NCBI GenBank assembly: GCA_944381075.1
Contig: CALWJT010000004.1
Coordinates: forward strand, 16,262-80,261
Source of the DNA: an uncultured Clostridia bacterium
Lineage (GTDB): Bacteria > Bacillota > Clostridia > Oscillospirales > CAG-272
Reading direction: 5' to 3'
DNA length: 64,000 nucleotides
Each line of letters opens with the position of its first letter. Position 1 is the stretch's first letter. Below, piece after piece: positions 1 to 64,000 of the stretch. Made by a program: the position numbers and the translations under genes. The notes beneath the pieces were generated by a model that was not told the origin of the DNA, searched no databases, and saw nothing but the letters and a program-made list of their open reading frames with translations.

Positions 1-8
1 GGCCTTAC

Positions 9-1142
9 TCAAGTCGACGAAAGATCAAATAAAAATTGGATTTCATATTTATCATTGAGTTCCGCCAGATAATCCGCAAACATATCGGAAATTTTTTCAT
101 TCCGAAGCTCTGCCTCTATCTCATCGCGGACCTCTTCCAAGGAAGTAAATCCACTGGTTTCTTTTACCTTATCCAAACGAATAATAAAATATCCGGCAAA
201 GCTCAGCAGCGGTTTTTCATATACCTCGCCGACCTCCATATTCTGGAGCGCATAGTAAACTTCCGTCTGAAAGCAGTCGCCGAGGTAAGACATATACGTT
301 TTATACGCATCGGTACCGGGCTCAGCATCTGGATCCAGATCCTCATAGCCTTGCTTGATCTCCTCCAGTGCGGCGGAAAGGTCCGGGATATCCTTCACAT
401 CCGTCATCTGAGTAAAATTTTCACCCGAATACAAGCTTGTCTGCGTATAGCCGTCCTCTTCCGTATATTTCGACAGAATGTCCGCCTTGGCCTGATCCAG
501 CGTCATATAGCCGCCGTTTATCTGACGGATATAGTTTTCCATTTCCGCCTTTGCTGTCTCGCATTCTGCTTCATCTCCAAGGTCCAGAACCTCTCGCAGC
601 ACCGCAGTCCAAGTATACCCCGCCGGATCTGCATATTCCATTCCATTTGCATTGTAGTAATCTAAAATTTCCTCTTCCGTTACTTCAACCATATCCGAAG
701 CATACTCATTGAATAAATCTGCCAGCTCATAACGGCGAAGCTCTTCCTTTAAAAAGTTCTTGGAAACGAAATACATCGTACACCAATCCTTATAGCCGCC
801 CTCGAAATTTTCGTCCAGATAAGCGATGGTTTCCTCCAACGTTTCCTTCAGCTTTTTCTCATCTACCGTATAGCCCTTATCCTTGAGATCCAGCTCCAGG
901 ACCTTATAATTGACATAAGTGCGGACCGCCTGCTTGGCGATTTCACTTTTTTCCTCATCTGTCGAATTTACCGTTGCATTTGTCGCTATATAGTAGTTGA
1001 TGATGTCCTCTACGTCCTCTTCATAAACAGGAATATTATTGTATACCGCAATGATCTCCCCCTTGCCGCCGCATGCAGAAAGCATCGTCAATATTGCGGA
1101 AAAAACCAGCAGCAGGCAAATGCCCTTTTTCGTTCGTTTCAT
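9..1142 (-). CDS. PrsA/SurA-like foldase lipoprotein (putative)
   Basis: 377-aa ORF with an N-terminal signal peptide and lipobox (LTMLSAC). The C-terminal GEVYEKPLLSFAGYFIIRLDK resembles the end of parvulin-type PPIase domains. Family call is from recall only. Confidence 0.55.
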   Translation of the reverse strand: MKRTKKGICLLLVFSAILTMLSACGGKGEIIAVYNNIPVYEEDVEDIINYYIATNATVNSTDEEKSEIAKQAVRTYVNYKVLELDLKDKGYTVDEKKLKETLEETIAYLDENFEGGYKDWCTMYFVSKNFLKEELRRYELADLFNEYASDMVEVTEEEILDYYNANGMEYADPAGYTWTAVLREVLDLGDEAECETAKAEMENYIRQINGGYMTLDQAKADILSKYTEEDGYTQTSLYSGENFTQMTDVKDIPDLSAALEEIKQGYEDLDPDAEPGTDAYKTYMSYLGDCFQTEVYYALQNMEVGEVYEKPLLSFAGYFIIRLDKVKETSGFTSLEEVRDEIEAELRNEKISDMFADYLAELNDKYEIQFLFDLSST

Positions 1143-1169
1143 AATTTCCCCTTTCGGTTCGCATTCCAG

Positions 1170-1205
1170 TTTTCAAAAGCCGCCCTTTAAGGCGGCTTTT
1201 GAAAA
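1170..1205 (-). terminator. Intrinsic terminator hairpin (bidirectional shape)
   Basis: TTTTCAAAAGCCGCC / GGCGGCTTTTGAAAA inverted repeat, 12 nt downstream of the stop of the 1217-1657 gene, with A/T runs built into both arms. Confidence 0.6.
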
Positions 1206-1216
1206 CCTTCGGCTTA

Positions 1217-1657
1217 TCAGTCTCCGTGTTTGCAGCCACAGGCGCCGTCTTCCTCGTCATCGTCACAGCAGTCGCATACACAGCTGAATTCCGCACCGCA
1301 GGCCGGACATGTCACGTGGTCAAAATCGATGGAATCGTCAAGACAAATGGTCTCGCCGCATTCCGGACATTCCACCTCGACAAAATCGTCATCCTCCTCG
1401 CAGCAGCAGTCCTCATCGTCGCAGCCGCAGCCGTCTTCCTCGTAATAGTCCTCCTCCAGCATACCGAGATCCTCGTCGATCTCCTCGATGTAGGAATCCA
1501 GGTACTCTGCATTTTCCTTCAGATCCGTAACTTCCTTCGCCATCGCCTCAAGCGCATCGATGATCGCAGAAATCACTTTTCCTTCCGCCGAGCTGCTGTC
1601 CAAGGACAGCCCCTCCGCAAGTCCCTTGATATAGGATACCTTCTCCGTAATTTTCAT
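1217..1657 (-). CDS. Cys/Asp/Glu-rich zinc-ribbon protein (CD1247 N-terminal domain-like)
   Basis: ORF 1217-1681. ATG at 1657 is preferred because AGAGGA lies 7 nt upstream; the 1681 ATG has no RBS. Helical N-terminal half, then CPEC-x17-CPAC embedded in a tail with 16 Cys in 71 aa. Confidence 0.6.
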   Translation of the reverse strand: MKITEKVSYIKGLAEGLSLDSSSAEGKVISAIIDALEAMAKEVTDLKENAEYLDSYIEEIDEDLGMLEEDYYEEDGCGCDDEDCCCEEDDDFVEVECPECGETICLDDSIDFDHVTCPACGAEFSCVCDCCDDDEEDGACGCKHGD

Positions 1658-1777
1658 AGCCTTATCCTCTTTTCCGCCCATCGTTTTCAGGCGTTTTTTC
1701 TCTTATTATTTGCAGAAATCCAATCGCAATATCCAGCAGCGCCCGATCTTTCTCAAAAAGGAAAGGGCCCGCATGCC

Positions 1778-2335
1778 TTACGCTCTTTCGATATATTCGC
1801 CCGTTCTGGTATCGATGCGAAGCTTTGTTCCGTTGTCGATGAAAAGCGGGACCTTGATGACGGCGCCGGTCTCCAGCGTAGCGGGCTTCGTCGTACCCGT
1901 CGCAGTATTGCCCTTGAAGCCGGGCTCCGTCGAAACGACCTCGAGCTCGACGAACATCGGCGGCTCCACGCTGAATACGTTCCCTTTATAGGAAACAAGA
2001 CGGCACATCATTTCTTCTTTTACAAATTTAAAGCTGTCAGGAAGAAGATCCTTGGACACCGGGACCTGCTCAAAGGTCTCCATATCCATAAAATAATAAA
2101 GATCGCCATCGTTGTAGCTGTACTGCATATCGCGTCTTTCGACAACAGCCGGCGGGAATTTGTCCGTCGGGCTGAACGTTGTCTCCGTTACGGCGCCGGT
2201 GATGACATTGCGCAGCTTGGTACGCACAAACGCCGCGCCCTTTCCGGGCTTCACATGCTGAAATTCGATTACCTGCATCACGTTCCCGTCCATTTCAAAC
2301 GTAACGCCGTTCTTAAAATCTCCTGCGATTACCAT
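1778..2335 (-). CDS. efp: Elongation factor P
   Basis: 185 aa. The N-terminus [44 protein letters not shown] is a textbook EF-P sequence. Confidence 0.95.
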
Positions 2336-2452
2336 AGAAAAATACCTCCCAAAACCATTCTGTCACTGAAATGTTGAATCATGTTCCATTGTACCGCATA
2401 AATCACAAAATATCAAGTGTTTTTTTATATTTTATCCCGGAACCGTGGGATT

Positions 2453-3508
2453 TCATCCGATTTCTATCAGTTCCTTCGGACTTTTTGTGATGTCGAGCGG
2501 ACCTTTTTCCGTCATCTGCACCATGTCCTCGATGCGCACGCCGTATTTTCCCTTGAGGTAGATCCCAGGCTCCACCGTAAAAATATGTCCCGTCGACAAA
2601 GCCGTTCTTCCGGAGGGAGATATCCGCGGATTCTCATGGATGTAAATTCCGACGCCGTGACCAAGCCCATGTCCGAAGCAGCCCTCGTATCCGGCGGCGC
2701 TGATAAGCTCTCTTGCGGCTTTGTCAAGCTCCGCTCCCGTCATGCCTGCGCGGACAGCGGCAAGCGCCGCTCTCTGCGCGGCAAGGACTGTCTCATATAC
2801 CTTTTTCATTTCTGCATCCGCCTTCCCGATGACGACCGTGCGCGTCATGTCGGAGCAGTATCCATGATAAATACAGCCGAAATCCATGGTGAGAAATCCC
2901 TTTTCCAGCGTGACCGGACGCGGTACGCCGTGCGGACGCGCAGAATTCGTGCCGGAAACGGCGATGGTATCGAAGCTCGTCCCGGAAGCGCCTCTTTTTT
3001 TCATCTGGTATTCGAGTTCCGCCGCCACATCGGTCTCCGTCATCTCAGGGCGCAGAAGCGCAAGCACCGCCGCAAACGCTTCGTCCGTGATCGCCTGCGC
3101 CTCACGGACAAGCGCCATCTCCCGCTCGTCCTTGTATTCTGCAAGCGTGCGAACGGTGCCGCCCATTGGAACAAAGCTGCAGGAAGAAAATTCCTTTTTA
3201 GAGCGCTCCAGCATGCAAACCGGGAGCAGGTCATCCTCAAATCCAATTGTTTTGATCGCTTCGTCCTCTATGATTTTCCGGATTTCCTCATACCGGTTGG
3301 CAGTGGAGACCCGGCATCCGCGCGCTTCCGTCTCCGCAGCCTCCAGATAACGGAAGTCGGTGAAAAGATACGCATTTTTTCTGGTCACAAAAATCATCCC
3401 GTCCGAAAACAGGAATTCGGAAAGATAAAAGCAGGTTTTTTCATCGACTGTGAGAAAGGCATCCACTCCGTCCGGGAATTTTGCCTGCAGCTTTTCAACT
3501 CTTGTCAT
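2453..3508 (-). CDS. M24-family Xaa-Pro aminopeptidase
   Basis: 351 aa. Carries the creatinase-like N-domain plus pita-bread motifs (HGLGHGVGIYIHE, EPGIY, RIED) and has the usual position upstream of efp. Confidence 0.85.
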   Translation of the reverse strand: MTRVEKLQAKFPDGVDAFLTVDEKTCFYLSEFLFSDGMIFVTRKNAYLFTDFRYLEAAETEARGCRVSTANRYEEIRKIIEDEAIKTIGFEDDLLPVCMLERSKKEFSSCSFVPMGGTVRTLAEYKDEREMALVREAQAITDEAFAAVLALLRPEMTETDVAAELEYQMKKRGASGTSFDTIAVSGTNSARPHGVPRPVTLEKGFLTMDFGCIYHGYCSDMTRTVVIGKADAEMKKVYETVLAAQRAALAAVRAGMTGAELDKAARELISAAGYEGCFGHGLGHGVGIYIHENPRISPSGRTALSTGHIFTVEPGIYLKGKYGVRIEDMVQMTEKGPLDITKSPKELIEIG

Positions 3509-3599
3509 TTATAATCACTCCTTTATTGGTTTTTCTTTTCGCAGGATACATCAAAAACATCACAAAACTTTTTAAAATTTATGAATCATTGGAAACTTT

Positions 3600-4727
3600 T
3601 CAAAAATCCACCACGTCGTCCCCGTCCAGCGCGGCAAGCCCGTAATGCAGCGCCGCCGCGGCAGTACGGCGCTCTTCCTCGCTTTCGCTTTCCAAAAGCG
3701 GGAGCAGCTCACGGAAAAACGCGCCGCGGATGGAAATATCGTTCTTCAGCGTTTCCGTATCCAGAAGCGGCGCAGTATCGTCCCGCACCTCGAGATAATA
3801 CAATCCGAGCGCACTCGCAGAAAGCACGTTCGGGGAGAGCCTTGCCTCCGGCGATATCCTGCCGGTAAGCTTGATGCGTACCAAGGCATCCGCACCGAGG
3901 CCTGCCTGCGCCGCAGACGTTTTGACGCGCTCCAGAAGCTCCGCATCTGACGATACACCCGTCACATCCACAGTCAGCCTCTCATAGTGTCTGCGGCACA
4001 TTCTGCGGCTTGCAAAGGATGCGGCAAGCCTCCCATTTTCCTTTTTGAACTCGCCGACGATCACGCCTTTGATCCCGCATTCGTCAAAGGAACGCCCTTC
4101 CGGACAGCCGCTGTAGGCATAGTAGGTATTGCCTGCAAGCTTGATCTCGCCTCCCTTATGGATGTGACCGAGCGCCGCATAATCAAAGCCGCATCTTGCA
4201 AGGTCCTGCGGGGAGATCGGACAGCAGTCCGATTTTCCGCCAAGGTCACAGTGTCCGGCAAACAAATTGATTTTTCTGCGGTCCAGGGAAGGCGCCGACG
4301 CCAAGGGATTTGACGGATGGGTCTCGGACAGATAGGCAAAGCCGTAAACATCGACACCGATCTCATCAAAAGAAATCTTGCCGAGCCCTTCTTCCTCAAA
4401 AATATAGACATTCGGAGGGAAAATTTCTTTCTTATAGGGACTGCGGGAAGAAATAAAATCATGATTTCCCGGCGCAATGACAAACCGGCATTCCGGCAGA
4501 GAATTGAATTGTGAGATCATTAAGGACGTCGTCTCCTTTGTCACAAAGCCGCTGTCAAACAGATCGCCCGACAGGAGAACAAGATCCGCCTTTTCCGTCT
4601 TGGCAAGCAGGATGATCGACGAAAAAGTGCCGCGCAGCTCGTTTTTGCGCACCTGCGCCTTCTGTACGTCGAAAAGGGAAAACGGCGCGTCCAAATGGAT
4701 GTCCGCGGTATGAATGATCTTCGGCAT
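3600..4727 (-). CDS. Metallophosphoesterase, SbcD/YhaO-like DNA repair exonuclease
   Basis: 375 aa. MPKIIHTADIHLD, GDLFD and GNHD calcineurin-like motifs. RBS GGAGGA upstream. Confidence 0.75.
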   Translation of the reverse strand: MPKIIHTADIHLDAPFSLFDVQKAQVRKNELRGTFSSIILLAKTEKADLVLLSGDLFDSGFVTKETTSLMISQFNSLPECRFVIAPGNHDFISSRSPYKKEIFPPNVYIFEEEGLGKISFDEIGVDVYGFAYLSETHPSNPLASAPSLDRRKINLFAGHCDLGGKSDCCPISPQDLARCGFDYAALGHIHKGGEIKLAGNTYYAYSGCPEGRSFDECGIKGVIVGEFKKENGRLAASFASRRMCRRHYERLTVDVTGVSSDAELLERVKTSAAQAGLGADALVRIKLTGRISPEARLSPNVLSASALGLYYLEVRDDTAPLLDTETLKNDISIRGAFFRELLPLLESESEEERRTAAAALHYGLAALDGDDVVDF

Positions 4728-4795
4728 GATTCCTCCTTCTGCATCTCATCGATACGGGCAAAAAACGTTTTTTTCCGGCATCTGAAATAGGCTGT

Positions 4796-7417
4796 TCATT
4801 CCGCAAGCTGATACTCGCCGGAACTCAGCTCGACAAAGAATTCCTTATCGTTTTCTCCGAATTTGCCGAGCAGATACGCCGGTCGGGAGCCCTCCTTCAG
4901 CAAGTTCATATGTTTCTTCGGCAGATACAGCGTCGCATGGCATCCAAAGGGGATCTTCAAATTGAGCGACAGCCTGCCGCCGCGGTTCGCCCAATAGCAG
5001 GCAACCTCGCCATACATCGAATCATGGGAAGCGGAGGCGCTCTCCATGCCGCAGTCCACGGCAGGACGCAGAATGGTGTGGCGGAAGCCCGGTTCCTTTT
5101 CATCAGGGGAGATCCCGCCTACATATTTATACAGGAAGGACGACAGATCAGAGAACATATGATGGTTGTGCGATCCGCCGCCGTTCCAGCATTCCCAAAG
5201 GGTCGTCGCGCCGAGATCGATCCATCTCTGACAGCCCGGGAACGTGCGCTGCGCAAGCATCCTGTGACCGACGTTGCCCTCTCCCATTGCGCCGAGCGTG
5301 TGCATGACGAATTTGCAGCCGAGCACGCCGAAATCCAGATGCCAGTCCTTTTCCTCGATCTGCTTGACAAGCCGGCGCAGCAGCGGCTCGCGCTCATCCT
5401 CCTCGCAAAGATCGAAATAAAGCATCACGGCGGTCGCCGTCTGACAGTCCCCTTTGACGGTATAGGTTTCTTTATCAAAGAATTTTTCCCGGAACGCCGT
5501 CTTGATCTTTTTTGCAAGGTCAAGGTAATACGCCTCATCCTCCGGCTTCTCGAAAAGACGTGCAAGCTTTACCACCGTCATCGCGGCATGATAGAAAAAG
5601 CCGGTATCCGAAACCTCGACGGGGCATTTATAAGCACCCATGTTTTTGCTGATCGCGGGACCCTCGAACGGCGCACACCAGTCGCCGGTACCGTAATTCA
5701 GGGTATAATCCACCGTCATGGATTCCATAAAATCACAGTTGCGCTTGATCGGCTCATAATTCAGACGCAGGATCTCCAAATCCGCGTTGTAAAGGTAGAT
5801 GTTGTACGGCACATTGATAAGCGCGCTCGACCAGTCCGGTCCCATCAGACCATAATATCCCCAGCCGGTGGACGGGACCACGCATGGGATCTGTCCTGCC
5901 GGGCGCTGTGATATGCGCATGTCGCGGCTCCACTTGGAAAGGAAGGCGCGCGTGCCGAAGTTTGTCAGCATCTGCTCCGAGGAAAGGGAAACATCGCCTG
6001 TCCAGCCGTTTTTCTCGCGGTGCGGACAGTCCGTCGGGATGGAATGCATATTGGAGATGGTTGCCCAGCGGCAAAGATGCTGCACCTTGCCGAGCAGCTC
6101 GTCGGAGCAGGAAAACCTCCCGATGTCCTCAACGTCCGTGCAGAGCGTATACGCGCAGACGTCGGAGAGCTGCGGCTCATAATCGATGCCGGACATTTCG
6201 ACATACTGGAAGCCGTGGTAGGTAAAGATCGCGTTCCACTCCTCTTCGCCGTCGCTTTTTTTGATATATTTGTCCGTTTGGAACTCACCGCTCCTAATAA
6301 AACAGCCGATGGAAGAAACATCGATCTCGCCATCCTCCGTCAGGACGTCGGAATACCGGAATTTGATTTCCGTACCGGCAGGTCCGCGCAGCTTGAAATG
6401 TCCGACGCCCGCCTGATTTTGTCCGATATCGAATACATAGCCGTCCGCGGACTTCCACATTTTTTTCGCGCCGATGATCTTGCGCACGCGGATCGGTTCC
6501 ATTTCCATGGCGACAAGAAGTCCGCCAGGACTTTTGATGATCTTTGTTTTGCCCCAATTGGTGTCGTCATAGTCCGGCATCGTCCAGTTTCCGAGCTCCA
6601 GTCTTGCGTCGTAAAATTCGCCGTTGCGGATGCCGTTGAATGTGATAGGTCCCTTGGAGGCCTTCCAGCTCGGATCCGAAAGGATCGTCTCCCGCCGTCC
6701 GTCCTCATACAAAATGTGCAGCTCCAGGATCCCCTTCGGAACATGCCGCCAGGTCGCCGCGCGCGTGTTCCACGGGTCCTCGGCAAAGCAGTTGTACCAG
6801 CCGTTGCCGAGGATCACACCGAGCGCATTTTCTCCCTCACGCAGGAGCGTGCGCACATCGTATACCAAATACATACATTCCGCATCATAGCGCGTAAAGG
6901 CCGGCGAGAGCATGTCGTTGCCGGTTTTCTTTCCGTTGAGATAGCTCTCAAAATATCCAAGTCCGCAGACGGCAAGATATGCGGCGCGCACGGCGCCGCG
7001 GACGGAAAAGATCTTTCTTAGATACTGCGCGCCGAGGAATTCCTCCTTTGTCCGCTTGAAATCGGCGGAAATCCATTTTCCGTCCCATTTCTTTCCAAGT
7101 TTTCCCGTAACAAAGCGGCAGTCCCCCGATGCCGTCTCTCCCGCTTCCGTTTCTATCTCAATATCCGCCCGATATTCCGTAAGGGGAGAAAGCGCTTCTC
7201 CTTCATACGGAATTAAGATTTGCCCATCCGTTTCCACCTTTCCGCTGTCCCAGACCATACGTTCCGTAAGAGCTTCCGTTACCCGGATCCTGCGCGCGCA
7301 TTGCCTGCCCCCTCTTGTATCGGAAGAGATTTTATAGGAGAATCTCGGATTTTCATCGATTCCGCACGGATTTTTCAAATAATTGACCGTACAGCCGTAT
7401 ATTTTGATTTCTGCCAT
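4796..7417 (-). CDS. Alpha-L-rhamnosidase (GH78)
   Basis: ORF 4796-7444 starts at a TTG; the first ATG is at 7417 (MAEIKIYGCTVNYLKNPCGIDENPRFSYK). Length and N-terminal signature are typical of bacterial GH78 enzymes. No signal peptide. Confidence 0.8.
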   Translation of the reverse strand: MAEIKIYGCTVNYLKNPCGIDENPRFSYKISSDTRGGRQCARRIRVTEALTERMVWDSGKVETDGQILIPYEGEALSPLTEYRADIEIETEAGETASGDCRFVTGKLGKKWDGKWISADFKRTKEEFLGAQYLRKIFSVRGAVRAAYLAVCGLGYFESYLNGKKTGNDMLSPAFTRYDAECMYLVYDVRTLLREGENALGVILGNGWYNCFAEDPWNTRAATWRHVPKGILELHILYEDGRRETILSDPSWKASKGPITFNGIRNGEFYDARLELGNWTMPDYDDTNWGKTKIIKSPGGLLVAMEMEPIRVRKIIGAKKMWKSADGYVFDIGQNQAGVGHFKLRGPAGTEIKFRYSDVLTEDGEIDVSSIGCFIRSGEFQTDKYIKKSDGEEEWNAIFTYHGFQYVEMSGIDYEPQLSDVCAYTLCTDVEDIGRFSCSDELLGKVQHLCRWATISNMHSIPTDCPHREKNGWTGDVSLSSEQMLTNFGTRAFLSKWSRDMRISQRPAGQIPCVVPSTGWGYYGLMGPDWSSALINVPYNIYLYNADLEILRLNYEPIKRNCDFMESMTVDYTLNYGTGDWCAPFEGPAISKNMGAYKCPVEVSDTGFFYHAAMTVVKLARLFEKPEDEAYYLDLAKKIKTAFREKFFDKETYTVKGDCQTATAVMLYFDLCEEDEREPLLRRLVKQIEEKDWHLDFGVLGCKFVMHTLGAMGEGNVGHRMLAQRTFPGCQRWIDLGATTLWECWNGGGSHNHHMFSDLSSFLYKYVGGISPDEKEPGFRHTILRPAVDCGMESASASHDSMYGEVACYWANRGGRLSLNLKIPFGCHATLYLPKKHMNLLKEGSRPAYLLGKFGENDKEFFVELSSGEYQLAE

Positions 7418-7487
7418 ATCAGTGTGTTGCCTTTCTGAAAACAATATGAAATTCTATTTATATCCAGTTGCCGCTTTTGCGTGGAAC

Positions 7488-8726
7488 TTAATTCTCTACG
7501 CCAAGATACCGCGTCTGCTCCGGTGTCAGCCGGTCGATGAAAATGCCTGTTTTTTCAAGCTTTCTTTCCGCAACCGCAAGGTCCGTTTCCCGCGGTACGG
7601 GATAAAGCCCCGGCAAAAGACGGGCATGCCCCGCAAGAAATTCAAGGCTTTTCGCCTGGAGCGCAAAGCTCATATCCATGATTTCGGCGGGATGTCCGTT
7701 TCCGGCAGCGAGATTGACCAGCCTGCCGTCCGCCATCAGATTGAGGATCCTTCCGTCAGGCATGACAAAGCCCTCGATATCCGGCTTCCGCCGCTTATGA
7801 GATACGCACAGGGCAAGCAGGTCGTCCTTGTTGATCTCTACGTTGAAATGTCCCGAATTGGCAAGCAGGACGCCGTCCTTCATCTTTTCAAAATGACGCT
7901 TTACGATCACATTTTCACAGCCTGTCGCCGTAAGGAACAGATCGCCGACAGATGCCGCCTCATCCATTTTCATCACGGTAAAGCCGTCCATCGTCGCCTC
8001 CAGCGCCCGGATCGGATCGACCTCCGTGACCGTGACGACGGCACCCATTCCGGCAAGTCGCTTCGCGATCCCCTTGCCGCACCAGCCGTATCCGGCGACG
8101 ACCGCCCGCTTGCCCGCAATGACGAGATTCGTCGCATGCATGACGGCGTCCAGCGTGGACTGTCCCGTACCGTACCGGTTATCAAACAGATGCTTGCAGT
8201 CGGCGTCGTTGATATCGATCATGGGATAGTCGAGCGTTCCCGCGCGCACCCGCAGCTTCAGTCTGTGGATCCCCGTCGTCGTTTCCTCGCATCCGCCGAG
8301 CAGCCGGTCTCCGAAGGCGCGGCATTCTCCGTGAAGAAGCTCGATAAAATCGCCGCCGTCGTCGATGACAAGATCCGGATGACATGAAAGCGCCGCCATA
8401 AGATGCGTCCGGTATTCGTTTTCCTCCGCTCCGTGAACGCCGAAAACCTCGACATCCATCGTCGAGAGCGCCGCGGCTACGTCATCCTGCGTAGAAAGAG
8501 GATTGCAGCCGGTCGAATATACCTCGGCTCCGCCCGCATGCAGGACAGTTGCAAGATAGGCGGTCTTTGCCTCCAGATGAATGGACATCGCGATCTTCAT
8601 CCCCGCAAACGGCTTGGTTTTTTTGAATTCCTCCTCGATAGAGGAAAGGACCGGCATATAGCTTTTTACCCATTCGATCTTGTCCCGTCCCTCTGCGGCA
8701 AGCGATATATCCTTGATGATGCTCAT
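7488..8726 (-). CDS. ahcY: Adenosylhomocysteinase
   Basis: 412 aa. Shows the SAHH pattern (EETTTG, NAD-binding GYGWCGKG). RBS AGGAGA upstream. Confidence 0.9.
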   Translation of the reverse strand: MSIIKDISLAAEGRDKIEWVKSYMPVLSSIEEEFKKTKPFAGMKIAMSIHLEAKTAYLATVLHAGGAEVYSTGCNPLSTQDDVAAALSTMDVEVFGVHGAEENEYRTHLMAALSCHPDLVIDDGGDFIELLHGECRAFGDRLLGGCEETTTGIHRLKLRVRAGTLDYPMIDINDADCKHLFDNRYGTGQSTLDAVMHATNLVIAGKRAVVAGYGWCGKGIAKRLAGMGAVVTVTEVDPIRALEATMDGFTVMKMDEAASVGDLFLTATGCENVIVKRHFEKMKDGVLLANSGHFNVEINKDDLLALCVSHKRRKPDIEGFVMPDGRILNLMADGRLVNLAAGNGHPAEIMDMSFALQAKSLEFLAGHARLLPGLYPVPRETDLAVAERKLEKTGIFIDRLTPEQTRYLGVEN

Positions 8727-8767
8727 TTTTTATCTCCTGTTCTATTATTTTATGCCGATTTTGGTCG

Positions 8768-9349
8768 CTACAGAATTTTTTCGATCTCATCGATCCGAAG
8801 AAACGGAGCCGGATTTTCTCCATGCTCTCCGATAAACTTTTCCATCCAGATCATATCATACCAGCGGCCGAATTTATAGCCGCATTTTGTAAAATATCCG
8901 ATTTTCCGATATCCGCGCGCCGCATGAAAGGCGGGACTCGCACTTGTCAAATAAGGATCCGGACCCTCCGTCATCGCGATGCACGCATATAAGTTGAGGA
9001 CGTTTTGCCGCTTTAGAATTCTCTCAAGCTGAGAGGAAAGCAAGGTCCCGATCCCGCATCCCCGGTATTTCCTGTCCACATAAAGCGCTGTCTCCGCAGA
9101 TCTTGCATATGCCGCTCGTTCGCCAAAGGGATGCGCATAGGAATATCCGACGATCTTTCCGTCCTTTTCCGCAACCAGATACGGATAGCGTGCGCTTATC
9201 TCCTTTATCCTTTTTTCAAATTCCCCGCATGAGGGTACTTCATATTCAAACGTTATCGCCGTATGCTCGACGTACGGTGCGTAAATCTCAAGAAGCGCCT
9301 GCGCGTCGGAAGCCTTTGCCAGCCGTATCGTGATTTCTTTTTCTTCCAT
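8768..9349 (-). CDS. GNAT N-acetyltransferase (phosphinothricin/MSO acetyltransferase-like)
   Basis: 193 aa with the acetyl-CoA-binding motif RGCGIGTLL. Confidence 0.8.
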   Translation of the reverse strand: MEEKEITIRLAKASDAQALLEIYAPYVEHTAITFEYEVPSCGEFEKRIKEISARYPYLVAEKDGKIVGYSYAHPFGERAAYARSAETALYVDRKYRGCGIGTLLSSQLERILKRQNVLNLYACIAMTEGPDPYLTSASPAFHAARGYRKIGYFTKCGYKFGRWYDMIWMEKFIGEHGENPAPFLRIDEIEKIL

Positions 9350-9371
9350 TGTATCGCTTCCTACCCTTTAT

Positions 9372-10142
9372 TCAAAAAGTTACCCGCCTGATCGATACCG
9401 CTTTTCCCGTATTCCCGTCTACTTCTGCAAGAATGCCGTGCGCGGTCACATGATTTTCCGACGGAATAAATTTCACCGGCAGATATGTCGTCATTTTCTC
9501 AATGATACATTCCGGCTTGATGCCAAGCACGCTCCCGTCCGGTCCGCACATGCCGAGATCGGTGATATACGCCGTCCCGCGCGGCAGGATACCTTCATCT
9601 GCCGTCGCAACATGCGTATGCGTCCCCGCCATTACCGTGATCCTTCCGTCTACATAATGCGCGAGCGCAAGCTTTTCCGAGGTCGTTTCCGCATGAAAAT
9701 CCAAAAGGGAAAGATCATACCTCCCCTTATACCGTTCTAAGATCCTGTCGACTGCCATAAACGGATTTTCCAAAGGCTCCATCATAACGACTCCCATCAA
9801 ATTGATGACAAGGATGGAATATCCTTCTGCCTTTGTCAGACAGACCCCATCCCCCGGTACGCTCCCGGGAAAATTTGCCGGCCGCAGGATACGGGGATTT
9901 TCCTCCAGAAGCCGCTTTGCCTCAAAATTCCGAAATACATGATTTCCGGTTGTTATGACATCCGCGCCGGCAGAAAAAAGAGCCTGCGCCGATTCCTTAT
10001 CGATCCCATTGCGTTCAGCGCTGTTTTCCCCGTTTATAACCGTAAACGAAACTTCATTTTCCTTCTGAAACCGAGGCAGCGTCTGCTCAAGATAACGGCA
10101 GGATAAAGAACGGCTCACGTCTCCAAGCATGAGAATTTTCAT
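9372..10142 (-). CDS. ymdB: YmdB-family (TIGR00282) metallophosphoesterase
   Basis: ORF extends to 10214, but the ATG at 10142 (MKILMLGDV) follows GGAGAGGGG. GENSAERNGI and GNH motifs. Confidence 0.85.
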   Translation of the reverse strand: MKILMLGDVSRSLSCRYLEQTLPRFQKENEVSFTVINGENSAERNGIDKESAQALFSAGADVITTGNHVFRNFEAKRLLEENPRILRPANFPGSVPGDGVCLTKAEGYSILVINLMGVVMMEPLENPFMAVDRILERYKGRYDLSLLDFHAETTSEKLALAHYVDGRITVMAGTHTHVATADEGILPRGTAYITDLGMCGPDGSVLGIKPECIIEKMTTYLPVKFIPSENHVTAHGILAEVDGNTGKAVSIRRVTF

Positions 10143-10330
10143 TTTTCCTGTTTTTCCCCTCTCCCATTTCACTTGCTGCAAATTTATTTTTATTTTCCGT
10201 GACCAGTGTATCACAAATTCTCTGTAATTTCTACCGCAATTTTTATAATTTTTTTGATATTTTTCAATTTAGCCCTGCTTTTTCGCAAGAAATGCCGTGA
10301 AAATGAAAATCCACTTGATTTTTCTTCCTC

Positions 10331-10368
10331 TATATGATATTATATATATAATATAATAATAGTTAATA
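10331..10368. other. Near-pure A/T tract upstream of dnaA (dnaA promoter and/or unwinding element candidate)
   Basis: 38 nt containing only two G (10336, 10362), in the ymdB-dnaA divergent spacer. Confidence 0.35.
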
Positions 10369-10420
10369 GGGGTTTTCTGGCTATCGCAGCGAAAACGCAA
10401 AACCGGAAAGAGGGAGCATT

Positions 10421-11785
10421 TTGAATTCCTACAAGGATATCTGGAATATCGTCTTTGACGAGCTGTCAAAAAAATATACAGATGCGGTCATGGAGCTTTG
10501 GTTCAATAACTTTGAGCTTGTCTATCTCGACGATGAAAAAGCATTCATCACGACTACAAGCGACGGCTTCGTCGATCTGTTGAATAAGAAATACGCGCCG
10601 GAAATCGAAGCTATCTTTGAGAGCACGCTCAATTTCCGCGTCCATGTACGGATTTTTGCCAAATCCTCCTTTTCGCTTGAAAAGGCGCAGAGCGAATATA
10701 CGAATCCGGAGGACGCGCCGGCCGCTCCTGCTTTTTCGGACGGTGACGCGCCGAATGAGAGCGCCGCTTCCTCTTTTGTTTCCGAAAAGGATTATACCTT
10801 TGAAAATTTCATCGTCGGCAGCTCCAATAAGCTTGCCCATGCCGCCTCTGTCGCCGTCGCCAATCATCCGACGGCATACAATCCGCTTTTTCTCTACGGC
10901 GCGAGCGGACTTGGAAAAACGCACCTGATGAAAGCGATTGCAAACGAGGTCCATCGGACAAGGCCGAGCTTCAATATCATCTTTGTCAAGGGCGAGGACT
11001 TCACCAACGAGCTCGTCCGTTCCATTGAAAAAAAGACGACCTCAAAATTCAAGGACAAATACCGCAATGCCGATATGCTGCTCATCGACGATATCCAGTT
11101 CATCGCAGGAAAGGTCGCGACGCAGGAGGAATTTTTTCACACCTTCAATTCCCTGTATGACGCAGGCAAGCAGATCATTCTGACCTCCGACCGTCCCCCA
11201 AAGGATATCCAGCATCTGGAGGAGCGCATCCAGAGCCGCTTTGAAGGCGGTCTCATCGTGGATATCCAGCCGCCGGACACGGAGCTGCGCATCGCCATTC
11301 TGAAGCGAAAAGCGCAGATCATGAACGTCAAGCTTTCCGACGACGTTCTCACCTTCCTCGGCGAGAATGTCAAGAGCAATATCCGCCAGCTGGAGGGCGT
11401 CATCAAAAAGCTCGGCGCCTACAGCTTTGTCAACGGTTCCACCATCACGGTAGACATTGCAAGAAGCGTCCTCTCCGGCGTGATCTCCGGAACAGTGCCG
11501 CCGGCACTTGTCGCCGAACAGATCATCGAGAGCATATCGAAACGCTACAACATCTCCGTCGAGGACATCAAAGGCAAAAAAAGAACCAATGAGATCGCGC
11601 TCCCGCGCCATATCGCCATTTATGTCATTCGGCGCGTCACCAATATTTCGCTTCAGAATACAGCGAAAATCTTCGGCAGGGACCATACGACGATCCTTGC
11701 CTCCGTCGATGTTATCAAAAACAAAATGGCGGAGGACAGCTCCTTCGAGTACGAAATCAACAGCATCTGCAATGAGTTCATGTGA
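10421..11785 (+). CDS. dnaA: Chromosomal replication initiator DnaA
   Basis: 454 aa with a TTG start after AGAGGGAG. Walker A GASGLGKTHL, AAA+ motifs and a C-terminal DnaA-box-binding domain. Confidence 0.97.
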   Translation: MNSYKDIWNIVFDELSKKYTDAVMELWFNNFELVYLDDEKAFITTTSDGFVDLLNKKYAPEIEAIFESTLNFRVHVRIFAKSSFSLEKAQSEYTNPEDAPAAPAFSDGDAPNESAASSFVSEKDYTFENFIVGSSNKLAHAASVAVANHPTAYNPLFLYGASGLGKTHLMKAIANEVHRTRPSFNIIFVKGEDFTNELVRSIEKKTTSKFKDKYRNADMLLIDDIQFIAGKVATQEEFFHTFNSLYDAGKQIILTSDRPPKDIQHLEERIQSRFEGGLIVDIQPPDTELRIAILKRKAQIMNVKLSDDVLTFLGENVKSNIRQLEGVIKKLGAYSFVNGSTITVDIARSVLSGVISGTVPPALVAEQIIESISKRYNISVEDIKGKKRTNEIALPRHIAIYVIRRVTNISLQNTAKIFGRDHTTILASVDVIKNKMAEDSSFEYEINSICNEFM

Positions 11786-12339
11786 AAAATGGAAAAACCG
11801 CAGGGACGTTTCCCATGTGGACATTTCTTTTTCCACAGTCTGTGGAAAAGCCTGTTGAAAATTCGATGTGCTTTCATTTTTTTGCCTTTTTTCTTTGTTG
11901 AAAAAAAGATTATTTTTCAACAAAGCCCTTCTTTTTAAGAAATAATTTCTCCCTGTTCGCTCTGCAATATCTTCAAATTTTCTGGCAGATTTGGAAATCA
12001 AAGCCCATCGATTTCTTTTCCCAATTTTTTCTCCACAATTTCTTCTTTTCCACCTGTGTTTTTTTCAGATTTTTCACAGCCGCATTCTTTCTCTGATATT
12101 TTCCCCCTCCTCATTTTTTTCGTCCACATAGATTCCCAGCATTTTTTCACCTTCCGCTGGATGGAGATCCGATAGAGATATCCTTACTTTTTATTCTTTT
12201 TCAGATTTCCGACATGGTCTAATACGAAAACTACAACGTTTATTTTTATCTTTTCTTTTTTCATCCCGAACAAAAAGAACCATTTCAAAAAACCCGGCGG
12301 CTATGCTGTCCGCTATACTGAAAGACAGGAGAACAAATC
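11786..12339. other. oriC candidate: DnaA-box cluster in the dnaA-dnaN spacer
   Basis: 9-mers within 1-2 mismatches of TTATCCACA at 11815-11823 (rc), 11829-11837, 11841-11849 (rc), 12029-12037, 12046-12054 and 12120-12128, followed by a T/A-rich stretch at 12185-12275. Confidence 0.7.
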
Positions 12340-13515
12340 ATGAAGGTCACATTCAAAAAAGACGAGCTTCTGCTCGCAATCACAAAATCTCTTGGCTGCG
12401 TTTCCACAGAAAAGACGATCAACGCCATCGAAGGGATCCTGATCACAACCATCGGCGAGGACAAGTGCCAGCTCTGCGCGTATGATCTGGAAAAGGGGAT
12501 CAAGATCCTGATCGGGGCAAACGTACAAAGCGGAGGCTCTGCCGTAATGAATGGGAACAAGCTTTCCAGCATCGTCAAGTATATGCCGGGAGAGGTTACC
12601 ATCGAGACGGCAGAGGAAGAGGGGAGTCTTGCGACCATTTCGAGCGGACGAACGAAGTTCCAGCTGCACTACTTGGCGGGAGATACCTTTCCGCAGATGC
12701 CGGAGCTCAATCCTGACAGACGCTTTTCGATGCCGCAGAAGCTTTTGAAAAAGCTGATCAATCAAACGCTTTTTGCCGTAGCGGAGGATGAGACGCGCCC
12801 GGCTTTGATGGGGCTTTACTTCGAGATCTCAGAGGATAGCGTGATCGTCGTCGGCTGCGACAGCTATCAGCTCGCCGTCCGAAATGCGAAGCTGAAAACG
12901 GACATCGTCACAAAGGGAGGAGAAACAGAGATCAGTTTTCTGATTCCGGGCAAGACGGTAGCGGAGCTTGCGAGACTTTTGGAGGATAAAGAGGAGCTCA
13001 TCCGGTTTTCCCTTACTCGAAAGCACGCGCTTTTCAGCTTCGGGATCAAGTGCGGCTCCGAGGAAAAGGAGGCGACGCTCTTTTCCCGACTCATCGATGT
13101 GCCGTATATCGAATATAAGCGCTTTATTCCAAAGGAAAGCAAGACTTTCGTAGAGATCGACCGAAATGCGCTTGAGGATTCATTGGAGCGCGCCGCTGTC
13201 GTCACAGAGGAAAGGATCGCCGGTCAGGCAAAAAGCAACGTCAGATTCCAGTTCGGGGAATCGGTGCTTGGCGTGAGCGTGGTCTCAGTATCCGGAAATT
13301 TCTTTGATGAAATCAACATTGACAAAACGGGCGATGACCTTGAGATTTATTTTCCCTGCAAATATTTGATCGAGATCCTGCGCGCGACCGATGATGACGT
13401 CCTAAAGCTGTCCTTGACATCTTCTTATATGAGTATGATCATTGAAGGCGCGACACCGACGGGGGATGGTTCGAGCTTCCTTTATCTTGCGCTTCCCGTC
13501 AAAATGAGAGATTAA
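12340..13515 (+). CDS. dnaN: DNA polymerase III beta sliding clamp
   Basis: 391 aa. Position after dnaA and a MKVTFKKDELL...GILI start typical of DnaN. Confidence 0.95.
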   Translation: MKVTFKKDELLLAITKSLGCVSTEKTINAIEGILITTIGEDKCQLCAYDLEKGIKILIGANVQSGGSAVMNGNKLSSIVKYMPGEVTIETAEEEGSLATISSGRTKFQLHYLAGDTFPQMPELNPDRRFSMPQKLLKKLINQTLFAVAEDETRPALMGLYFEISEDSVIVVGCDSYQLAVRNAKLKTDIVTKGGETEISFLIPGKTVAELARLLEDKEELIRFSLTRKHALFSFGIKCGSEEKEATLFSRLIDVPYIEYKRFIPKESKTFVEIDRNALEDSLERAAVVTEERIAGQAKSNVRFQFGESVLGVSVVSVSGNFFDEINIDKTGDDLEIYFPCKYLIEILRATDDDVLKLSLTSSYMSMIIEGATPTGDGSSFLYLALPVKMRD

Positions 13516-13517
13516 AC

Positions 13518-14636
13518 ATGTATCTCGACTGCGCTGTATTTGAAAACTATCGGAATATTGTGCATTTTCCCTTTTCGTTTGATCCGGGGATCAATATACT
13601 GTATGGAAAGAATGCGCAGGGAAAGACCAATGTGATCGAAGGGATCTACTTTTTTGGAAGCGGCAAGAGCTTCCGTCATGCAAAGGAAAGGGATCTCATC
13701 CGAGAAGGGGAGAATCATTCTCAGATCAGCATCGCCTATGTCGATGCGGTAAGAGAAAATAAGATGTCGGTTCGGTTTTTTCGGGATATGTCAAAGGAAA
13801 TGTTTAAGAACGGCATCAAAATCGGAAGGACGTCGAATTTTATCGGAAACTTCAGGGCAGTGCTTTTTTGCCCTGAGCATCTCGCGATTGTCAAAAACGA
13901 CCCTTCGGAACGCAGGGCGTTTCTCGATCACGCCATTTCACAGATCGACCGTTCCTATCTTTCCGCTTTGATGGAGCATAAACGGCTTTTGGAACAGCGG
14001 AACGCACTCCTGAAAAGTGAGAATGAGACGAAGGAAAGCTTTTGGATGACGCTTGATATTTTGTCCGAAAGGCTCGCCGTCTGCGCGGCGGCGATCACAA
14101 AGATCCGGGCGGAATATCTAAAGCGCCTGTTCGACCATGCCTGCGTTCTGGTGCAGCAGATGACGGAAGGCCGGGAAAAAATCGACGTCCGCTATCTTTC
14201 TCATATCGCTGGGGATGCTATCGAAGAACTGTTCGACAAAAAAGGGAATGAAGAAAGATACCGGCGTCTCATGTATGAGAACCGAAAAAGGGAAGTGCTG
14301 GCAGGAACCACCATAGCAGGCGCGCATCGGGACGATTTTGAGATTCGCCTTCTTGGAAAGAATGCTAAGATTTTCGCCTCCCAGGGACAGCAGAGAAGCA
14401 TTGCGCTTGCCATGAAGCTTGCGGAGGGAGAGATCGCAAGAGAGGAAAGCGGAGAATATCCGGTATTTTTGCTCGATGACGTGCTCTCCGAGCTGGACGG
14501 AGAACGGAAAAAATTTGTCCTGTCTGAGCTTTCCGGACGGCAAGTCATCCTTACGACCTGCGATGAAGGGGATTTTTCGGAAATCGATGAGGCAAAAAGA
14601 ATATTCGTCGAAAACGGAACTTATTCGTACCGATAA
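13518..14636 (+). CDS. recF: DNA replication/repair protein RecF
   Basis: 372 aa. Walker A GKNAQGKTN and signature SQGQQRS. Confidence 0.93.
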   Translation: MYLDCAVFENYRNIVHFPFSFDPGINILYGKNAQGKTNVIEGIYFFGSGKSFRHAKERDLIREGENHSQISIAYVDAVRENKMSVRFFRDMSKEMFKNGIKIGRTSNFIGNFRAVLFCPEHLAIVKNDPSERRAFLDHAISQIDRSYLSALMEHKRLLEQRNALLKSENETKESFWMTLDILSERLAVCAAAITKIRAEYLKRLFDHACVLVQQMTEGREKIDVRYLSHIAGDAIEELFDKKGNEERYRRLMYENRKREVLAGTTIAGAHRDDFEIRLLGKNAKIFASQGQQRSIALAMKLAEGEIAREESGEYPVFLLDDVLSELDGERKKFVLSELSGRQVILTTCDEGDFSEIDEAKRIFVENGTYSYR

Positions 14637-14697
14637 CGGCAGAATAGCAATTTAAAAATAAAAAAAATTACAGTCAAATATCTTCCTGTGAGGTCTT

Positions 14698-14955
14698 ATG
14701 TATCTTCATATAGGGAACAACAAAAATGTCAAGCTTTCCGATATCGTCGGCATTTTTGATACAGACAGCGCGACGATATCAAAAAATACAAAAAATTATC
14801 TTTCCGGTTGTGAAAGACGGGGAGAAACTGTAAATGTGACAAGCGAGCTTCCAAAATCGTTTGTACTGGTTTCTGGAAAAGGGAAAAATACCGTCTATTT
14901 TTCACAGCTTGCAGTAAAGACCCTCTGTCAGAGAGCAGAGGAGCTGCCGTGCTGA
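14698..14955 (+). CDS. remB: DUF370 protein, RemB/YaaB-like
   Basis: 85 aa in the recF-gyrB position occupied by yaaB (remB) in B. subtilis. Motif IVGIFD...SELPKSFVL. Confidence 0.75.
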   Translation: MYLHIGNNKNVKLSDIVGIFDTDSATISKNTKNYLSGCERRGETVNVTSELPKSFVLVSGKGKNTVYFSQLAVKTLCQRAEELPC

Positions 14956-14987
14956 ACGACAGGAAGGGTTAAGAAAGGAATTTATAG

Positions 14988-16916
<1,929 letters not shown>

Positions 16917-16951
16917 GCGGTCAAATGAGAAAATGAAAGGTACAAAAATAC

Positions 16952-19486
16952 ATGGAACACAATGACATATCGTATGCAAATCAGAAAATCGTAGACGTGG
17001 AGATGGGCAAGCGCGTACAAAAATCGTTCATCGAATATGCGATGAGCGTAATCGTCGCGCGCGCACTGCCGGACGTGCGCGATGGACTGAAGCCTGTTCA
17101 CCGCAGGATCCTGTACGCGATGTATCAGGATAAATTGACCTATGACAGACCGTTCTGCAAGTCCGCTACCACTGTCGGAAATGTGCTGGGAAGATACCAT
17201 CCGCACGGGGATGCGTCCGTATACGATGCGATGGTACGGCTTGCGCAGCCGTTCAATATGCGCTATCCGCTCGTCGAGGGACACGGCAACTTCGGCAACG
17301 TCGACGGGGACGGCGCCGCCGCCTATCGTTATACGGAAGCGAGAATGTCAAGGCTCGCCAATGAAATGATGACGGATATCGACAAAAACGTCGTGGATTT
17401 CGATCCGAACTTTGACAACCGTCTGGAGGAGCCGCAGGTCCTGCCCGCTCGTTTTCCGAACCTGCTTGTCAACGGCTCGGTGGGAATCGCCGTCGGCATG
17501 GCGACCAATGTCCCGCCGCACAATCTCGGAGAGGTCATCGACGGCACGATTTACTATATGAAGCATCCCGACGCGACCGTCGCGGAGCTGATGAACTATA
17601 TCAAAGGGCCGGATTTTCCGACCTACGGCATCATTTGCGGATCGTCCGGCATCTATCAGGCATATCAGACGGGCAAAGGACGCATCATCGTGCGTGCGCG
17701 GGCCGAGGTGGATGAGGACAAGAGAAGAATCATCGTTACGGAAATCCCGTATCAAGTCAACAAGAGTATGCTTGTCGAGTCGATTGCCGAGCTTGTCAAG
17801 GATAAACGCATCGACGGCATTACGGAGATTCGCGATGAGTCCGGCAAGGCGGGCATGAAAATCGTCATCGAATACCGCAGGGATGCGAACGGGCAGGTGC
17901 TCCTCAATCAGCTCTATAAATATACACAGCTTCAGGATACCTGTGCTGTCAATATGATCGCACTGGTGGGCGGAGAACCGAAGCTGCTCGGTCTTCAGGA
18001 GATATTGAAGCATTATATTGCCCATCAGGAAAACGTCATCCGTCGCAGAACCATTTTCGATTTGGAAAAGACCCGCGCCAGAGTGCATATCCTGGAGGGC
18101 TTGAAGCTTGCGCTCGACGACATCGACGAGGTAATCGAAACGATCCGGAAAAGCGCGTCCAAGCAGGATGCGCGCGATGCGCTGGTAGCAAGGTTCGGGC
18201 TTTCCCAGATCCAGGCGCAGGCGATCGTCGATATGACGCTCGGCAGCCTTGCGGGGCTGGAACGTCTTAAAATCGAAGATGAGCTTGCTGCCAAAAAGAC
18301 GCTTATCGAGGAGCTTGAAGGAATCCTTGCCGACGAGAGCAAGCTTTTGACGATATTGGAGGAGGAGCTGCTCGCCATCAAAGAAAAATTTTCGGACGAA
18401 CGCCGCACGGAGATTTCCTCGGCGATCGACGACATCATCGACGAGGACCTGATCGACCGGCACGAATGCGTCATCACAATGACGCACGCGGGCTACATCA
18501 AGCGCGCGCCGGCCGCCACCTATTCCGCGCAGAAGCGCGGCGGAAAGGGAATCATCGGCATGTCCACAAAGGAGGAGGATTTTGTCGAAGACGTCATTAT
18601 CGTCAATTCCCACAGCTACCTGCTGCTGTTCACCAATACCGGCAGGGTCTATATGAAAAAGGCCTATCAGATTCCCGAAGCGTCAAGGACGGCGAAAGGA
18701 ACCAATATCGTGAACGTCATCGATATGGGCGAAGGGGAGAAAATCACCTCCATCATATCGGTTGCGGGCTTTGAAGACAATGAATATTTCATCATGGTGA
18801 CGAAATACGGCGTCGTCAAGCGCGCAAATATCAAGGATTTCGAATACCAGAGGAAGGGCGGAAAGATCGCCATCCATCTTGACGAGGGAGATGAGCTGGT
18901 ATTCGTGAAGCATACGACGGGAGACAACGATGTGATCCTTGCGACGCGGGAGGGAAAAGCGGTCCGCTTTAAGGAAACAGAGGCCCGCGTCATGGGCCGC
19001 GCTGCGCGCGGCGTGCGCGGGATCCGGCTGCGCGGAGACGATACGGTCGTCGGTGCGGCGATCGTGGAGGAAGGAAAAACGCTCATCACGCTGACGGAAA
19101 AGGGATACGGCAAGCGCAACGGCTTCGACGGATATACGGCGCACAGCCGCGGAACGATGGGCATCCTCTGCCAGAAGATTACGGATAAGACCGGTCCGCT
19201 TGCCGGGATCGCCTCCGTTGGAGATCACGATGACATCATGATCATTACCAACGACGGCACGATGATCCGCACGCCGGTTTCGGGAATCCCCGTTTATGAA
19301 GGAAACAATACGGCGGGCGTTATCATCATGCGTCTTTCGGCGGATGCCCGCATCATCAGCTTTGCCGCCGTAAAATCTGAGGAGGAAGAAGAAGCGGAGC
19401 TTGCGGCAGCTGTGGAAAAGTCGGATGCGGAAATGGAAGAATCGGCCGCAAGGGAAACGCCTGCGCCGGATGACGACGATATTTGA
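16952..19486 (+). CDS. gyrA: DNA gyrase subunit A
   Basis: 844 aa. Active-site region [28 protein letters not shown], and an acidic C-terminal tail. Confidence 0.97.
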
Positions 19487-19521
19487 GAGAGGAAAGAAAA
19501 AAGAAAGGGTGGAAACGGTTT

Positions 19522-20649
19522 ATGGCGGATAAGAAAAAGAAAGGCGCAGTGATCGCTCCGATCTCCGCGGAGGAAAAGAAAAAGGCGCTTGCGACCGCGC
19601 TTTCCCAAATTGAAAAGGATTTCGGCAAGGGCACGATCATGAAGCTCGGCGAAAACGCGCATATGAACGTTGAAGCGATCCCGACGGGGTCGCTGACGCT
19701 CGACCTTGCGCTCGGCATCGGCGGAGTACCGCGCGGCAGGATCGTAGAGATCTTCGGGCCGGAATCCTCAGGCAAGACGACAGTGGCGCTGCATATCGCG
19801 GCGGAGGTTCAGAAGATGGGGGGCGAAGCGGCGTTCATCGACGCGGAGCACGCGCTGGATCCGGTCTATGCGAAGGCGCTGGGCGTCAACATCGATGATC
19901 TGCTCGTTTCTCAGCCGGACAGCGGAGAGCAGGCGCTGGAGATCACCGACGCGCTCGTCCGGTCGGGCGCGATCGACGTCGTTGTGGTGGACTCGGTAGC
20001 GGCGCTCGTCCCGCAGCAGGAAATCGACGGAGAGATGGGCTCAAGTCACGTCGGCCTCCAGGCAAGGCTGATGAGCCAGGCGCTGCGTAAGCTTTCTGGT
20101 TCGATTGCCAAGACGAACTGCGTTGTCATTTTCATCAATCAGCTCCGTGAAAAGGTCGGCGTGATGTACGGAAATCCTGAGACGACGCCGGGCGGCCGCG
20201 CGCTGAAATTCTATGCGTCGGTACGTATCGATGTCCGCAAGGTGGAAAACCTCAAGCAGGGCGACGAGGTGTACGGGAACCGTGTCAAATGCAAGGTCGT
20301 CAAAAACAAGGTGGCCCCGCCGTTCCGCGTAGCGGAATTCGACATCCTTTATGGAAAGGGCATATCCAAGGCGGGAGAGATCGTAGATATCGCGATGGAA
20401 CTGGGACTTGTCCAAAAAAGCGGCTCATGGTTTTCCTACAATGGGGAACGGCTTGCCCAGGGGAAAGACAATGCGAGAAAAGCGATTGCATCGAATCCGG
20501 AGCTGATGAAGGAGCTGGAGGAGAAGATCAAGTCCAAGGGCGACGAGATCGACCTTGGCGCGGGAGAAGCGTATTCTCTCGAGGAGGACGACGAGGGAGA
20601 GGGCGACGATTTCGACATCCACCTCATCGACATCGACGGGGAAGACTGA
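19522..20649 (+). CDS. recA: Recombinase RecA
   Basis: ORF opens at 19483; ATG at 19522 gives [10 protein letters not shown]...[12 protein letters not shown]. Walker [10 protein letters not shown]. Long acidic C-terminus. Confidence 0.97.
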
Positions 20650-20651
20650 AA

Positions 20652-21299
20652 TTGACGGTCTCGATTCTTTCCATACGCGCCGCAGCGGGCGGCGCTGTGG
20701 TGGAAATCCGTATGGAGATTGCGGACGGGGAAAACGTGCAGCACATAAAAGGAACGGTCCTTGCCTCTCTGTTTTCCGAAACGGGACTTCCTCGGGAGGT
20801 GACGTCGCCGCTTTCCATTGACAGAGAGAGGTGCGATGCGATCCTTTTTTACATAGAGGAGACGGCGGCGATCCAGAAAGGTCTTGCCTTTTTGGATTAT
20901 GCGGGCTGTACGGCAAGGCGGCTCGAGCGAAAGCTTGCGGCAAAGGGCTTTTCCCGCGAGGCGGCGCAGGCTGCCGCAGAATACCTTTGCGTACACGGCT
21001 TTATAAACGAAAAGCAGGACGCGCAAATGCTTGCCGAAACGCTGGCACAGCGAAAGTGCTATGGCAAAAAGCGCATCCAAAAGGAGCTTTTTGCCAAGGG
21101 CTTTGACGCAGATGTCATCCGCGAGACTCTGGAATCGCTCGATGTGGACTATAGTGAGCTTTGTGTGCGGCGAATCGCTTCGATGGGCGGTCGCGCGTGC
21201 TTTGAGGAGCGTGCGGCAAAGCAAAAGGCGATAGCCGCGCTGATACGGTATGGATTTTCCTATGACGATATCCGGGAAGCGATGCGAAAGCTATCCTAA
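20652..21299 (+). CDS. recX: RecA regulator RecX
   Basis: Open frame from 20289 overlaps recA. Plausible starts are TTG 20652 (3 nt after the recA stop) or ATG 20712. Three-helix-repeat pattern (RLERKLAAKGFS..., IQKELFAKGFD..., ALIRYGFS). Confidence 0.8.
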   Translation: MTVSILSIRAAAGGAVVEIRMEIADGENVQHIKGTVLASLFSETGLPREVTSPLSIDRERCDAILFYIEETAAIQKGLAFLDYAGCTARRLERKLAAKGFSREAAQAAAEYLCVHGFINEKQDAQMLAETLAQRKCYGKKRIQKELFAKGFDADVIRETLESLDVDYSELCVRRIASMGGRACFEERAAKQKAIAALIRYGFSYDDIREAMRKLS

Positions 21300-21340
21300 A
21301 AAGCGGAAGGAATTGCATTACGAGCAAAAAATAGAGAGAA

Positions 21341-22093
21341 ATGAAGCAGCAAAAGAAAAATGATTATGGACGCCTTTGCACGGAGATGTATGAGATCCTG
21401 CATCGGGAGGCACCGCAGGATGAGCTTGATTTTTATCTTTCCTATGCAAAAAAGGGAGAAAAAATCTTGGAGCCCCTTTGCGGAAGCGGACGGTTCTTGG
21501 TCCCCTTTATGAAAAGGGGCTTTGATATCAGCGGATTCGATTCGTCCTGTGAAATGCTGGAGAAGCTGAAACAGAAGGAACCGGCTGCGAAGGTCGTTCT
21601 GACCGATATCAAGGCCTATGCTCCGGCTGAAAAATTCGATTATATCTTTATTTCCTCCGGATCGGTCTCTCTTTTTACGGATATCGATTTGTGCAAGTCG
21701 ATTTTGCAGGCGATAAGAGGGCTTTTGAAGCCGGGCGGGAAATTTGTTTTTGCGGTCGATACGGTTTTTGACCGATGCGCGGAGGAAAGTCAATATGAAA
21801 CGGCGGTTTCCGTCAAGACGGAAGAGGGCTTTGACTTAGTTTTGAAGCACAAAAATCACTATGACGAGAAAAGCCAAACGCAGTTTTCGCCGAGCGTATA
21901 TGAACTGTATAATGGCGCGGCGCTTCTGCAAAGCGAAACGATGGACTTTCAAACGCATCTTTACCGGTTCGGGGAAATGGAAGGATATTTGGCGGAAATC
22001 GGCTTTACGGCGGTAACGACATATGCGTCGTATTCAAAAAAGCTCGCGGTCGATGACAACTGTGACATGTTCTTGTTTGAATGTGAAGGATAG
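21341..22093 (+). CDS. Class I SAM-dependent methyltransferase
   Basis: 250 aa. Motif I ILEPLCGSGRF and motif II-like DYIFIS. Confidence 0.75.
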   Translation: MKQQKKNDYGRLCTEMYEILHREAPQDELDFYLSYAKKGEKILEPLCGSGRFLVPFMKRGFDISGFDSSCEMLEKLKQKEPAAKVVLTDIKAYAPAEKFDYIFISSGSVSLFTDIDLCKSILQAIRGLLKPGGKFVFAVDTVFDRCAEESQYETAVSVKTEEGFDLVLKHKNHYDEKSQTQFSPSVYELYNGAALLQSETMDFQTHLYRFGEMEGYLAEIGFTAVTTYASYSKKLAVDDNCDMFLFECEG

Positions 22094-22290
22094 GCGGATC
22101 CGCAGGGAGATGCTCTGTTCTCGACCGTTTTTCCACTATCCGAACCCACCATGCGGAAAAAATGCCGATCTTATCGTTGTCCGATCGCTGGCAAGAGCCG
22201 GCATATAAAAAAGCTGAGCAAGACCGCGCCGCCGTTTGATGGCTGTGCCCTCTTTGGCTGGGGGAGACCCTAACTGTGGCTTTCTGATAA
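22092..22290 (+). repeat. Copy D (5'-truncated) of a dispersed non-coding element family
   Basis: Colinear word matches to copy A: CGTTTTTCCA, GGAAAAAATGCCGATCTT (22155-22172), CTGGCAAGAGCC (22188-22199), GCTGAGCAAGACCGCG (22213-22228), GAGACCCT. Starts at the stop codon of the methyltransferase gene. Confidence 0.5.
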
Positions 22291-22377
22291 GAGCTTATGA
22301 AGCTTATTTTTGAACGATTCCGTCCTTGAGCGGGATTGCGGGATTTATTTCTTTTATTTTATGGGAGGAGGATTGTC

Positions 22378-23766
22378 ATGCAGCTGAAGATCAGCAAGTA
22401 TATCGACGACCATGCGAGCGATATGATTGCAGCGCTGTCGTCTCTTGTTGCCGTTCCGAGCGTGCGGGGAGCAGCAGAACCGGGAATGCCGTATGGGAAG
22501 GAGCCGGCGCGGGCGCTTTCCGTTATGCTGGAAATGGCAGAAAAATATGGTTTTTCCGTAAAAAATCATGAAAATTATATCGGGACCATCGATTTTGATC
22601 CGGCTAAGGAAACGGCACTCGGCGTGCTTTGCCATCTTGACGTCGTTCCGGAGGGTACCGGCTGGACCAATCCGCCGTATACGCTGACGCTTTCGGGGGG
22701 AAAACTGTACGGACGCGGTTCTGCCGACGACAAGGGACCTGCCGTCGCTGTTTTGTTTGCGCTGCGCGCCTTAAGGGAATGCGGATATGAGCTATCCAAA
22801 AATGTGAGATTCATTGTCGGCTGCGACGAAGAGAACGGTTCGTCGGACCTTGCCTATTACCGCAGAAAGGAAGCTTTGCCGCCGCAGGTATTTACGCCGG
22901 ATGGAAGCTTTCCGGTCATCCATTTGGAAAAAGGAATGATTCGGGGAAAAGTGGTAGGGAAGGTGCAGACGGGCGCAAGGAAAACCATTTGTTCCGCTTA
23001 TGGCGGCGCTGCCGTCAATGCGGTCCCGGACCGCGCGTATGCAGTACTGAGCGGCTTTTCGGAGCAAGAGCTTACCGCGGCAAAGGAAGTGCTTCCCAAG
23101 GATGTGGAGGCTTCATTTGAGAGAAAAAATGAAGCCGTTCATGTAACCGTCATGGGGAAAAGCGCGCATGCTTCCACGCCGGAGGAAGGAAAAAACGCGG
23201 TTACGGCTTTGTTTATGCTGCTCGGGGCGCTCCCCAGCGACGATGGCAGCGCCGCGCTTTTTGCAGAGCTTTCCAAAACCTTCCGGTACGCAGAGACCGA
23301 CGGGACCTCTCTCGGCATCCAGGCTTCCGATGAAAAGTCCGGCGCCCTGACATTTGTTTTCAGCGTATTTTCTTTTGAGAACGGCTCCTTTGAAGGACGC
23401 TTTGACATTCGTTTCCCGATTTCGCAGACATCGGCTAAGATACGTACGAAATTTGAGAAAAGTCTGGCAAAGACAGGACTGAAAATCGATGAATGGACAG
23501 CGAGCGAGCCCCATTATGTCGATGAGAACAGTGAATTTGTCCAGACGCTGCTCGCAGTTTATACAGAGCTGACGAGAAAAAAGGGATACTGCATCGCCAT
23601 TGGCGGGGGCACTTATGTCCATGATGTCGACGGAGGCGTCGCTTTTGGTGCAGAATTCCCCGGCGTAGAGAGCCGAATGCACGGGGCAGATGAATTTATT
23701 GCCTTGGAGGATATGCTGTTATCGTCAAAAATTTTTGCGGAAGCAATATGGAAGCTTTGCGGGTAA
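22378..23766 (+). CDS. pepV: M20-family dipeptidase PepV-like
   Basis: ATG at 22378 after GGGAGGAGGA. Motifs HLDVVP, GRGSADDKGP and DEENGS. Confidence 0.85.
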   Translation: MQLKISKYIDDHASDMIAALSSLVAVPSVRGAAEPGMPYGKEPARALSVMLEMAEKYGFSVKNHENYIGTIDFDPAKETALGVLCHLDVVPEGTGWTNPPYTLTLSGGKLYGRGSADDKGPAVAVLFALRALRECGYELSKNVRFIVGCDEENGSSDLAYYRRKEALPPQVFTPDGSFPVIHLEKGMIRGKVVGKVQTGARKTICSAYGGAAVNAVPDRAYAVLSGFSEQELTAAKEVLPKDVEASFERKNEAVHVTVMGKSAHASTPEEGKNAVTALFMLLGALPSDDGSAALFAELSKTFRYAETDGTSLGIQASDEKSGALTFVFSVFSFENGSFEGRFDIRFPISQTSAKIRTKFEKSLAKTGLKIDEWTASEPHYVDENSEFVQTLLAVYTELTRKKGYCIAIGGGTYVHDVDGGVAFGAEFPGVESRMHGADEFIALEDMLLSSKIFAEAIWKLCG

Positions 23767-23771
23767 TTTTC

Positions 23772-24185
23772 ATGGGAAAGAAATTTTTTGCTGTTTTGAT
23801 TTTGTTGATACTGGTTTTCTCGTTTGGCGGCTGCGGAGAGGACAGCTTTACGGTGAGTTTTTCTTTTCAGTGTGAGAGCGAGATTTATGCGGTCCGAGTG
23901 GAATATTATGTGGGCGAGGACGGTGTCGGCGGACAAACGGCCTCTCTTACGCCGGAAAACAATTCTGCATTTGGTAAGGGTGAAGAAGCTACCTTTTCCT
24001 TTGCCGCTGCCGATTTTCCAAAGGGGGCAAAGATCAGGGATTTTCATTTGGAGCTTTATCTCACCTTTGCCGACGGAACGGAAACGCTGGCGGCAAGCCT
24101 TGGCATCGTTGCATCGTATGGAAATTCATATTCTTATACCATTCATGGAAACCGAGAGGATGGCTTTCGCCTGCAAAGAGGATGA
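23772..24185 (+). CDS. Small lipoprotein, function unknown
   Basis: MGKKFFAVLILLILVFSFGGC signal/lipobox. The start is 3 nt after the pepV stop, internal to ORF 23748-24185. Confidence 0.55.
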   Translation: MGKKFFAVLILLILVFSFGGCGEDSFTVSFSFQCESEIYAVRVEYYVGEDGVGGQTASLTPENNSAFGKGEEATFSFAAADFPKGAKIRDFHLELYLTFADGTETLAASLGIVASYGNSYSYTIHGNREDGFRLQRG

Positions 24186-24210
24186 AGGGCGAAATGCAGA
24201 AAAGCGTTGA

Positions 24211-24243
24211 AAAAGCGGTCATGCCAAAGGCATGACCGCTTTT
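24211..24243. terminator. Bidirectional intrinsic terminator between convergent genes
   Basis: Perfect 15-bp stem AAAAGCGGTCATGCC / GGCATGACCGCTTTT with a 3-nt loop. Confidence 0.7.
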
Positions 24244-24328
24244 GAATCTTATATATATTCGGAATCCCGATATTTTCATGTTCAGAATCTATATGAAAAT
24301 GGATATATATAATTTCAGCCGTTTTCTA

Positions 24329-25885
24329 TCATTTTGCATATTCCGCGACGCGGCTTTCGCGGATGACATTGACTTTGATCTGTCCGGGATATTCAAGCTC
24401 TGCTTCGATCTTGTTCGCAATATCTCTTGCGACGACGATCATCTGCTCGTCTCCGACCTGCTCCGGCTTTACCATGATCCGGATTTCACGTCCTGCCTGA
24501 ATGGCATAGGATTTTTCTACACCAGGGAAGCTGTTGGAGATTTCCTCTAAGCGCTGCAATCTCTTGATGTAGCTGTCAAGATCCTCACGTCTGGCGCCCG
24601 GCCTTGCTGCGGATATGGCATCCGCTGCCTGTACGAGCACGGCGATGATGGTTTGCGGTTCAACATCCCCGTGATGCGCTTCGATGGCGTGGAGGACATC
24701 CTTGTTTTCTTTGAATTTTCTTGCGATCTCGACACCAAGCTGGACATGGGAGCCTTCTACCTCTTGCGTGAGGGATTTTCCGATATCGTGCAGCAGCCCT
24801 GCGCGTTTGGCAAGTACGCTGTCGACGCCAAGCTCATTGGCCATGATTCCGGCAAGATATGCGACCTCAACCGAATGGGCAAGTACGTTTTGACCGTAGC
24901 TCGTGCGGTATTTCAATCTGCCAAGGAACCGCACAAGGTCGGGATGCAGTCCGTTGACCCCGATATCGAATGCCGCTTTTTCCCCAGCCTGCTTGATGGA
25001 AAGCTCCACCTCGCGGCGTGCCTTTTCGACCGTTTCTTCGATTCTCGACGGATGAATTCGTCCATCGGAGATCAGCTTTTCCAGCGCGATCCGTGCGATT
25101 TCTCTGCGAATCGGATCGAAGCAGGAAAGCGTAATGGCTTCCGGCGTATCGTCGATGATCAAATCGACTCCCGTAAGAGTCTCGATCTTATGGATGTTTC
25201 GTCCTTCCCGTCCAATAATGCGGCCTTTCATTTCATCGCTCGGCAGCGGAACTACAGACACGGTCGTTTCCGATACCTGATCAGATGCCAGCCTTTGGAT
25301 CGCAAGGGAAATGATGTTCTTTGCCTTTGTGTCAGCTTCGTTATGAAGATCACTTTCAATCTGTGCAAGCTTGACGGCAGCTTCGCGCTTTGCTTCGGTT
25401 TCGATCTTGGAAACCAGCTCTGCCTTTGCTGTTTCAGTCGTATATCCGGAAATTTCCTCCAACCTTGCGAGCTGAGACTGCTTGATCTGTTCGATCTCTT
25501 CCCGCAGCTTTTCATTTTCCTTGATTTTACGGCTCAAAGCCTCGTCCTTACGCTCAAAGTTCTCGATTTTTCTTTCCAGTGTCTCTTCCTTGGCAAGCGC
25601 TTTGTTTTCCAATCTCAAAAGCTCTTGACGGCGTTCCTTGTTTTCGCGCTCCGCTTCGGTTTTAGCCTTCAGGATATCTTCCTTTGCTTCTACGATCATT
25701 TCCTTGCGCTTGGCCTCGCCCGCTTTCATCGCGTCGGAAACGATCCGTTCCGCCTCCTTTTCCGCAGAACCGATTTTCTTTTCGGCCGTCTTTTTTCTCA
25801 TCGTATATCCGATAAGAGCACCGACGAGCATTCCGACAACCAGCGCTGCAACTCCAATGAGAATGGGAATCAGTATGTCTTTCAA
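24329..25885 (-). CDS. rny: Ribonuclease Y
   Basis: N-terminal TM helix, coiled coil, KH ([11 protein letters not shown]) and HD (HDIGK) domains. TTG at 25885 follows GGAGGTG; the longer ORF to 25987 has no RBS. Confidence 0.93.
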
Positions 25886-25993
25886 AACGAATATAACACC
25901 TCCTTTTTTTAACAAATTTTCTGTTTTCAAAGCAACTGGATGATGCGGACAAGCCATGGCAGTATTTTTCAAAAAGACCCGCAACATACTTTT

Positions 25994-26022
25994 ATTATAA
26001 TATATTTATATATTATTGTCAA
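25994..26022 (-). promoter_or_regulatory. Consensus sigma-A promoter for rny
   Basis: Minus strand reads TTGACA (26022-26017), a 17-nt spacer, then TATAAT (25999-25994). Confidence 0.6.
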
Positions 26023-26050
26023 GTAAAATGATTTTAATTGGATTTTCCAC

Positions 26051-26087
26051 AGGAAAAAGAAAACCGCCAGACGATTTGGTCCGGCGG
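26051..26087 (-). terminator. Intrinsic terminator of the 26099-26572 gene
   Basis: Minus strand reads CCGCCGGAC-caaatc-GTCTGGCGG followed by TTTTCTTTTTCC. Confidence 0.5.
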
Positions 26088-26098
26088 CTACAGCCAGC

Positions 26099-26572
26099 TT
26101 ACGGTTTATTTTTGATGAAAAGCTCGACTTTTTCGCTGTTGTTGATAAGGGAAGGCAACAGGAAGCAGTTTCCATTGATATAGTCGGAATTTTGAGCATC
26201 CTCTACCAGTCCTTCGACAAGTCCGCGGACGGCGGCGCTGTCGATCCCTTCGACGATTTCCTCAAGGGCGTTGTCAAGATCCGAATCGGAGTTGAATTCC
26301 AGTATGTAGGCAAATTGATATTGCGTTAAAGCACCAAGATCCAGCAAATCCTTTTTGAAAATATGAAGGGTGCAGGTGATGTCCGCTTCTTCCAGATGGG
26401 CAACGACAGCGGTGGCGGTTTTTGCTTCCTCTTCGTCCTCGCTGAGTTCCACTAATGTCCAGCCGGCATCTGTGAAATTTTTCTTGATTCCGCTGAAGGT
26501 TCCGCAGGATGCAAGCACAAACACGCAGGAAAGCAGGAGCAGTACGGCAAAAATTCGTTTACAGGTCTTCAT
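26099..26572 (-). CDS. Lipoprotein, function unknown
   Basis: MKTCKRIFAVLLLLSCVFVLASC signal/lipobox from the ATG at 26572. Confidence 0.55.
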   Translation of the reverse strand: MKTCKRIFAVLLLLSCVFVLASCGTFSGIKKNFTDAGWTLVELSEDEEEAKTATAVVAHLEEADITCTLHIFKKDLLDLGALTQYQFAYILEFNSDSDLDNALEEIVEGIDSAAVRGLVEGLVEDAQNSDYINGNCFLLPSLINNSEKVELFIKNKP

Positions 26573-26739
26573 AAAATATCCCTCCTGAAGAATTATCTTC
26601 ACACTTATTATATACTTTCTTCACAAAAAAGTCAATAAAAAAACGCTTGTTGGCCTTTTATCAGGGAAAAATTAAAAATTCCAATAAATTTTCATTTTCC
26701 TGTTGCAAATAAAAGCTTTTTGTGATATTCTAATAAAAA

Positions 26740-26997
26740 CAGCATTTGAAAACGCAGAGAAAAAGCGGCTTTGTTTCATCGTGTGGGGAAAAAGAGAAGT
26801 CTGTCACCGGCTGAGAGCAGACGATCCTCACGAAAAAAGCCTTTCGCTTTGGAGCGGGTGCCGTGAAGGAAAGTAGCGGCGCACGGGCAGTCCCGTTACA
26901 GACAAGCAGAGTGTCCGCATAGCGTGCGGAAATTCGGGTGGTACCGCGGAAGCTGATGGCTCCCGTCCCTTTTTGTGGACGGGAGCCTTTTGTTTTT
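26740..26997 (+). promoter_or_regulatory. T-box leader (tRNA-sensing riboswitch) of pheST
   Basis: Conserved T-box sequence AATTCGGGTGGTACCGCGG (26931-26949), then terminator GGCTCCCGTCC / GGACGGGAGCC (26958-26968 / 26977-26987) plus a T-run. Stem-I-like AGAGA and GAAAGTA elements lie upstream. Confidence 0.8.
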
Positions 26998-27031
26998 ATT
27001 CCCATACCGGACGGAAAGGAAAGGAATCAAT

Positions 27032-28042
27032 ATGAAGGAATTGCTGGAAAGCATCAGAAAAAAAGCAATGGAAGAAATTGCTCAATCGGAAGATCCTGAG
27101 GCATTGAGAATTCGATATCTCGGCAAAAAGGGAGAGCTTACGGCCGTGCTCCGCGGCATGGGAAGCGTGCCGCCTGAGGAACGGCCTGTCATTGGTGCGC
27201 TTGCCAATGACATCCGGGAGCAGATCGAAGCGGCGCTTGCCGCCAAGGCGGAGGAAAAGAAGGAAAAGGAGCTTGCGCACAAATTGGAAGCGGAAGCGCT
27301 GGACGTTACGATCCCGGGTACGGCATGTGCGGTCGGGCGCCGTCATCCGCTTGCGCAGACGGAGAACATGCTGCGCGATATCTTTATCGGCATGGGCTTT
27401 TCCGTGGCGGAGGGCCCGGAGGTCGAATACGATTATTATAACTTTGAAGCGCTGAATCTGCCGAAAAACCATCCGGCGCGCGACACGCAGGATACGTTTT
27501 ATATTACAGATAATATCCTTCTGCGCTCTCAGACGTCGCCGGTCCAGGTGCGGACGATGGAGGTGCAGAAGCCGCCGATCCGCGTGATTTCCCCCGGCAG
27601 AGTTTATCGGGCGGATCCTGCCGACGCTACGCATTCGCCGATTTTCCATCAAGTGGAGGGCCTTGTCGTGGACAAGGGCATCACGATGGGAGACCTGAAG
27701 GGGATCCTTGAGCTTTTTGCCAAGCGGATGTTCGGAAAAGAAACAAAGATCCGCTTCCGCCCGCATCATTTCCCGTTCACGGAGCCGTCCGCGGAGGTGG
27801 ATGTGTCCTGCTTTGTCTGCGGCGGAAAAGGCTGCCGGCTCTGCAAAGGCGAGGGCTGGATCGAGATCCTCGGCGCCGGTATGGTGCACCCGTTCGTTCT
27901 TTCCAACTGCGGCATCGATCCTGAGGTATATTCCGGCTTTGCGTTCGGTATGGGCATCGAGCGGATCGCCATGACAAGACTCGGCATCGACGATATGCGC
28001 CTGCTTTATGAGAACGATGTGCGGTTCCTGCATCAATTCTAA
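27032..28042 (+). CDS. pheS: Phenylalanine--tRNA ligase alpha subunit
   Basis: ATG at 27032 ([16 protein letters not shown]). Class II motifs [12 protein letters not shown] and GAGMVHP. Confidence 0.96.
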
Positions 28043-28063
28043 TCGGAGAAGGAGGAAAAAATC

Positions 28064-30493
28064 ATGATTTTATCGATGAAATGGCTGTCCGACTTTGTGG
28101 ACTGCGAGGATATAGAGATCAAGGATTACTGCGATAGAATGACCGACACCGGCTCCAAGGTGGAGAGCTATACGCTTCTCGGCTCGGAGATCGAAAACGT
28201 GCGGGTCGGGCGGATCGTCAAAATCGAGCGGCATCCGGACGCGGAGCGCTTGGTGGTATGTCAGGTGGACTGCGGGGAGAAGACGCTTCAGGTCATTACG
28301 GCGGCGACCAATGTGTTCGAGGGCGCGTATGTGCCGGTTTGCTATTGTCCGCAGGATGAAAAACGCATCTCGAAGCTGGCTACAGGCGCACAGATCAAGT
28401 CGGGAAAGCTCAGAGGGCTGATTTCTGAGGGGATGTTCTGCTCCATTGAGGAGCTGGGGCTTACCACGCACGATATGCCGGGAGCTGCGACCGACGGGAT
28501 CCTGATCTTAAATGATACCGTGCCGTGCAAGTCGGGCGACGACATTGTGGATGTGCTCATGATGCGTGATCGTGCCGTCGAGTTTGAAATCACGCCGAAC
28601 CGTCCCGATTGTCTTTCCGTTATCGGCCTTGCCAGAGAGAGCGCTGCAAGCTTCGGCAGGGAGTTGAAAATTCCTTCGCCGACTGTGACGGAAGCGGGCG
28701 ACGATGTCCGGAATTATATCGACATTGAAATCAAAGATACCGAAAAATGCTTTCGATACAGCGCGCGTGTGATCAAAAATGTGAAGATCGCGCCGTCGCC
28801 GCTTTGGATGCGTATGCGGCTCCGTGCGTCCGGCGTGCGTCCAATCAATAACATTGTAGATATTACGAATTATGTCATGCTGGAATATGGACAGCCGATG
28901 CATGCCTTCGATTATAAATGTCTTGACGGCAAGCATATCGAGGTGCGCACGGCAGGTGAAAAGGAGACCTTTCTGACGCTGGACGGCCAGAGCCGCGAGC
29001 TTGATGCGGATATGCTGGTCATCGCAGACGGAAAAAAGCCGGTCGGCATTGCCGGCGTCATGGGCGGCGCCAACAGCGAAATCACAGAGGACACCGCGAC
29101 GGTCGTATTTGAATCCGCCATGTTCCTCGGCAGCTCTGTGCGCGTTACGGCGAAGAAGCTCGGCATGCGCACGGACGCTTCCTCCCGCTTTGAGAAGGGG
29201 CTGGACACGGAAAATACCGTGCCGGCGCTGGAGCGCGCCTGCGAGCTCGTCACGCTTCTTGGCGCGGGTGAGGTGGTGTCCGGTATGATCGACATCTATC
29301 CGGAAAAGAAGCAGACGGCGACGGTTCCGTTTGAACCGGAAAAAATCAACCGCTTCCTCGGTATTCACCTTTCCGCAGAAAAAATGACGGAAATTTTGGA
29401 AAGCCTCCATTTTGCGGTGAGAGATGGACAGGTTTACGTCCCCTCTTACCGCGACGATGTGCGCTGTATGAACGATGTCGCGGAAGAGGTGGTCCGCATC
29501 TACGGCTATAATGAGATCGAATCCGGCAGCATCGTCGCCGCGATGACGCAGGGAGGGCTGACGGACAGGCAGAAGTTTACCGACGATGTCCATGGTTTGC
29601 TCTGCGGCTTCGGACTCGATGAAATCTATACCTATTCCTTTATGTCGGCGAAGCTGTACGACAAGGCGGGGCTTGCGCCGGACGATGCGCGCCGGCGCAG
29701 CGTGGAGATCCTGAACCCGTTCGGTGAGGACTCCAAAACCATGCGCACGACAGCGATTCCGTCGATGCTGGAAACGCTGGAGATCAACTGCAACAAGGGC
29801 GCGGAAAAGGCGGCGCTCTACGAAATGGCGAGGGTTTTCCTGCCGCGTGAAAACGTCGTGACGAATATCCACGGACTTGCGGGAACATTGCCGGACGAAC
29901 GGATCAAAATCATGATCGGTCTTTATGGCACGGGGGATTTTTATCGTCTCAAGGGCATGTGCGAGGCGATCTTCCGCTATGCAGGAGCGGAGGTGAAATT
30001 TACAAGGGAGACGTCGAACCCGACGTTCCATCCCGGACGATGCGCCGTCGTCACCTCGGCGGACGGCATGCGCCTTGGCATCTTAGGCGAGCTGCATCCG
30101 ACCGTCGTCCGCAACTATACGTTTGCGGCGCCGGTCTGTCTTGCGGAGCTGGACATGGAGAATCTTTTCGCTGTGTCAGACCGGAAGAAAACGTACCATC
30201 CGCTCCCGAAATTTCCTTCGGTCACACGGGATTTCTCGTTTGTCTGCGAGGAACAGGTCACCGTCGGCGAAATCGAGGATGCAATGCGCGCGTCCGGTGT
30301 TTCGCTGATCGAAAATATCGTGTTTTTTGATGTTTATCGCGGCGCTCAGCTCGGCGCAGGCAAAAAAAGCGTATCGTTTTCCGTTTCTCTGCGCAGTGCA
30401 GACCATACGCTGACCGTAGAAGAAGCCGACCGCGCAGCCGCAAAGATCCTGCGCGGGGTGGAAAGAGCGCTTGGCATCACCATCCGGCAGTGA
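28064..30493 (+). CDS. pheT: Phenylalanine--tRNA ligase beta subunit
   Basis: 809 aa with MKWLSDFVD at the N-terminus. RBS GAAGGAGGA upstream. Confidence 0.96.
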   Translation: MILSMKWLSDFVDCEDIEIKDYCDRMTDTGSKVESYTLLGSEIENVRVGRIVKIERHPDAERLVVCQVDCGEKTLQVITAATNVFEGAYVPVCYCPQDEKRISKLATGAQIKSGKLRGLISEGMFCSIEELGLTTHDMPGAATDGILILNDTVPCKSGDDIVDVLMMRDRAVEFEITPNRPDCLSVIGLARESAASFGRELKIPSPTVTEAGDDVRNYIDIEIKDTEKCFRYSARVIKNVKIAPSPLWMRMRLRASGVRPINNIVDITNYVMLEYGQPMHAFDYKCLDGKHIEVRTAGEKETFLTLDGQSRELDADMLVIADGKKPVGIAGVMGGANSEITEDTATVVFESAMFLGSSVRVTAKKLGMRTDASSRFEKGLDTENTVPALERACELVTLLGAGEVVSGMIDIYPEKKQTATVPFEPEKINRFLGIHLSAEKMTEILESLHFAVRDGQVYVPSYRDDVRCMNDVAEEVVRIYGYNEIESGSIVAAMTQGGLTDRQKFTDDVHGLLCGFGLDEIYTYSFMSAKLYDKAGLAPDDARRRSVEILNPFGEDSKTMRTTAIPSMLETLEINCNKGAEKAALYEMARVFLPRENVVTNIHGLAGTLPDERIKIMIGLYGTGDFYRLKGMCEAIFRYAGAEVKFTRETSNPTFHPGRCAVVTSADGMRLGILGELHPTVVRNYTFAAPVCLAELDMENLFAVSDRKKTYHPLPKFPSVTRDFSFVCEEQVTVGEIEDAMRASGVSLIENIVFFDVYRGAQLGAGKKSVSFSVSLRSADHTLTVEEADRAAAKILRGVERALGITIRQ

Positions 30494-30509
30494 AAGACAA
30501 AGGAATTTC

Positions 30510-30540
30510 TGCGCGCCCGAATATCGGGCGCGCATTTTTC
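30510..30540 (+). terminator. pheST intrinsic terminator
   Basis: TGCGCGCCCGA-ata-TCGGGCGCGCA followed by TTTTTC. Confidence 0.7.
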
Positions 30541-30565
30541 TTCCTATTTATATAATATAGCAGAT

Positions 30566-30739
30566 CTGTGGAATGTTTCAGTTTTGTTACAAATCGGGAA
30601 GGTCCGTTGACAAAAAGCCGATGCCGGCGTATGATAATACCGGAAAGCCTGTGAAATCCGATGAAATCGTCTGTGAATGTTACAGTTATGTTACAAATCG
30701 AGAAAAGGACTTGCAATTTTTCCTCGGATGTAGTAGGAT
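30566..30739 (+). promoter_or_regulatory. Tandemly duplicated promoter module upstream of the SLH gene
   Basis: Two ~46-nt direct repeats (30566-30612, 30671-30716) each end in a -35 box. P1 is TTGACA-17-TATGAT (30607-30635); P2 is TTGCAA-17-TAGGAT (30711-30739). Confidence 0.6.
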
Positions 30740-30804
30740 AGTTACACTAAGTATGACTGGTGGAATCCTATTCGCCGGTTACTTAAATAATTAGGAGGAA
30801 TACT

Positions 30805-33800
30805 ATGAAGAACTTCAAGCGAATTCTTGCACTTGTGATCGCTGTCATTATGGTAGTGGGCACAACTGCAGGCTTGTCTGCTGCTGGCGGCAAGTGGTAC
30901 AGCAAAGCGGTTGCTTTTATTGAAAACAACAGCATTGCAATCATTGGCTCGCATGCAGATGACAAGCTGACCAGAAACGAATTCGTGCTTTGGGTTGCGA
31001 AACTCGAGTCTCACCAGCTGAGTGATGCTGCGTGGAACGACGAGATCGCCGGCACATCCTTCTCGGATGTAACGGAAGAGCATCACAGAGCCGCGATTGC
31101 GTATTCTGAAAGACGTGGCTTCATCATCGGAAACGGTGACGGAACCTTCAGCCCTGACAAATATGTCACGCTGGCTGAGGCTTGCGCGGTTATCGTTCGT
31201 CTGATGGGCTACGAGAACAAGGTGGACGATACGTCTGACGAAAACTGGAAGTACAATTACATGGAGGTTGCGAATACATATGCCCATGCGATTGACGAGG
31301 TTTTCCTCAAAGAGACGGATACGTACAATCCTGACTACGAGCTTTCGTATGGAGAAGCGGCTTACCTTCTCGCTACGATCATGAACTTCAACAAGACTCC
31401 CACGGATTCGGATTACTCCGAGACCTCCGACGGCATCAACCTCGGCGAATGGTTTGAGTTGAACGGCGGTTCTATGGGCACAGTCGGCAAGGCTTACTTG
31501 GTTTCTGATATCCATAGAGTAAGTTGGGGCGAATCCCTCTCTACGCTGGTTCACCTCGGCGGAAAGAAGGGCGAGATTTTCACCAACGAGCTGAATACGG
31601 CAGCAAGCGTTACGCTTCTTGCAGCGGATGGCTCCGGTGAAAGGCTGGTTATCGACGGAGAAGCTTTCCTGAAATTGCTCAGAGTTTCTCTTGGTCTGGA
31701 TCCTATCAGAGACATTGCAAATGAGGAAGCAGAAATCAACGTATTTGCTTACGCTGATATCGGTTCTCTTATTAACGTTGTCGTTGACAAGAGCGCTTCC
31801 GGACAAAACGCTACCTCCATTCCTGCTGCAGGAGGAGAGGGAAGCAGAGTTACGGTTACTTCCGTAAATCCTTCTGAAAATAGCGTTATTGTCGATACCT
31901 ATCTTCAGGCCACAAGCGCACAGCTGGGCACACCCTACGGTGATGGCTCTGTCGGCGCAACGTCCGAGACGAACCTGATTATTTCGGCGAATGATCTTTC
32001 CAAGTTTGTTGGCTGGACCATCCGCGAAATCGGTACGACGGAGAATACCGTTCCGGTTCTTCCTGCAACGTACGATGAATCTCTTGCTACCTCTTGGACG
32101 AACATCGTAAGAGATAAAGACGATGTCATTACCTCTGCGGTGCTGAACTTCAAGGGAGTCAGCTACAAGATCGATGGAACGAATAATGAGATCGACATCT
32201 ATATGGGTGATGACCTCACAACAGTTCTGACGCCTGATGAAGCGGTGAACAAAATCATCAACGCGGCACAGGGTGAGTGCTATGTCGTATTCAATGACAT
32301 TGACGGCGATGGAAAATATGACAATGCGGTTGTAAAGGAATCTGATCCGTTCTATTATATTGGTACGCCGAACGTACAGGGCGCTACTACAAACGCATAT
32401 GACTACTACTCTTCCATCAGCGGCGGCACCATTATCGGCAACGCTCAGATGAAGGGCAACAACCTCGGCGTCGTGATTTGGAACAAGAAGGTCGAATTTG
32501 CTGCGGGCGGTACCAGCGGAGTTGCTGACTATCGTACCGACGGTTATAAGCTTGTTGACAGCAATACCGGTAAGATGCAGCTCGTCCTAAGACCTTCTAA
32601 CAAGCACTTCTTTATTGATGGTGCTACAGCGGCTTACGGCAACGCTACTCCTCACTTCTATCAGGTGGTGGATCTTGCAACGTTTGGCGTAGGCGTGATT
32701 GAAGAGATTGACGCTTTCGCGCTTGACGATTACTTTATCGCAAAGATCGCGCAAACGGACGGTACGACCAAAACGGTCTATATCCCTGTCACTCCGAACG
32801 AGAAAACCACCTTTACGGTTTCGGTCGGCGGCGCTTCTGCGGAGTATGTCTTTGACAGCTCTACATGGTGCCAGTTCCTCACTGAGGACGTAAGAGAAGC
32901 TATCGTTGATAGCGGTATCGTTTCCGGCGTTCAGGATCCTGGATATAAGCAGGCGACGGCTGCTTGGATGGTAGGAAAGTATGTCCAGTTCGCGACCAAT
33001 GAAGACAACGAGGTCGTTGTTATTCTTGGTACGGACAGCACCACATCGACAAGCGGTTTTGTGACCGGTGTTCAGAAGACCGAAACGGGCGATAATACCT
33101 ACAATGTTTCGATCGCTACTTCTGGCTCTGGCACAGTTGAGAATGAAGCATATTATCTGGAAGCTGCGCTTCAGACTTCTGGAGCGAATGCAGGCAAGTA
33201 TGTTGTAACGACTCCTTGGGCTGCAATCGGTCAGGAATGGGGTGAGATTACGCAGTGGACCTATGATACGGTTCAGTGGGGCAAGCTCAATGTGTTCCGT
33301 GGCTGGACCAACTACTACGCTCATTATGGCATTAACGGCGCAAGATCACTTCTTTACAGCGATAACAACGGTACCCCGAACATGGGCGACGGTATTCATG
33401 CTGCGCTGAACGGCAACGATGGATATAACAAATGGACAGTAGGTACGGACGGTATTGTCCGTGATCAAGATGGAAAACAAGTTGCTTTCCAGAGAAAGAC
33501 AGAGGCTCGCTTTGGCGTAGGAGGCGTTTCGACCTATGAGGTCAGAGCTTCCGCATCCTCCATGTTCGACTGGGATAACTATGAGGTTTACAATGCGATC
33601 TTCGCAGGCAAACTGGGCGATCCCAATGGGATGAAAGACGGCAAGGTTAATCCGGGCGAAGACCTGATCTATGTTACGGTCATGCAGGATGCCGGTTCGC
33701 TGAAATACCTGAAATATGGCGACAATACCAATGGTTCCTCCAGCTTGCTGAGAAATGACCCGAGCAGTGGAATCAGAGAAGCATATTATACGTCTGGTAC

Positions 33801-36756
33801 GAGTAAACCTTTGTTTACAGTTATCGGTCAGGGCTATTCTGCTCCGACGGCTCATGAGTCTTGGCTTGATGTGGAAGGCGAATACATCATCAGCATCGAG
33901 GAGATCGAAGGCTCCAGAGTTACGGCTGACGACGGCAGCTCCTATACCGCTGAGTATACGGCTCTTGTCGGCTTCGGTCCGTATTATGTGAGAACCGCAA
34001 CGGCGAATGGCTATACCTATGTTCTCAGATTCACGAAGGTTGTGGAATATACCAGCGTTGATGGTACTGCGACCGCAGTGATCGACAAAGCCAAGACCCT
34101 TATGATCCCGCTTTACAAAGGTGAGAGCGGCACGCAGTCTGAGCAGGTTCAGGCTGTAACAGATGAGGACTTCGAGAAGTACACGATTGCCAATGGTTAC
34201 TACATTGATGACATTACCCATCTCGTTTATCTGCTTGTAGAAGACGCGGAAATCGTCTTTGAAAAGGATGATCAGGGCAACATCATTTATTCCGATGTTG
34301 TTTATGACTGGGAGAGCGGTAAGGCTGCCAATACGTACACCGATGGCAAGGAAGTTCTCTTTGACACCTATGATATCGACAGATATACCACCTTCTCCGC
34401 TACCGCGAAGTCCAGCACCGATGAGGGCTATTTCCCGGGTGCGATGTATGTCAACCTCGATGGAAAGACCTATCAGGCTGTCAACACGATGCCTGTCATC
34501 ATCGTAACGCCTTCTGCGGACGGCTTTGAAATCACCACGACCACCCTTGCCAACATTCCTTCCGAGGGACTCTTTGCGACGACCTGGAACGGTGTTGAGA
34601 GCAATGGCTCGCTTGTCGCGATCGCTATCATCGGTGACGTGACCGGCTCTGATGAGGTTGTGGTTCCGGCGGATGATACGACGCTTGTTTACCTGGATTC
34701 TTCTGCGAAGGCGATCGTCAGAGCAGGCGAGTTCTCGGCTAACTGGATTGTCGTTTCTGACAAACCTGCTTATGCGCTTCCTTCCGGCGAGGAAATCGGT
34801 GTTATCTATCGTGAGTACTCCACCTATGAGGATGCGAAGAAAGCAGCTTCTATCGATCTGACTGTCGTTGGCGGTCACTGGTATAAAGTAGATGAAAACG
34901 GCAAGATCATCTCCGATATGACCAATGTGGTTTATGAGGAGTTTGACGGTGTTGTCATCGATACCAATGATTATACGATGACGGAAGGCAATATCTATTC
35001 TCAGTCCTTCTATCTTGTGGACGGCGAATACAGAATTGCAAATCTCCAGTACACGAACGGCGTTTTGACCGGTATTACGGCTGGCGATGCGTTCGTACCG
35101 ACTGTTGATGTCAGCAGCCTGTCTGCTACGAATTATCTGATTCCGGCAACCGGCGTTGAGATCTATCAGAGAGCGAACGGCGATACCTTCTACAAGAATG
35201 CAAGCGGACAGTATGTTCTTGTTACGATTGGTGAAAACAATACGTTGACAGACGGTGCTGCTATTGATGTTTACAATCTTGTTTACGGCATCAATAACGC
35301 ATCGAATGTAGACGATTACAGAGACACCTATCTTGTTGAAGATGAGGCTACACAGCAGGTGATCTACACCTATGCTGGCGCAACTGGTTTGATTTACTTC
35401 ATTGAGGATGCTGCGAATGCGGGTACTTACTATCAGGTCAACCTGACAGAAACAGCGGAAGCTGGTACAGTGCTTGTCGAGGTAACGGATACAGAAGTGG
35501 ATCCGGCAGATTACGAATCTTTCAAGATTTCGTATGATACCTATAATGTCATCACAGTGAAGGAAGTCATTGTTTATACCTATGGCGGCATCTCCTTCAT
35601 CGATGCAACTCCGGATGTATACAACGATTCGAACTATGTTCAGGTCACTGTAACCCCGATCGAGGGTGCGGCTGAGGGTGCTCCGAACGCTGTTATCACA
35701 GAAGGCGCTGCGGTCACGATGGATGCCATCGTTGCAGGACTTGAGCCTGTTCAGACGATTGATGAGCCTGCTACCAAGACGGTAACGGTATATGAATACT
35801 ATGGTGAACTGTATGTGCTCGCTTCTGGTACGGCTGGCGAAGAGGGTGCAACCTATACGCAGGTAGAGGAAGTGACCTTCACTTACGGTGATAAGTCCTA
35901 TACGTACCTGAAAGAGGTTGGTCCTTGGACCGAATCTACACCGGATGATACGACAAAGAACCATACGGTAACGGTGATTGGTTCTACGGAATCGATTACG
36001 GTCTACACAGAGCAGGTCCGCAAGGATGCGAACGGCGCTTACGCCTTCACAACGACCGATGGTACTGCGATCAGCGGTGCTCCGGCAATCGTTTATAACA
36101 TTGCAGACTTCTCGCTCGTAAGCGGCAATGCTGTCAACGGCGCTTACACGAACGGAACGGCTTATGTCATCGTTGTCGACGGCGAGTACTATCCGGCGGA
36201 TAGCAACTACCGCAGGATCGAGACCTCGTCTGTATTGTCCGGCTTGAAGCAGGGAACGATCACGAAGGCAGATGCAGCCGGCAACACTTGGGCGACGATC
36301 GACGGCATTGAGAATGTCAATGTTACCAATTACAAGTTTGAGTTCTTCTACAGAAATGCTGACGGCACCGTCCTTTACAAGGCTGGCGATTCTACGAATG
36401 TAACAGTTGCAAGCAGAGCAATCTATGAGGCTCAGATCAAGACTCAGCAGGATGCTTATGACAAGGCTGTTGCAGCGTATGAGGAAGCTCTTTCTAAGGA
36501 CTATCTCAGCGAAGAGAGACTCGCGTACTATAAAGAAGAAGTTGAGAGAACAGAGGCTGAATTGCTTGAAGCAAAGGATTCTCTGCTTGACAAGTACTTC
36601 AACGGCAGATTCTGGAACGTTCCGAACTCTCCGTACTATACTTATGTACAGCTCGGTCAGGGTTCCTTCCAGCAGCCGACCTCCAGCCTGACATTCACGT
36701 ATGTTCTGGTTGGCGATACGTACTGCGTATTCTCCGATGAGTTTGTCCTCGGTTAA
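30805..36756 (+). CDS. Giant SLH-domain cell-surface protein (candidate S-layer protein)
   Basis: 1983 aa. Signal peptide, three N-terminal SLH-like repeats (e.g. FSDVTEEHHRAAIAYSERRGFIIGNGDGTFSPDKYVTLAEA), a long T/V/Y/D/G-rich region with almost no Cys, and a C-terminal coiled coil. Perfect RBS TAGGAGGAA. Confidence 0.85.
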   Translation: MKNFKRILALVIAVIMVVGTTAGLSAAGGKWYSKAVAFIENNSIAIIGSHADDKLTRNEFVLWVAKLESHQLSDAAWNDEIAGTSFSDVTEEHHRAAIAYSERRGFIIGNGDGTFSPDKYVTLAEACAVIVRLMGYENKVDDTSDENWKYNYMEVANTYAHAIDEVFLKETDTYNPDYELSYGEAAYLLATIMNFNKTPTDSDYSETSDGINLGEWFELNGGSMGTVGKAYLVSDIHRVSWGESLSTLVHLGGKKGEIFTNELNTAASVTLLAADGSGERLVIDGEAFLKLLRVSLGLDPIRDIANEEAEINVFAYADIGSLINVVVDKSASGQNATSIPAAGGEGSRVTVTSVNPSENSVIVDTYLQATSAQLGTPYGDGSVGATSETNLIISANDLSKFVGWTIREIGTTENTVPVLPATYDESLATSWTNIVRDKDDVITSAVLNFKGVSYKIDGTNNEIDIYMGDDLTTVLTPDEAVNKIINAAQGECYVVFNDIDGDGKYDNAVVKESDPFYYIGTPNVQGATTNAYDYYSSISGGTIIGNAQMKGNNLGVVIWNKKVEFAAGGTSGVADYRTDGYKLVDSNTGKMQLVLRPSNKHFFIDGATAAYGNATPHFYQVVDLATFGVGVIEEIDAFALDDYFIAKIAQTDGTTKTVYIPVTPNEKTTFTVSVGGASAEYVFDSSTWCQFLTEDVREAIVDSGIVSGVQDPGYKQATAAWMVGKYVQFATNEDNEVVVILGTDSTTSTSGFVTGVQKTETGDNTYNVSIATSGSGTVENEAYYLEAALQTSGANAGKYVVTTPWAAIGQEWGEITQWTYDTVQWGKLNVFRGWTNYYAHYGINGARSLLYSDNNGTPNMGDGIHAALNGNDGYNKWTVGTDGIVRDQDGKQVAFQRKTEARFGVGGVSTYEVRASASSMFDWDNYEVYNAIFAGKLGDPNGMKDGKVNPGEDLIYVTVMQDAGSLKYLKYGDNTNGSSSLLRNDPSSGIREAYYTSGTSKPLFTVIGQGYSAPTAHESWLDVEGEYIISIEEIEGSRVTADDGSSYTAEYTALVGFGPYYVRTATANGYTYVLRFTKVVEYTSVDGTATAVIDKAKTLMIPLYKGESGTQSEQVQAVTDEDFEKYTIANGYYIDDITHLVYLLVEDAEIVFEKDDQGNIIYSDVVYDWESGKAANTYTDGKEVLFDTYDIDRYTTFSATAKSSTDEGYFPGAMYVNLDGKTYQAVNTMPVIIVTPSADGFEITTTTLANIPSEGLFATTWNGVESNGSLVAIAIIGDVTGSDEVVVPADDTTLVYLDSSAKAIVRAGEFSANWIVVSDKPAYALPSGEEIGVIYREYSTYEDAKKAASIDLTVVGGHWYKVDENGKIISDMTNVVYEEFDGVVIDTNDYTMTEGNIYSQSFYLVDGEYRIANLQYTNGVLTGITAGDAFVPTVDVSSLSATNYLIPATGVEIYQRANGDTFYKNASGQYVLVTIGENNTLTDGAAIDVYNLVYGINNASNVDDYRDTYLVEDEATQQVIYTYAGATGLIYFIEDAANAGTYYQVNLTETAEAGTVLVEVTDTEVDPADYESFKISYDTYNVITVKEVIVYTYGGISFIDATPDVYNDSNYVQVTVTPIEGAAEGAPNAVITEGAAVTMDAIVAGLEPVQTIDEPATKTVTVYEYYGELYVLASGTAGEEGATYTQVEEVTFTYGDKSYTYLKEVGPWTESTPDDTTKNHTVTVIGSTESITVYTEQVRKDANGAYAFTTTDGTAISGAPAIVYNIADFSLVSGNAVNGAYTNGTAYVIVVDGEYYPADSNYRRIETSSVLSGLKQGTITKADAAGNTWATIDGIENVNVTNYKFEFFYRNADGTVLYKAGDSTNVTVASRAIYEAQIKTQQDAYDKAVAAYEEALSKDYLSEERLAYYKEEVERTEAELLEAKDSLLDKYFNGRFWNVPNSPYYTYVQLGQGSFQQPTSSLTFTYVLVGDTYCVFSDEFVLG

Positions 36757-36783
36757 TTTGTAGTATTTTCCTAATTACGATAA

Positions 36784-36820
36784 AGAGATGGCTCCCTTTT
36801 GGGAGTCATCTCTTTTTTTC
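36784..36820. terminator. Bidirectional terminator shared by the SLH gene and the convergent small gene
   Basis: 13-bp stem AGAGATGGCTCCC / GGGAGTCATCTCT (one G-U pair) followed by TTTTTT. The stem overlaps the minus-strand stop codon at 36806-36808. Confidence 0.75.
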
Positions 36821-37255
36821 GTCTGTTTTTCTTTTTTTCGCGATGAGGGCAACGATCATGATAAGAATCAAAAGTCCGGCGATGACGGCCAGAATCCAGC
36901 TCCAAGCCGTAGAGTCGCTCTCGCTTTCACTGCCGCCGGTTCCTGCTGTCGTTGCTGCGCTTGAACCGTCGCCGTTATTGGTAGCGGAAATCTCTCCGGA
37001 GCTTCCGCTGCCGCCCGTTCCGCTGCTGACGCTGCCCGTTCCGTTTCCGGCGCCGCTATTGATATCGTTGCCGGTGTTTCCGCTTCCGTCAACGCTTCCG
37101 TTCCCGTTGGAGTCCCCATTCGGCGGTGCCGCGATGTCGTTGCTTCGGGTGTCTGCAAAAACAGCCATCCCGCTGGAAAACTGGGCAAACATCAAAAGTG
37201 CGATAAAAAAGACAGACAGAACAGAAAATAAAAAATCCCTTTTTGATTTTTTCAT
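36806..37255 (-). CDS. Secreted low-complexity G/S/N-rich protein with C-terminal TM anchor
   Basis: 149 aa. Signal peptide (cleavage near AVFA/DT), ~90 aa of G/S/N/T/D repeats, then WILAVIAGLLILIMIVALIA followed by KKRKTDEKKR. Confidence 0.5.
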   Translation of the reverse strand: MKKSKRDFLFSVLSVFFIALLMFAQFSSGMAVFADTRSNDIAAPPNGDSNGNGSVDGSGNTGNDINSGAGNGTGSVSSGTGGSGSSGEISATNNGDGSSAATTAGTGGSESESDSTAWSWILAVIAGLLILIMIVALIAKKRKTDEKKR

Positions 37256-37405
37256 ACCTGAAATTTTTGCACTGCAAAGGCAGTGTTCCTCTCCATTTCA
37301 ATGACAAAGACGAAGTCAAATGCACGCCGATTTTGCGGTGAGGACATTTGACTGGATGTCATTCTCAGTATTTCTGGTTTATATGAAAAATATACGGGAA
37401 AAAGA

Positions 37406-37438
37406 AAAAGACCTCGGCTGAGCAAGCCGAGGTCTTTT
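37406..37438. terminator. Bidirectional intrinsic terminator
   Basis: AAAAGACCTCGGCT-gagca-AGCCGAGGTCTTTT, 12 nt downstream of the stop of the 37450-38727 gene. Confidence 0.7.
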
Positions 37439-37449
37439 AAAGAGCAGTT

Positions 37450-38727
37450 TTATATTGTCAGGATGTTTTCGTCGATTCCAAGCATATCGAGGATCCGAAG
37501 CAGTGTGATCCGCCGTCTCATATAAGGACTGTACCGGAGCGCCTCCAACGCGAATTCCGGCGTAAGATTGGCATCTTGGAGCTCAGTTACGCATCCTGCG
37601 CGGTGCATGATATCAAGAAGCGCTGTCTCGTCCGGCAGGTCTTCTCTGATGGATGTCAAAATATCCGGCCATCTGTCCTTCAGTACGGCAGGATCAATGG
37701 CGTCTGTCGGATTCGGAACATTGTATCCGATGATCTCTTCTCTGTTTTTTGCGCTGTAGTGCGAGAGAACATCCTCAAGGTCTAAAGATTCTTTGTGTGG
37801 CTCGATGGAGGGATAATGAAGAAGCTTTTTATAGATTTTTGTCACAAGCAGCGTGGCGATCCCTACTTTTTTTCCGTGAAAATCCGGCCAAATGCCTTTC
37901 TCGAGCTTATGGATTTCCCAAAAATGCGATACGACATGTTCGGCGCCGGAGGCCGGTCTTGTACATTTGGCGAGCTGCATCGCGCATCCGGTCAAAATCA
38001 AAGAATCCATGATCGCCTTGGCTGCCTCCGGATCGTGAACGGTGACCTTATCCGCTATTGCGACCACGTCGGCAACGGCTTTTTTTACAAGAGCCACGAT
38101 TTTTTCACAGTAATATTCGCCGGTGGTGTAATTTGCTACCTTCCAATCGACAATGCCGACATATTTTCCGAGGATATCGCCAAAACCGGCGGCTTTCAGC
38201 TCGACAGGCGCTGCCGCGAGGATATCGGTGTCGGCAATGACGACGGACGGCTGGCGGCAGGGATAGGAAATTTTAAAGTCGTTGTCGATAAGAGGTGCCG
38301 AATCCGATGCGAATCCATCCATAGACGGTGCCGTCGCAAAGATGGCGAAGGCCTTCTTTGCATGCGCGGCAGCATACCGGCAGACATCGTTGACGGAGCC
38401 TGTTCCAATCGAAAGGATTCCGTCAAAGCCGGCTGCGGCATTCATGATTTCCTTCGCGGTCGACATATAGGCATAACGCATATCGGGATAGATCTTTGTT
38501 TGATAATGAAATCCGCATTGGTCAAGAGCATGGAGAATGCCGTTTGAAGCATGGATTGCATTTTCATCGGAAACTACATATATTTTTTTCGGAAACCCGC
38601 TTTTGCTCAAAATATCTCCCACTCTGTGTACAAGTCCGCGGTCTGCTTCATAAACTTTTAAATCGAAGCTATGTGCTCTGCCGCATGAGCAATTTTGAAA
38701 TGAGTCGATCACTGCACGAAGATCCAT
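37450..38727 (-). CDS. sn-glycerol-1-phosphate dehydrogenase-like (AraM/EgsA family, iron-ADH fold)
   Basis: 425 aa. Motifs GTGSVNDVCRY, ATAPSMDGFAS, AAGFGDILGKY and GAEHVVSHFWE match my recall of bacterial G1PDH/AraM-type enzymes. Confidence 0.7.
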   Translation of the reverse strand: MDLRAVIDSFQNCSCGRAHSFDLKVYEADRGLVHRVGDILSKSGFPKKIYVVSDENAIHASNGILHALDQCGFHYQTKIYPDMRYAYMSTAKEIMNAAAGFDGILSIGTGSVNDVCRYAAAHAKKAFAIFATAPSMDGFASDSAPLIDNDFKISYPCRQPSVVIADTDILAAAPVELKAAGFGDILGKYVGIVDWKVANYTTGEYYCEKIVALVKKAVADVVAIADKVTVHDPEAAKAIMDSLILTGCAMQLAKCTRPASGAEHVVSHFWEIHKLEKGIWPDFHGKKVGIATLLVTKIYKKLLHYPSIEPHKESLDLEDVLSHYSAKNREEIIGYNVPNPTDAIDPAVLKDRWPDILTSIREDLPDETALLDIMHRAGCVTELQDANLTPEFALEALRYSPYMRRRITLLRILDMLGIDENILTI

Positions 38728-38881
38728 ATGATTCCCTCCTATTTTTTCTATAACAAAAAAAGTATAATCGATTCGGACGAGAAAGTCAATGAAAAAAGTG
38801 ATTTTTTACAAAAAGGTCTTTTTTTCGTGGGAAGAACATGATACAATAAACTTGATATTTTTATGTGGAATGGAGAAACCG

Positions 38882-39589
38882 ATGGTGAAAAAGGCGATTT
38901 GGAAAATGATACTTATCGTATTTGTTCTTCCGCTTGGAGCGGCTCTGCTCTTTACGGCATTGCACTGCTTTTTCAACAATTATTACTTTGAATGGTACTG
39001 GGTCATGGAATGGATGTGCAATCTGCCGGAGGTCCTCGCGTATTATGTCGTGTATGCTTCCGTATTTGCTTCTTTTGGTGTAATGGCCTTTTTCATATTT
39101 TTTCAAAAAGCCGGTCAAGCCGTCCTGGTGTCCGCAATATTTGTGATTACAGCGGGGCTCTTCCCTCTGCTGCGCTATGTTGTGCGTCATTTTTTCTATT
39201 TGTCCGTTTATTCCGAAGCGGTTATGCAGGACATATTTATCACCGACTCGGAGACCTCTTTGATTTTGCTCGGTTATGTTGCGATTTTCCTGCTGATCGT
39301 ACTGCTGGAACGCGCATTTTATCAATGGATTTTGAAGGAAAAACCGATGCGGACAGGCCGGATGTTCTCTCCCAAAAATCCGGTCGGACTTGCGGCTCTG
39401 ATTTTCTTTGCCGCACTTGCCGTCGTTTCCACGCTCATGTTTGTGACCGGCGGAGAATATGAGACGGAAAATGTCCTCTCTCTTTTACTTGAATATGTTA
39501 TCGATCTTGGCGGATTCTCTGCTGCTGCATTCGGAGCGTCGATTGCGGCAAGGTATGTGGATTCCGTTTCAAAAAACAGCTTGACCTGA
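38882..39589 (+). CDS. Polytopic membrane protein, function unknown
   Basis: ORF opens at 38789, but the ATG at 38882 (MVKKAIWKMILIVFVL) has GGAG 6 nt upstream. Several hydrophobic helices. Confidence 0.5.
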   Translation: MVKKAIWKMILIVFVLPLGAALLFTALHCFFNNYYFEWYWVMEWMCNLPEVLAYYVVYASVFASFGVMAFFIFFQKAGQAVLVSAIFVITAGLFPLLRYVVRHFFYLSVYSEAVMQDIFITDSETSLILLGYVAIFLLIVLLERAFYQWILKEKPMRTGRMFSPKNPVGLAALIFFAALAVVSTLMFVTGGEYETENVLSLLLEYVIDLGGFSAAAFGASIAARYVDSVSKNSLT

Positions 39590-39594
39590 AGGGG

Positions 39595-39760
39595 ACGATG
39601 AAATCCCGCGCTTGTTATACGGAAGGACCGCAGCGACGGTGTTTTTGAAAGCCAAAAAGGGCTTGCGCAAAAGCCATACAAGCGGCAGATGCCGGTCGTG
39701 AGACGTCGGCGTTTTTCCTGGGAAAGAAAAGCACGGTATTTTTCGGAATATCTTTTGTCG
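39595..39760 (+). repeat. Copy C (truncated) of the dispersed non-coding element family
   Basis: Colinear words shared with copies A and B: GATGAAATCCCGCGCTT (39597-39613), CGGAAGGA (39620-39627), AGCCAAA, GGCTTGCGCAAAAGCC hairpin, TGCCGGTCGTGAG (39690-39702), AAAAGCAC. Starts 8 nt after the membrane-protein stop. A further fragment CCGTGCGGGGAATAC..GAGCC lies at 39842-39866. Confidence 0.45.
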
Positions 39761-39890
39761 ATTATGAGATTTTTCCTTATGTGAACTCTTAGCGTGCAAT
39801 AGATGGCAGGCTTTCCTTTGCAGAATGGGTGCGGTCAGCGGTACCGTGCGGGGAATACTTGAGCCTTGTGCAGGCGCAATAAAAAAAACA

Positions 39891-39927
39891 GAATGGGCAG
39901 AGCCTCCGTACTCTGCCCATTCCTTTT
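39891..39927. terminator. Bidirectional terminator (T8 run on the minus strand, downstream of the TetR gene)
   Basis: GAATGGGCAGAG / CTCTGCCCATTC 12-bp stem flanked by AAAAAAAA (5') and CTTTT (3'). Confidence 0.65.
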
Positions 39928-39983
39928 ATGTTCAGCGTATTCAAACGGCATATGCGCGACTGCCTCTGTAGGAAACGTGCCTA

Positions 39984-40517
39984 TTAGAGCCCCTGATTCT
40001 GAAACATTTCTGCAATTTCCTCCGCAGTTTCCTGCATTCCTCTTTGGAACCAGACTTCAATCCAGCCGTATAGCGCATAGGACACATAAGCTCTTGCGTA
40101 GGCTTCTTCTTTGGAATGCTCCGGCTTTGGGCCGCAAAGTCCAATCACGGTGTCTTTTAACAGGTAAATAAGATTTCTCTGATTTAACAGTTTGTAAAAA
40201 TCCCGGTTCCTTTCAAAATGAGCGAACAAAGAACGGAGCAGGCCGCTAAGAGGCATGCTCTCCTCTTTTGCCCATCCGTTTGTCCAATCCTGAAAAAGCG
40301 AGTGGATATACGCTCTCAGAATATCTTCTTTACTGTTGAAATTTCGATAAAAGGATACCCGTCCGATACCGGCAAGCTCACACAGTTCGCTGATGGAAAT
40401 ATCATCGATAGGCTTTTCCCGCAGCAGCCTTAGCAGTGCGTCCGTCATGTGCTCTATGACATAGGTGTTTCGTCCTTCATTGCTCATCGGTGATACATTC
40501 TTTTCGGTTTGTTTCAT
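39984..40517 (-). CDS. TetR/AcrR-family transcriptional regulator
   Basis: ATG at 40517 after AGGGGGCG. HTH ISISELCELAGIGRVSFYRNFNSKEDIL. Confidence 0.85.
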   Translation of the reverse strand: MKQTEKNVSPMSNEGRNTYVIEHMTDALLRLLREKPIDDISISELCELAGIGRVSFYRNFNSKEDILRAYIHSLFQDWTNGWAKEESMPLSGLLRSLFAHFERNRDFYKLLNQRNLIYLLKDTVIGLCGPKPEHSKEEAYARAYVSYALYGWIEVWFQRGMQETAEEIAEMFQNQGL

Positions 40518-40531
40518 TTTTTCGCCCCCTA

Positions 40532-40618
40532 TTGACATGAAACAAATTATATGATACGATTGTTTCGCCAAAACAAATGTATCATCAATATGATAGCATG
40601 GTTTGGAGAAATTGTCAA
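40532..40618. promoter_or_regulatory. Overlapping face-to-face promoters with palindromic operator candidates
   Basis: Plus strand: TTGACA (40532-37), 17 nt, TACGAT (40555-60). Minus strand: TTGACA (40618-13), 17 nt, TATCAT (40595-90). Palindromes are GAAACAA/TTGTTTC (40539-45 / 40560-66) and ATACGATTGTTT/AAACAAATGTAT (40554-65 / 40571-82). Confidence 0.5.
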
Positions 40619-40646
40619 TAGAAAAGCGATAGAAAGGAGTCCTTAA

Positions 40647-40781
40647 ATGACACTGACACAAAAGAGATGGATAATTTTACTTATTGTTGCTGCCGTGGCG
40701 TTTCTTCTCGGCAGACTTGCGGTCCGGGCGTTTATGAATCTGCTGATGGGCGGCACGCTGTTTGGAGGGAATTTTCTATGA
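40647..40781 (+). CDS. 44-aa single-pass membrane micro-protein (below the ORF-track cutoff)
   Basis: ATG at 40647 lies 7 nt after AAAGGAG. Encodes MTLTQKRWIILLIVAAVAFLLGRLAVRAFMNLLMGGTLFGGNFL. Its TGA overlaps the hydrolase ATG (ATGA at 40778-40781). Confidence 0.4.
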   Translation: MTLTQKRWIILLIVAAVAFLLGRLAVRAFMNLLMGGTLFGGNFL

Positions 40782-41764
40782 GAACAAGAATGAGAGAAAA
40801 GAAGGTGAAAGCCGTGCCTGTGGGAATTGGGATTTTGGTTTTTGTTTTGGCCTTTATCGGCGGCGTCATATCAAAGTTTGTCATCAAACCGTCATGGGCA
40901 AAAGAATACAGCGTCCAATGGAGCGATGAATTAGGGACATTGAAAACGGATCTCCCTTATGGTGATGGGGAAGCAAATAAGTTTGACTTATACCTGCCGA
41001 AGGACAACACGAAAGAAAGTTACGGTCTTGTGGTCTATCTCCACGCAGGCGGCTTTACCTCTGGCGATAAGAGCGGCGACAGGGAAATGCTTGCGTGGCT
41101 GTGCAGCAAGGGCTATGTCGCCTGCGGCATTAACTACACGCTCCGCACCGATACCAACAATGCCAGCGTCCTTACGCAGTCAAATGAGATCAAGGCGGCG
41201 ATTCCGCAGGTGATTGAGGCCGCAGAGAAAAAGGGGTATTCCATCGACAAGCTGGCGATAGGGGGCGGTTCCGCCGGACATACCCTTGCCATGCTGTATG
41301 CCTATCGGGATGCGGCGGAAGCCCCTGTGCCGGTTGTCCTCACTTTTGGGGCGGTTGGCCCCTCCTGCTTTCATACAGAGGATTGGGACAATTACGGCTT
41401 TGACCAAAATACGGAGGAAAGTTATCAGGGGGCGGCTGGACTGTTCGGCGTTATGGCGGGCGAAGAAATTACGGTAGATGAGATCAAAAGCGGCGCTTAC
41501 CTTGAAAAGATGAAGCCAATTTCCGCAGTGAATTGGATCACGCCGGATTCTGTGCCGACTGTAGTCGCTTATGGCGCCCATGACCGTGTCCAGCCCTTTC
41601 GGGCATCCCTTCGGCTCAAGTCTGTTCTGGAAGAAAACGGCGTAGACCATCGGTATTTTGAATTGGCCCACTCCGGCCACGGCTTGCAGAACGACAATGC
41701 CGTTTACAGGAAGTGGATGGAAGCGGTGGAAGCATATCTTGACAAATACATGCCGGTGAATTGA
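40778..41764 (+). CDS. Membrane-anchored alpha/beta hydrolase (esterase/lipase, HSL-like)
   Basis: Start at MRTRMREKK; the upstream part of ORF 40667 is nonsense. TM helix, oxyanion motif LHAGGF and nucleophile elbow GGSAGH. Confidence 0.8.
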   Translation: MRTRMREKKVKAVPVGIGILVFVLAFIGGVISKFVIKPSWAKEYSVQWSDELGTLKTDLPYGDGEANKFDLYLPKDNTKESYGLVVYLHAGGFTSGDKSGDREMLAWLCSKGYVACGINYTLRTDTNNASVLTQSNEIKAAIPQVIEAAEKKGYSIDKLAIGGGSAGHTLAMLYAYRDAAEAPVPVVLTFGAVGPSCFHTEDWDNYGFDQNTEESYQGAAGLFGVMAGEEITVDEIKSGAYLEKMKPISAVNWITPDSVPTVVAYGAHDRVQPFRASLRLKSVLEENGVDHRYFELAHSGHGLQNDNAVYRKWMEAVEAYLDKYMPVN

Positions 41765-41779
41765 GGAGGAATTGAAAGG

Positions 41780-42712
41780 ATGAAAACAGTGGGAAAGATT
41801 ATTTTCATCATTGCTGTTGTGCTTGTGATTTTGGTAATACTCGGTTATTTTGGACTGAAAAAATTATGGACGATTATATTGACTGCGCCTATGGCGCCGG
41901 AGAATTATATTTCGGAAGTGAAAACCGGAGGCGAAATCGAAGCAAAATACATGGCGGCCGGAAAGTATGAAACCGGTTATTTTGAAACGGATTATCCGGA
42001 AAATGCAGATATCGACAAAATTGAAATTTGGTATCCTACGGAATTGGAAGCGAGCAGTACAAAATATCCGGTGGTTTTATTTGTAAACGGCACAGGGGTA
42101 TCTGCTTCCAGATACAAGCCGGTGTTCGAACATCTTGCATCGTGGGGCTTCATCGCGATCGGCAACGAAGACCCGTCCACGTGGGAAGGAAAGAAGGCGG
42201 ACGCAACGCTGTCATGGCTTTTGGCTGCCAATGAAGACGAAACCAGCATTTTTTATCATAAGGTTGATACGGAAAATATCGGCATTACGGGACATTCCCA
42301 AGGCGGAGTCGGCGTATTCAGCACCATTCACAATACAGAACATAAGGATATGTATCGATGCGCTGTCAGCCTGTCTCCCACACAGGAAGATACGGCAGAG
42401 GCCTTGAAAATGCCCTATGATTCTTCCAAGACAACCATTCCTGTCATGATTCTTGCTGGCGCACCTAAGGATGTCATTTCGCTTGAAGGGCTGAACGATA
42501 TGTTCAGCGGGATTTCCTCCGGTGTTGTTATCGCACGGAGAAGCCATACGGATCATGGACAAATGCTGTATTCCGCAGATGGATATGTAACGGCATGGTT
42601 TATGTGGCAGCTTCAGGGGGATGAGAATGCCGCAAAAGCTTTTATTGGAGAGATCCCTGAGATTATGAGCAACGCATTGTACCAAGACCAGCAGATCGAT
42701 CTTTCTAAATAA
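41780..42712 (+). CDS. Membrane-anchored alpha/beta hydrolase (chlorophyllase/cutinase/dienelactone-hydrolase-like)
   Basis: 310 aa with an N-terminal TM helix and nucleophile elbow GHSQGG. VVLFVNGTG is a pattern typical of this fold. Confidence 0.75.
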   Translation: MKTVGKIIFIIAVVLVILVILGYFGLKKLWTIILTAPMAPENYISEVKTGGEIEAKYMAAGKYETGYFETDYPENADIDKIEIWYPTELEASSTKYPVVLFVNGTGVSASRYKPVFEHLASWGFIAIGNEDPSTWEGKKADATLSWLLAANEDETSIFYHKVDTENIGITGHSQGGVGVFSTIHNTEHKDMYRCAVSLSPTQEDTAEALKMPYDSSKTTIPVMILAGAPKDVISLEGLNDMFSGISSGVVIARRSHTDHGQMLYSADGYVTAWFMWQLQGDENAAKAFIGEIPEIMSNALYQDQQIDLSK

Positions 42713-42724
42713 AAATAAGCGCTG

Positions 42725-43200
42725 TGAGGCGGGATGTTCTGAGGATCCTTTAAACGAGGAAAGCGCACGAAAAAAATATAAAAACAGCAGATTCGCCTTA
42801 GTCTGTCTGAAAGGGAAGCGGTTACTGTATCGGAGATCTTGAAACGGAACTTATACTGCTCCTTTTATCGTCTGCGGTGCTTGGAGCGCCTGCGGCGGAG
42901 ACAACGATTTACGTATACTCGCTTTTCCAAAATTGATACCGCCCTCGCCGGAAAAATCCCGATCTTCGGCGAGGGCTTTGGCCGTATAGGTTCTCTCAAA
43001 CAAGGGGCCGCGACGGGCTCGCTCACGGCAGAAATTCGGAAGGATTTGGCCGACGTGCGGGATACGATCCTGACAAGAGCCAAAGCCGCGGGAACGGAGT
43101 GGGCTTTGCTGCAAGACGCGGGCATTCCCCGCACTGCCGGTGAGGACCGTGCGGCAGGGCGGCAGACCCTTTTGGTAAAAAGCGAACCGTCCAAAACGCA
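42725..43200 (+). repeat. Copy A (full length, ~475 nt) of the dispersed non-coding element family
   Basis: Colinear with copy B over ~450 nt at offsets of 14.95-15.01 kb (anchor list is in the findings). Many GC hairpins and no credible CDS. Confidence 0.6.
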
Positions 43201-43201
43201 A

Positions 43202-43231
43202 GGCGGCACAGCCCGAAAGGGCTGCGCCGCC
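43202..43231 (-). terminator. GC-rich hairpin, probable rsgA terminator
   Basis: 13-bp stem GGCGGCACAGCCC-GAAA-GGGCTGCGCCGCC. On the minus strand it is followed by TTGCGTTTTGG. It lies 46 nt downstream of the rsgA stop. Confidence 0.5.
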
Positions 43232-43276
43232 TTGTATGGTTGCTTCGTCTGCCGCACCTGACGTTTGCGGTAAGCT

Positions 43277-44206
43277 TTATTTCTTTTTCCAGGGACGCTT
43301 CCCGGCGAGGTCCGCGTAAATGGAAAGGTAGCTTTCATAGCGTTCTTTAGGGATGTCCCCGCGCGATACGGCGCGGACGATGCCGCAATCGCTCTCCTTG
43401 GTATGAGAACAGTCCGAGTATCGGCATTCCCTGAGAAAGGTCTCAAATTCCGGAAAGCAATGCGGGAGATCTTCCACCGTATAAAAGTCGAATTCGATAA
43501 AATCGAGCATAGAAAAGCCGGGCGTATCTGCTACATATCCCTTTGCGTTTTTTCTCATGAGCTCCGATTTAGGATACAGCGTTACGCTGCGTGTGGTATG
43601 CCGTCCTCTGGAGATTTTTTCAGAGAGCATGCCCGTTTCCAGAGAAAGAGACGGGAAAAGCGCGTTCATGAGCGTTGATTTCCCGACGCCGGAGGCTCCC
43701 GCAAAAGCGCATATCCCGCCGATCCCATATAGATATCGCTCCAGCTCGGCAATGCCAGTTCCTTGAGAGGAAGAGCAAATAAAGACAGGAAAACCTGCTT
43801 TTCGGTAGATTTCCGCATAAGATACGGCTTTTTCCATGGAAAGATCCGCTTTGGTGATAACGACAGCCGGCTCGATTTTTTCGTATACCGCAATAGAAAG
43901 CAGCTTATCGAGATATAGCATGCTTGGATCCGGATTTGCCGCGGCAAAGGTGACAAAAAGTGTATCGAGATTCGCGATCGGCGGGCGAATCAGCGCGTTG
44001 CGGCGCGGGTGGATGGCTTCTATCAAATAATTCTCCCCTGCAAGGGCAGGACATCTGACGGTAACCATATCCCCTGCCAGCGGAATGCTTCCGGCATGCC
44101 GGAAATTGCCCTTCGCCCGGCAGGGGAAGCGCTCGCCTGTCTTTGTCTGCACCGTATATAACCCGCCGACACCGGAAACGATGACCCCTTCCTTTTTCTC
44201 GTTCAT
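43277..44206 (-). CDS. rsgA: Ribosome small-subunit biogenesis GTPase RsgA (CpgA/YloQ)
   Basis: ATG at 44206 (MNEKKEGVIVSGVGGLYTV) overlaps the kinase stop (ATGA). Motifs GASGVGKSTL and a C-terminal zinc knuckle CRYSDCSHTKESDC. Confidence 0.9.
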   Translation of the reverse strand: MNEKKEGVIVSGVGGLYTVQTKTGERFPCRAKGNFRHAGSIPLAGDMVTVRCPALAGENYLIEAIHPRRNALIRPPIANLDTLFVTFAAANPDPSMLYLDKLLSIAVYEKIEPAVVITKADLSMEKAVSYAEIYRKAGFPVFICSSSQGTGIAELERYLYGIGGICAFAGASGVGKSTLMNALFPSLSLETGMLSEKISRGRHTTRSVTLYPKSELMRKNAKGYVADTPGFSMLDFIEFDFYTVEDLPHCFPEFETFLRECRYSDCSHTKESDCGIVRAVSRGDIPKERYESYLSIYADLAGKRPWKKK

Positions 44207-45435
44207 AGGCGTAGATACCTCAAAATCGAAAGGGTTTCTTTTAGGCAAGATGCCGGTGTTTGTTCGATGGGAGAAAGAAGCTCTTCGATCTGCGCCATCT
44301 TCGCATCTGCAAGAGCATGGAAGAGAATGATGAATCCAACGATGGCGAGCACCAAAAAGGCAAGACAAATCACAATAACCACTGAGAACGGCACGTATTC
44401 CGGCGTCCGTCTTTTTCGGGAGAGCGGGACCGCTTTATGGGACGGGGCCGGAGAGGAGGAACGCGGCGCCGCTTTGGCGGCGTTGGGAGCTGGCTTTCCG
44501 CTTGTTTCGTCTGGCTCAGGGTGTACGGTCGTGCGCTGAATGGCGACCTCGGCGGTCGGCGTGCGCGGCGCTGGCGTTTGCTTTTGAAAGATCGTAGTCG
44601 GGTCCTTTTTGATTCGATAAATGTGCCTCAGCATTTGAGAAGCGCTCTGATAGCGGTTGACGACGTCTTTCTCCATTGCACATAGGATGATCTGCTCGAG
44701 TCCGAGCGGGATCTTGGGATTCAGCTTTTTCGGAGGCGTCGGCGTATCGCTGATATGCTTGAGCATGATCCCATAGGAATTTTCTGCGAGGAACGGGAGC
44801 TTTCCCGTCACCATTTCATAATACATGACGCCAAGGGAATAAATATCGCTTCGCTCGTCAATTTTTTTGCCCTTGGCCTGTTCCGGACTGATGTAGTAGA
44901 TGGTCCCGATCGCGTGGTCTATCATCGTGACCGTTTCTGCGTTTGGAATCTTTGCAATGCCGAAGTCCGTTACCTTGATGACGCCGCCTTCCATGACCAT
45001 GATGTTCTGCGGCTTGATGTCTCGGTGGATCACGCCCTTCATATGCGCGTGATCAAGCGCTAGAAGAATTTGAGAGATAAATTCCGTCGCCTCCCGCCAG
45101 TCGAGTGTACCCTTCCGGTTCATATATTCACGCAGCGTAATGCCGCGGATATACTCCATGACAATGAATTTATGGTCCGTTTTGACCGAAACGTCGAGGA
45201 TCTTTACGATATTTGGATGATTGAGCATCGCGACAGCCTTGGATTCGTTGATAAAGCGGCGCAGTGCCTGCGCATTGTCGGAAATGGAATCCTTCAGCAT
45301 CTTCAGGGCGACGCGCTTGTTTGTCATAAGATCTGTCGCCTCGTAGACGATCGCCATTCCGCCGACGCCGATGGTGCGGTTGATTTTGTATCTGCCGTCG
45401 AATACTTCGCCGATATTTTTTTTGAACACATCCAT
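44203..45435 (-). CDS. Ser/Thr protein kinase (PrkC/PknB family) lacking PASTA repeats
   Basis: 410 aa. GVGGMAIVY, VALK, HRDIKPQN, DFGIA and SPEQ motifs, a Pro/Ala linker, one TM helix, then only ~45 extracellular residues. Confidence 0.9.
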   Translation of the reverse strand: MDVFKKNIGEVFDGRYKINRTIGVGGMAIVYEATDLMTNKRVALKMLKDSISDNAQALRRFINESKAVAMLNHPNIVKILDVSVKTDHKFIVMEYIRGITLREYMNRKGTLDWREATEFISQILLALDHAHMKGVIHRDIKPQNIMVMEGGVIKVTDFGIAKIPNAETVTMIDHAIGTIYYISPEQAKGKKIDERSDIYSLGVMYYEMVTGKLPFLAENSYGIMLKHISDTPTPPKKLNPKIPLGLEQIILCAMEKDVVNRYQSASQMLRHIYRIKKDPTTIFQKQTPAPRTPTAEVAIQRTTVHPEPDETSGKPAPNAAKAAPRSSSPAPSHKAVPLSRKRRTPEYVPFSVVIVICLAFLVLAIVGFIILFHALADAKMAQIEELLSPIEQTPASCLKETLSILRYLRL

Positions 45436-45455
45436 TTTTTTTGCTACCTCAGAAA

Positions 45456-46235
45456 TCAGAATTTAGCAAGTACGGCGGTAATGTTATCACTTCCGCCCTT
45501 GGCGTTTGCATATGCGATGAGCATATCGGCTTTTTTGGCAAGATCGATTTCCGGTGCGGACCGTGCGCGTGACATGGATCCGTATAGGATATCGACAAGG
45601 ATTTTGTTGTCGGCATAATTGGAGAGCCCATCTGAGCAGAGAAGCAGATAACCGCTCTCCCACGGCTCAAGCGGAGCGCTGAAAAAATCGACGTCGAGCT
45701 TTTCTGCGACGCCCACGGCGCGCGTGATGACATTCTTGCGGGGATAATACTGCGCTTCGTCCGGCGTCAGCTTCCCGTTGTCGATCAGATACTGCACGAA
45801 GGAGTGATCCTTTGTGACAAGCTTTGCTTCATATCTTGTCACGATGTAAAGGCGGCTGTCCCCGACGTTGATGGCGTAGAACCAGCCCCTGAAAATGATG
45901 GCGGCGACAAGTGTCGTTCCCATCCCATGGCATTCTTCGTTCTCGCTGGAGAGATGATAGATCACCGCGTTGGCGTCGGATGCCGCACATACCAGCGTAT
46001 ACCGGATGAATTCGAGGATTTTGTCCGGTTTTTCCTCGAGGCAGGGGGTGGAAATGATTTTGTTGCAGAAAACCTCGATTGCCGTTTGACTTGCAATTTC
46101 GCCTGCTTTGTGACCGCCCATTCCGTCGCAGACGACGAGAAGAACCGCGTCCCCGCCCCATATGCTGATGCACCGATAGCTGTCCTGGTTGATCTGCCGC
46201 CGCATCCCGACGTCGCTTTTTCCGCAAAAATACAT
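45456..46235 (-). CDS. PP2C-family Ser/Thr phosphatase (PrpC/Stp)
   Basis: ATG at 46235 (MYFCGKSDVGMRRQINQDSY). Motifs DGMGGH and GGSDNITAV. Confidence 0.9.
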   Translation of the reverse strand: MYFCGKSDVGMRRQINQDSYRCISIWGGDAVLLVVCDGMGGHKAGEIASQTAIEVFCNKIISTPCLEEKPDKILEFIRYTLVCAASDANAVIYHLSSENEECHGMGTTLVAAIIFRGWFYAINVGDSRLYIVTRYEAKLVTKDHSFVQYLIDNGKLTPDEAQYYPRKNVITRAVGVAEKLDVDFFSAPLEPWESGYLLLCSDGLSNYADNKILVDILYGSMSRARSAPEIDLAKKADMLIAYANAKGGSDNITAVLAKF

Positions 46236-46298
46236 GTAAGAGTTCCTTTCAAAGGTTATAATTTTATGTAAAACCAATATATGGAAAATATGTAAAAC

Positions 46299-47333
46299 TT
46301 ATTCGAGACTTGCTGCGCGCAGCTGACCGCAGGAGGCGTCGATGTCGGAACCAAGCCGGCGGCGCACGGTCGCGGTGATCCGTCGGGATTCCAGCGCTTC
46401 TGCAAAACGCCGGATGCTGCCCTGATTGCTCGGCTGAAAGCCGCGTTCCCGCACGGGATTGACCGGGATAAGGTTGACATGCAGGGGCATTCCGGCGCAG
46501 TACCGGTAGAGCACGTCGGCAAGCTTTTGCGCATCCGCCCGCCTGTCGTTTTTCCCCTCCACAAGCGTATATTCAAACGAGATCCGCCGCTTCGTTTTTT
46601 CAAAGTAGTCAAGACACGCGGGCAGGAGCGCCTCCAGGTTCCATTTTTTGTTTACCGGCATGAGGGAGGACCGCGTCTCGTCGTCCGCGGCATGCAGGGA
46701 GATCGAGAGGGTGATCGGAAGATTTTCCTCTGCGAGCCTTTGGATTTTGTCCACCAAGCCGCAGGTGGAAAGGGAAATGTGCCGGTATCCGATGTTCAGT
46801 CCGTCCGGCGAGGCGACAAGGTGCAGAAATTTTATCACGTTGTCGTAATTGTCAAGCGGCTCTCCGATGCCCATAAGTACAATCCCGGAGATCCGCTCGC
46901 CGATATCCTTCTGTGTTTCGATGACCTGAGAGAGCATTTCCGAGGGAAGCAGACGGCGGGAAAGCCCCTTTAACGTGGAGGCACAGAATGCGCATCCCAT
47001 CGGACAGCCGGCTTCTGTGGAAATACAAACGGTGTTTCCGTGCTGATAACGCATGAAGACGGTCTCGACGGCTTCTCCGTCATGGAGCCGATATAAGTAT
47101 TTGATGGTCCCGTCGGAGGAGACGAGCTTCTTGACGGGAGCTGCGGCGGCAAGATAGGCATGGGCTTCCAGCTTCGTGCGAAGCGGCAGCGGGAGGTTTT
47201 TCATTTCGGAAAAGCCCACTCCGCGGACGAGCCATTCCATGATTTGTGCCGCGCGGTATTTCGGCTCCCCAAGGGAGACGATCCATTCGGTAAGCTCCTC
47301 TTTTGTCATGCTTAATATATCGATACGTTCCAT
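46299..47333 (-). CDS. rlmN: 23S rRNA/tRNA (adenine-C2)-methyltransferase RlmN (radical SAM)
   Basis: GCPMGCAFCAS radical-SAM cluster. ATG at 47333 (MERIDILSMTKEEL) follows GGAG by 6 nt; the alternative start at 47354 has no RBS. Confidence 0.9.
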   Translation of the reverse strand: MERIDILSMTKEELTEWIVSLGEPKYRAAQIMEWLVRGVGFSEMKNLPLPLRTKLEAHAYLAAAAPVKKLVSSDGTIKYLYRLHDGEAVETVFMRYQHGNTVCISTEAGCPMGCAFCASTLKGLSRRLLPSEMLSQVIETQKDIGERISGIVLMGIGEPLDNYDNVIKFLHLVASPDGLNIGYRHISLSTCGLVDKIQRLAEENLPITLSISLHAADDETRSSLMPVNKKWNLEALLPACLDYFEKTKRRISFEYTLVEGKNDRRADAQKLADVLYRYCAGMPLHVNLIPVNPVRERGFQPSNQGSIRRFAEALESRRITATVRRRLGSDIDASCGQLRAASLE

Positions 47334-47360
47334 GCTTTGCTCCATCCTGATCATATCGGC

Positions 47361-48680
47361 TTATATCCTGCTTTTTTTGAGCTTTGCGATAAAGAATCCG
47401 TCGGTTTGAACTTCATGCGGAAAAATTTCACACATCCCGCCGGAGCTTATTTTTCCAACCTCGAATGGACAAAGCGAGAACTCCGGATGACGTATTAAAA
47501 ACCGGTCGATGATCTCGCCGTTTTCGGCGGGATTCAGCGTACAGGTGGAATAGACGAGTACGCCGCCCGGCCTCACGTATGCGGCATTGGTTTCGAGGAT
47601 CCTCTCCTGCAGAGCGGGCAGCCGCCGGATGTCGTCTTCCGATTTATAGCGGATATCCGGTTTTTTCGCCAGAACGCCGAGGCCGGAGCAGGGAACATCG
47701 CATAAGACTCGATCAAAGGCGGGCATCCCCTCTCGCGGCACGGAGGCGTTCTGCACGTCCGTGCGGATGATGGAGATCCCGAGCGAAGAAGCGCCCCTCT
47801 CGATCAGGGAGAGCTTGTTTTGATGCAGGTCCAGGGCGAGGATGCTTCCCTTATTCTGCATGGTGAGCGCCATCCCAAAGCTTTTTCCCCCCGGACAGGC
47901 GCAGGCGTCGAGGACCATGTCGCCGGGGGATGCTCCCACCGCAGCGGCGCAGAGCGCGGATGCCTCGTCCTGAACAAAATATTTTCCCTCAAAGGGAGCG
48001 AGCTTCTCTAACGGGACTGCCGCCTGAAGACGGACGCTGGTCTTCACAAGCGCGCCGGGCTCAGCGCGGATGCCGGCATCTTCAAGTGCGCGCAGAAAAT
48101 CGGAAGGCGTACACGTTAAGGTATTGACGGTAAGCGTCATTGTCGGTGCGGCGTTGATGGTTTCAAGAATGCTCTCGGTCTTTTCCCGACCGTAGGCGTC
48201 CAGCCAAAGGCGGCAGATCCACACCGGCACGGAATAGAAAACAGAAAGGTATTCCGCGGTATTTTTTTCCTTATCCGGATAGGGGATGCTGCCACGTCGC
48301 CTGAGAAAGCTTCGCAGGACCGCGTTGATGAAGGCCTCGCTGTTCTTCTTGGCATAGAAGCGGCGCGCAAGCTTTACGCTTTCATTGACGGCGGCGGATG
48401 CCGGGATCCTTGTCATATAAAGGAGCTGGTAAAGTCCCAGCCTCAGGATGATGCGGACGTTAAGGTCGATATCCTCTTCCGGCCGGTCGGACAGGAGGGA
48501 GAGGATATAGTCCAGCGTGAGTTTGCGTTCGATCACGCCGTAAAAAAGCGCGGTATAAAGCCCTCTTTCCGCGCCGGAAAGGCCATTCCGCTCGATGGCG
48601 TAGGAAAGCTCGATGTTGGAATATACGCCGCTGTTCTCATATTTCATAAGGGAAAGAAAGGCGGTTTCTCTTGCGTTCAT
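47361..48680 (-). CDS. rsmB: 16S rRNA (cytosine-C5)-methyltransferase RsmB
   Basis: ATG at 48680 (MNARETAFLSL). NusB-like N-domain, SAM motif DACACPGGKS and catalytic PCSG. Confidence 0.9.
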   Translation of the reverse strand: MNARETAFLSLMKYENSGVYSNIELSYAIERNGLSGAERGLYTALFYGVIERKLTLDYILSLLSDRPEEDIDLNVRIILRLGLYQLLYMTRIPASAAVNESVKLARRFYAKKNSEAFINAVLRSFLRRRGSIPYPDKEKNTAEYLSVFYSVPVWICRLWLDAYGREKTESILETINAAPTMTLTVNTLTCTPSDFLRALEDAGIRAEPGALVKTSVRLQAAVPLEKLAPFEGKYFVQDEASALCAAAVGASPGDMVLDACACPGGKSFGMALTMQNKGSILALDLHQNKLSLIERGASSLGISIIRTDVQNASVPREGMPAFDRVLCDVPCSGLGVLAKKPDIRYKSEDDIRRLPALQERILETNAAYVRPGGVLVYSTCTLNPAENGEIIDRFLIRHPEFSLCPFEVGKISSGGMCEIFPHEVQTDGFFIAKLKKSRI

Positions 48681-48715
48681 GTGAGGCTCCGTATCCTGCC
48701 GCTCCCGCGGCGAGT

Positions 48716-49657
48716 TCAATGAAATCGATCGCTTGGAGCGATGCGGCGTCCTCGGATGAAATCTCCCGCCGACATTTCCTTTTTGCCCTCTGGGATCAGC
48801 TTTGAGATAAGAAGCTTGCCCTCTCCGCAGTTGACGCAAAGGATGCCGTCTCCCTTGGCGGAAAGCAGGGAAATGGTGCCGGGCTCTCCGTCCGCCGGCT
48901 CGGAAAGAGGACGCGAGGCCGTGATTTTCACATTGCCGGAGGGAAGCGCTGCCTCGGCGCCGGGGGCCGGCGAGAACGCGCGGATCTTGTTGTGCAAAAC
49001 GGCAGCCGGCGCGTGAAAATCCAGAAGCCTGTCCGCTTTTTCGATTTTCGCGGCGTAGGTCGCGAGCGAATCGTCCTGTTTTTCTGCGTGAGCCGTACCG
49101 CCGAAGATCTTTTTCATCGTTTCCACGACGAGTCCGGCGCCGAGCGCCGCGAGCCTGTCGTGGACCTCGGCAAAATTTTCGGTCCCGTCAAGCGGGAAGG
49201 AGCCGCGCTCGAACATATCTCCGGTGTCCAGTCCCTCTTCCATTTTCATGATGGTGACGCCGATCTCCTTCTCTCCCGCGAGGATGGCGCGCTGGATCGG
49301 CGCTGCGCCGCGGTATTTCGGCAGCAGGGAGGCGTGGATGTTGATACAGCCGTATTTCGGCGCGTTCAGCACGTAGGGCGGCAGGATCCTGCCGTAAGCG
49401 GCGACGACGATGATGTCGGGCGCGATGGATTCCAGAGACGCGCGAAAATTTTCTTCTTTTAGATTGGCCGGCTGGAGGACCGGGATCCCGCGTTCAAGAG
49501 CGGTCACTTTGACCGGAGGCGGCGTCATGGCATGGCCGCGGTTTTTCGGCGTATCCTGCCTTGTCACGACGGCGGCGACCTCGTTCGGAAATGCTTCCGC
49601 GATTGCGGTGAGGGCCTGAGCGGCAAATTCAGGCGTTCCCATAAACAAAATTCTCAT
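48716..49657 (-). CDS. fmt: Methionyl-tRNA formyltransferase
   Basis: MRILFMGTPEFA and the HASLLPKYRG motif. ATGA overlap with the def stop. Confidence 0.95.
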   Translation of the reverse strand: MRILFMGTPEFAAQALTAIAEAFPNEVAAVVTRQDTPKNRGHAMTPPPVKVTALERGIPVLQPANLKEENFRASLESIAPDIIVVAAYGRILPPYVLNAPKYGCINIHASLLPKYRGAAPIQRAILAGEKEIGVTIMKMEEGLDTGDMFERGSFPLDGTENFAEVHDRLAALGAGLVVETMKKIFGGTAHAEKQDDSLATYAAKIEKADRLLDFHAPAAVLHNKIRAFSPAPGAEAALPSGNVKITASRPLSEPADGEPGTISLLSAKGDGILCVNCGEGKLLISKLIPEGKKEMSAGDFIRGRRIAPSDRFH

Positions 49658-50142
49658 GCCTTACTGTCCTCGTATTCTCCGTTTTCGTCGGGATAAAGGA
49701 TTTTATCCGCTTTGTCGGTGTAAAGAATGCCGTCAAGGTGGTCGATCTCATGGCAAAAGCAGCGGGCGAGCATTTCCGTCCCCTCATACGTCTGAAGAAC
49801 GCCGTTCCGGTCGAGTGCCTCGACGCGCACGAAGGAGGGACGCTTGACGATCCCCTGCTTTCCCGGCACGGAAAGACAGCCCTCCACACCGGTCATTTCT
49901 CCGCTTTGGGAGACGATTTTGGGATTGATGAGCTCCAATACCTCGTCGGGCGTGACTTCGATGACGACGATTCGGCGAAGCACGCCGACCTGCGGTGCCG
50001 CGAGCCCGACGCCGTCCGCAAGACGCATGGTTTCGAGCATATCGTCGAGCAGCGTAAGAATTCGCGGTGTGATTTCCGTCACCGGCCTGCTTTTTTTTCG
50101 CAGAGCGGGATCGTGTTCGGTTCTGATTTTGAGCTGTGCCAT
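49654..50142 (-). CDS. def: Peptide deformylase
   Basis: 162 aa with GVGLAAPQ, EGCLS and HEIDH motifs. Confidence 0.95.
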   Translation of the reverse strand: MAQLKIRTEHDPALRKKSRPVTEITPRILTLLDDMLETMRLADGVGLAAPQVGVLRRIVVIEVTPDEVLELINPKIVSQSGEMTGVEGCLSVPGKQGIVKRPSFVRVEALDRNGVLQTYEGTEMLARCFCHEIDHLDGILYTDKADKILYPDENGEYEDSKA

Positions 50143-50172
50143 GGCATCCTTGTCCTTTCATTTGGGGTTAGC

Positions 50173-52617
50173 TTATGTATTGGTAGGATTGATATCGACG
50201 GCGAGCACGATTTTCCCCTGTGCTTTTTTTCCGTATTCGGAAAGCATGACGGCAAACAGCGCGCGCGCCCGTTTGTTGTTCTTGAATTTTATGACGATAC
50301 GCATCCGGTATTTGTTTCTGACCTTGAAAACGGGCGCCTCGAACGGGCCGAACATCAAAAATTTGACGTCTTCAAATCCATGTGTCTGTTTGTTCTTGAA
50401 GGCTTCCGCGAAGTCGGCGGAGAATGTCCGCAGTGCCGTCTCCTCGTCTGCGGAAAAAGAAAATACGGCGATGTCGCAGAACGGCGGGAATACCAGCGCG
50501 CGGCGCACTGCGATTTCATTTTGATAAAAAGCCTCGTAGTCCTGTGCCGCGGAAAGACGGATGGTTTCGTTTTCGGGATTGTAGGTTTGGATGACGGCAT
50601 GTCCGCCTCCGCCGGCGCGTCCGGCGCGTCCGATAACCTGTGTGATAAGGGAAAAAGTCCGTTCGTTTGCGCGGAAATCGTCAAGGAAAAGCGAATTGTC
50701 CGCTGCGACGACCCCGACCAAGGAAAGGTTTGGGAAGTTATGTCCCTTAGCGATCATCTGCGTCCCGATGAGGATATCCGCGTCTCCTCTGCCGAAGGAT
50801 GCCGTGATCTCGTCCTGAGAAAAGCGCTGCTTTGTCGTGTCGGCGTCCATGCGCAGGATTTTGGCTTCCGGCAGGAAGGAGGCGATCTCGTCTTCGATAC
50901 GCTGCGTTCCGTATCCGGCGAACGCAAGATGCTCGCTTCCGCATTTCGGACAGAAATGCGGAACGGGGATACGATATCCGCAGTAGTGGCAGATAAGCTG
51001 CGCGCCGCGCGCTGTTTTATGATGCGTCAGCGAAACGGAGCAATTGGGGCAGAGCAGTGCCTCTCCGCAGGCACGGCAGGAAAGCAGGCTGTGATAGCCG
51101 CGGCGGTTCAAGAAAAGCATGGACTGCTTGCCGCTCTCATAAGTCTTCCGCATCTCTTCCCGCAGCGTTTGCCCGATAAATTCGTCCGGGTCCTGGCCCG
51201 AGAGGCGCATGTCGGCGATGGTAACGGACGGCAGAGCACTGCCATGATATCGCTTGGAGAGCGTGACAAGCTCATATTTCCCGGCTTTTGCTTCATAATA
51301 GCTTTCCACGCAGGGAGTAGCGGACGCCATGACAAGCAGGGCCCCGTGAAAAAACGCACGGTACTTGGCTACATCTCTGGCGTGATATTTTGGAGACATA
51401 TCCGATTTGTAGGTGGCTTCCTGCTCTTCGTCTAAAACGATGAGTCCGATATGAGAAAGCGGCGCAAAGACCGCGGACCGTGTTCCGAGCACGATGGATA
51501 CCTCTGCGCGGCGGATCCGTTTATAGGTGTCGAAGCGCTCTCCGTCAGAAAGGCCGGAATGGACGACCGCTGTTTTTTCCCCGAAGCGGGAAAAAAACAG
51601 GGATACGGTCTGCCTTGTCAGCGAGATCTCCGGAACAAGCACCATAGCGGACTTTCCCTCGCTTACCGCTTTTTCACAGAGCGCAAGGATGACGCTTGTC
51701 TTCCCGCTGCCTGTCACGCCGTAGAGAAGAGCGGCATGCGCCTGTTCCGTTTCCATCAAGGCGGAAAGCCTTCGGAAGGCAAGCTCCTGCTCCTCGTTTA
51801 AGGATCGTTCGGTGCGATCGAGCGGAAGGTCCCTGTAGGAGTTGCGCAGGACTTCATTTTTGGTTAGCTTCAAAAAACCACGCTTTACAAGCGCCTTAAT
51901 ATGAGCGGGCTTGTAACCGGCGTCGATGAGGGCGCTTGTCGGGAGCGGTCCGTTTTCCTCCAGCAATTCTAAAATTTTTCGGTAAGACTGCGGTGTGCGC
52001 GGTTTTGAAAGAGAGGAAGGGTCCGCGTCTTCTGCAAGGGAGGCGATCTCTTCGACGGCGCCGCCGGTTTCTTTGATGCGGGTATCTGCCTGGATGTAAC
52101 CCTCCGTTTGCAGCGTTTTGAGCGCCGGCTGGATTTCCGGTCCAAACTCCTTTTCCAGCCGGCGGCGCGTAACGGGGGAATGCTCTGCGATGAAAGCGAG
52201 CACGGCGGACGCCTTGACATTCAGTGCGGGTGAGCCGTCCTCTCGCGGTACAATGATAAAATATTCATCGGCTCGTTCAAAAGCGCCGGCGGGGATCAGA
52301 CGGCGGACGGCGTCGCCGGCCGTACACAGCGTTCGGTCACATAAAAAAGAAACAAGCGCCATCATTTCATCGTTTAAGGAAAGCGGACGGTTGATAGAAG
52401 AAAGCACCGGCTTGAGCCGGCTGTAATCCTTCGCCGTACCGGTGCTCGTCACCAGCGCGCAGAGCTTTTTGTTGCCATTGCCGAACGGGACCAGAACAAA
52501 GTCGCCGACAGCGAATTCTTCTGCTATGGTTTCCGGGACATAATAGGTGTATTCTATATCGAGATGATAGGGAACATCCAAAAGCCGCACGCCGAGCGTT
52601 TTGATATCGGAGCGCAT
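50173..52617 (-). CDS. priA: Primosomal protein N' (PriA helicase)
   Basis: ATG at 52617 (MRSDIKTLGVRLLDVP). Walker A GVTGSGKT, DEEQ, and Cys-rich zinc fingers (CRACGEALLCPNC, CHYCGY...CPKCGS). Confidence 0.93.
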   Translation of the reverse strand: MRSDIKTLGVRLLDVPYHLDIEYTYYVPETIAEEFAVGDFVLVPFGNGNKKLCALVTSTGTAKDYSRLKPVLSSINRPLSLNDEMMALVSFLCDRTLCTAGDAVRRLIPAGAFERADEYFIIVPREDGSPALNVKASAVLAFIAEHSPVTRRRLEKEFGPEIQPALKTLQTEGYIQADTRIKETGGAVEEIASLAEDADPSSLSKPRTPQSYRKILELLEENGPLPTSALIDAGYKPAHIKALVKRGFLKLTKNEVLRNSYRDLPLDRTERSLNEEQELAFRRLSALMETEQAHAALLYGVTGSGKTSVILALCEKAVSEGKSAMVLVPEISLTRQTVSLFFSRFGEKTAVVHSGLSDGERFDTYKRIRRAEVSIVLGTRSAVFAPLSHIGLIVLDEEQEATYKSDMSPKYHARDVAKYRAFFHGALLVMASATPCVESYYEAKAGKYELVTLSKRYHGSALPSVTIADMRLSGQDPDEFIGQTLREEMRKTYESGKQSMLFLNRRGYHSLLSCRACGEALLCPNCSVSLTHHKTARGAQLICHYCGYRIPVPHFCPKCGSEHLAFAGYGTQRIEDEIASFLPEAKILRMDADTTKQRFSQDEITASFGRGDADILIGTQMIAKGHNFPNLSLVGVVAADNSLFLDDFRANERTFSLITQVIGRAGRAGGGGHAVIQTYNPENETIRLSAAQDYEAFYQNEIAVRRALVFPPFCDIAVFSFSADEETALRTFSADFAEAFKNKQTHGFEDVKFLMFGPFEAPVFKVRNKYRMRIVIKFKNNKRARALFAVMLSEYGKKAQGKIVLAVDINPTNT

Positions 52618-52901
52618 TATTTGGTTTGCTCTTCGGATTTTTCCTCCGGCAGGATGACCCGGTACTCCCCGTCGTAGAGCTTCTGCACGGCATTTTCCAC
52701 CGCTTTGTTGTCGCGGATGTCGCTTGAGATCATGGAGGCGATGCTTTTGTCCGTTTTTTTGTCTGCGATCATTTTTTCCGCTTTTTCCCGCTGCGCGACA
52801 TATTCGTCGGTGATGAGCCTTGCGCATTTTGCCGTTGCGATAACGAGGGAATATCGGTTGAATTTTCCTTTTGTTAACTGTTCAATAGACGGTGTGATCA
52901 T
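52617..52901 (-). CDS. rpoZ: RNA polymerase omega subunit
   Basis: 94 aa. NRYSLVIATAKCARLI motif, and the position between gmk and priA. Confidence 0.85.
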   Translation of the reverse strand: MITPSIEQLTKGKFNRYSLVIATAKCARLITDEYVAQREKAEKMIADKKTDKSIASMISSDIRDNKAVENAVQKLYDGEYRVILPEEKSEEQTK

Positions 52902-52930
52902 AAAAGGTTCCTTTCTTCTGTAGCATCATT

Positions 52931-53539
52931 TTATGAAAAGAAATGCTCTTTGATATCGCGGTTGCGGAAGGTCTTGAGGGTTTCCGCCTTTAAAATGGCA
53001 AGGACATCCTGAGCGGCGTTTTCCACATCATTGTCCCGGTTGGTGACAATATAATCGTACTGGTCGAAGCACTCCAGCTCCACTCTTGCTTTCTGCATCC
53101 GCTTGTCGATGATTTCGGGAGATTCTGTTCCTCTGCCCCGAATGCGCCGCATCAGAGTCGCAAAATCCGGCGGAAGGACGAATACCATGATCGCCTCCGG
53201 CAGCTTTTCCTTGACCTGCAAAGCGCCTTGGACGTCGATATCGAGGATCATGTTTTTTCCGGCGGAAAGTGCTTTTTCGACCGGCTTTTTCGGCGTGCCG
53301 TAGTAATTTCCCACATACTCCGCATATTCGAGCATTTCGCCCGCGGCGATTTTTTCCTCGAATTCCTGCTTGCCGACAAAGAAGTAATGGACCCCCTCAA
53401 GCTCTCCGGGACGGGGACTGCGGGTGGTGGCGGATACGGAAAAGTCGAATTCGGCAAGCTCTCGTACCCGCTTGACGATGGTTCCTTTCCCGCTGCCGGC
53501 GGGTCCGGAAATGATAAAAAGAAGACCTTTTTTCTTCAT
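52931..53539 (-). CDS. gmk: Guanylate kinase
   Basis: 202 aa. P-loop GPAGSGKGT and the TTRSPRPGE motif. Confidence 0.95.
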
Positions 53540-53829
53540 GGACGGCTCCCTTCTGAGACGTCGTCATCGCTTTCCTCCATATCCTCCTGCTCCGCCTGAC
53601 CATTTAACCTCGTGGAAATGGTCTCCGCCTTGATGGCAGATAGGATGATGTGGTCGCTGTCCGTGAAAATGACGGACCGTGTCCGTCTGCCGCAGGAGAC
53701 GTCGATGACGCGGCCGGCGTCCCGCGCATCCTGGATCAGCCGCTTGATCGGCGCGGAATCCGGACTGGCAATCGAGATGACCCGATGTGCCGCCACCATA
53801 TTTCCGTTTCCGATGCTTATGAATTTCAT
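53536..53829 (-). CDS. remA: DUF370 regulator RemA (YlzA)
   Basis: 97 aa, [33 protein letters not shown]. Position upstream of gmk as in B. subtilis, with an ATGA overlap with gmk. Confidence 0.85.
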
Positions 53830-53853
53830 ATTTATCCTCTTTCTGTGCCGGTT

Positions 53854-54735
53854 TTATTCGATGTTCTGAATTTGCTCCCGGATTTTTTCAAGCTCGCTTT
53901 TGATTTCCACGACAAGCTTGGCGATTTCCGAGTTGCATGCCTTTGCGCCGATGGTATTGGCCTCTCGGTTGAACTCCTGCAGCAGAAAATCAAGCTTCCG
54001 GCCGGCCGGCTCGTCCGCCTCTACGATAGCGTCAAAGGCCTTGAAGTGCGAATTTAAGCGTACCAGCTCCTCGTCGATGGCGATCTTGTCTGCGGCAAGC
54101 GCACATTCGGTCAGCAGACGGCTTTCGTCTATCGAAGCGTCTTTTAGGAACTGCCGCACCCGTGCTTCTATTTTTGCATATTGAGACTTTGCGTCGTTTT
54201 TGGAGAGCGCCGCGATTTGTGAAACAAGCGTCTCGACGCGCGCCCGCTTGGAGAGAATATCGGCTTTCAGATTGGCGCCCTCGCGCTCTCTCGCTTGGAT
54301 AAAGGTGTTGGTTGCTTCTTCCAGTACAGGCAGCACGTTTTTCCACTCGCGTTCCGTATCGTCATCCGCTTTTTTTACGGCGAAAATATCATGGTTATTC
54401 GCCACGGACATCGTGGTGATGTCGTTGGGAAGGCCGAATTCCTCCGAGAGCTGCCTCAGTGCGGCGATGTAGCTTGACGCATAGGCGTGGTCAAGCGTTA
54501 TCGAAACGCCGGAATCCTCTAAGACGTCGATGGATACGAATATTTCGACTTTGCCTCTGGCGATGCCTCGGGCAATGAGATAGGACTTGATCTTATCCTC
54601 CAAAAAACCGAAAAGTCGGGGAAGCTTGACGGTATAATCGATATAACGGCCGTTCACGGATTTGATTTCCACCAGAATATCGCGGCCGCCGATTTCTTTT
54701 CTTGCTCTGCCGAACGCTGTCATGCTCTTCATCAT
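53854..54735 (-). CDS. yicC: YicC/YloC-family endoribonuclease
   Basis: 293 aa. MTAFGRA...EIKSVNGRYID start and C-terminal LLQEFNREANTIGAK motif. Confidence 0.88.
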   Translation of the reverse strand: MMKSMTAFGRARKEIGGRDILVEIKSVNGRYIDYTVKLPRLFGFLEDKIKSYLIARGIARGKVEIFVSIDVLEDSGVSITLDHAYASSYIAALRQLSEEFGLPNDITTMSVANNHDIFAVKKADDDTEREWKNVLPVLEEATNTFIQAREREGANLKADILSKRARVETLVSQIAALSKNDAKSQYAKIEARVRQFLKDASIDESRLLTECALAADKIAIDEELVRLNSHFKAFDAIVEADEPAGRKLDFLLQEFNREANTIGAKACNSEIAKLVVEIKSELEKIREQIQNIE

Positions 54736-54937
54736 AGGATAAAGCCTTTCTATAGATAAACTATTATAGGATAACTATATTTTATATTATAGCCCAATTT
54801 GAACGGGCTTGTCAACCGATTTTATCCAAAACCTTTTGATTTTCAGAAAGAACCCTGTCTCGGCTATGAACCGTTCGAGAATATCCCGAAAACCAGTGCG
54901 GATATTGATCAAAATAGAGATGATTTATGAAAAGAAC

Positions 54938-54966
54938 TTGACTTTTCCTGAAAGGTATGATACTAT
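54938..54966 (+). promoter_or_regulatory. Sigma-A-type promoter with extended -10
   Basis: TTGACT (54938-43), 17 nt, TACTAT (54961-66), with TG two nt upstream of the -10. Sits ~110 nt upstream of the 55075 CDS. Confidence 0.5.
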
Positions 54967-55074
54967 GAAAATACGGGATTTCCCGTGCGGGGACGGCACC
55001 CATCACAAAAAACAGCAAAGGGTCCGGTATACCACAGCCGGCCGCAAATCGAATAAAGGGGGAGGCACCACCCA

Positions 55075-55740
55075 TTGGAAAAAACGGTACAAGTTGTCGA
55101 TGAAGCCGGCATCCGGTATGAAGCGACCTATCCGCGGCGGGCGAAGGGGCTCGTCAAAAACGGCAGGGCGCGCTTTGTCGATGAAAATACGATTTGTCTT
55201 GCGTGTCCGCCGAACAAACAAAACAGAAATTCGGAGGATAAAGAAATGACAAATACAGAAAACATAAAAAATGCTCCTTCTGCAGAGGAGCAGAACAGAA
55301 TCCAGCAGGAAAGGGACCTTGTCGCAGAGCAAATGTGTTGCCGGAGCTCGGAGGCCTGCGGTCCGGAGAAAAAAGGGACCGCGGATCCTGTTTATTCGCT
55401 GGAATATGCGCTGGAGATGCTGGAAAAGCTCGCAAAGGATACCTCCCATATCCATGAAGCTTTGGCGGCCGTCGCCTCGATGGAAAGCGAGCCGACGATA
55501 GAAGGCAGCTCCGCGGACGAGCTGGCAAAGGCTGCGGCGGAAATCGTCCGCTGCAGGGAGGCCACCAATCAGAAGCTCATTGCCTTTTATGAGAAAATGG
55601 CAGAGGACTGCCGTCCGCAGAGCGAGACGCGCAAGCGTGCGGAGTTTTTGGGCTGGGTGCGTGACTGCATCGGAGCGGCGGATCACCGCGTAGGCCTGCC
55701 TGACTTTGCAGAAATGGCTGAGCTCTATAAGAGCCTGTAA
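55075..55740 (+). CDS. Hypothetical acidic protein
   Basis: 221 aa with a TTG start 9 nt after GGGGGAGG. I recognise no family. The N-terminus is MEKTVQVVDEAGIRYEATYPRRAKGLVKNGRARF and the rest is predicted helical and acidic. Confidence 0.55.
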   Translation: MEKTVQVVDEAGIRYEATYPRRAKGLVKNGRARFVDENTICLACPPNKQNRNSEDKEMTNTENIKNAPSAEEQNRIQQERDLVAEQMCCRSSEACGPEKKGTADPVYSLEYALEMLEKLAKDTSHIHEALAAVASMESEPTIEGSSADELAKAAAEIVRCREATNQKLIAFYEKMAEDCRPQSETRKRAEFLGWVRDCIGAADHRVGLPDFAEMAELYKSL

Positions 55741-55778
55741 GGGAAAAGCCCCGTCGAAAGACGGGGCTTTTCCCTTAG
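55741..55778. terminator. Bidirectional intrinsic terminator
   Basis: Perfect 15-bp stem GGGAAAAGCCCCGTC-GAAA-GACGGGGCTTTTCCC immediately after the 55075-55740 stop. Confidence 0.8.
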
Positions 55779-55809
55779 AAGGACCGGCATCAGCAAGGGA
55801 TGAGAGCGG

Positions 55810-57021
55810 TCAGGGCAGGAGCTCTTCAATTTTTCGGTTGAGCGCGTCTATATCAGGCACGGATATAGGTTCGTTTGTCAGCCCGTATTCCGCTTTCAGG
55901 GAAAGGATCCGCAGCACGCTTTCGTTCAGGCGCTCCTCGGAGATCCGGCCGGAATCCACCGCGTGGAGAAGAGCATCATAGGCCGTTTTCAGATTTTCCG
56001 CCTCATGGCAGATAAGCAGGAGATCGCAGCCCGCCTCTACCGCCCGGACCGCCACTTCTCCGATGCCGTAAGCATCGGAGATCGCGCCCATGGTGAGGTC
56101 GTCGGTGCAGACTACCCCGTCGAAGCCCATTTGCTCCCGCAGGACTCCCGTGACGACGGTGTGGGAAAGGCTTGCGGGATTTTCCGCGTCCAAGCTCGAC
56201 ATTAGGATGTGGCCCACCATGATGACGGGAACCCCCGACTGGATGGCCTTGCGGAAAGGGACCGCGTCGCTTTGCTCCCATTCTCCGCGCGTTTTGTCGA
56301 TCACGGGCAGCTCCGTATGGGAATCGGCTGCGGTATCGCCGTGTCCGGGGAAATGCTTTCCTGCGGCGATGGTCCCGCTGTCACGAAGTCCGCCCGCGAC
56401 CAGTGCCGCCGCCCATGCCGCCGTTTCCGGATCGCTGCTGTAGGAGCGGTCTCCGATCACCGTATTGTTTGGATTGGAAAACACATCCATAACAGGTGCA
56501 AAATCGAGATTGAGACCGAATGCGCCGCATTCGGCGCCGAGAACTCTGCCGAGCTCGGTCAAAAGGGACGAATCGGATGAATTTCCAAACGTATAGGCGG
56601 AGGGGAGATCGGTGATTTCGGCCGGCATGCGCGAAACGCGGCCGCCCTCCTCGTCCACACAGAGAAAAAGCGGGATATAGTCGCCGTTCAAGGCTTTCAG
56701 CTGATTGGTAAGCGCCGTCAGCTGGCGGCTGTCCGAGACGTTTCTTCCGAACAGGATGATGCCTCCCACCTGATAATCCGTGACGGCGGAGATTCCGTCC
56801 TCGCCTGCTTCCGTGCCGGCGATGCCGGCTACGAGAAGCTGCGCGACCTTTTGCTCTGTTGTCATCCCTTTCAGCGTTTGCTCCTCCGGAGAAGGAGCTG
56901 CCGTTGTTTCCGGCACTGTCGTACCGGAGGAGGGCGTCGTCTGCGCCGGCGCCTTTCCGCAGGAAACGGTAAAAAAGAGGGCAAAACAGAGGAGAATCGA
57001 TAGAATTCGTTTGGGCTGCAT
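55810..57021 (-). CDS. GH3 beta-N-acetylhexosaminidase (NagZ/YbbD-like) lipoprotein
   Basis: 403 aa. Lipobox FFTVSC, and KHFPGHGDTAADSH catalytic-region motif. Confidence 0.85.
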   Translation of the reverse strand: MQPKRILSILLCFALFFTVSCGKAPAQTTPSSGTTVPETTAAPSPEEQTLKGMTTEQKVAQLLVAGIAGTEAGEDGISAVTDYQVGGIILFGRNVSDSRQLTALTNQLKALNGDYIPLFLCVDEEGGRVSRMPAEITDLPSAYTFGNSSDSSLLTELGRVLGAECGAFGLNLDFAPVMDVFSNPNNTVIGDRSYSSDPETAAWAAALVAGGLRDSGTIAAGKHFPGHGDTAADSHTELPVIDKTRGEWEQSDAVPFRKAIQSGVPVIMVGHILMSSLDAENPASLSHTVVTGVLREQMGFDGVVCTDDLTMGAISDAYGIGEVAVRAVEAGCDLLLICHEAENLKTAYDALLHAVDSGRISEERLNESVLRILSLKAEYGLTNEPISVPDIDALNRKIEELLP

Positions 57022-57088
57022 AAAAATTCCTTTCTATATTGGGGCAATACCGGAGGTCTGGGCTTCCGGAGGCAGGACATCGGCTGCG

Positions 57089-57589
57089 CTACTGCCACGC
57101 GGGATCCTGCGTCAAATCCGCGGCTTGGACGGCGATCGCCTTTTGCAGCGATGAAAGCGGCATTTCTATCTGCCGTCCGATTTTTCCCGCGCTGAAAAAA
57201 ATCGTGTCATAATCCGCCGCCGTCAGGTGGATGCGGGTCGGAAAGGCTTTTTTCATCCCGATGGGAGAGCAGCCGCCGTGGACGTATCCCGTCAGCGGGA
57301 GAAGCTCCTTTTGCTTTATCATTTCGACCGCCTTTTCTCCGACTGCGGCGGCTGCTTTTTTTAGATTCAGCTCTGCTTCTGCGGGGATCATAAAGACATA
57401 GTGTCCGCCGGACTTTCCGACGGTGACGAGCGTTTTGAATACCTTTTTGGGGTCGGCGCCGAGCCTGTTCGCCATCTGTACGGCGGAATCCGTGCCGCTT
57501 ACGTCACAGCTGTGGCTTTGGTATTCGATCCCGGCCGCGTCCAAGATCCGCATCACGTTGGTTTTTTCCATTTGTTTTGCTTGGGACAT
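57089..57589 (-). CDS. ybaK: Cys-tRNA(Pro)/Cys-tRNA(Cys) deacylase YbaK
   Basis: 166 aa, N-terminus TNVMRILDAAGIEYQ. The GGCSPIG motif is the main support for the call. RBS AGGAG upstream. Confidence 0.85.
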   Translation of the reverse strand: MSQAKQMEKTNVMRILDAAGIEYQSHSCDVSGTDSAVQMANRLGADPKKVFKTLVTVGKSGGHYVFMIPAEAELNLKKAAAAVGEKAVEMIKQKELLPLTGYVHGGCSPIGMKKAFPTRIHLTAADYDTIFFSAGKIGRQIEMPLSSLQKAIAVQAADLTQDPAWQ

Positions 57590-57716
57590 GAATAACTCCT
57601 GTGAATTTTGTGTGTTTTTCCCTTTTCCAAAGGGAAAATGCCGCGACGCATGGCGCGGTATAAAAGCGAGCCTGTGTCCTTTTTTGCTTTTGCTTTCCTG
57701 TTCTGCGCATTTTTCA

Positions 57717-58160
57717 AAATGCGGGTGTCCCGCTCGGCCGTTTGTGCGAAAAAGGAGCTACAGCGCAGATTCCGGCACATGGTTCCATTTTCTTCGGAAA
57801 TCCACGGCGGTAAATCGAAGCCAAGAGCGGTTCTATCCCTTTTTGCGTTGTTTTTTTCTATGGCAATGGATGCTTTGTATGCAGACAAATCTGTCGCGCA
57901 AGAGCGATAGCGCGCGCCTTTGGCAAATACCGCCGAAAAATCCCCCGTGCGCGCAAAGCTTTTGGTACACCGAGCGTTATTGCGCCGCGTGTTTGTCCTG
58001 CCAAGCGGCACATTGCGCTGTGACAAAGAAAAAACGCAGAGGAAAGGGCGAACGGGCACAAAACCGCTTTGGACGATGCTCTGCCGCTGAGGCTTGCGAA
58101 GCCTGTGCAAACCGTGTCGGGAGCGGCGTGCAAAAGCAAAGTTTTCGCACGGAGTCAGTC
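57717..58160 (+). repeat. Copy B (full length, ~445 nt) of the dispersed non-coding element family
   Basis: Colinear with copy A. Anchors include ACAGCGCAGATTC, GCGGTTCTATC, ATACCGCC+GAAAAATCCC (57927-57944), CTGCCGCTGAGG (58081-58092) and ACCGTGTCGG (58111-58120). No credible CDS. Confidence 0.6.
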
Positions 58161-58239
58161 TGACGGGATAGCCGTGTATTCTTTTTGTTCTTTTCTTCGG
58201 CGCGCGGGAAAAAACGCCGGTTCTCCCTTTTCAAGGAGG

Positions 58240-58270
58240 AAAAACCAGCACGGGAACCGTGCTGGTTTTT
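58240..58270 (-). terminator. pfkA intrinsic terminator
   Basis: AAAAACCAGCACGG-gaa-CCGTGCTGGTTTTT, 3 nt downstream of the pfkA stop. Confidence 0.7.
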
Positions 58271-58272
58271 CC

Positions 58273-59334
58273 TTATTTGATCTCGTTTGCGATCTCGTAA
58301 AGCTTCTGCATCCTGGAAAGAACATCCGCACAGCGGGCCTCCATCCACGCCTTGTCCTCCGGCGACAGGGAGGCGAGCTCCTCCGGGGTGATCTTCTTTT
58401 TGAACATCCGGTCGACAAGCAGAGCCTTGTCGATGTCGACGCAGCAGATTCGTCCGTCGTTCTTGCAGATGACAATGTTGGATTTTCCCGCAAAAAGCTG
58501 ATCGATGGCCTCGACGCCCATTTCGGAGGCGACGAGCCTGTCCGTAAGGGTGGGAGAGCCGCCGCGCTGAACGTGGGCAAGCCGTGCGAATTTTGTCTCG
58601 ATGCCGGTCTTTTCCTCAATGGTCTTGGCAAGCTTTTCGGCATAGCCGACCAGTCCCTCGGAGACGATGACGATGAACGCGCGCTTGCCGCCCTTCTTCT
58701 GTTTTATGATATCGGCGATGGCCTTGTCCTCATCGAACGGGATCTCCGGGATGGCGACGGCGGAAGCGCCGCACGCAATCCCAGTGCGCAGCGCAATATG
58801 TCCTGCCCAGCGTCCCATGACCTCGACCACATCGCAGCGGGCGTGGGATTCGCAGGTGTCGCGCAGCCTGTCCACCATCTGCACGACGGTATTCATCGCG
58901 GTATCAAAGCCGACGGTATAGTCGGTGGAGGTAATGTCGTTGTCAATGGTGCCGGGAATCCCGATGGTGGGGATCCCATGGTCGGAAAGATCGGTGGCTC
59001 CGCGGAACGTACCGTCTCCGCCGCAGGCGATAATTCCGTCGATGTGATTTTTTTCGCAGGTAGCGATGGCCTTCGCCATACCCTCCGGCGTTTTGAATTC
59101 AAGGCAGCGGTCGGAGTAGAGCATCGTTCCGCTTCTTGTGATGATGTTGCAAAGGTCTGCGGGAGAGGAAAAGAGCTTCATGTTGTCCTCGATCAGTCCC
59201 TTGTAGCCCTCATATATGCCGTAAACCTCGACGCCGCGCGCGAGAGCGGTTCTTGCCGCTGCGCGCACGACCGCGTTCATGCCGGGCGCGTCGCCGCCCG
59301 AGGTAAGAATGCCGATTCTTCTGAATGTTTTCAT
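58273..59334 (-). CDS. pfkA: ATP-dependent 6-phosphofructokinase
   Basis: 353 aa. Motifs RIGILTSGGDAPGMNA, GGDGT and PGTIDNDI. Confidence 0.95.
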   Translation of the reverse strand: MKTFRRIGILTSGGDAPGMNAVVRAAARTALARGVEVYGIYEGYKGLIEDNMKLFSSPADLCNIITRSGTMLYSDRCLEFKTPEGMAKAIATCEKNHIDGIIACGGDGTFRGATDLSDHGIPTIGIPGTIDNDITSTDYTVGFDTAMNTVVQMVDRLRDTCESHARCDVVEVMGRWAGHIALRTGIACGASAVAIPEIPFDEDKAIADIIKQKKGGKRAFIVIVSEGLVGYAEKLAKTIEEKTGIETKFARLAHVQRGGSPTLTDRLVASEMGVEAIDQLFAGKSNIVICKNDGRICCVDIDKALLVDRMFKKKITPEELASLSPEDKAWMEARCADVLSRMQKLYEIANEIK

Positions 59335-59367
59335 ATGTTTTTGTCCCCTTGTCTTTGTACTCTGTTT

Positions 59368-60075
59368 TTACCGCTTCGGGCTGCCGCCGGAAAGAAACGC
59401 CAGGGCGCGCGGAAGCGCATCCTTTGCGTTGTACCACGGCTCCGCGTCATACCGGTAGTCAAATTTTTTGCAGAACCAGGATACGTCGCCGCCAAGCTCG
59501 GAAATATATGCCTTTTCGATCTCTCTTGCGGTCTTGAAATAATCTGCGAACTGTTTTTTGGAAAGCCCGTTTCTCCCCGCTTCGAGGAGCGCTGCATAGT
59601 GCGGCAGGCAGAAATATTTCTGCGCGGCAAATTTTGCCCGGAAATCCTCTTCGGTTTCCCAAAGATATACCGTATTGGCGAACATTTTGCCAAGCGCCGC
59701 TTCGACTCTGCCGCAGATATAGCAGGAATGCTCCAGCGAATCGAGCTTCGCCTGCTCCTTTTCGCCCTTGCCGTCGAAAGCGGTCCCTCCCGAAAAAATA
59801 TTTTTTCCGATTTCTGCAAGATGGCTTTCCAGGATAAGTCCCAGCCCAAGACGGTTCCCTCGCTCGAACATTTGATCGAAATGATGCTTGCAGAAGCCCT
59901 TTTTGTTGGTTTCGATGCGGATATCCGGCTCCATCATGGAGGCGCCGAGGATGATGTCGAGCTCATTTTTCTCAAGCATGCTGTGCAGAAGGCAGAACGG
60001 ACAGTCTGCCGGCTCATGCACGGGCGCGCCGTCAAAGGCTTCGTTTATCGGGATGGTATAGATTTTTTCCACCAT
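59368..60075 (-). CDS. Cys/His-motif protein (DUF6062-like by recall)
   Basis: ATG at 60075 follows AAAGGAG by 9 nt. Four spaced motifs: CPFC, CKHH, CYIC and CLPH. Confidence 0.6.
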   Translation of the reverse strand: MVEKIYTIPINEAFDGAPVHEPADCPFCLLHSMLEKNELDIILGASMMEPDIRIETNKKGFCKHHFDQMFERGNRLGLGLILESHLAEIGKNIFSGGTAFDGKGEKEQAKLDSLEHSCYICGRVEAALGKMFANTVYLWETEEDFRAKFAAQKYFCLPHYAALLEAGRNGLSKKQFADYFKTAREIEKAYISELGGDVSWFCKKFDYRYDAEPWYNAKDALPRALAFLSGGSPKR

Positions 60076-60097
60076 GGCGGAGGGCTCCTTTCCGGAT

Positions 60098-60850
60098 TTA
60101 TGGAAGCTCGATTGTGGCGATGTAAGGCTTATGGTCGGAGGCGTGCGGCGCCGGTATCGCAACGGAATGGACCCTGACCTCGCGACTGACGAAGATGTAG
60201 TCGATCTTCTGCATCCGCTCGCCGGGCTTCATGATGTCGCGGTAGGACGGCCATGTGAAATCCGCCTGGTTCGGATAAACATCGTACGTGTCGCGCAGCA
60301 GCGCACGAATGGGCTGCAGCAGCGGAGCGTCCGGCTCCAGATTGAAATCTCCCATCAGAATCACGGGATGCGAGGCGTCCTGGATCAGCGCCTCAAGCGT
60401 CCGGATGCCACTTTCCTTTTCGGCCTTGGCAAGGCCGAGATGCGTCACGAACACGTCGGCGGGCTTTCCGCCGAAGTCCACGACGGCGTGCAGGATGACG
60501 CGCGATTCGTAGTATGCCGGCTCTGAGCGGTCCGTGGGGTCGGGGATCGGGAAAATCTCCGTTTCCAGGATAGGATGGCGGGAGAGAAATCCGTTCCCGT
60601 AGGTGCCGGGCACCCATGTGACCGCGGGCGCAAAGCGGCTTTCGTAGCCGAGAGAATTTCCGATATGTTCGGCGAGCTTGACTCTGCCGCTGCGGGGAAG
60701 CCTGTAGTCGACCTCGTTGAGCCCGCAGATGTCGGGCGCTTCCTCTCTGATAACGGATATGCAGGCGTCCGGATGGACCGGAGGCTTGACGCCGGGGTCG
60801 GAGTAATCCCTGCCGCCGGCGATGTTATAGGTCATGATTTTCAGCTTCAT
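60098..60850 (-). CDS. Endonuclease/exonuclease/phosphatase (EEP) family hydrolase
   Basis: 250 aa. MTYNIAGG, GLNEVD, MGDFN and SDHKP motifs. Confidence 0.8.
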   Translation of the reverse strand: MKLKIMTYNIAGGRDYSDPGVKPPVHPDACISVIREEAPDICGLNEVDYRLPRSGRVKLAEHIGNSLGYESRFAPAVTWVPGTYGNGFLSRHPILETEIFPIPDPTDRSEPAYYESRVILHAVVDFGGKPADVFVTHLGLAKAEKESGIRTLEALIQDASHPVILMGDFNLEPDAPLLQPIRALLRDTYDVYPNQADFTWPSYRDIMKPGERMQKIDYIFVSREVRVHSVAIPAPHASDHKPYIATIELP

Positions 60851-60868
60851 AGGAACGCCTCACCGCTT

Positions 60869-61510
60869 TTACGCCGTAAAATACGAAAGCGCGACCTCTG
60901 CGGCGGAGGCGGCGTCCGAGGTGTAGGCGTCCGCGCCGATCTCCTTGCAGTAGGCGTCTGTGATGGGCGCGCCGCCGATCATGATCTTCACCTTGTCGCG
61001 GATCCCCTTTTCCACACAGAGCTCCACGACGTTTTTCATCTCGCCCATCGTGGTGGTGAGCAGCGCCGAGCAGGCGATGACGCCGGCGCCGTTTTCCATG
61101 GCGGAGGAAACGAACGTTTCCGGCGCGACGTCCACGCCAAGGTCGATGACCTCGAGTCCCTTGCCCTCCATCATCATTTTGACGAGATTTTTTCCGATAT
61201 CATGGAAATCGCCTTTTACGGTGCCGAGTACGACCTTGCCGACGGGTTTGACGTCCGCAGAGACGAGGTACGGCTTGAGGATCTCCGTTCCGGCCTTCAT
61301 GGCGCGTGCGGCGATGAGGACCTCCGGCACAAAAACCTCGTTGTTCTTGAATTTGACGCCGACGATGCTCATGCCGGCAAGCAGCCCGTCGTTTAGGATG
61401 TCCTTGGCAGGCACGCCTGCTTCCAGCGCCTGCGGTACGAGGACCTTGATGTCCTTGGTTTTGCCCTGCTGGAGCTTTTCCGAAATTTCCTGTAAAATCG
61501 CTTGTGACAT
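60869..61510 (-). CDS. Corrinoid (B12-binding domain) protein, MtbC/MtmC-like
   Basis: ATG at 61510 after AGGAGA. B12-binding DxHxxG motif (GDFHDIGKN) and GGAP motif. Confidence 0.85.
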   Translation of the reverse strand: MSQAILQEISEKLQQGKTKDIKVLVPQALEAGVPAKDILNDGLLAGMSIVGVKFKNNEVFVPEVLIAARAMKAGTEILKPYLVSADVKPVGKVVLGTVKGDFHDIGKNLVKMMMEGKGLEVIDLGVDVAPETFVSSAMENGAGVIACSALLTTTMGEMKNVVELCVEKGIRDKVKIMIGGAPITDAYCKEIGADAYTSDAASAAEVALSYFTA

Positions 61511-61553
61511 AATGGTTTTCTCCTGTGAAAATATGGATTTTTTATAAGTGGTT

Positions 61554-62852
61554 TTAAGAGGAAGACACGGCGGGCGGCTCCGCTGCATCCGTATGCAGCC
61601 CGCCACTTGTTTCACGGTATTTTTTCGGGGTCATGCCGGTCTGCTTTTTGAACACCTTGTTGAAATAGCTTTGGTCGACGAACCCGACAAGCTCGGAGAC
61701 CTCTACGATCGAAAGATCATTGGAAAGCAGCAGGATTTTGCTTTTTTCAATCCTGACCTCGCTCAAATAGCCGTTGAAGCTCGTCTGCATCTCTTCCTTG
61801 AAAATTTTGCTGAGATACGAGGGAGAAAGAAAAACGTGGGCGGCGACGTCGGCGAGCGTGATTTTGTGCATATAATTGTTCCGAATGAAGGAAACTACCT
61901 GTGTGATAATGCCGGCATGCTTTGCTTTTTCCAGCCCGAAGGTCTCCGACGAAAATTTTTTGAGGATCCGCATCAGGCAGTAGCAGATATCGTCGATGGT
62001 GTCGAGTGCAAAAAAATCGGAGATGAACTGCGGACTGAGCTGATAGATGCTGCCCTCGTCCGCGCCGCCGTCAAGCGCCGCGCGGGATATGATGACCGTG
62101 AGCTCGAAGGCGCGCAGCTTGATCGCGTCTATATTGTTTGCGGAAGCGAAAAAGATATGCCCGAGAATTTCGTTGAGATAGCGGTTCGCCTCCTTTTCGT
62201 CGCCGGTTTTGATGGCGTGGACCAGAAGCTTTTCCTTGTCGTAGGGATACGGCGAATACTTGTCCATCCCGAGGATGATGCGGCTTTTGATGCTCTGCAC
62301 ATAATCTCCGATCTGCTGCTGAAGGTGCATCTTTTCTTCGCTTTCGCGGATATCGCTGCGGTTTTCGCTTTGAGAGAGCGCGAGCACCTCAAGCATATCG
62401 GAAACAGCGCTCACCTTTTGGGACGAGAAAGAGCCGATCCCTGCCTGATATGCGGAAAACGCCTCGCAGTCGACTCTCGAAAGGTCCATTTCGGGAGCAG
62501 GCTCTCCGGAGAGAGGCTCTTCGTTTTCCGAGAGATTTAAGGGGCCTGCGAGGAAATATCCGCTGTCCTGCTCGGTATGGAATTTCGCGATGCAGAAAAC
62601 GAAGCCGGCAGGGCAGAAATAAATATATTTCCCGCCGAATTTTTCCGCGCCGTATGCCGCGCGCCGGTGGGACCAGAGGCAGCCTTCATCGCCTGAGGCG
62701 GATTCGAGCCCTTCCTTGGCGGGACAGGAAAACCGGCAGCAGGCGCCTTCGGCGCGGCGGATGCCGAGGCTCTCGTCCGTTACCATACAGCCGCAGCCTG
62801 CCAGCGCAGAAAAGGAACGAAGCTGCCGTTCTAATTTTTCATCTTGCTGCAT
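61554..62852 (-). CDS. AraC-family regulator with PocR-like sensory domain
   Basis: ATG at 62852 (MQQDEKLE) follows GGAAGGGGA by 7 nt. Cys-rich N-terminal sensor region and C-terminal AraC double HTH (LSPSYLSKIFK..., VGFVDQSYFNKVFKK). Confidence 0.78.
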   Translation of the reverse strand: MQQDEKLERQLRSFSALAGCGCMVTDESLGIRRAEGACCRFSCPAKEGLESASGDEGCLWSHRRAAYGAEKFGGKYIYFCPAGFVFCIAKFHTEQDSGYFLAGPLNLSENEEPLSGEPAPEMDLSRVDCEAFSAYQAGIGSFSSQKVSAVSDMLEVLALSQSENRSDIRESEEKMHLQQQIGDYVQSIKSRIILGMDKYSPYPYDKEKLLVHAIKTGDEKEANRYLNEILGHIFFASANNIDAIKLRAFELTVIISRAALDGGADEGSIYQLSPQFISDFFALDTIDDICYCLMRILKKFSSETFGLEKAKHAGIITQVVSFIRNNYMHKITLADVAAHVFLSPSYLSKIFKEEMQTSFNGYLSEVRIEKSKILLLSNDLSIVEVSELVGFVDQSYFNKVFKKQTGMTPKKYRETSGGLHTDAAEPPAVSSS

Positions 62853-62928
62853 GACGCCGTCCCCTTCCGCTTTATTATACACGACTCATTTCGTGATTTA
62901 TTGTAAAAAGCCGCGATTTTTGGTAATT

Positions 62929-63300
62929 TTAGATTTTGTTTTTTTCTTCTATCGAAATGATTTTTACCGGTACGCCTTCTCGAATGCAGGCCGCTACCGT
63001 ATAGGCGGTCCCATGAGAGACCCCGTCCCAAAACGCCAGCACATACTGCGCGTACGCAATGATCTCATCGTTGCGGACAATCGGTGCGCGTCTGCCGTAC
63101 TTCGCGTAATCGGGCTTGAAAATTTTAGTGGGCAGATGATTCTGCCTTGCATAGATCTCCGCGAGCGTATCGATCCCGACGGCGCCGCCGCTCACGATCT
63201 CCGTGGCGTTTGCCGGAATAAAACGGCAAAGCAGCTCATAGGCTTTGTCCTTTAACCTATCATATTCAATACTTCTGGAACCGACGATGGCGACGCGCAT
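62929..63300 (-). CDS. DUF2493 / SLOG-superfamily protein
   Basis: ATG at 63300 (MRVAIVGSR) follows AAAGGAG by 5 nt. Motifs IVSGGAVGIDTLAE, RNDEII and AFWDGVSHGT. Confidence 0.72.
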   Translation of the reverse strand: MRVAIVGSRSIEYDRLKDKAYELLCRFIPANATEIVSGGAVGIDTLAEIYARQNHLPTKIFKPDYAKYGRRAPIVRNDEIIAYAQYVLAFWDGVSHGTAYTVAACIREGVPVKIISIEEKNKI

Positions 63301-63581
63301 GGCTGCTCCTTTTCTGTCGAAAACGGTTGTTTTGACGAAAATTTTCGATGACAATGATTTTTTTAGATTCAATGGAACATCTTTCATTATAACAAAGGAC
63401 TCATGCTTTTTCAATAGAAAAACAAAATATCTGGTTAGATGCAAAAAATTTGTTACACATAAAAAAGCGCAGAATAAGCAAATTAAAAACAGCACGGATA
63501 AATGCCGTGCGGAAAATCCGCGGCTCGGCGGCACCGCGGGTTTTTATAAAATATAGAGGAAGTCGCCGAAAGGCGAAAAAT

Positions 63582-64000
63582 ATGAAAAATAAAGTGAAAG
63601 CGATTTTTAGCGCGGTTCTTGCCGCCATCATGGCGGCGGGACTTTCTTTAGGCACTTTGGCGGCGGACGAAGCGGACGAAGAGGACATTGCCGTGCCGAC
63701 AGCAAAGGAGATTGCCGAGAGGAAGCTGATTGCAGCGGGTGTTCCTTTTGGGGTGAAATTTCATACAGACGGCGTTGTCATTGTAGGGATTTGCGGCAAC
63801 TGCGGTCCTGCGGCGGATGCGGGCTTGAGAAAAGGAGACGTGATCACGGCGGTGGACGGCGTCCGTGTCGGGTCCGTCGGCGAATTCGCCGAGAAGATTC
63901 AAAATTCAAATGGTGCGCAGGTTACGCTGGAATATCGCAGCGGAGGACTCGCGCATACGGCGACGATACAGCCGATTCAGGATGAAAACGGCGCATACAA
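63582..64000 (+). CDS. spoIVB: SpoIVB peptidase (S55), 5' part; runs off the window
   Basis: This open frame is absent from the ORF track because it has no stop in the window. Signal peptide MKNKVKAIFSAVLAAIMAAG, then a PDZ region GVPFGVKFHTDGVVIVG...AGLRKGDVITAVDGVRV colinear with B. subtilis SpoIVB. Confidence 0.78.
   Translation, partial: MKNKVKAIFSAVLAAIMAAGLSLGTLAADEADEEDIAVPTAKEIAERKLIAAGVPFGVKFHTDGVVIVGICGNCGPAADAGLRKGDVITAVDGVRVGSVGEFAEKIQNSNGAQVTLEYRSGGLAHTATIQPIQDENGAY

Follow-up and report, generated by a model that had tools for sequence, protein, structure and literature searches.

In the window, by which we mean the whole 64,000-nucleotide stretch of DNA that was analysed, the open reading frame at 30805..36756 on the + strand was confirmed as a real gene with an ATG start, encoding 1983 aa (215 kDa precursor, pI 4.2). 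The pheT terminator lies upstream (30510-30534), and between it and the gene stands a duplicated promoter module (30566..30739, + strand) consisting of promoters P1 and P2, each with a conserved ATGTTnCAGTTnTGTTACAAA element upstream. An earlier reading of the letters alone, here called the sequence-only reading, had described two strong promoters; P1 (30607-30635, TTGACA-17-TATGAT) is indeed near consensus, scoring 11/12 in the promoter scan, but P2 (30711-30739, TTGCAA-17-TAGGAT), which was read directly from the sequence, reaches only 8/12 in this strain, though relatives keep it in the same place. The two modules can be aligned with the sequence upstream of the corresponding genes in L001 (59% identity at the protein level) and L002 (41%), and the stretch TTAGGAGGAATACTA at the ribosome-binding site is identical in these two relatives. 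The perfect ribosome-binding site that had been reported is present as AGGAGG at 30793-30798 (+ strand), 6 nt before the ATG, and the strong terminator corresponds to an intrinsic terminator of the gene's own at 36782-36815 (+ strand), with a 15-bp stem and a T-run. The conserved dual promoter could serve for strong expression in these organisms.

The protein begins with a signal peptide (aa 1-26, 30805..30882, + strand), as had been proposed, which is recognisable in the translation by MKNFKR, a hydrophobic core and LSAA followed directly by GG, between which cleavage would be expected; the N-terminal residues are nearly invariant across the protein family. The mature protein has a mass of 212 kDa and a pI of 4.2, and its composition is rich in T/V/A/G/D/Y, as noted previously. 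The cysteine count of three given earlier was incorrect, as the 1983 aa contain four Cys (0.2%) together with 20 Met. S-layer proteins typically have a pI of 4-6, few sulfur amino acids and a mass of 40-170 kDa (PMC4232325); the pI and sulfur content found here fit these values, while the mass lies above what is a typical range rather than a strict criterion, in agreement with the unusual size claimed for the protein. The statement that there is no internal repeat holds for a BLASTP search of the protein against itself, which returned none, but not entirely for profile self-comparison, in which hhalign matched aa 1457-1664 to aa 1567-1735 (E 0.0018, probability 15%), a weak repeat of ~110 aa within aa 1457-1735.

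Following the signal peptide, aa ~30-200 (30892..31404, + strand) form an SLH domain trimer, assigned from a Pfam SLH match at aa 85-127 and from the predicted fold. This match to PF00395 scored 32.8 bits against a cut-off of 20.8 (34.7 bits in the whole-genome scan), so that the SLH assignment passes the HMM threshold for one module. The three SLH-like modules originally described are therefore only partly recovered at the level of sequence, where modules 1 and 3 fail the HMM, but the AF2 model of aa ~30-200 superposes on SLH trimers over 153-187 columns (Foldseek probability 1.00, TMt 0.59-0.72), and the N-terminus is accordingly predicted to fold as a three-pronged SLH pseudo-trimer. The structures matched belong to Sap (6bt4, 3pyw) and SpaA (7sv4, 6cwc and others), and those SLH structures were solved with pyruvylated ligands. 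The translation shows the motifs TRNE (56-59), TLAE (122-125) and SYGE (181-184); across the family, R57 does not vary and E125 and E184 reach at least 90% conservation, while the Arg of the TRAE-type motif is kept in SLH1 only. The genome encodes only two SLH proteins, the 1983-aa protein and one of 224 aa. Other secreted proteins of the same genome carry Flg_new.

Since the genome lacks Omp85, for which control genomes gave matches, the organism is monoderm. An SLH porin of the OmpM type found in diderm Firmicutes was considered and rejected, there being no Omp85 in the genome and no porin match by Pfam or Foldseek. A search for csaB and other genes of pyruvylated secondary cell-wall polymers found CsaB-type, TagA-type and MnaA-type genes, each in one copy: a pyruvyl transferase of the CsaB type that forms a fusion protein with a GT4 glycosyltransferase (PS_pyruv_trans at C9, 113.8 bits), WecG/TagA (202 bits) and MnaA (Epimerase_2, 355 bits). 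This result concerns presence alone, and the same families also occur in control genomes without SLH. Given that the pyruvyl transferase is a fusion and that its gene is not adjacent to that of the SLH protein, it may serve another glycan.

The remaining ~1780 residues after the SLH domain are almost all beta-strand in the AF2 models. In the model of aa 1-1150, whose pLDDT averages 77 and exceeds 90 in many blocks, the N-proximal beta-rich region (aa ~201-790, 31405..33174, + strand) is mostly predicted with high confidence; pLDDT falls below 50 in aa 808-875 and aa 976-1024. The N-proximal region includes a nearly invariant DxDxDG-type motif, FNDIDGDGKYD, at aa 495-506 (32287-32322, + strand), in which D498, D500, D502, G503 and D506 are at least 90% conserved in the family, making it a putative Ca2+-binding site. 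A conserved beta-rich core (aa ~1040-1440, 33922..35124, + strand; pLDDT ~80) is common to all distant family members and highly identical in all close homologues, and the matches from the representative library span query positions 118-590, corresponding to aa 901-1373. The protein ends in a conserved module (aa ~1808-1983, 36226..36753, + strand) that is found in all family members and is predicted to consist of beta strands, a two-helix hairpin (aa ~1871-1931, 36415-36597, + strand) and a terminal beta unit ending in CVFSDEFVLG. The C-terminal coiled coil suggested earlier corresponds to this helical region, which is predicted as an intramolecular hairpin, and the ~52 residues that follow it are among the best-conserved stretches of the family. 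The hairpin bears a weak Foldseek likeness to that of MexA (probability 0.69). The module has no paralogue in this genome; it is also present in two small lipoproteins of other organisms (P0115 and P0116), which suggests a generic interaction module.

Searches with the body recovered no relative of known fold, and the claim that the passenger region matches no known domain was borne out by profile searches as well as by structure prediction with fold searches. Apart from SLH, a Pfam scan at E <= 1 produced just a TPR match below threshold, with no CWB2 repeats; NCBIfam gave only noise, PHROG gave no match for the protein, and when the PDB was searched by sequence, neither the protein on its own nor a 63-sequence family profile yielded more than weak matches to the Sap SLH domain. 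Foldseek returned only SLH for both AF2 models against the PDB and for the N-terminal model against BFVD, these being whole-chain queries that may miss single-domain matches. Foldseek alignments to DDB1, sialidase and propeller structures were discarded as noise because of their rmsd of ~25-40 A and low probability (<= 0.35), with TM-scores below 0.1. Overall, no enzyme or adhesin domain was found in the body by Pfam, NCBIfam, PHROGs, PDB sequence or Foldseek searches, nor were cohesin domains of the cellulosome scaffoldin type by Pfam or fold search. The protein contains ~1800 residues of confidently predicted beta structure without a known relative.

Comparison of same-species contigs demonstrates that three deeply divergent intragenic blocks recombine among the strains of a single species. 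These contigs share 98-100% identity in the flanks, while nucleotide identity drops to 48-70% in the three blocks, which combine differently from contig to contig. In cassette A (approximately 31500..33000, + strand), the sequence is 48-66% identical to L012 and L014 and 99-100% identical to L013. In cassette B (aa ~733-1032, 33000..33900, + strand), which contains both stretches of low pLDDT, L013 and L014 are the divergent contigs (48-71%) and L012 is the similar one (90-98%), with amino-acid identity in 40-residue windows falling to 17-30%. Cassette C (aa ~1441-1735, 35125..36009, + strand) shows 62-85% nucleotide identity to all three; it coincides with the insert region bearing the weak beta repeats and is missing from homologues of 1530-1560 aa, the shorter homologues covering just 39-70% of the query. 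Surfaces that are exposed to selection by phages or the immune system would be expected to show such a pattern. With its identical flanks and blocks as low as 48% in nucleotide identity, the locus represents a clean natural case of intraspecific cassette exchange.

The shift in codon choice reported by the sequence-only reading is real for AGA, GCT, GGT, GTT, TCT and CCT; ACT, which had been included, is not favoured (RSCU 0.45 compared to a genome mean of 0.37). The outcome of testing for codon adaptation depends on the measure. By classical CAI against translation genes, the gene is not singled out (0.705, rank 232/1556, the 85th percentile and the same as pheS and pheT), because the commonest Ala and Gly codons of the reference genes differ from those that are expression-enriched. 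However, the gene ranks 1/815 when projected on an expression axis that runs from the average of the genome to that of 12 pooled translation genes (9 confirmed by Pfam and 1 more weakly) and does not involve the target, with a score of 3.93 compared to 3.71 for tuf and 2.07 for the 99th percentile. Use of AGA, TCT, CCT and GCT increases from genome to pool to tuf and is at least as high in the target as in tuf, and GGT and GTT come within 0.13 of this series. A principal component analysis of codon usage gave no useful separation, for which shadow ORFs in the crude ORF set are probably responsible. From the monocistronic arrangement, the duplicated promoter, the consensus ribosome-binding site, the terminator and the extreme codon bias taken together, we infer very high expression.

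The same codon shift had been considered compatible with foreign origin, in which case a recently imported gene would display the codon usage of its donor rather than an expression level. The GC content of the gene (~49-50% compared to 53% for the genome) and its GC3 (0.55 compared to a median of 0.65, the 10th percentile) would, taken alone, also fit a different origin, and there are no relatives outside a small family of 31 representative clusters in 1.84 billion. However, foreign origin is contradicted by conserved synteny and promoter architecture and by the near-identity of same-species flanks. In relatives at 72%, 59%, 41% and 31% identity, the orthologue sits at the corresponding locus (pheS-pheT-gene, rny nearby), and the pheS-pheT-gene order or the adjacent rny is kept; the promoter module is conserved in the relatives at 59% and 41%; and the cassettes are exchanged within the species, not from afar. 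In addition, the gene deviates in codon usage along the same direction as do EF-Tu and the ribosomal proteins (cosine 0.77). The shift takes to an extreme a bias that the genome itself shows with expression, and recent import is largely refuted and highly improbable.

With a probability of roughly 0.6, we consider the gene to encode the major SLH-anchored S-layer protein of this uncultured, monoderm gut Clostridia bacterium, larger than the usual 40-170 kDa and equipped with exchangeable exposed cassettes. The protein would be exported through its Sec signal peptide and anchored non-covalently by the SLH trimer to a pyruvylated, ManNAc-containing secondary cell-wall polymer, a ligand suggested by the presence of the CsaB-type pyruvyl transferase, TagA/WecG and MnaA in the genome. 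The acidic, nearly Cys-free all-beta body of ~1780 residues would then project outward and tile the surface, where the DxDxDG site may bind Ca2+ and the assembly contacts would likely lie in the conserved core (aa ~900-1440) and in the C-terminal module with its helical hairpin. The result would be an abundant, lattice-forming coat whose cassettes, exchanged between strains, may be exposed to phage or immune selection. This reading is favoured by the SLH fold, the monoderm envelope, the acidic and Cys-poor composition, the cassette mosaic and the lack of enzyme or adhesin domains, by vertical descent at a conserved core locus, by the top rank on the expression axis and by the absence of any other large SLH protein in the genome; the classical CAI rank, the mass of 212 kDa, the single SLH module of three that passes Pfam, the Arg kept in SLH1 only, the fused and non-adjacent pyruvyl transferase and the low GC3 count against it. 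A literature search on gut SLH S-layers turned up nothing specific.

There are two other potential explanations in which the SLH anchor is retained. The protein may form no lattice and act instead as a large adhesin, a fibril or a loose coat, abundant without a crystalline array and directed at host mucus, dietary particles or other cells. Its size above that of typical S-layer proteins, a multi-domain beta architecture with strain-variable inserts like that of many adhesins, the occurrence of the C-terminal module on lipoproteins elsewhere and the CAI at the 85th percentile only would all suit such a role; however, the searches revealed no repeat or domain of an adhesin type (Ig-like, Big, Cna-B, LRR or Flg_new), and the leading position on the expression axis, the conserved core locus and the status of sole large SLH protein favour the major S-layer protein. 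We regard the non-lattice possibility as a serious one, at somewhat longer odds than one in three. Alternatively, it is conceivable that the body comprises polysaccharide-degrading or -capturing domains too divergent to recognise, given that in Clostridia of the gut and rumen many proteins with SLH domains hydrolyse glycosides or act as binding proteins; genomes of the same GTDB family have dozens of SLH domain matches, and some weak all-beta alignments from Foldseek involve sialidase and propeller folds. These alignments are noise, however, and Pfam, NCBIfam and PDB sequence searches gave no such match even with the family profile. Moreover, large blocks of the body are freely replaced between strains, making a catalytic core unlikely, and an enzyme or glycan binder is therefore improbable, although less so than recent import.

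A further reading, possible but less likely than not, goes beyond the major S-layer protein and views this gene as the founder of an undescribed S-layer family of uncultured gut Clostridia, in which the cassettes are exposed epitopes and phage receptors and the C-terminal module is a docking domain. If so, few single-chain S-layer subunits with SLH would be as large as this protein (212 kDa mature), its folds would have no solved relative, three independently assorting cassettes would drive strain diversification in the gut, and the hairpin module, shared with stand-alone lipoproteins elsewhere, would constitute a new surface-assembly or docking domain. No concept is changed by these findings, as both the anchoring of S-layers by SLH and allelic variation in S-layer proteins are familiar. 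The S-layers of uncultured gut commensals are almost unstudied, yet the outermost protein decides phage adsorption, IgA recognition and host contact; for one such lineage, the locus supplies a candidate main surface antigen that is concrete and open to testing.

Compared to known SLH-anchored S-layer proteins, the protein resembles Sap and EA1 of Bacillus anthracis and SpaA of Paenibacillus alvei in that its signal peptide leads into an N-terminal domain of three SLH modules, whose predicted fold superposes on the Sap and SpaA structures, and in having an acidic, Cys-poor, multi-domain beta body. While Sap and EA1 have ~800-860 aa and SpaA ~980 aa, the protein described here is about twice as long (1983 aa), only one of its SLH modules reaches the Pfam threshold, and its passenger region has no sequence or fold similarity to the assembly domains of these proteins, the SLH part alone matching. 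The P. alvei pathway (PMC6030368) includes CsaB-type, TagA-type and MnaA-type genes as does this genome, in which, unlike in the Sap/EA1 and SpaA systems, pyruvyl transferase and GT4 glycosyltransferase form one fusion protein. With S-layer proteins in general (Sleytr et al. 2014, PMC4232325), the protein shares a pI within 4-6, few sulfur amino acids, construction from a single protein species and an expectation of high expression, but its mature mass of 212 kDa contrasts with their 40-170 kDa.

The closest parallel to the strain variation is SlpA of Clostridioides difficile, a far smaller protein that undergoes cleavage into two subunits. Its anchor consists of CWB2 repeats, whereas the present protein has SLH and, by Pfam, no CWB2. 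SlpA is a general phage receptor (PMC10100898), and it displays the same mosaic of deeply divergent alleles within a species, exchanged by recombination between near-identical flanks; the difference is that here three separate intragenic blocks assort independently, rather than one cassette.

The open reading frame of the 1983-aa candidate S-layer protein, placed by the sequence-only reading at 30805-36756 on the plus strand, was confirmed exactly; it starts with ATG, and the proposed perfect ribosome-binding site (AGGAGG) lies 6 nt upstream. The SLH gene is monocistronic, since pheT, the gene preceding it, has its own terminator (30510-30534) and the SLH gene ends in another, a 15-bp stem followed by a T-run (36782-36815) that bears out the strong terminator claimed for it. 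Two strong promoters had also been proposed; one is near-consensus (30607-30635, TTGACA-17-TATGAT, 11/12), while the second (30711-30739, TTGCAA-17-TAGGAT) is weaker in the window, at 8/12. Together they form a duplicated module (30566-30739), each copy of which comprises ATGTTnCAGTTnTGTTACAAA, a -35 box, 17 nt and a -10 box. This module and the ribosome-binding site align with the regions upstream of homologues in two other species (59% protein identity, module at about 4690-4860 of locus L001; 41%, module at about 5700-5930 of locus L002). That the module is conserved points to a regulator-binding site kept across species, in the form of a direct repeat of TGTTACA. A convergent 149-aa ORF (36806-37255, minus strand) has its terminator region in common with the SLH gene; three contigs of the same species carry this gene call in the same place, and no Pfam family matches it.

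Compared to the genome mean, the SLH gene uses more AGA, GCT, GGT, GTT, TCT and CCT and less CGG, CGC, GCC and GGG; ACT, previously listed among its favored codons, is not preferred. The genes that deviate most like it are those for EF-Tu, rpsB, rpoA, pgk and several lipoproteins. A reference direction independent of the SLH gene was defined by subtracting the genome mean from the RSCU of 12 pooled translation genes (nine Pfam-confirmed, one further weakly). The codon deviation of the SLH gene has a cosine of 0.77 with this direction, and its projection of 3.93 ranks first among the 815 genes that encode 300 aa or more (tuf, 3.71; 99th percentile, 2.07). Key codons are ordered genome < reference pool < tuf <= SLH gene, with GGT and GTT marginally higher in tuf. 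The classical codon adaptation index, which had been suggested as a check, was unremarkable in contrast to the projection (0.705, rank 232 of 1556, the same as pheS and pheT), because the Ala and Gly codons that the reference genes use most often differ from those that increase with expression. As a proxy, the codon projection supports very high expression of the SLH gene. Expression-type bias placing just below EF-Tu on this axis was also found for two more large secreted proteins, of 1445 and 768 aa and both carrying a Listeria-Bacteroides Flg_new repeat, and for several lipoproteins (in the same genome, C5:14732-19069, minus; C45:27284-29590, plus; C11:72922-74523, plus; and C11:70105-71220, plus), which are probably further abundant surface proteins.

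The codon shift had alternatively been taken as compatible with foreign origin, a reading contradicted by its EF-Tu-like direction and by evidence of vertical descent. The gene likewise follows pheS and pheT in UMGS461, an uncultured Clostridiales from the human gut (59% identity), and in a MAG from the rectum of a roe deer (41%), and a 31%-identical homologue lies directly 3' of rny, which is also near the SLH gene in the window. When residues 784-1983 were compared with 1.84 billion representative proteins, only 31 relatives were found, all of the same large-protein kind or fragments. Foreign origin was rejected on this evidence of descent, and we consider it highly improbable. Within the GTDB family, the SLH protein was matched in 26 of 151 sampled genomes, and its body or C-terminal module, outside the SLH region, was detectable in only 5 of 97 sampled genera. 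SLH domains per se are common there, occurring in 115 of the 151 genomes with dozens of matches in some; in the window's genus the SLH matches number only four and represent two proteins.

The protein has a mass of 215 kDa (212 kDa mature), a pI of 4.2, and a composition rich in T, V, A, G, D and Y, with 20 Met and four Cys rather than the three first counted. Its sole Pfam family is SLH (aa 85-127; score 32.8 bits, cut-off 20.8), and NCBIfam, PHROGs and PDB sequence searches added nothing beyond SLH, even with a 63-sequence family profile. Two overlapping AlphaFold2 models were built from alignments of the 63 family members (aa 1-1150, mean pLDDT 77, pTM 0.61; aa 1051-1983, mean pLDDT 83). 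The three SLH modules originally proposed are supported at the fold level, since residues ~30-200 of the first model match the experimentally determined structures of two SLH trimers, those of Sap (B. anthracis) and SpaA (P. alvei), with probability 1.00 and TMt 0.59-0.72; two of the modules are too diverged for the HMM. The TRAE-position motifs read TRNE, TLAE and SYGE, and R57 is invariant within the family. Past residue 200 the protein is predicted to be almost pure beta structure, and the remark that this passenger region matches no recognised domain stands: whole-chain Foldseek comparisons with PDB or BFVD gave non-SLH rows only at rmsd about 25-40 A, with TM-scores <0.1 and low probability, and these were treated as noise. 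A nearly invariant motif, FNDIDGDGKYD (aa 495-506), has the DxDxDG form of Ca2+-binding loops and a putative Ca2+-binding role.

No internal repeat had been seen, yet a weak, diverged tandem repeat of ~110-aa beta units is present at aa 1457-1735 (hhalign E 0.0018, probability 15%; window 35173-36009), within a strain-variable insert absent from shorter homologues. Nor does the protein end in a coiled coil in the model, where beta strands are followed by a pair of long antiparallel helices (aa ~1871-1897 and 1903-1931), faintly similar to the MexA hairpin by Foldseek, and then by a short, extremely conserved beta unit. This C-terminal module also stands alone in other organisms, as in the library proteins P0115 (407 aa) and P0116 (306 aa), where a lipoprotein signal peptide and a linker rich in Thr and Glu precede it; no stand-alone paralogue was found in the window's genome. 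In G005, a genome of another genus in the family, a separate 365-aa ORF (G005:C11:24330-24809) matches only aa 1808-1980 at 39% identity, and because it is additional to a 1932-aa homologue, the module there is duplicated as a small protein.

Close homologues compared in 40-residue windows are either about 100% or only 17-50% identical. Three contigs from other samples belong to the same species, since they share 98-100% nucleotide identity with the window over ~5 kb on each side of the SLH gene, while inside it identity drops to 48-70% in three blocks: about 31500-33000; about 33000-33900, coinciding with the two low-confidence model stretches (aa 808-875 and 976-1024); and about 35100-36000, the insert missing from 1530-1560-aa homologues. 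One contig (L013) matches the window in block 1 and not block 2, and another (L012) shows the reverse. Divergent blocks in varying combinations between near-identical flanks indicate deeply diverged alleles shuffled by homologous recombination.

Judging from the lack of an Omp85 gene in its 2.0-Mb genome (93.6% complete), the organism is monoderm. The suggested search for csaB and other genes for pyruvylated secondary cell-wall polymers recovered three genes, each present once: one encodes a polysaccharide pyruvyl transferase, one a homologue of the ManNAc transferase TagA/WecG, and one a UDP-GlcNAc 2-epimerase. In Bacillus and Paenibacillus, CsaB stands alone as an enzyme; here a GT4 glycosyltransferase precedes the pyruvyl transferase in a fusion protein of 742 aa (C9:21092-23320, plus; L009:9092-11320), and a DUF11 surface protein gene lies just 3' of the fusion gene. 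The same enzyme set, known here from gene presence, is described in one account as supplying P. alvei with the pyruvylated ManNAc that SLH domains bind there (PMC6030368). The sole other SLH protein of the genome, 224 aa with little beyond three good SLH modules (78 bits), is encoded next to a NERD-domain gene (C46:7367-8041, minus; L007:2367-3041); our guess is that this small protein is bound to the wall or competes for the polymer.

The most economical reading, to which we give a probability of roughly 0.6, is that of a major surface protein anchored by its SLH domain, most probably the S-layer subunit, and the original interpretation is supported as far as computation goes. Acidic pI, near-zero Cys, strong expression signals and the dominance of one SLH protein in the genome all match S-layer generalities (PMC4232325), whereas at 212 kDa the protein exceeds the range of 40-170 kDa given there; a non-crystalline adhesin or coat is a possible, if doubtful, alternative. 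The absence of recognisable functional domains also matches those generalities, and a cryptic enzyme or lectin within the unrecognised fold is improbable. In an S-layer subunit, the conserved core and C-terminal module would provide assembly contacts and the three variable blocks would face outward. An SLH-anchored S-layer-type protein is an already known kind; what is unusual is the size, the passenger region of unrecognised fold, the cassette mosaic within a species, and a C-terminal module common to lipoproteins elsewhere. The block exchange has its closest known parallel in the S-layer cassettes of C. difficile slpA, the gene for a general phage receptor (PMC10100898).
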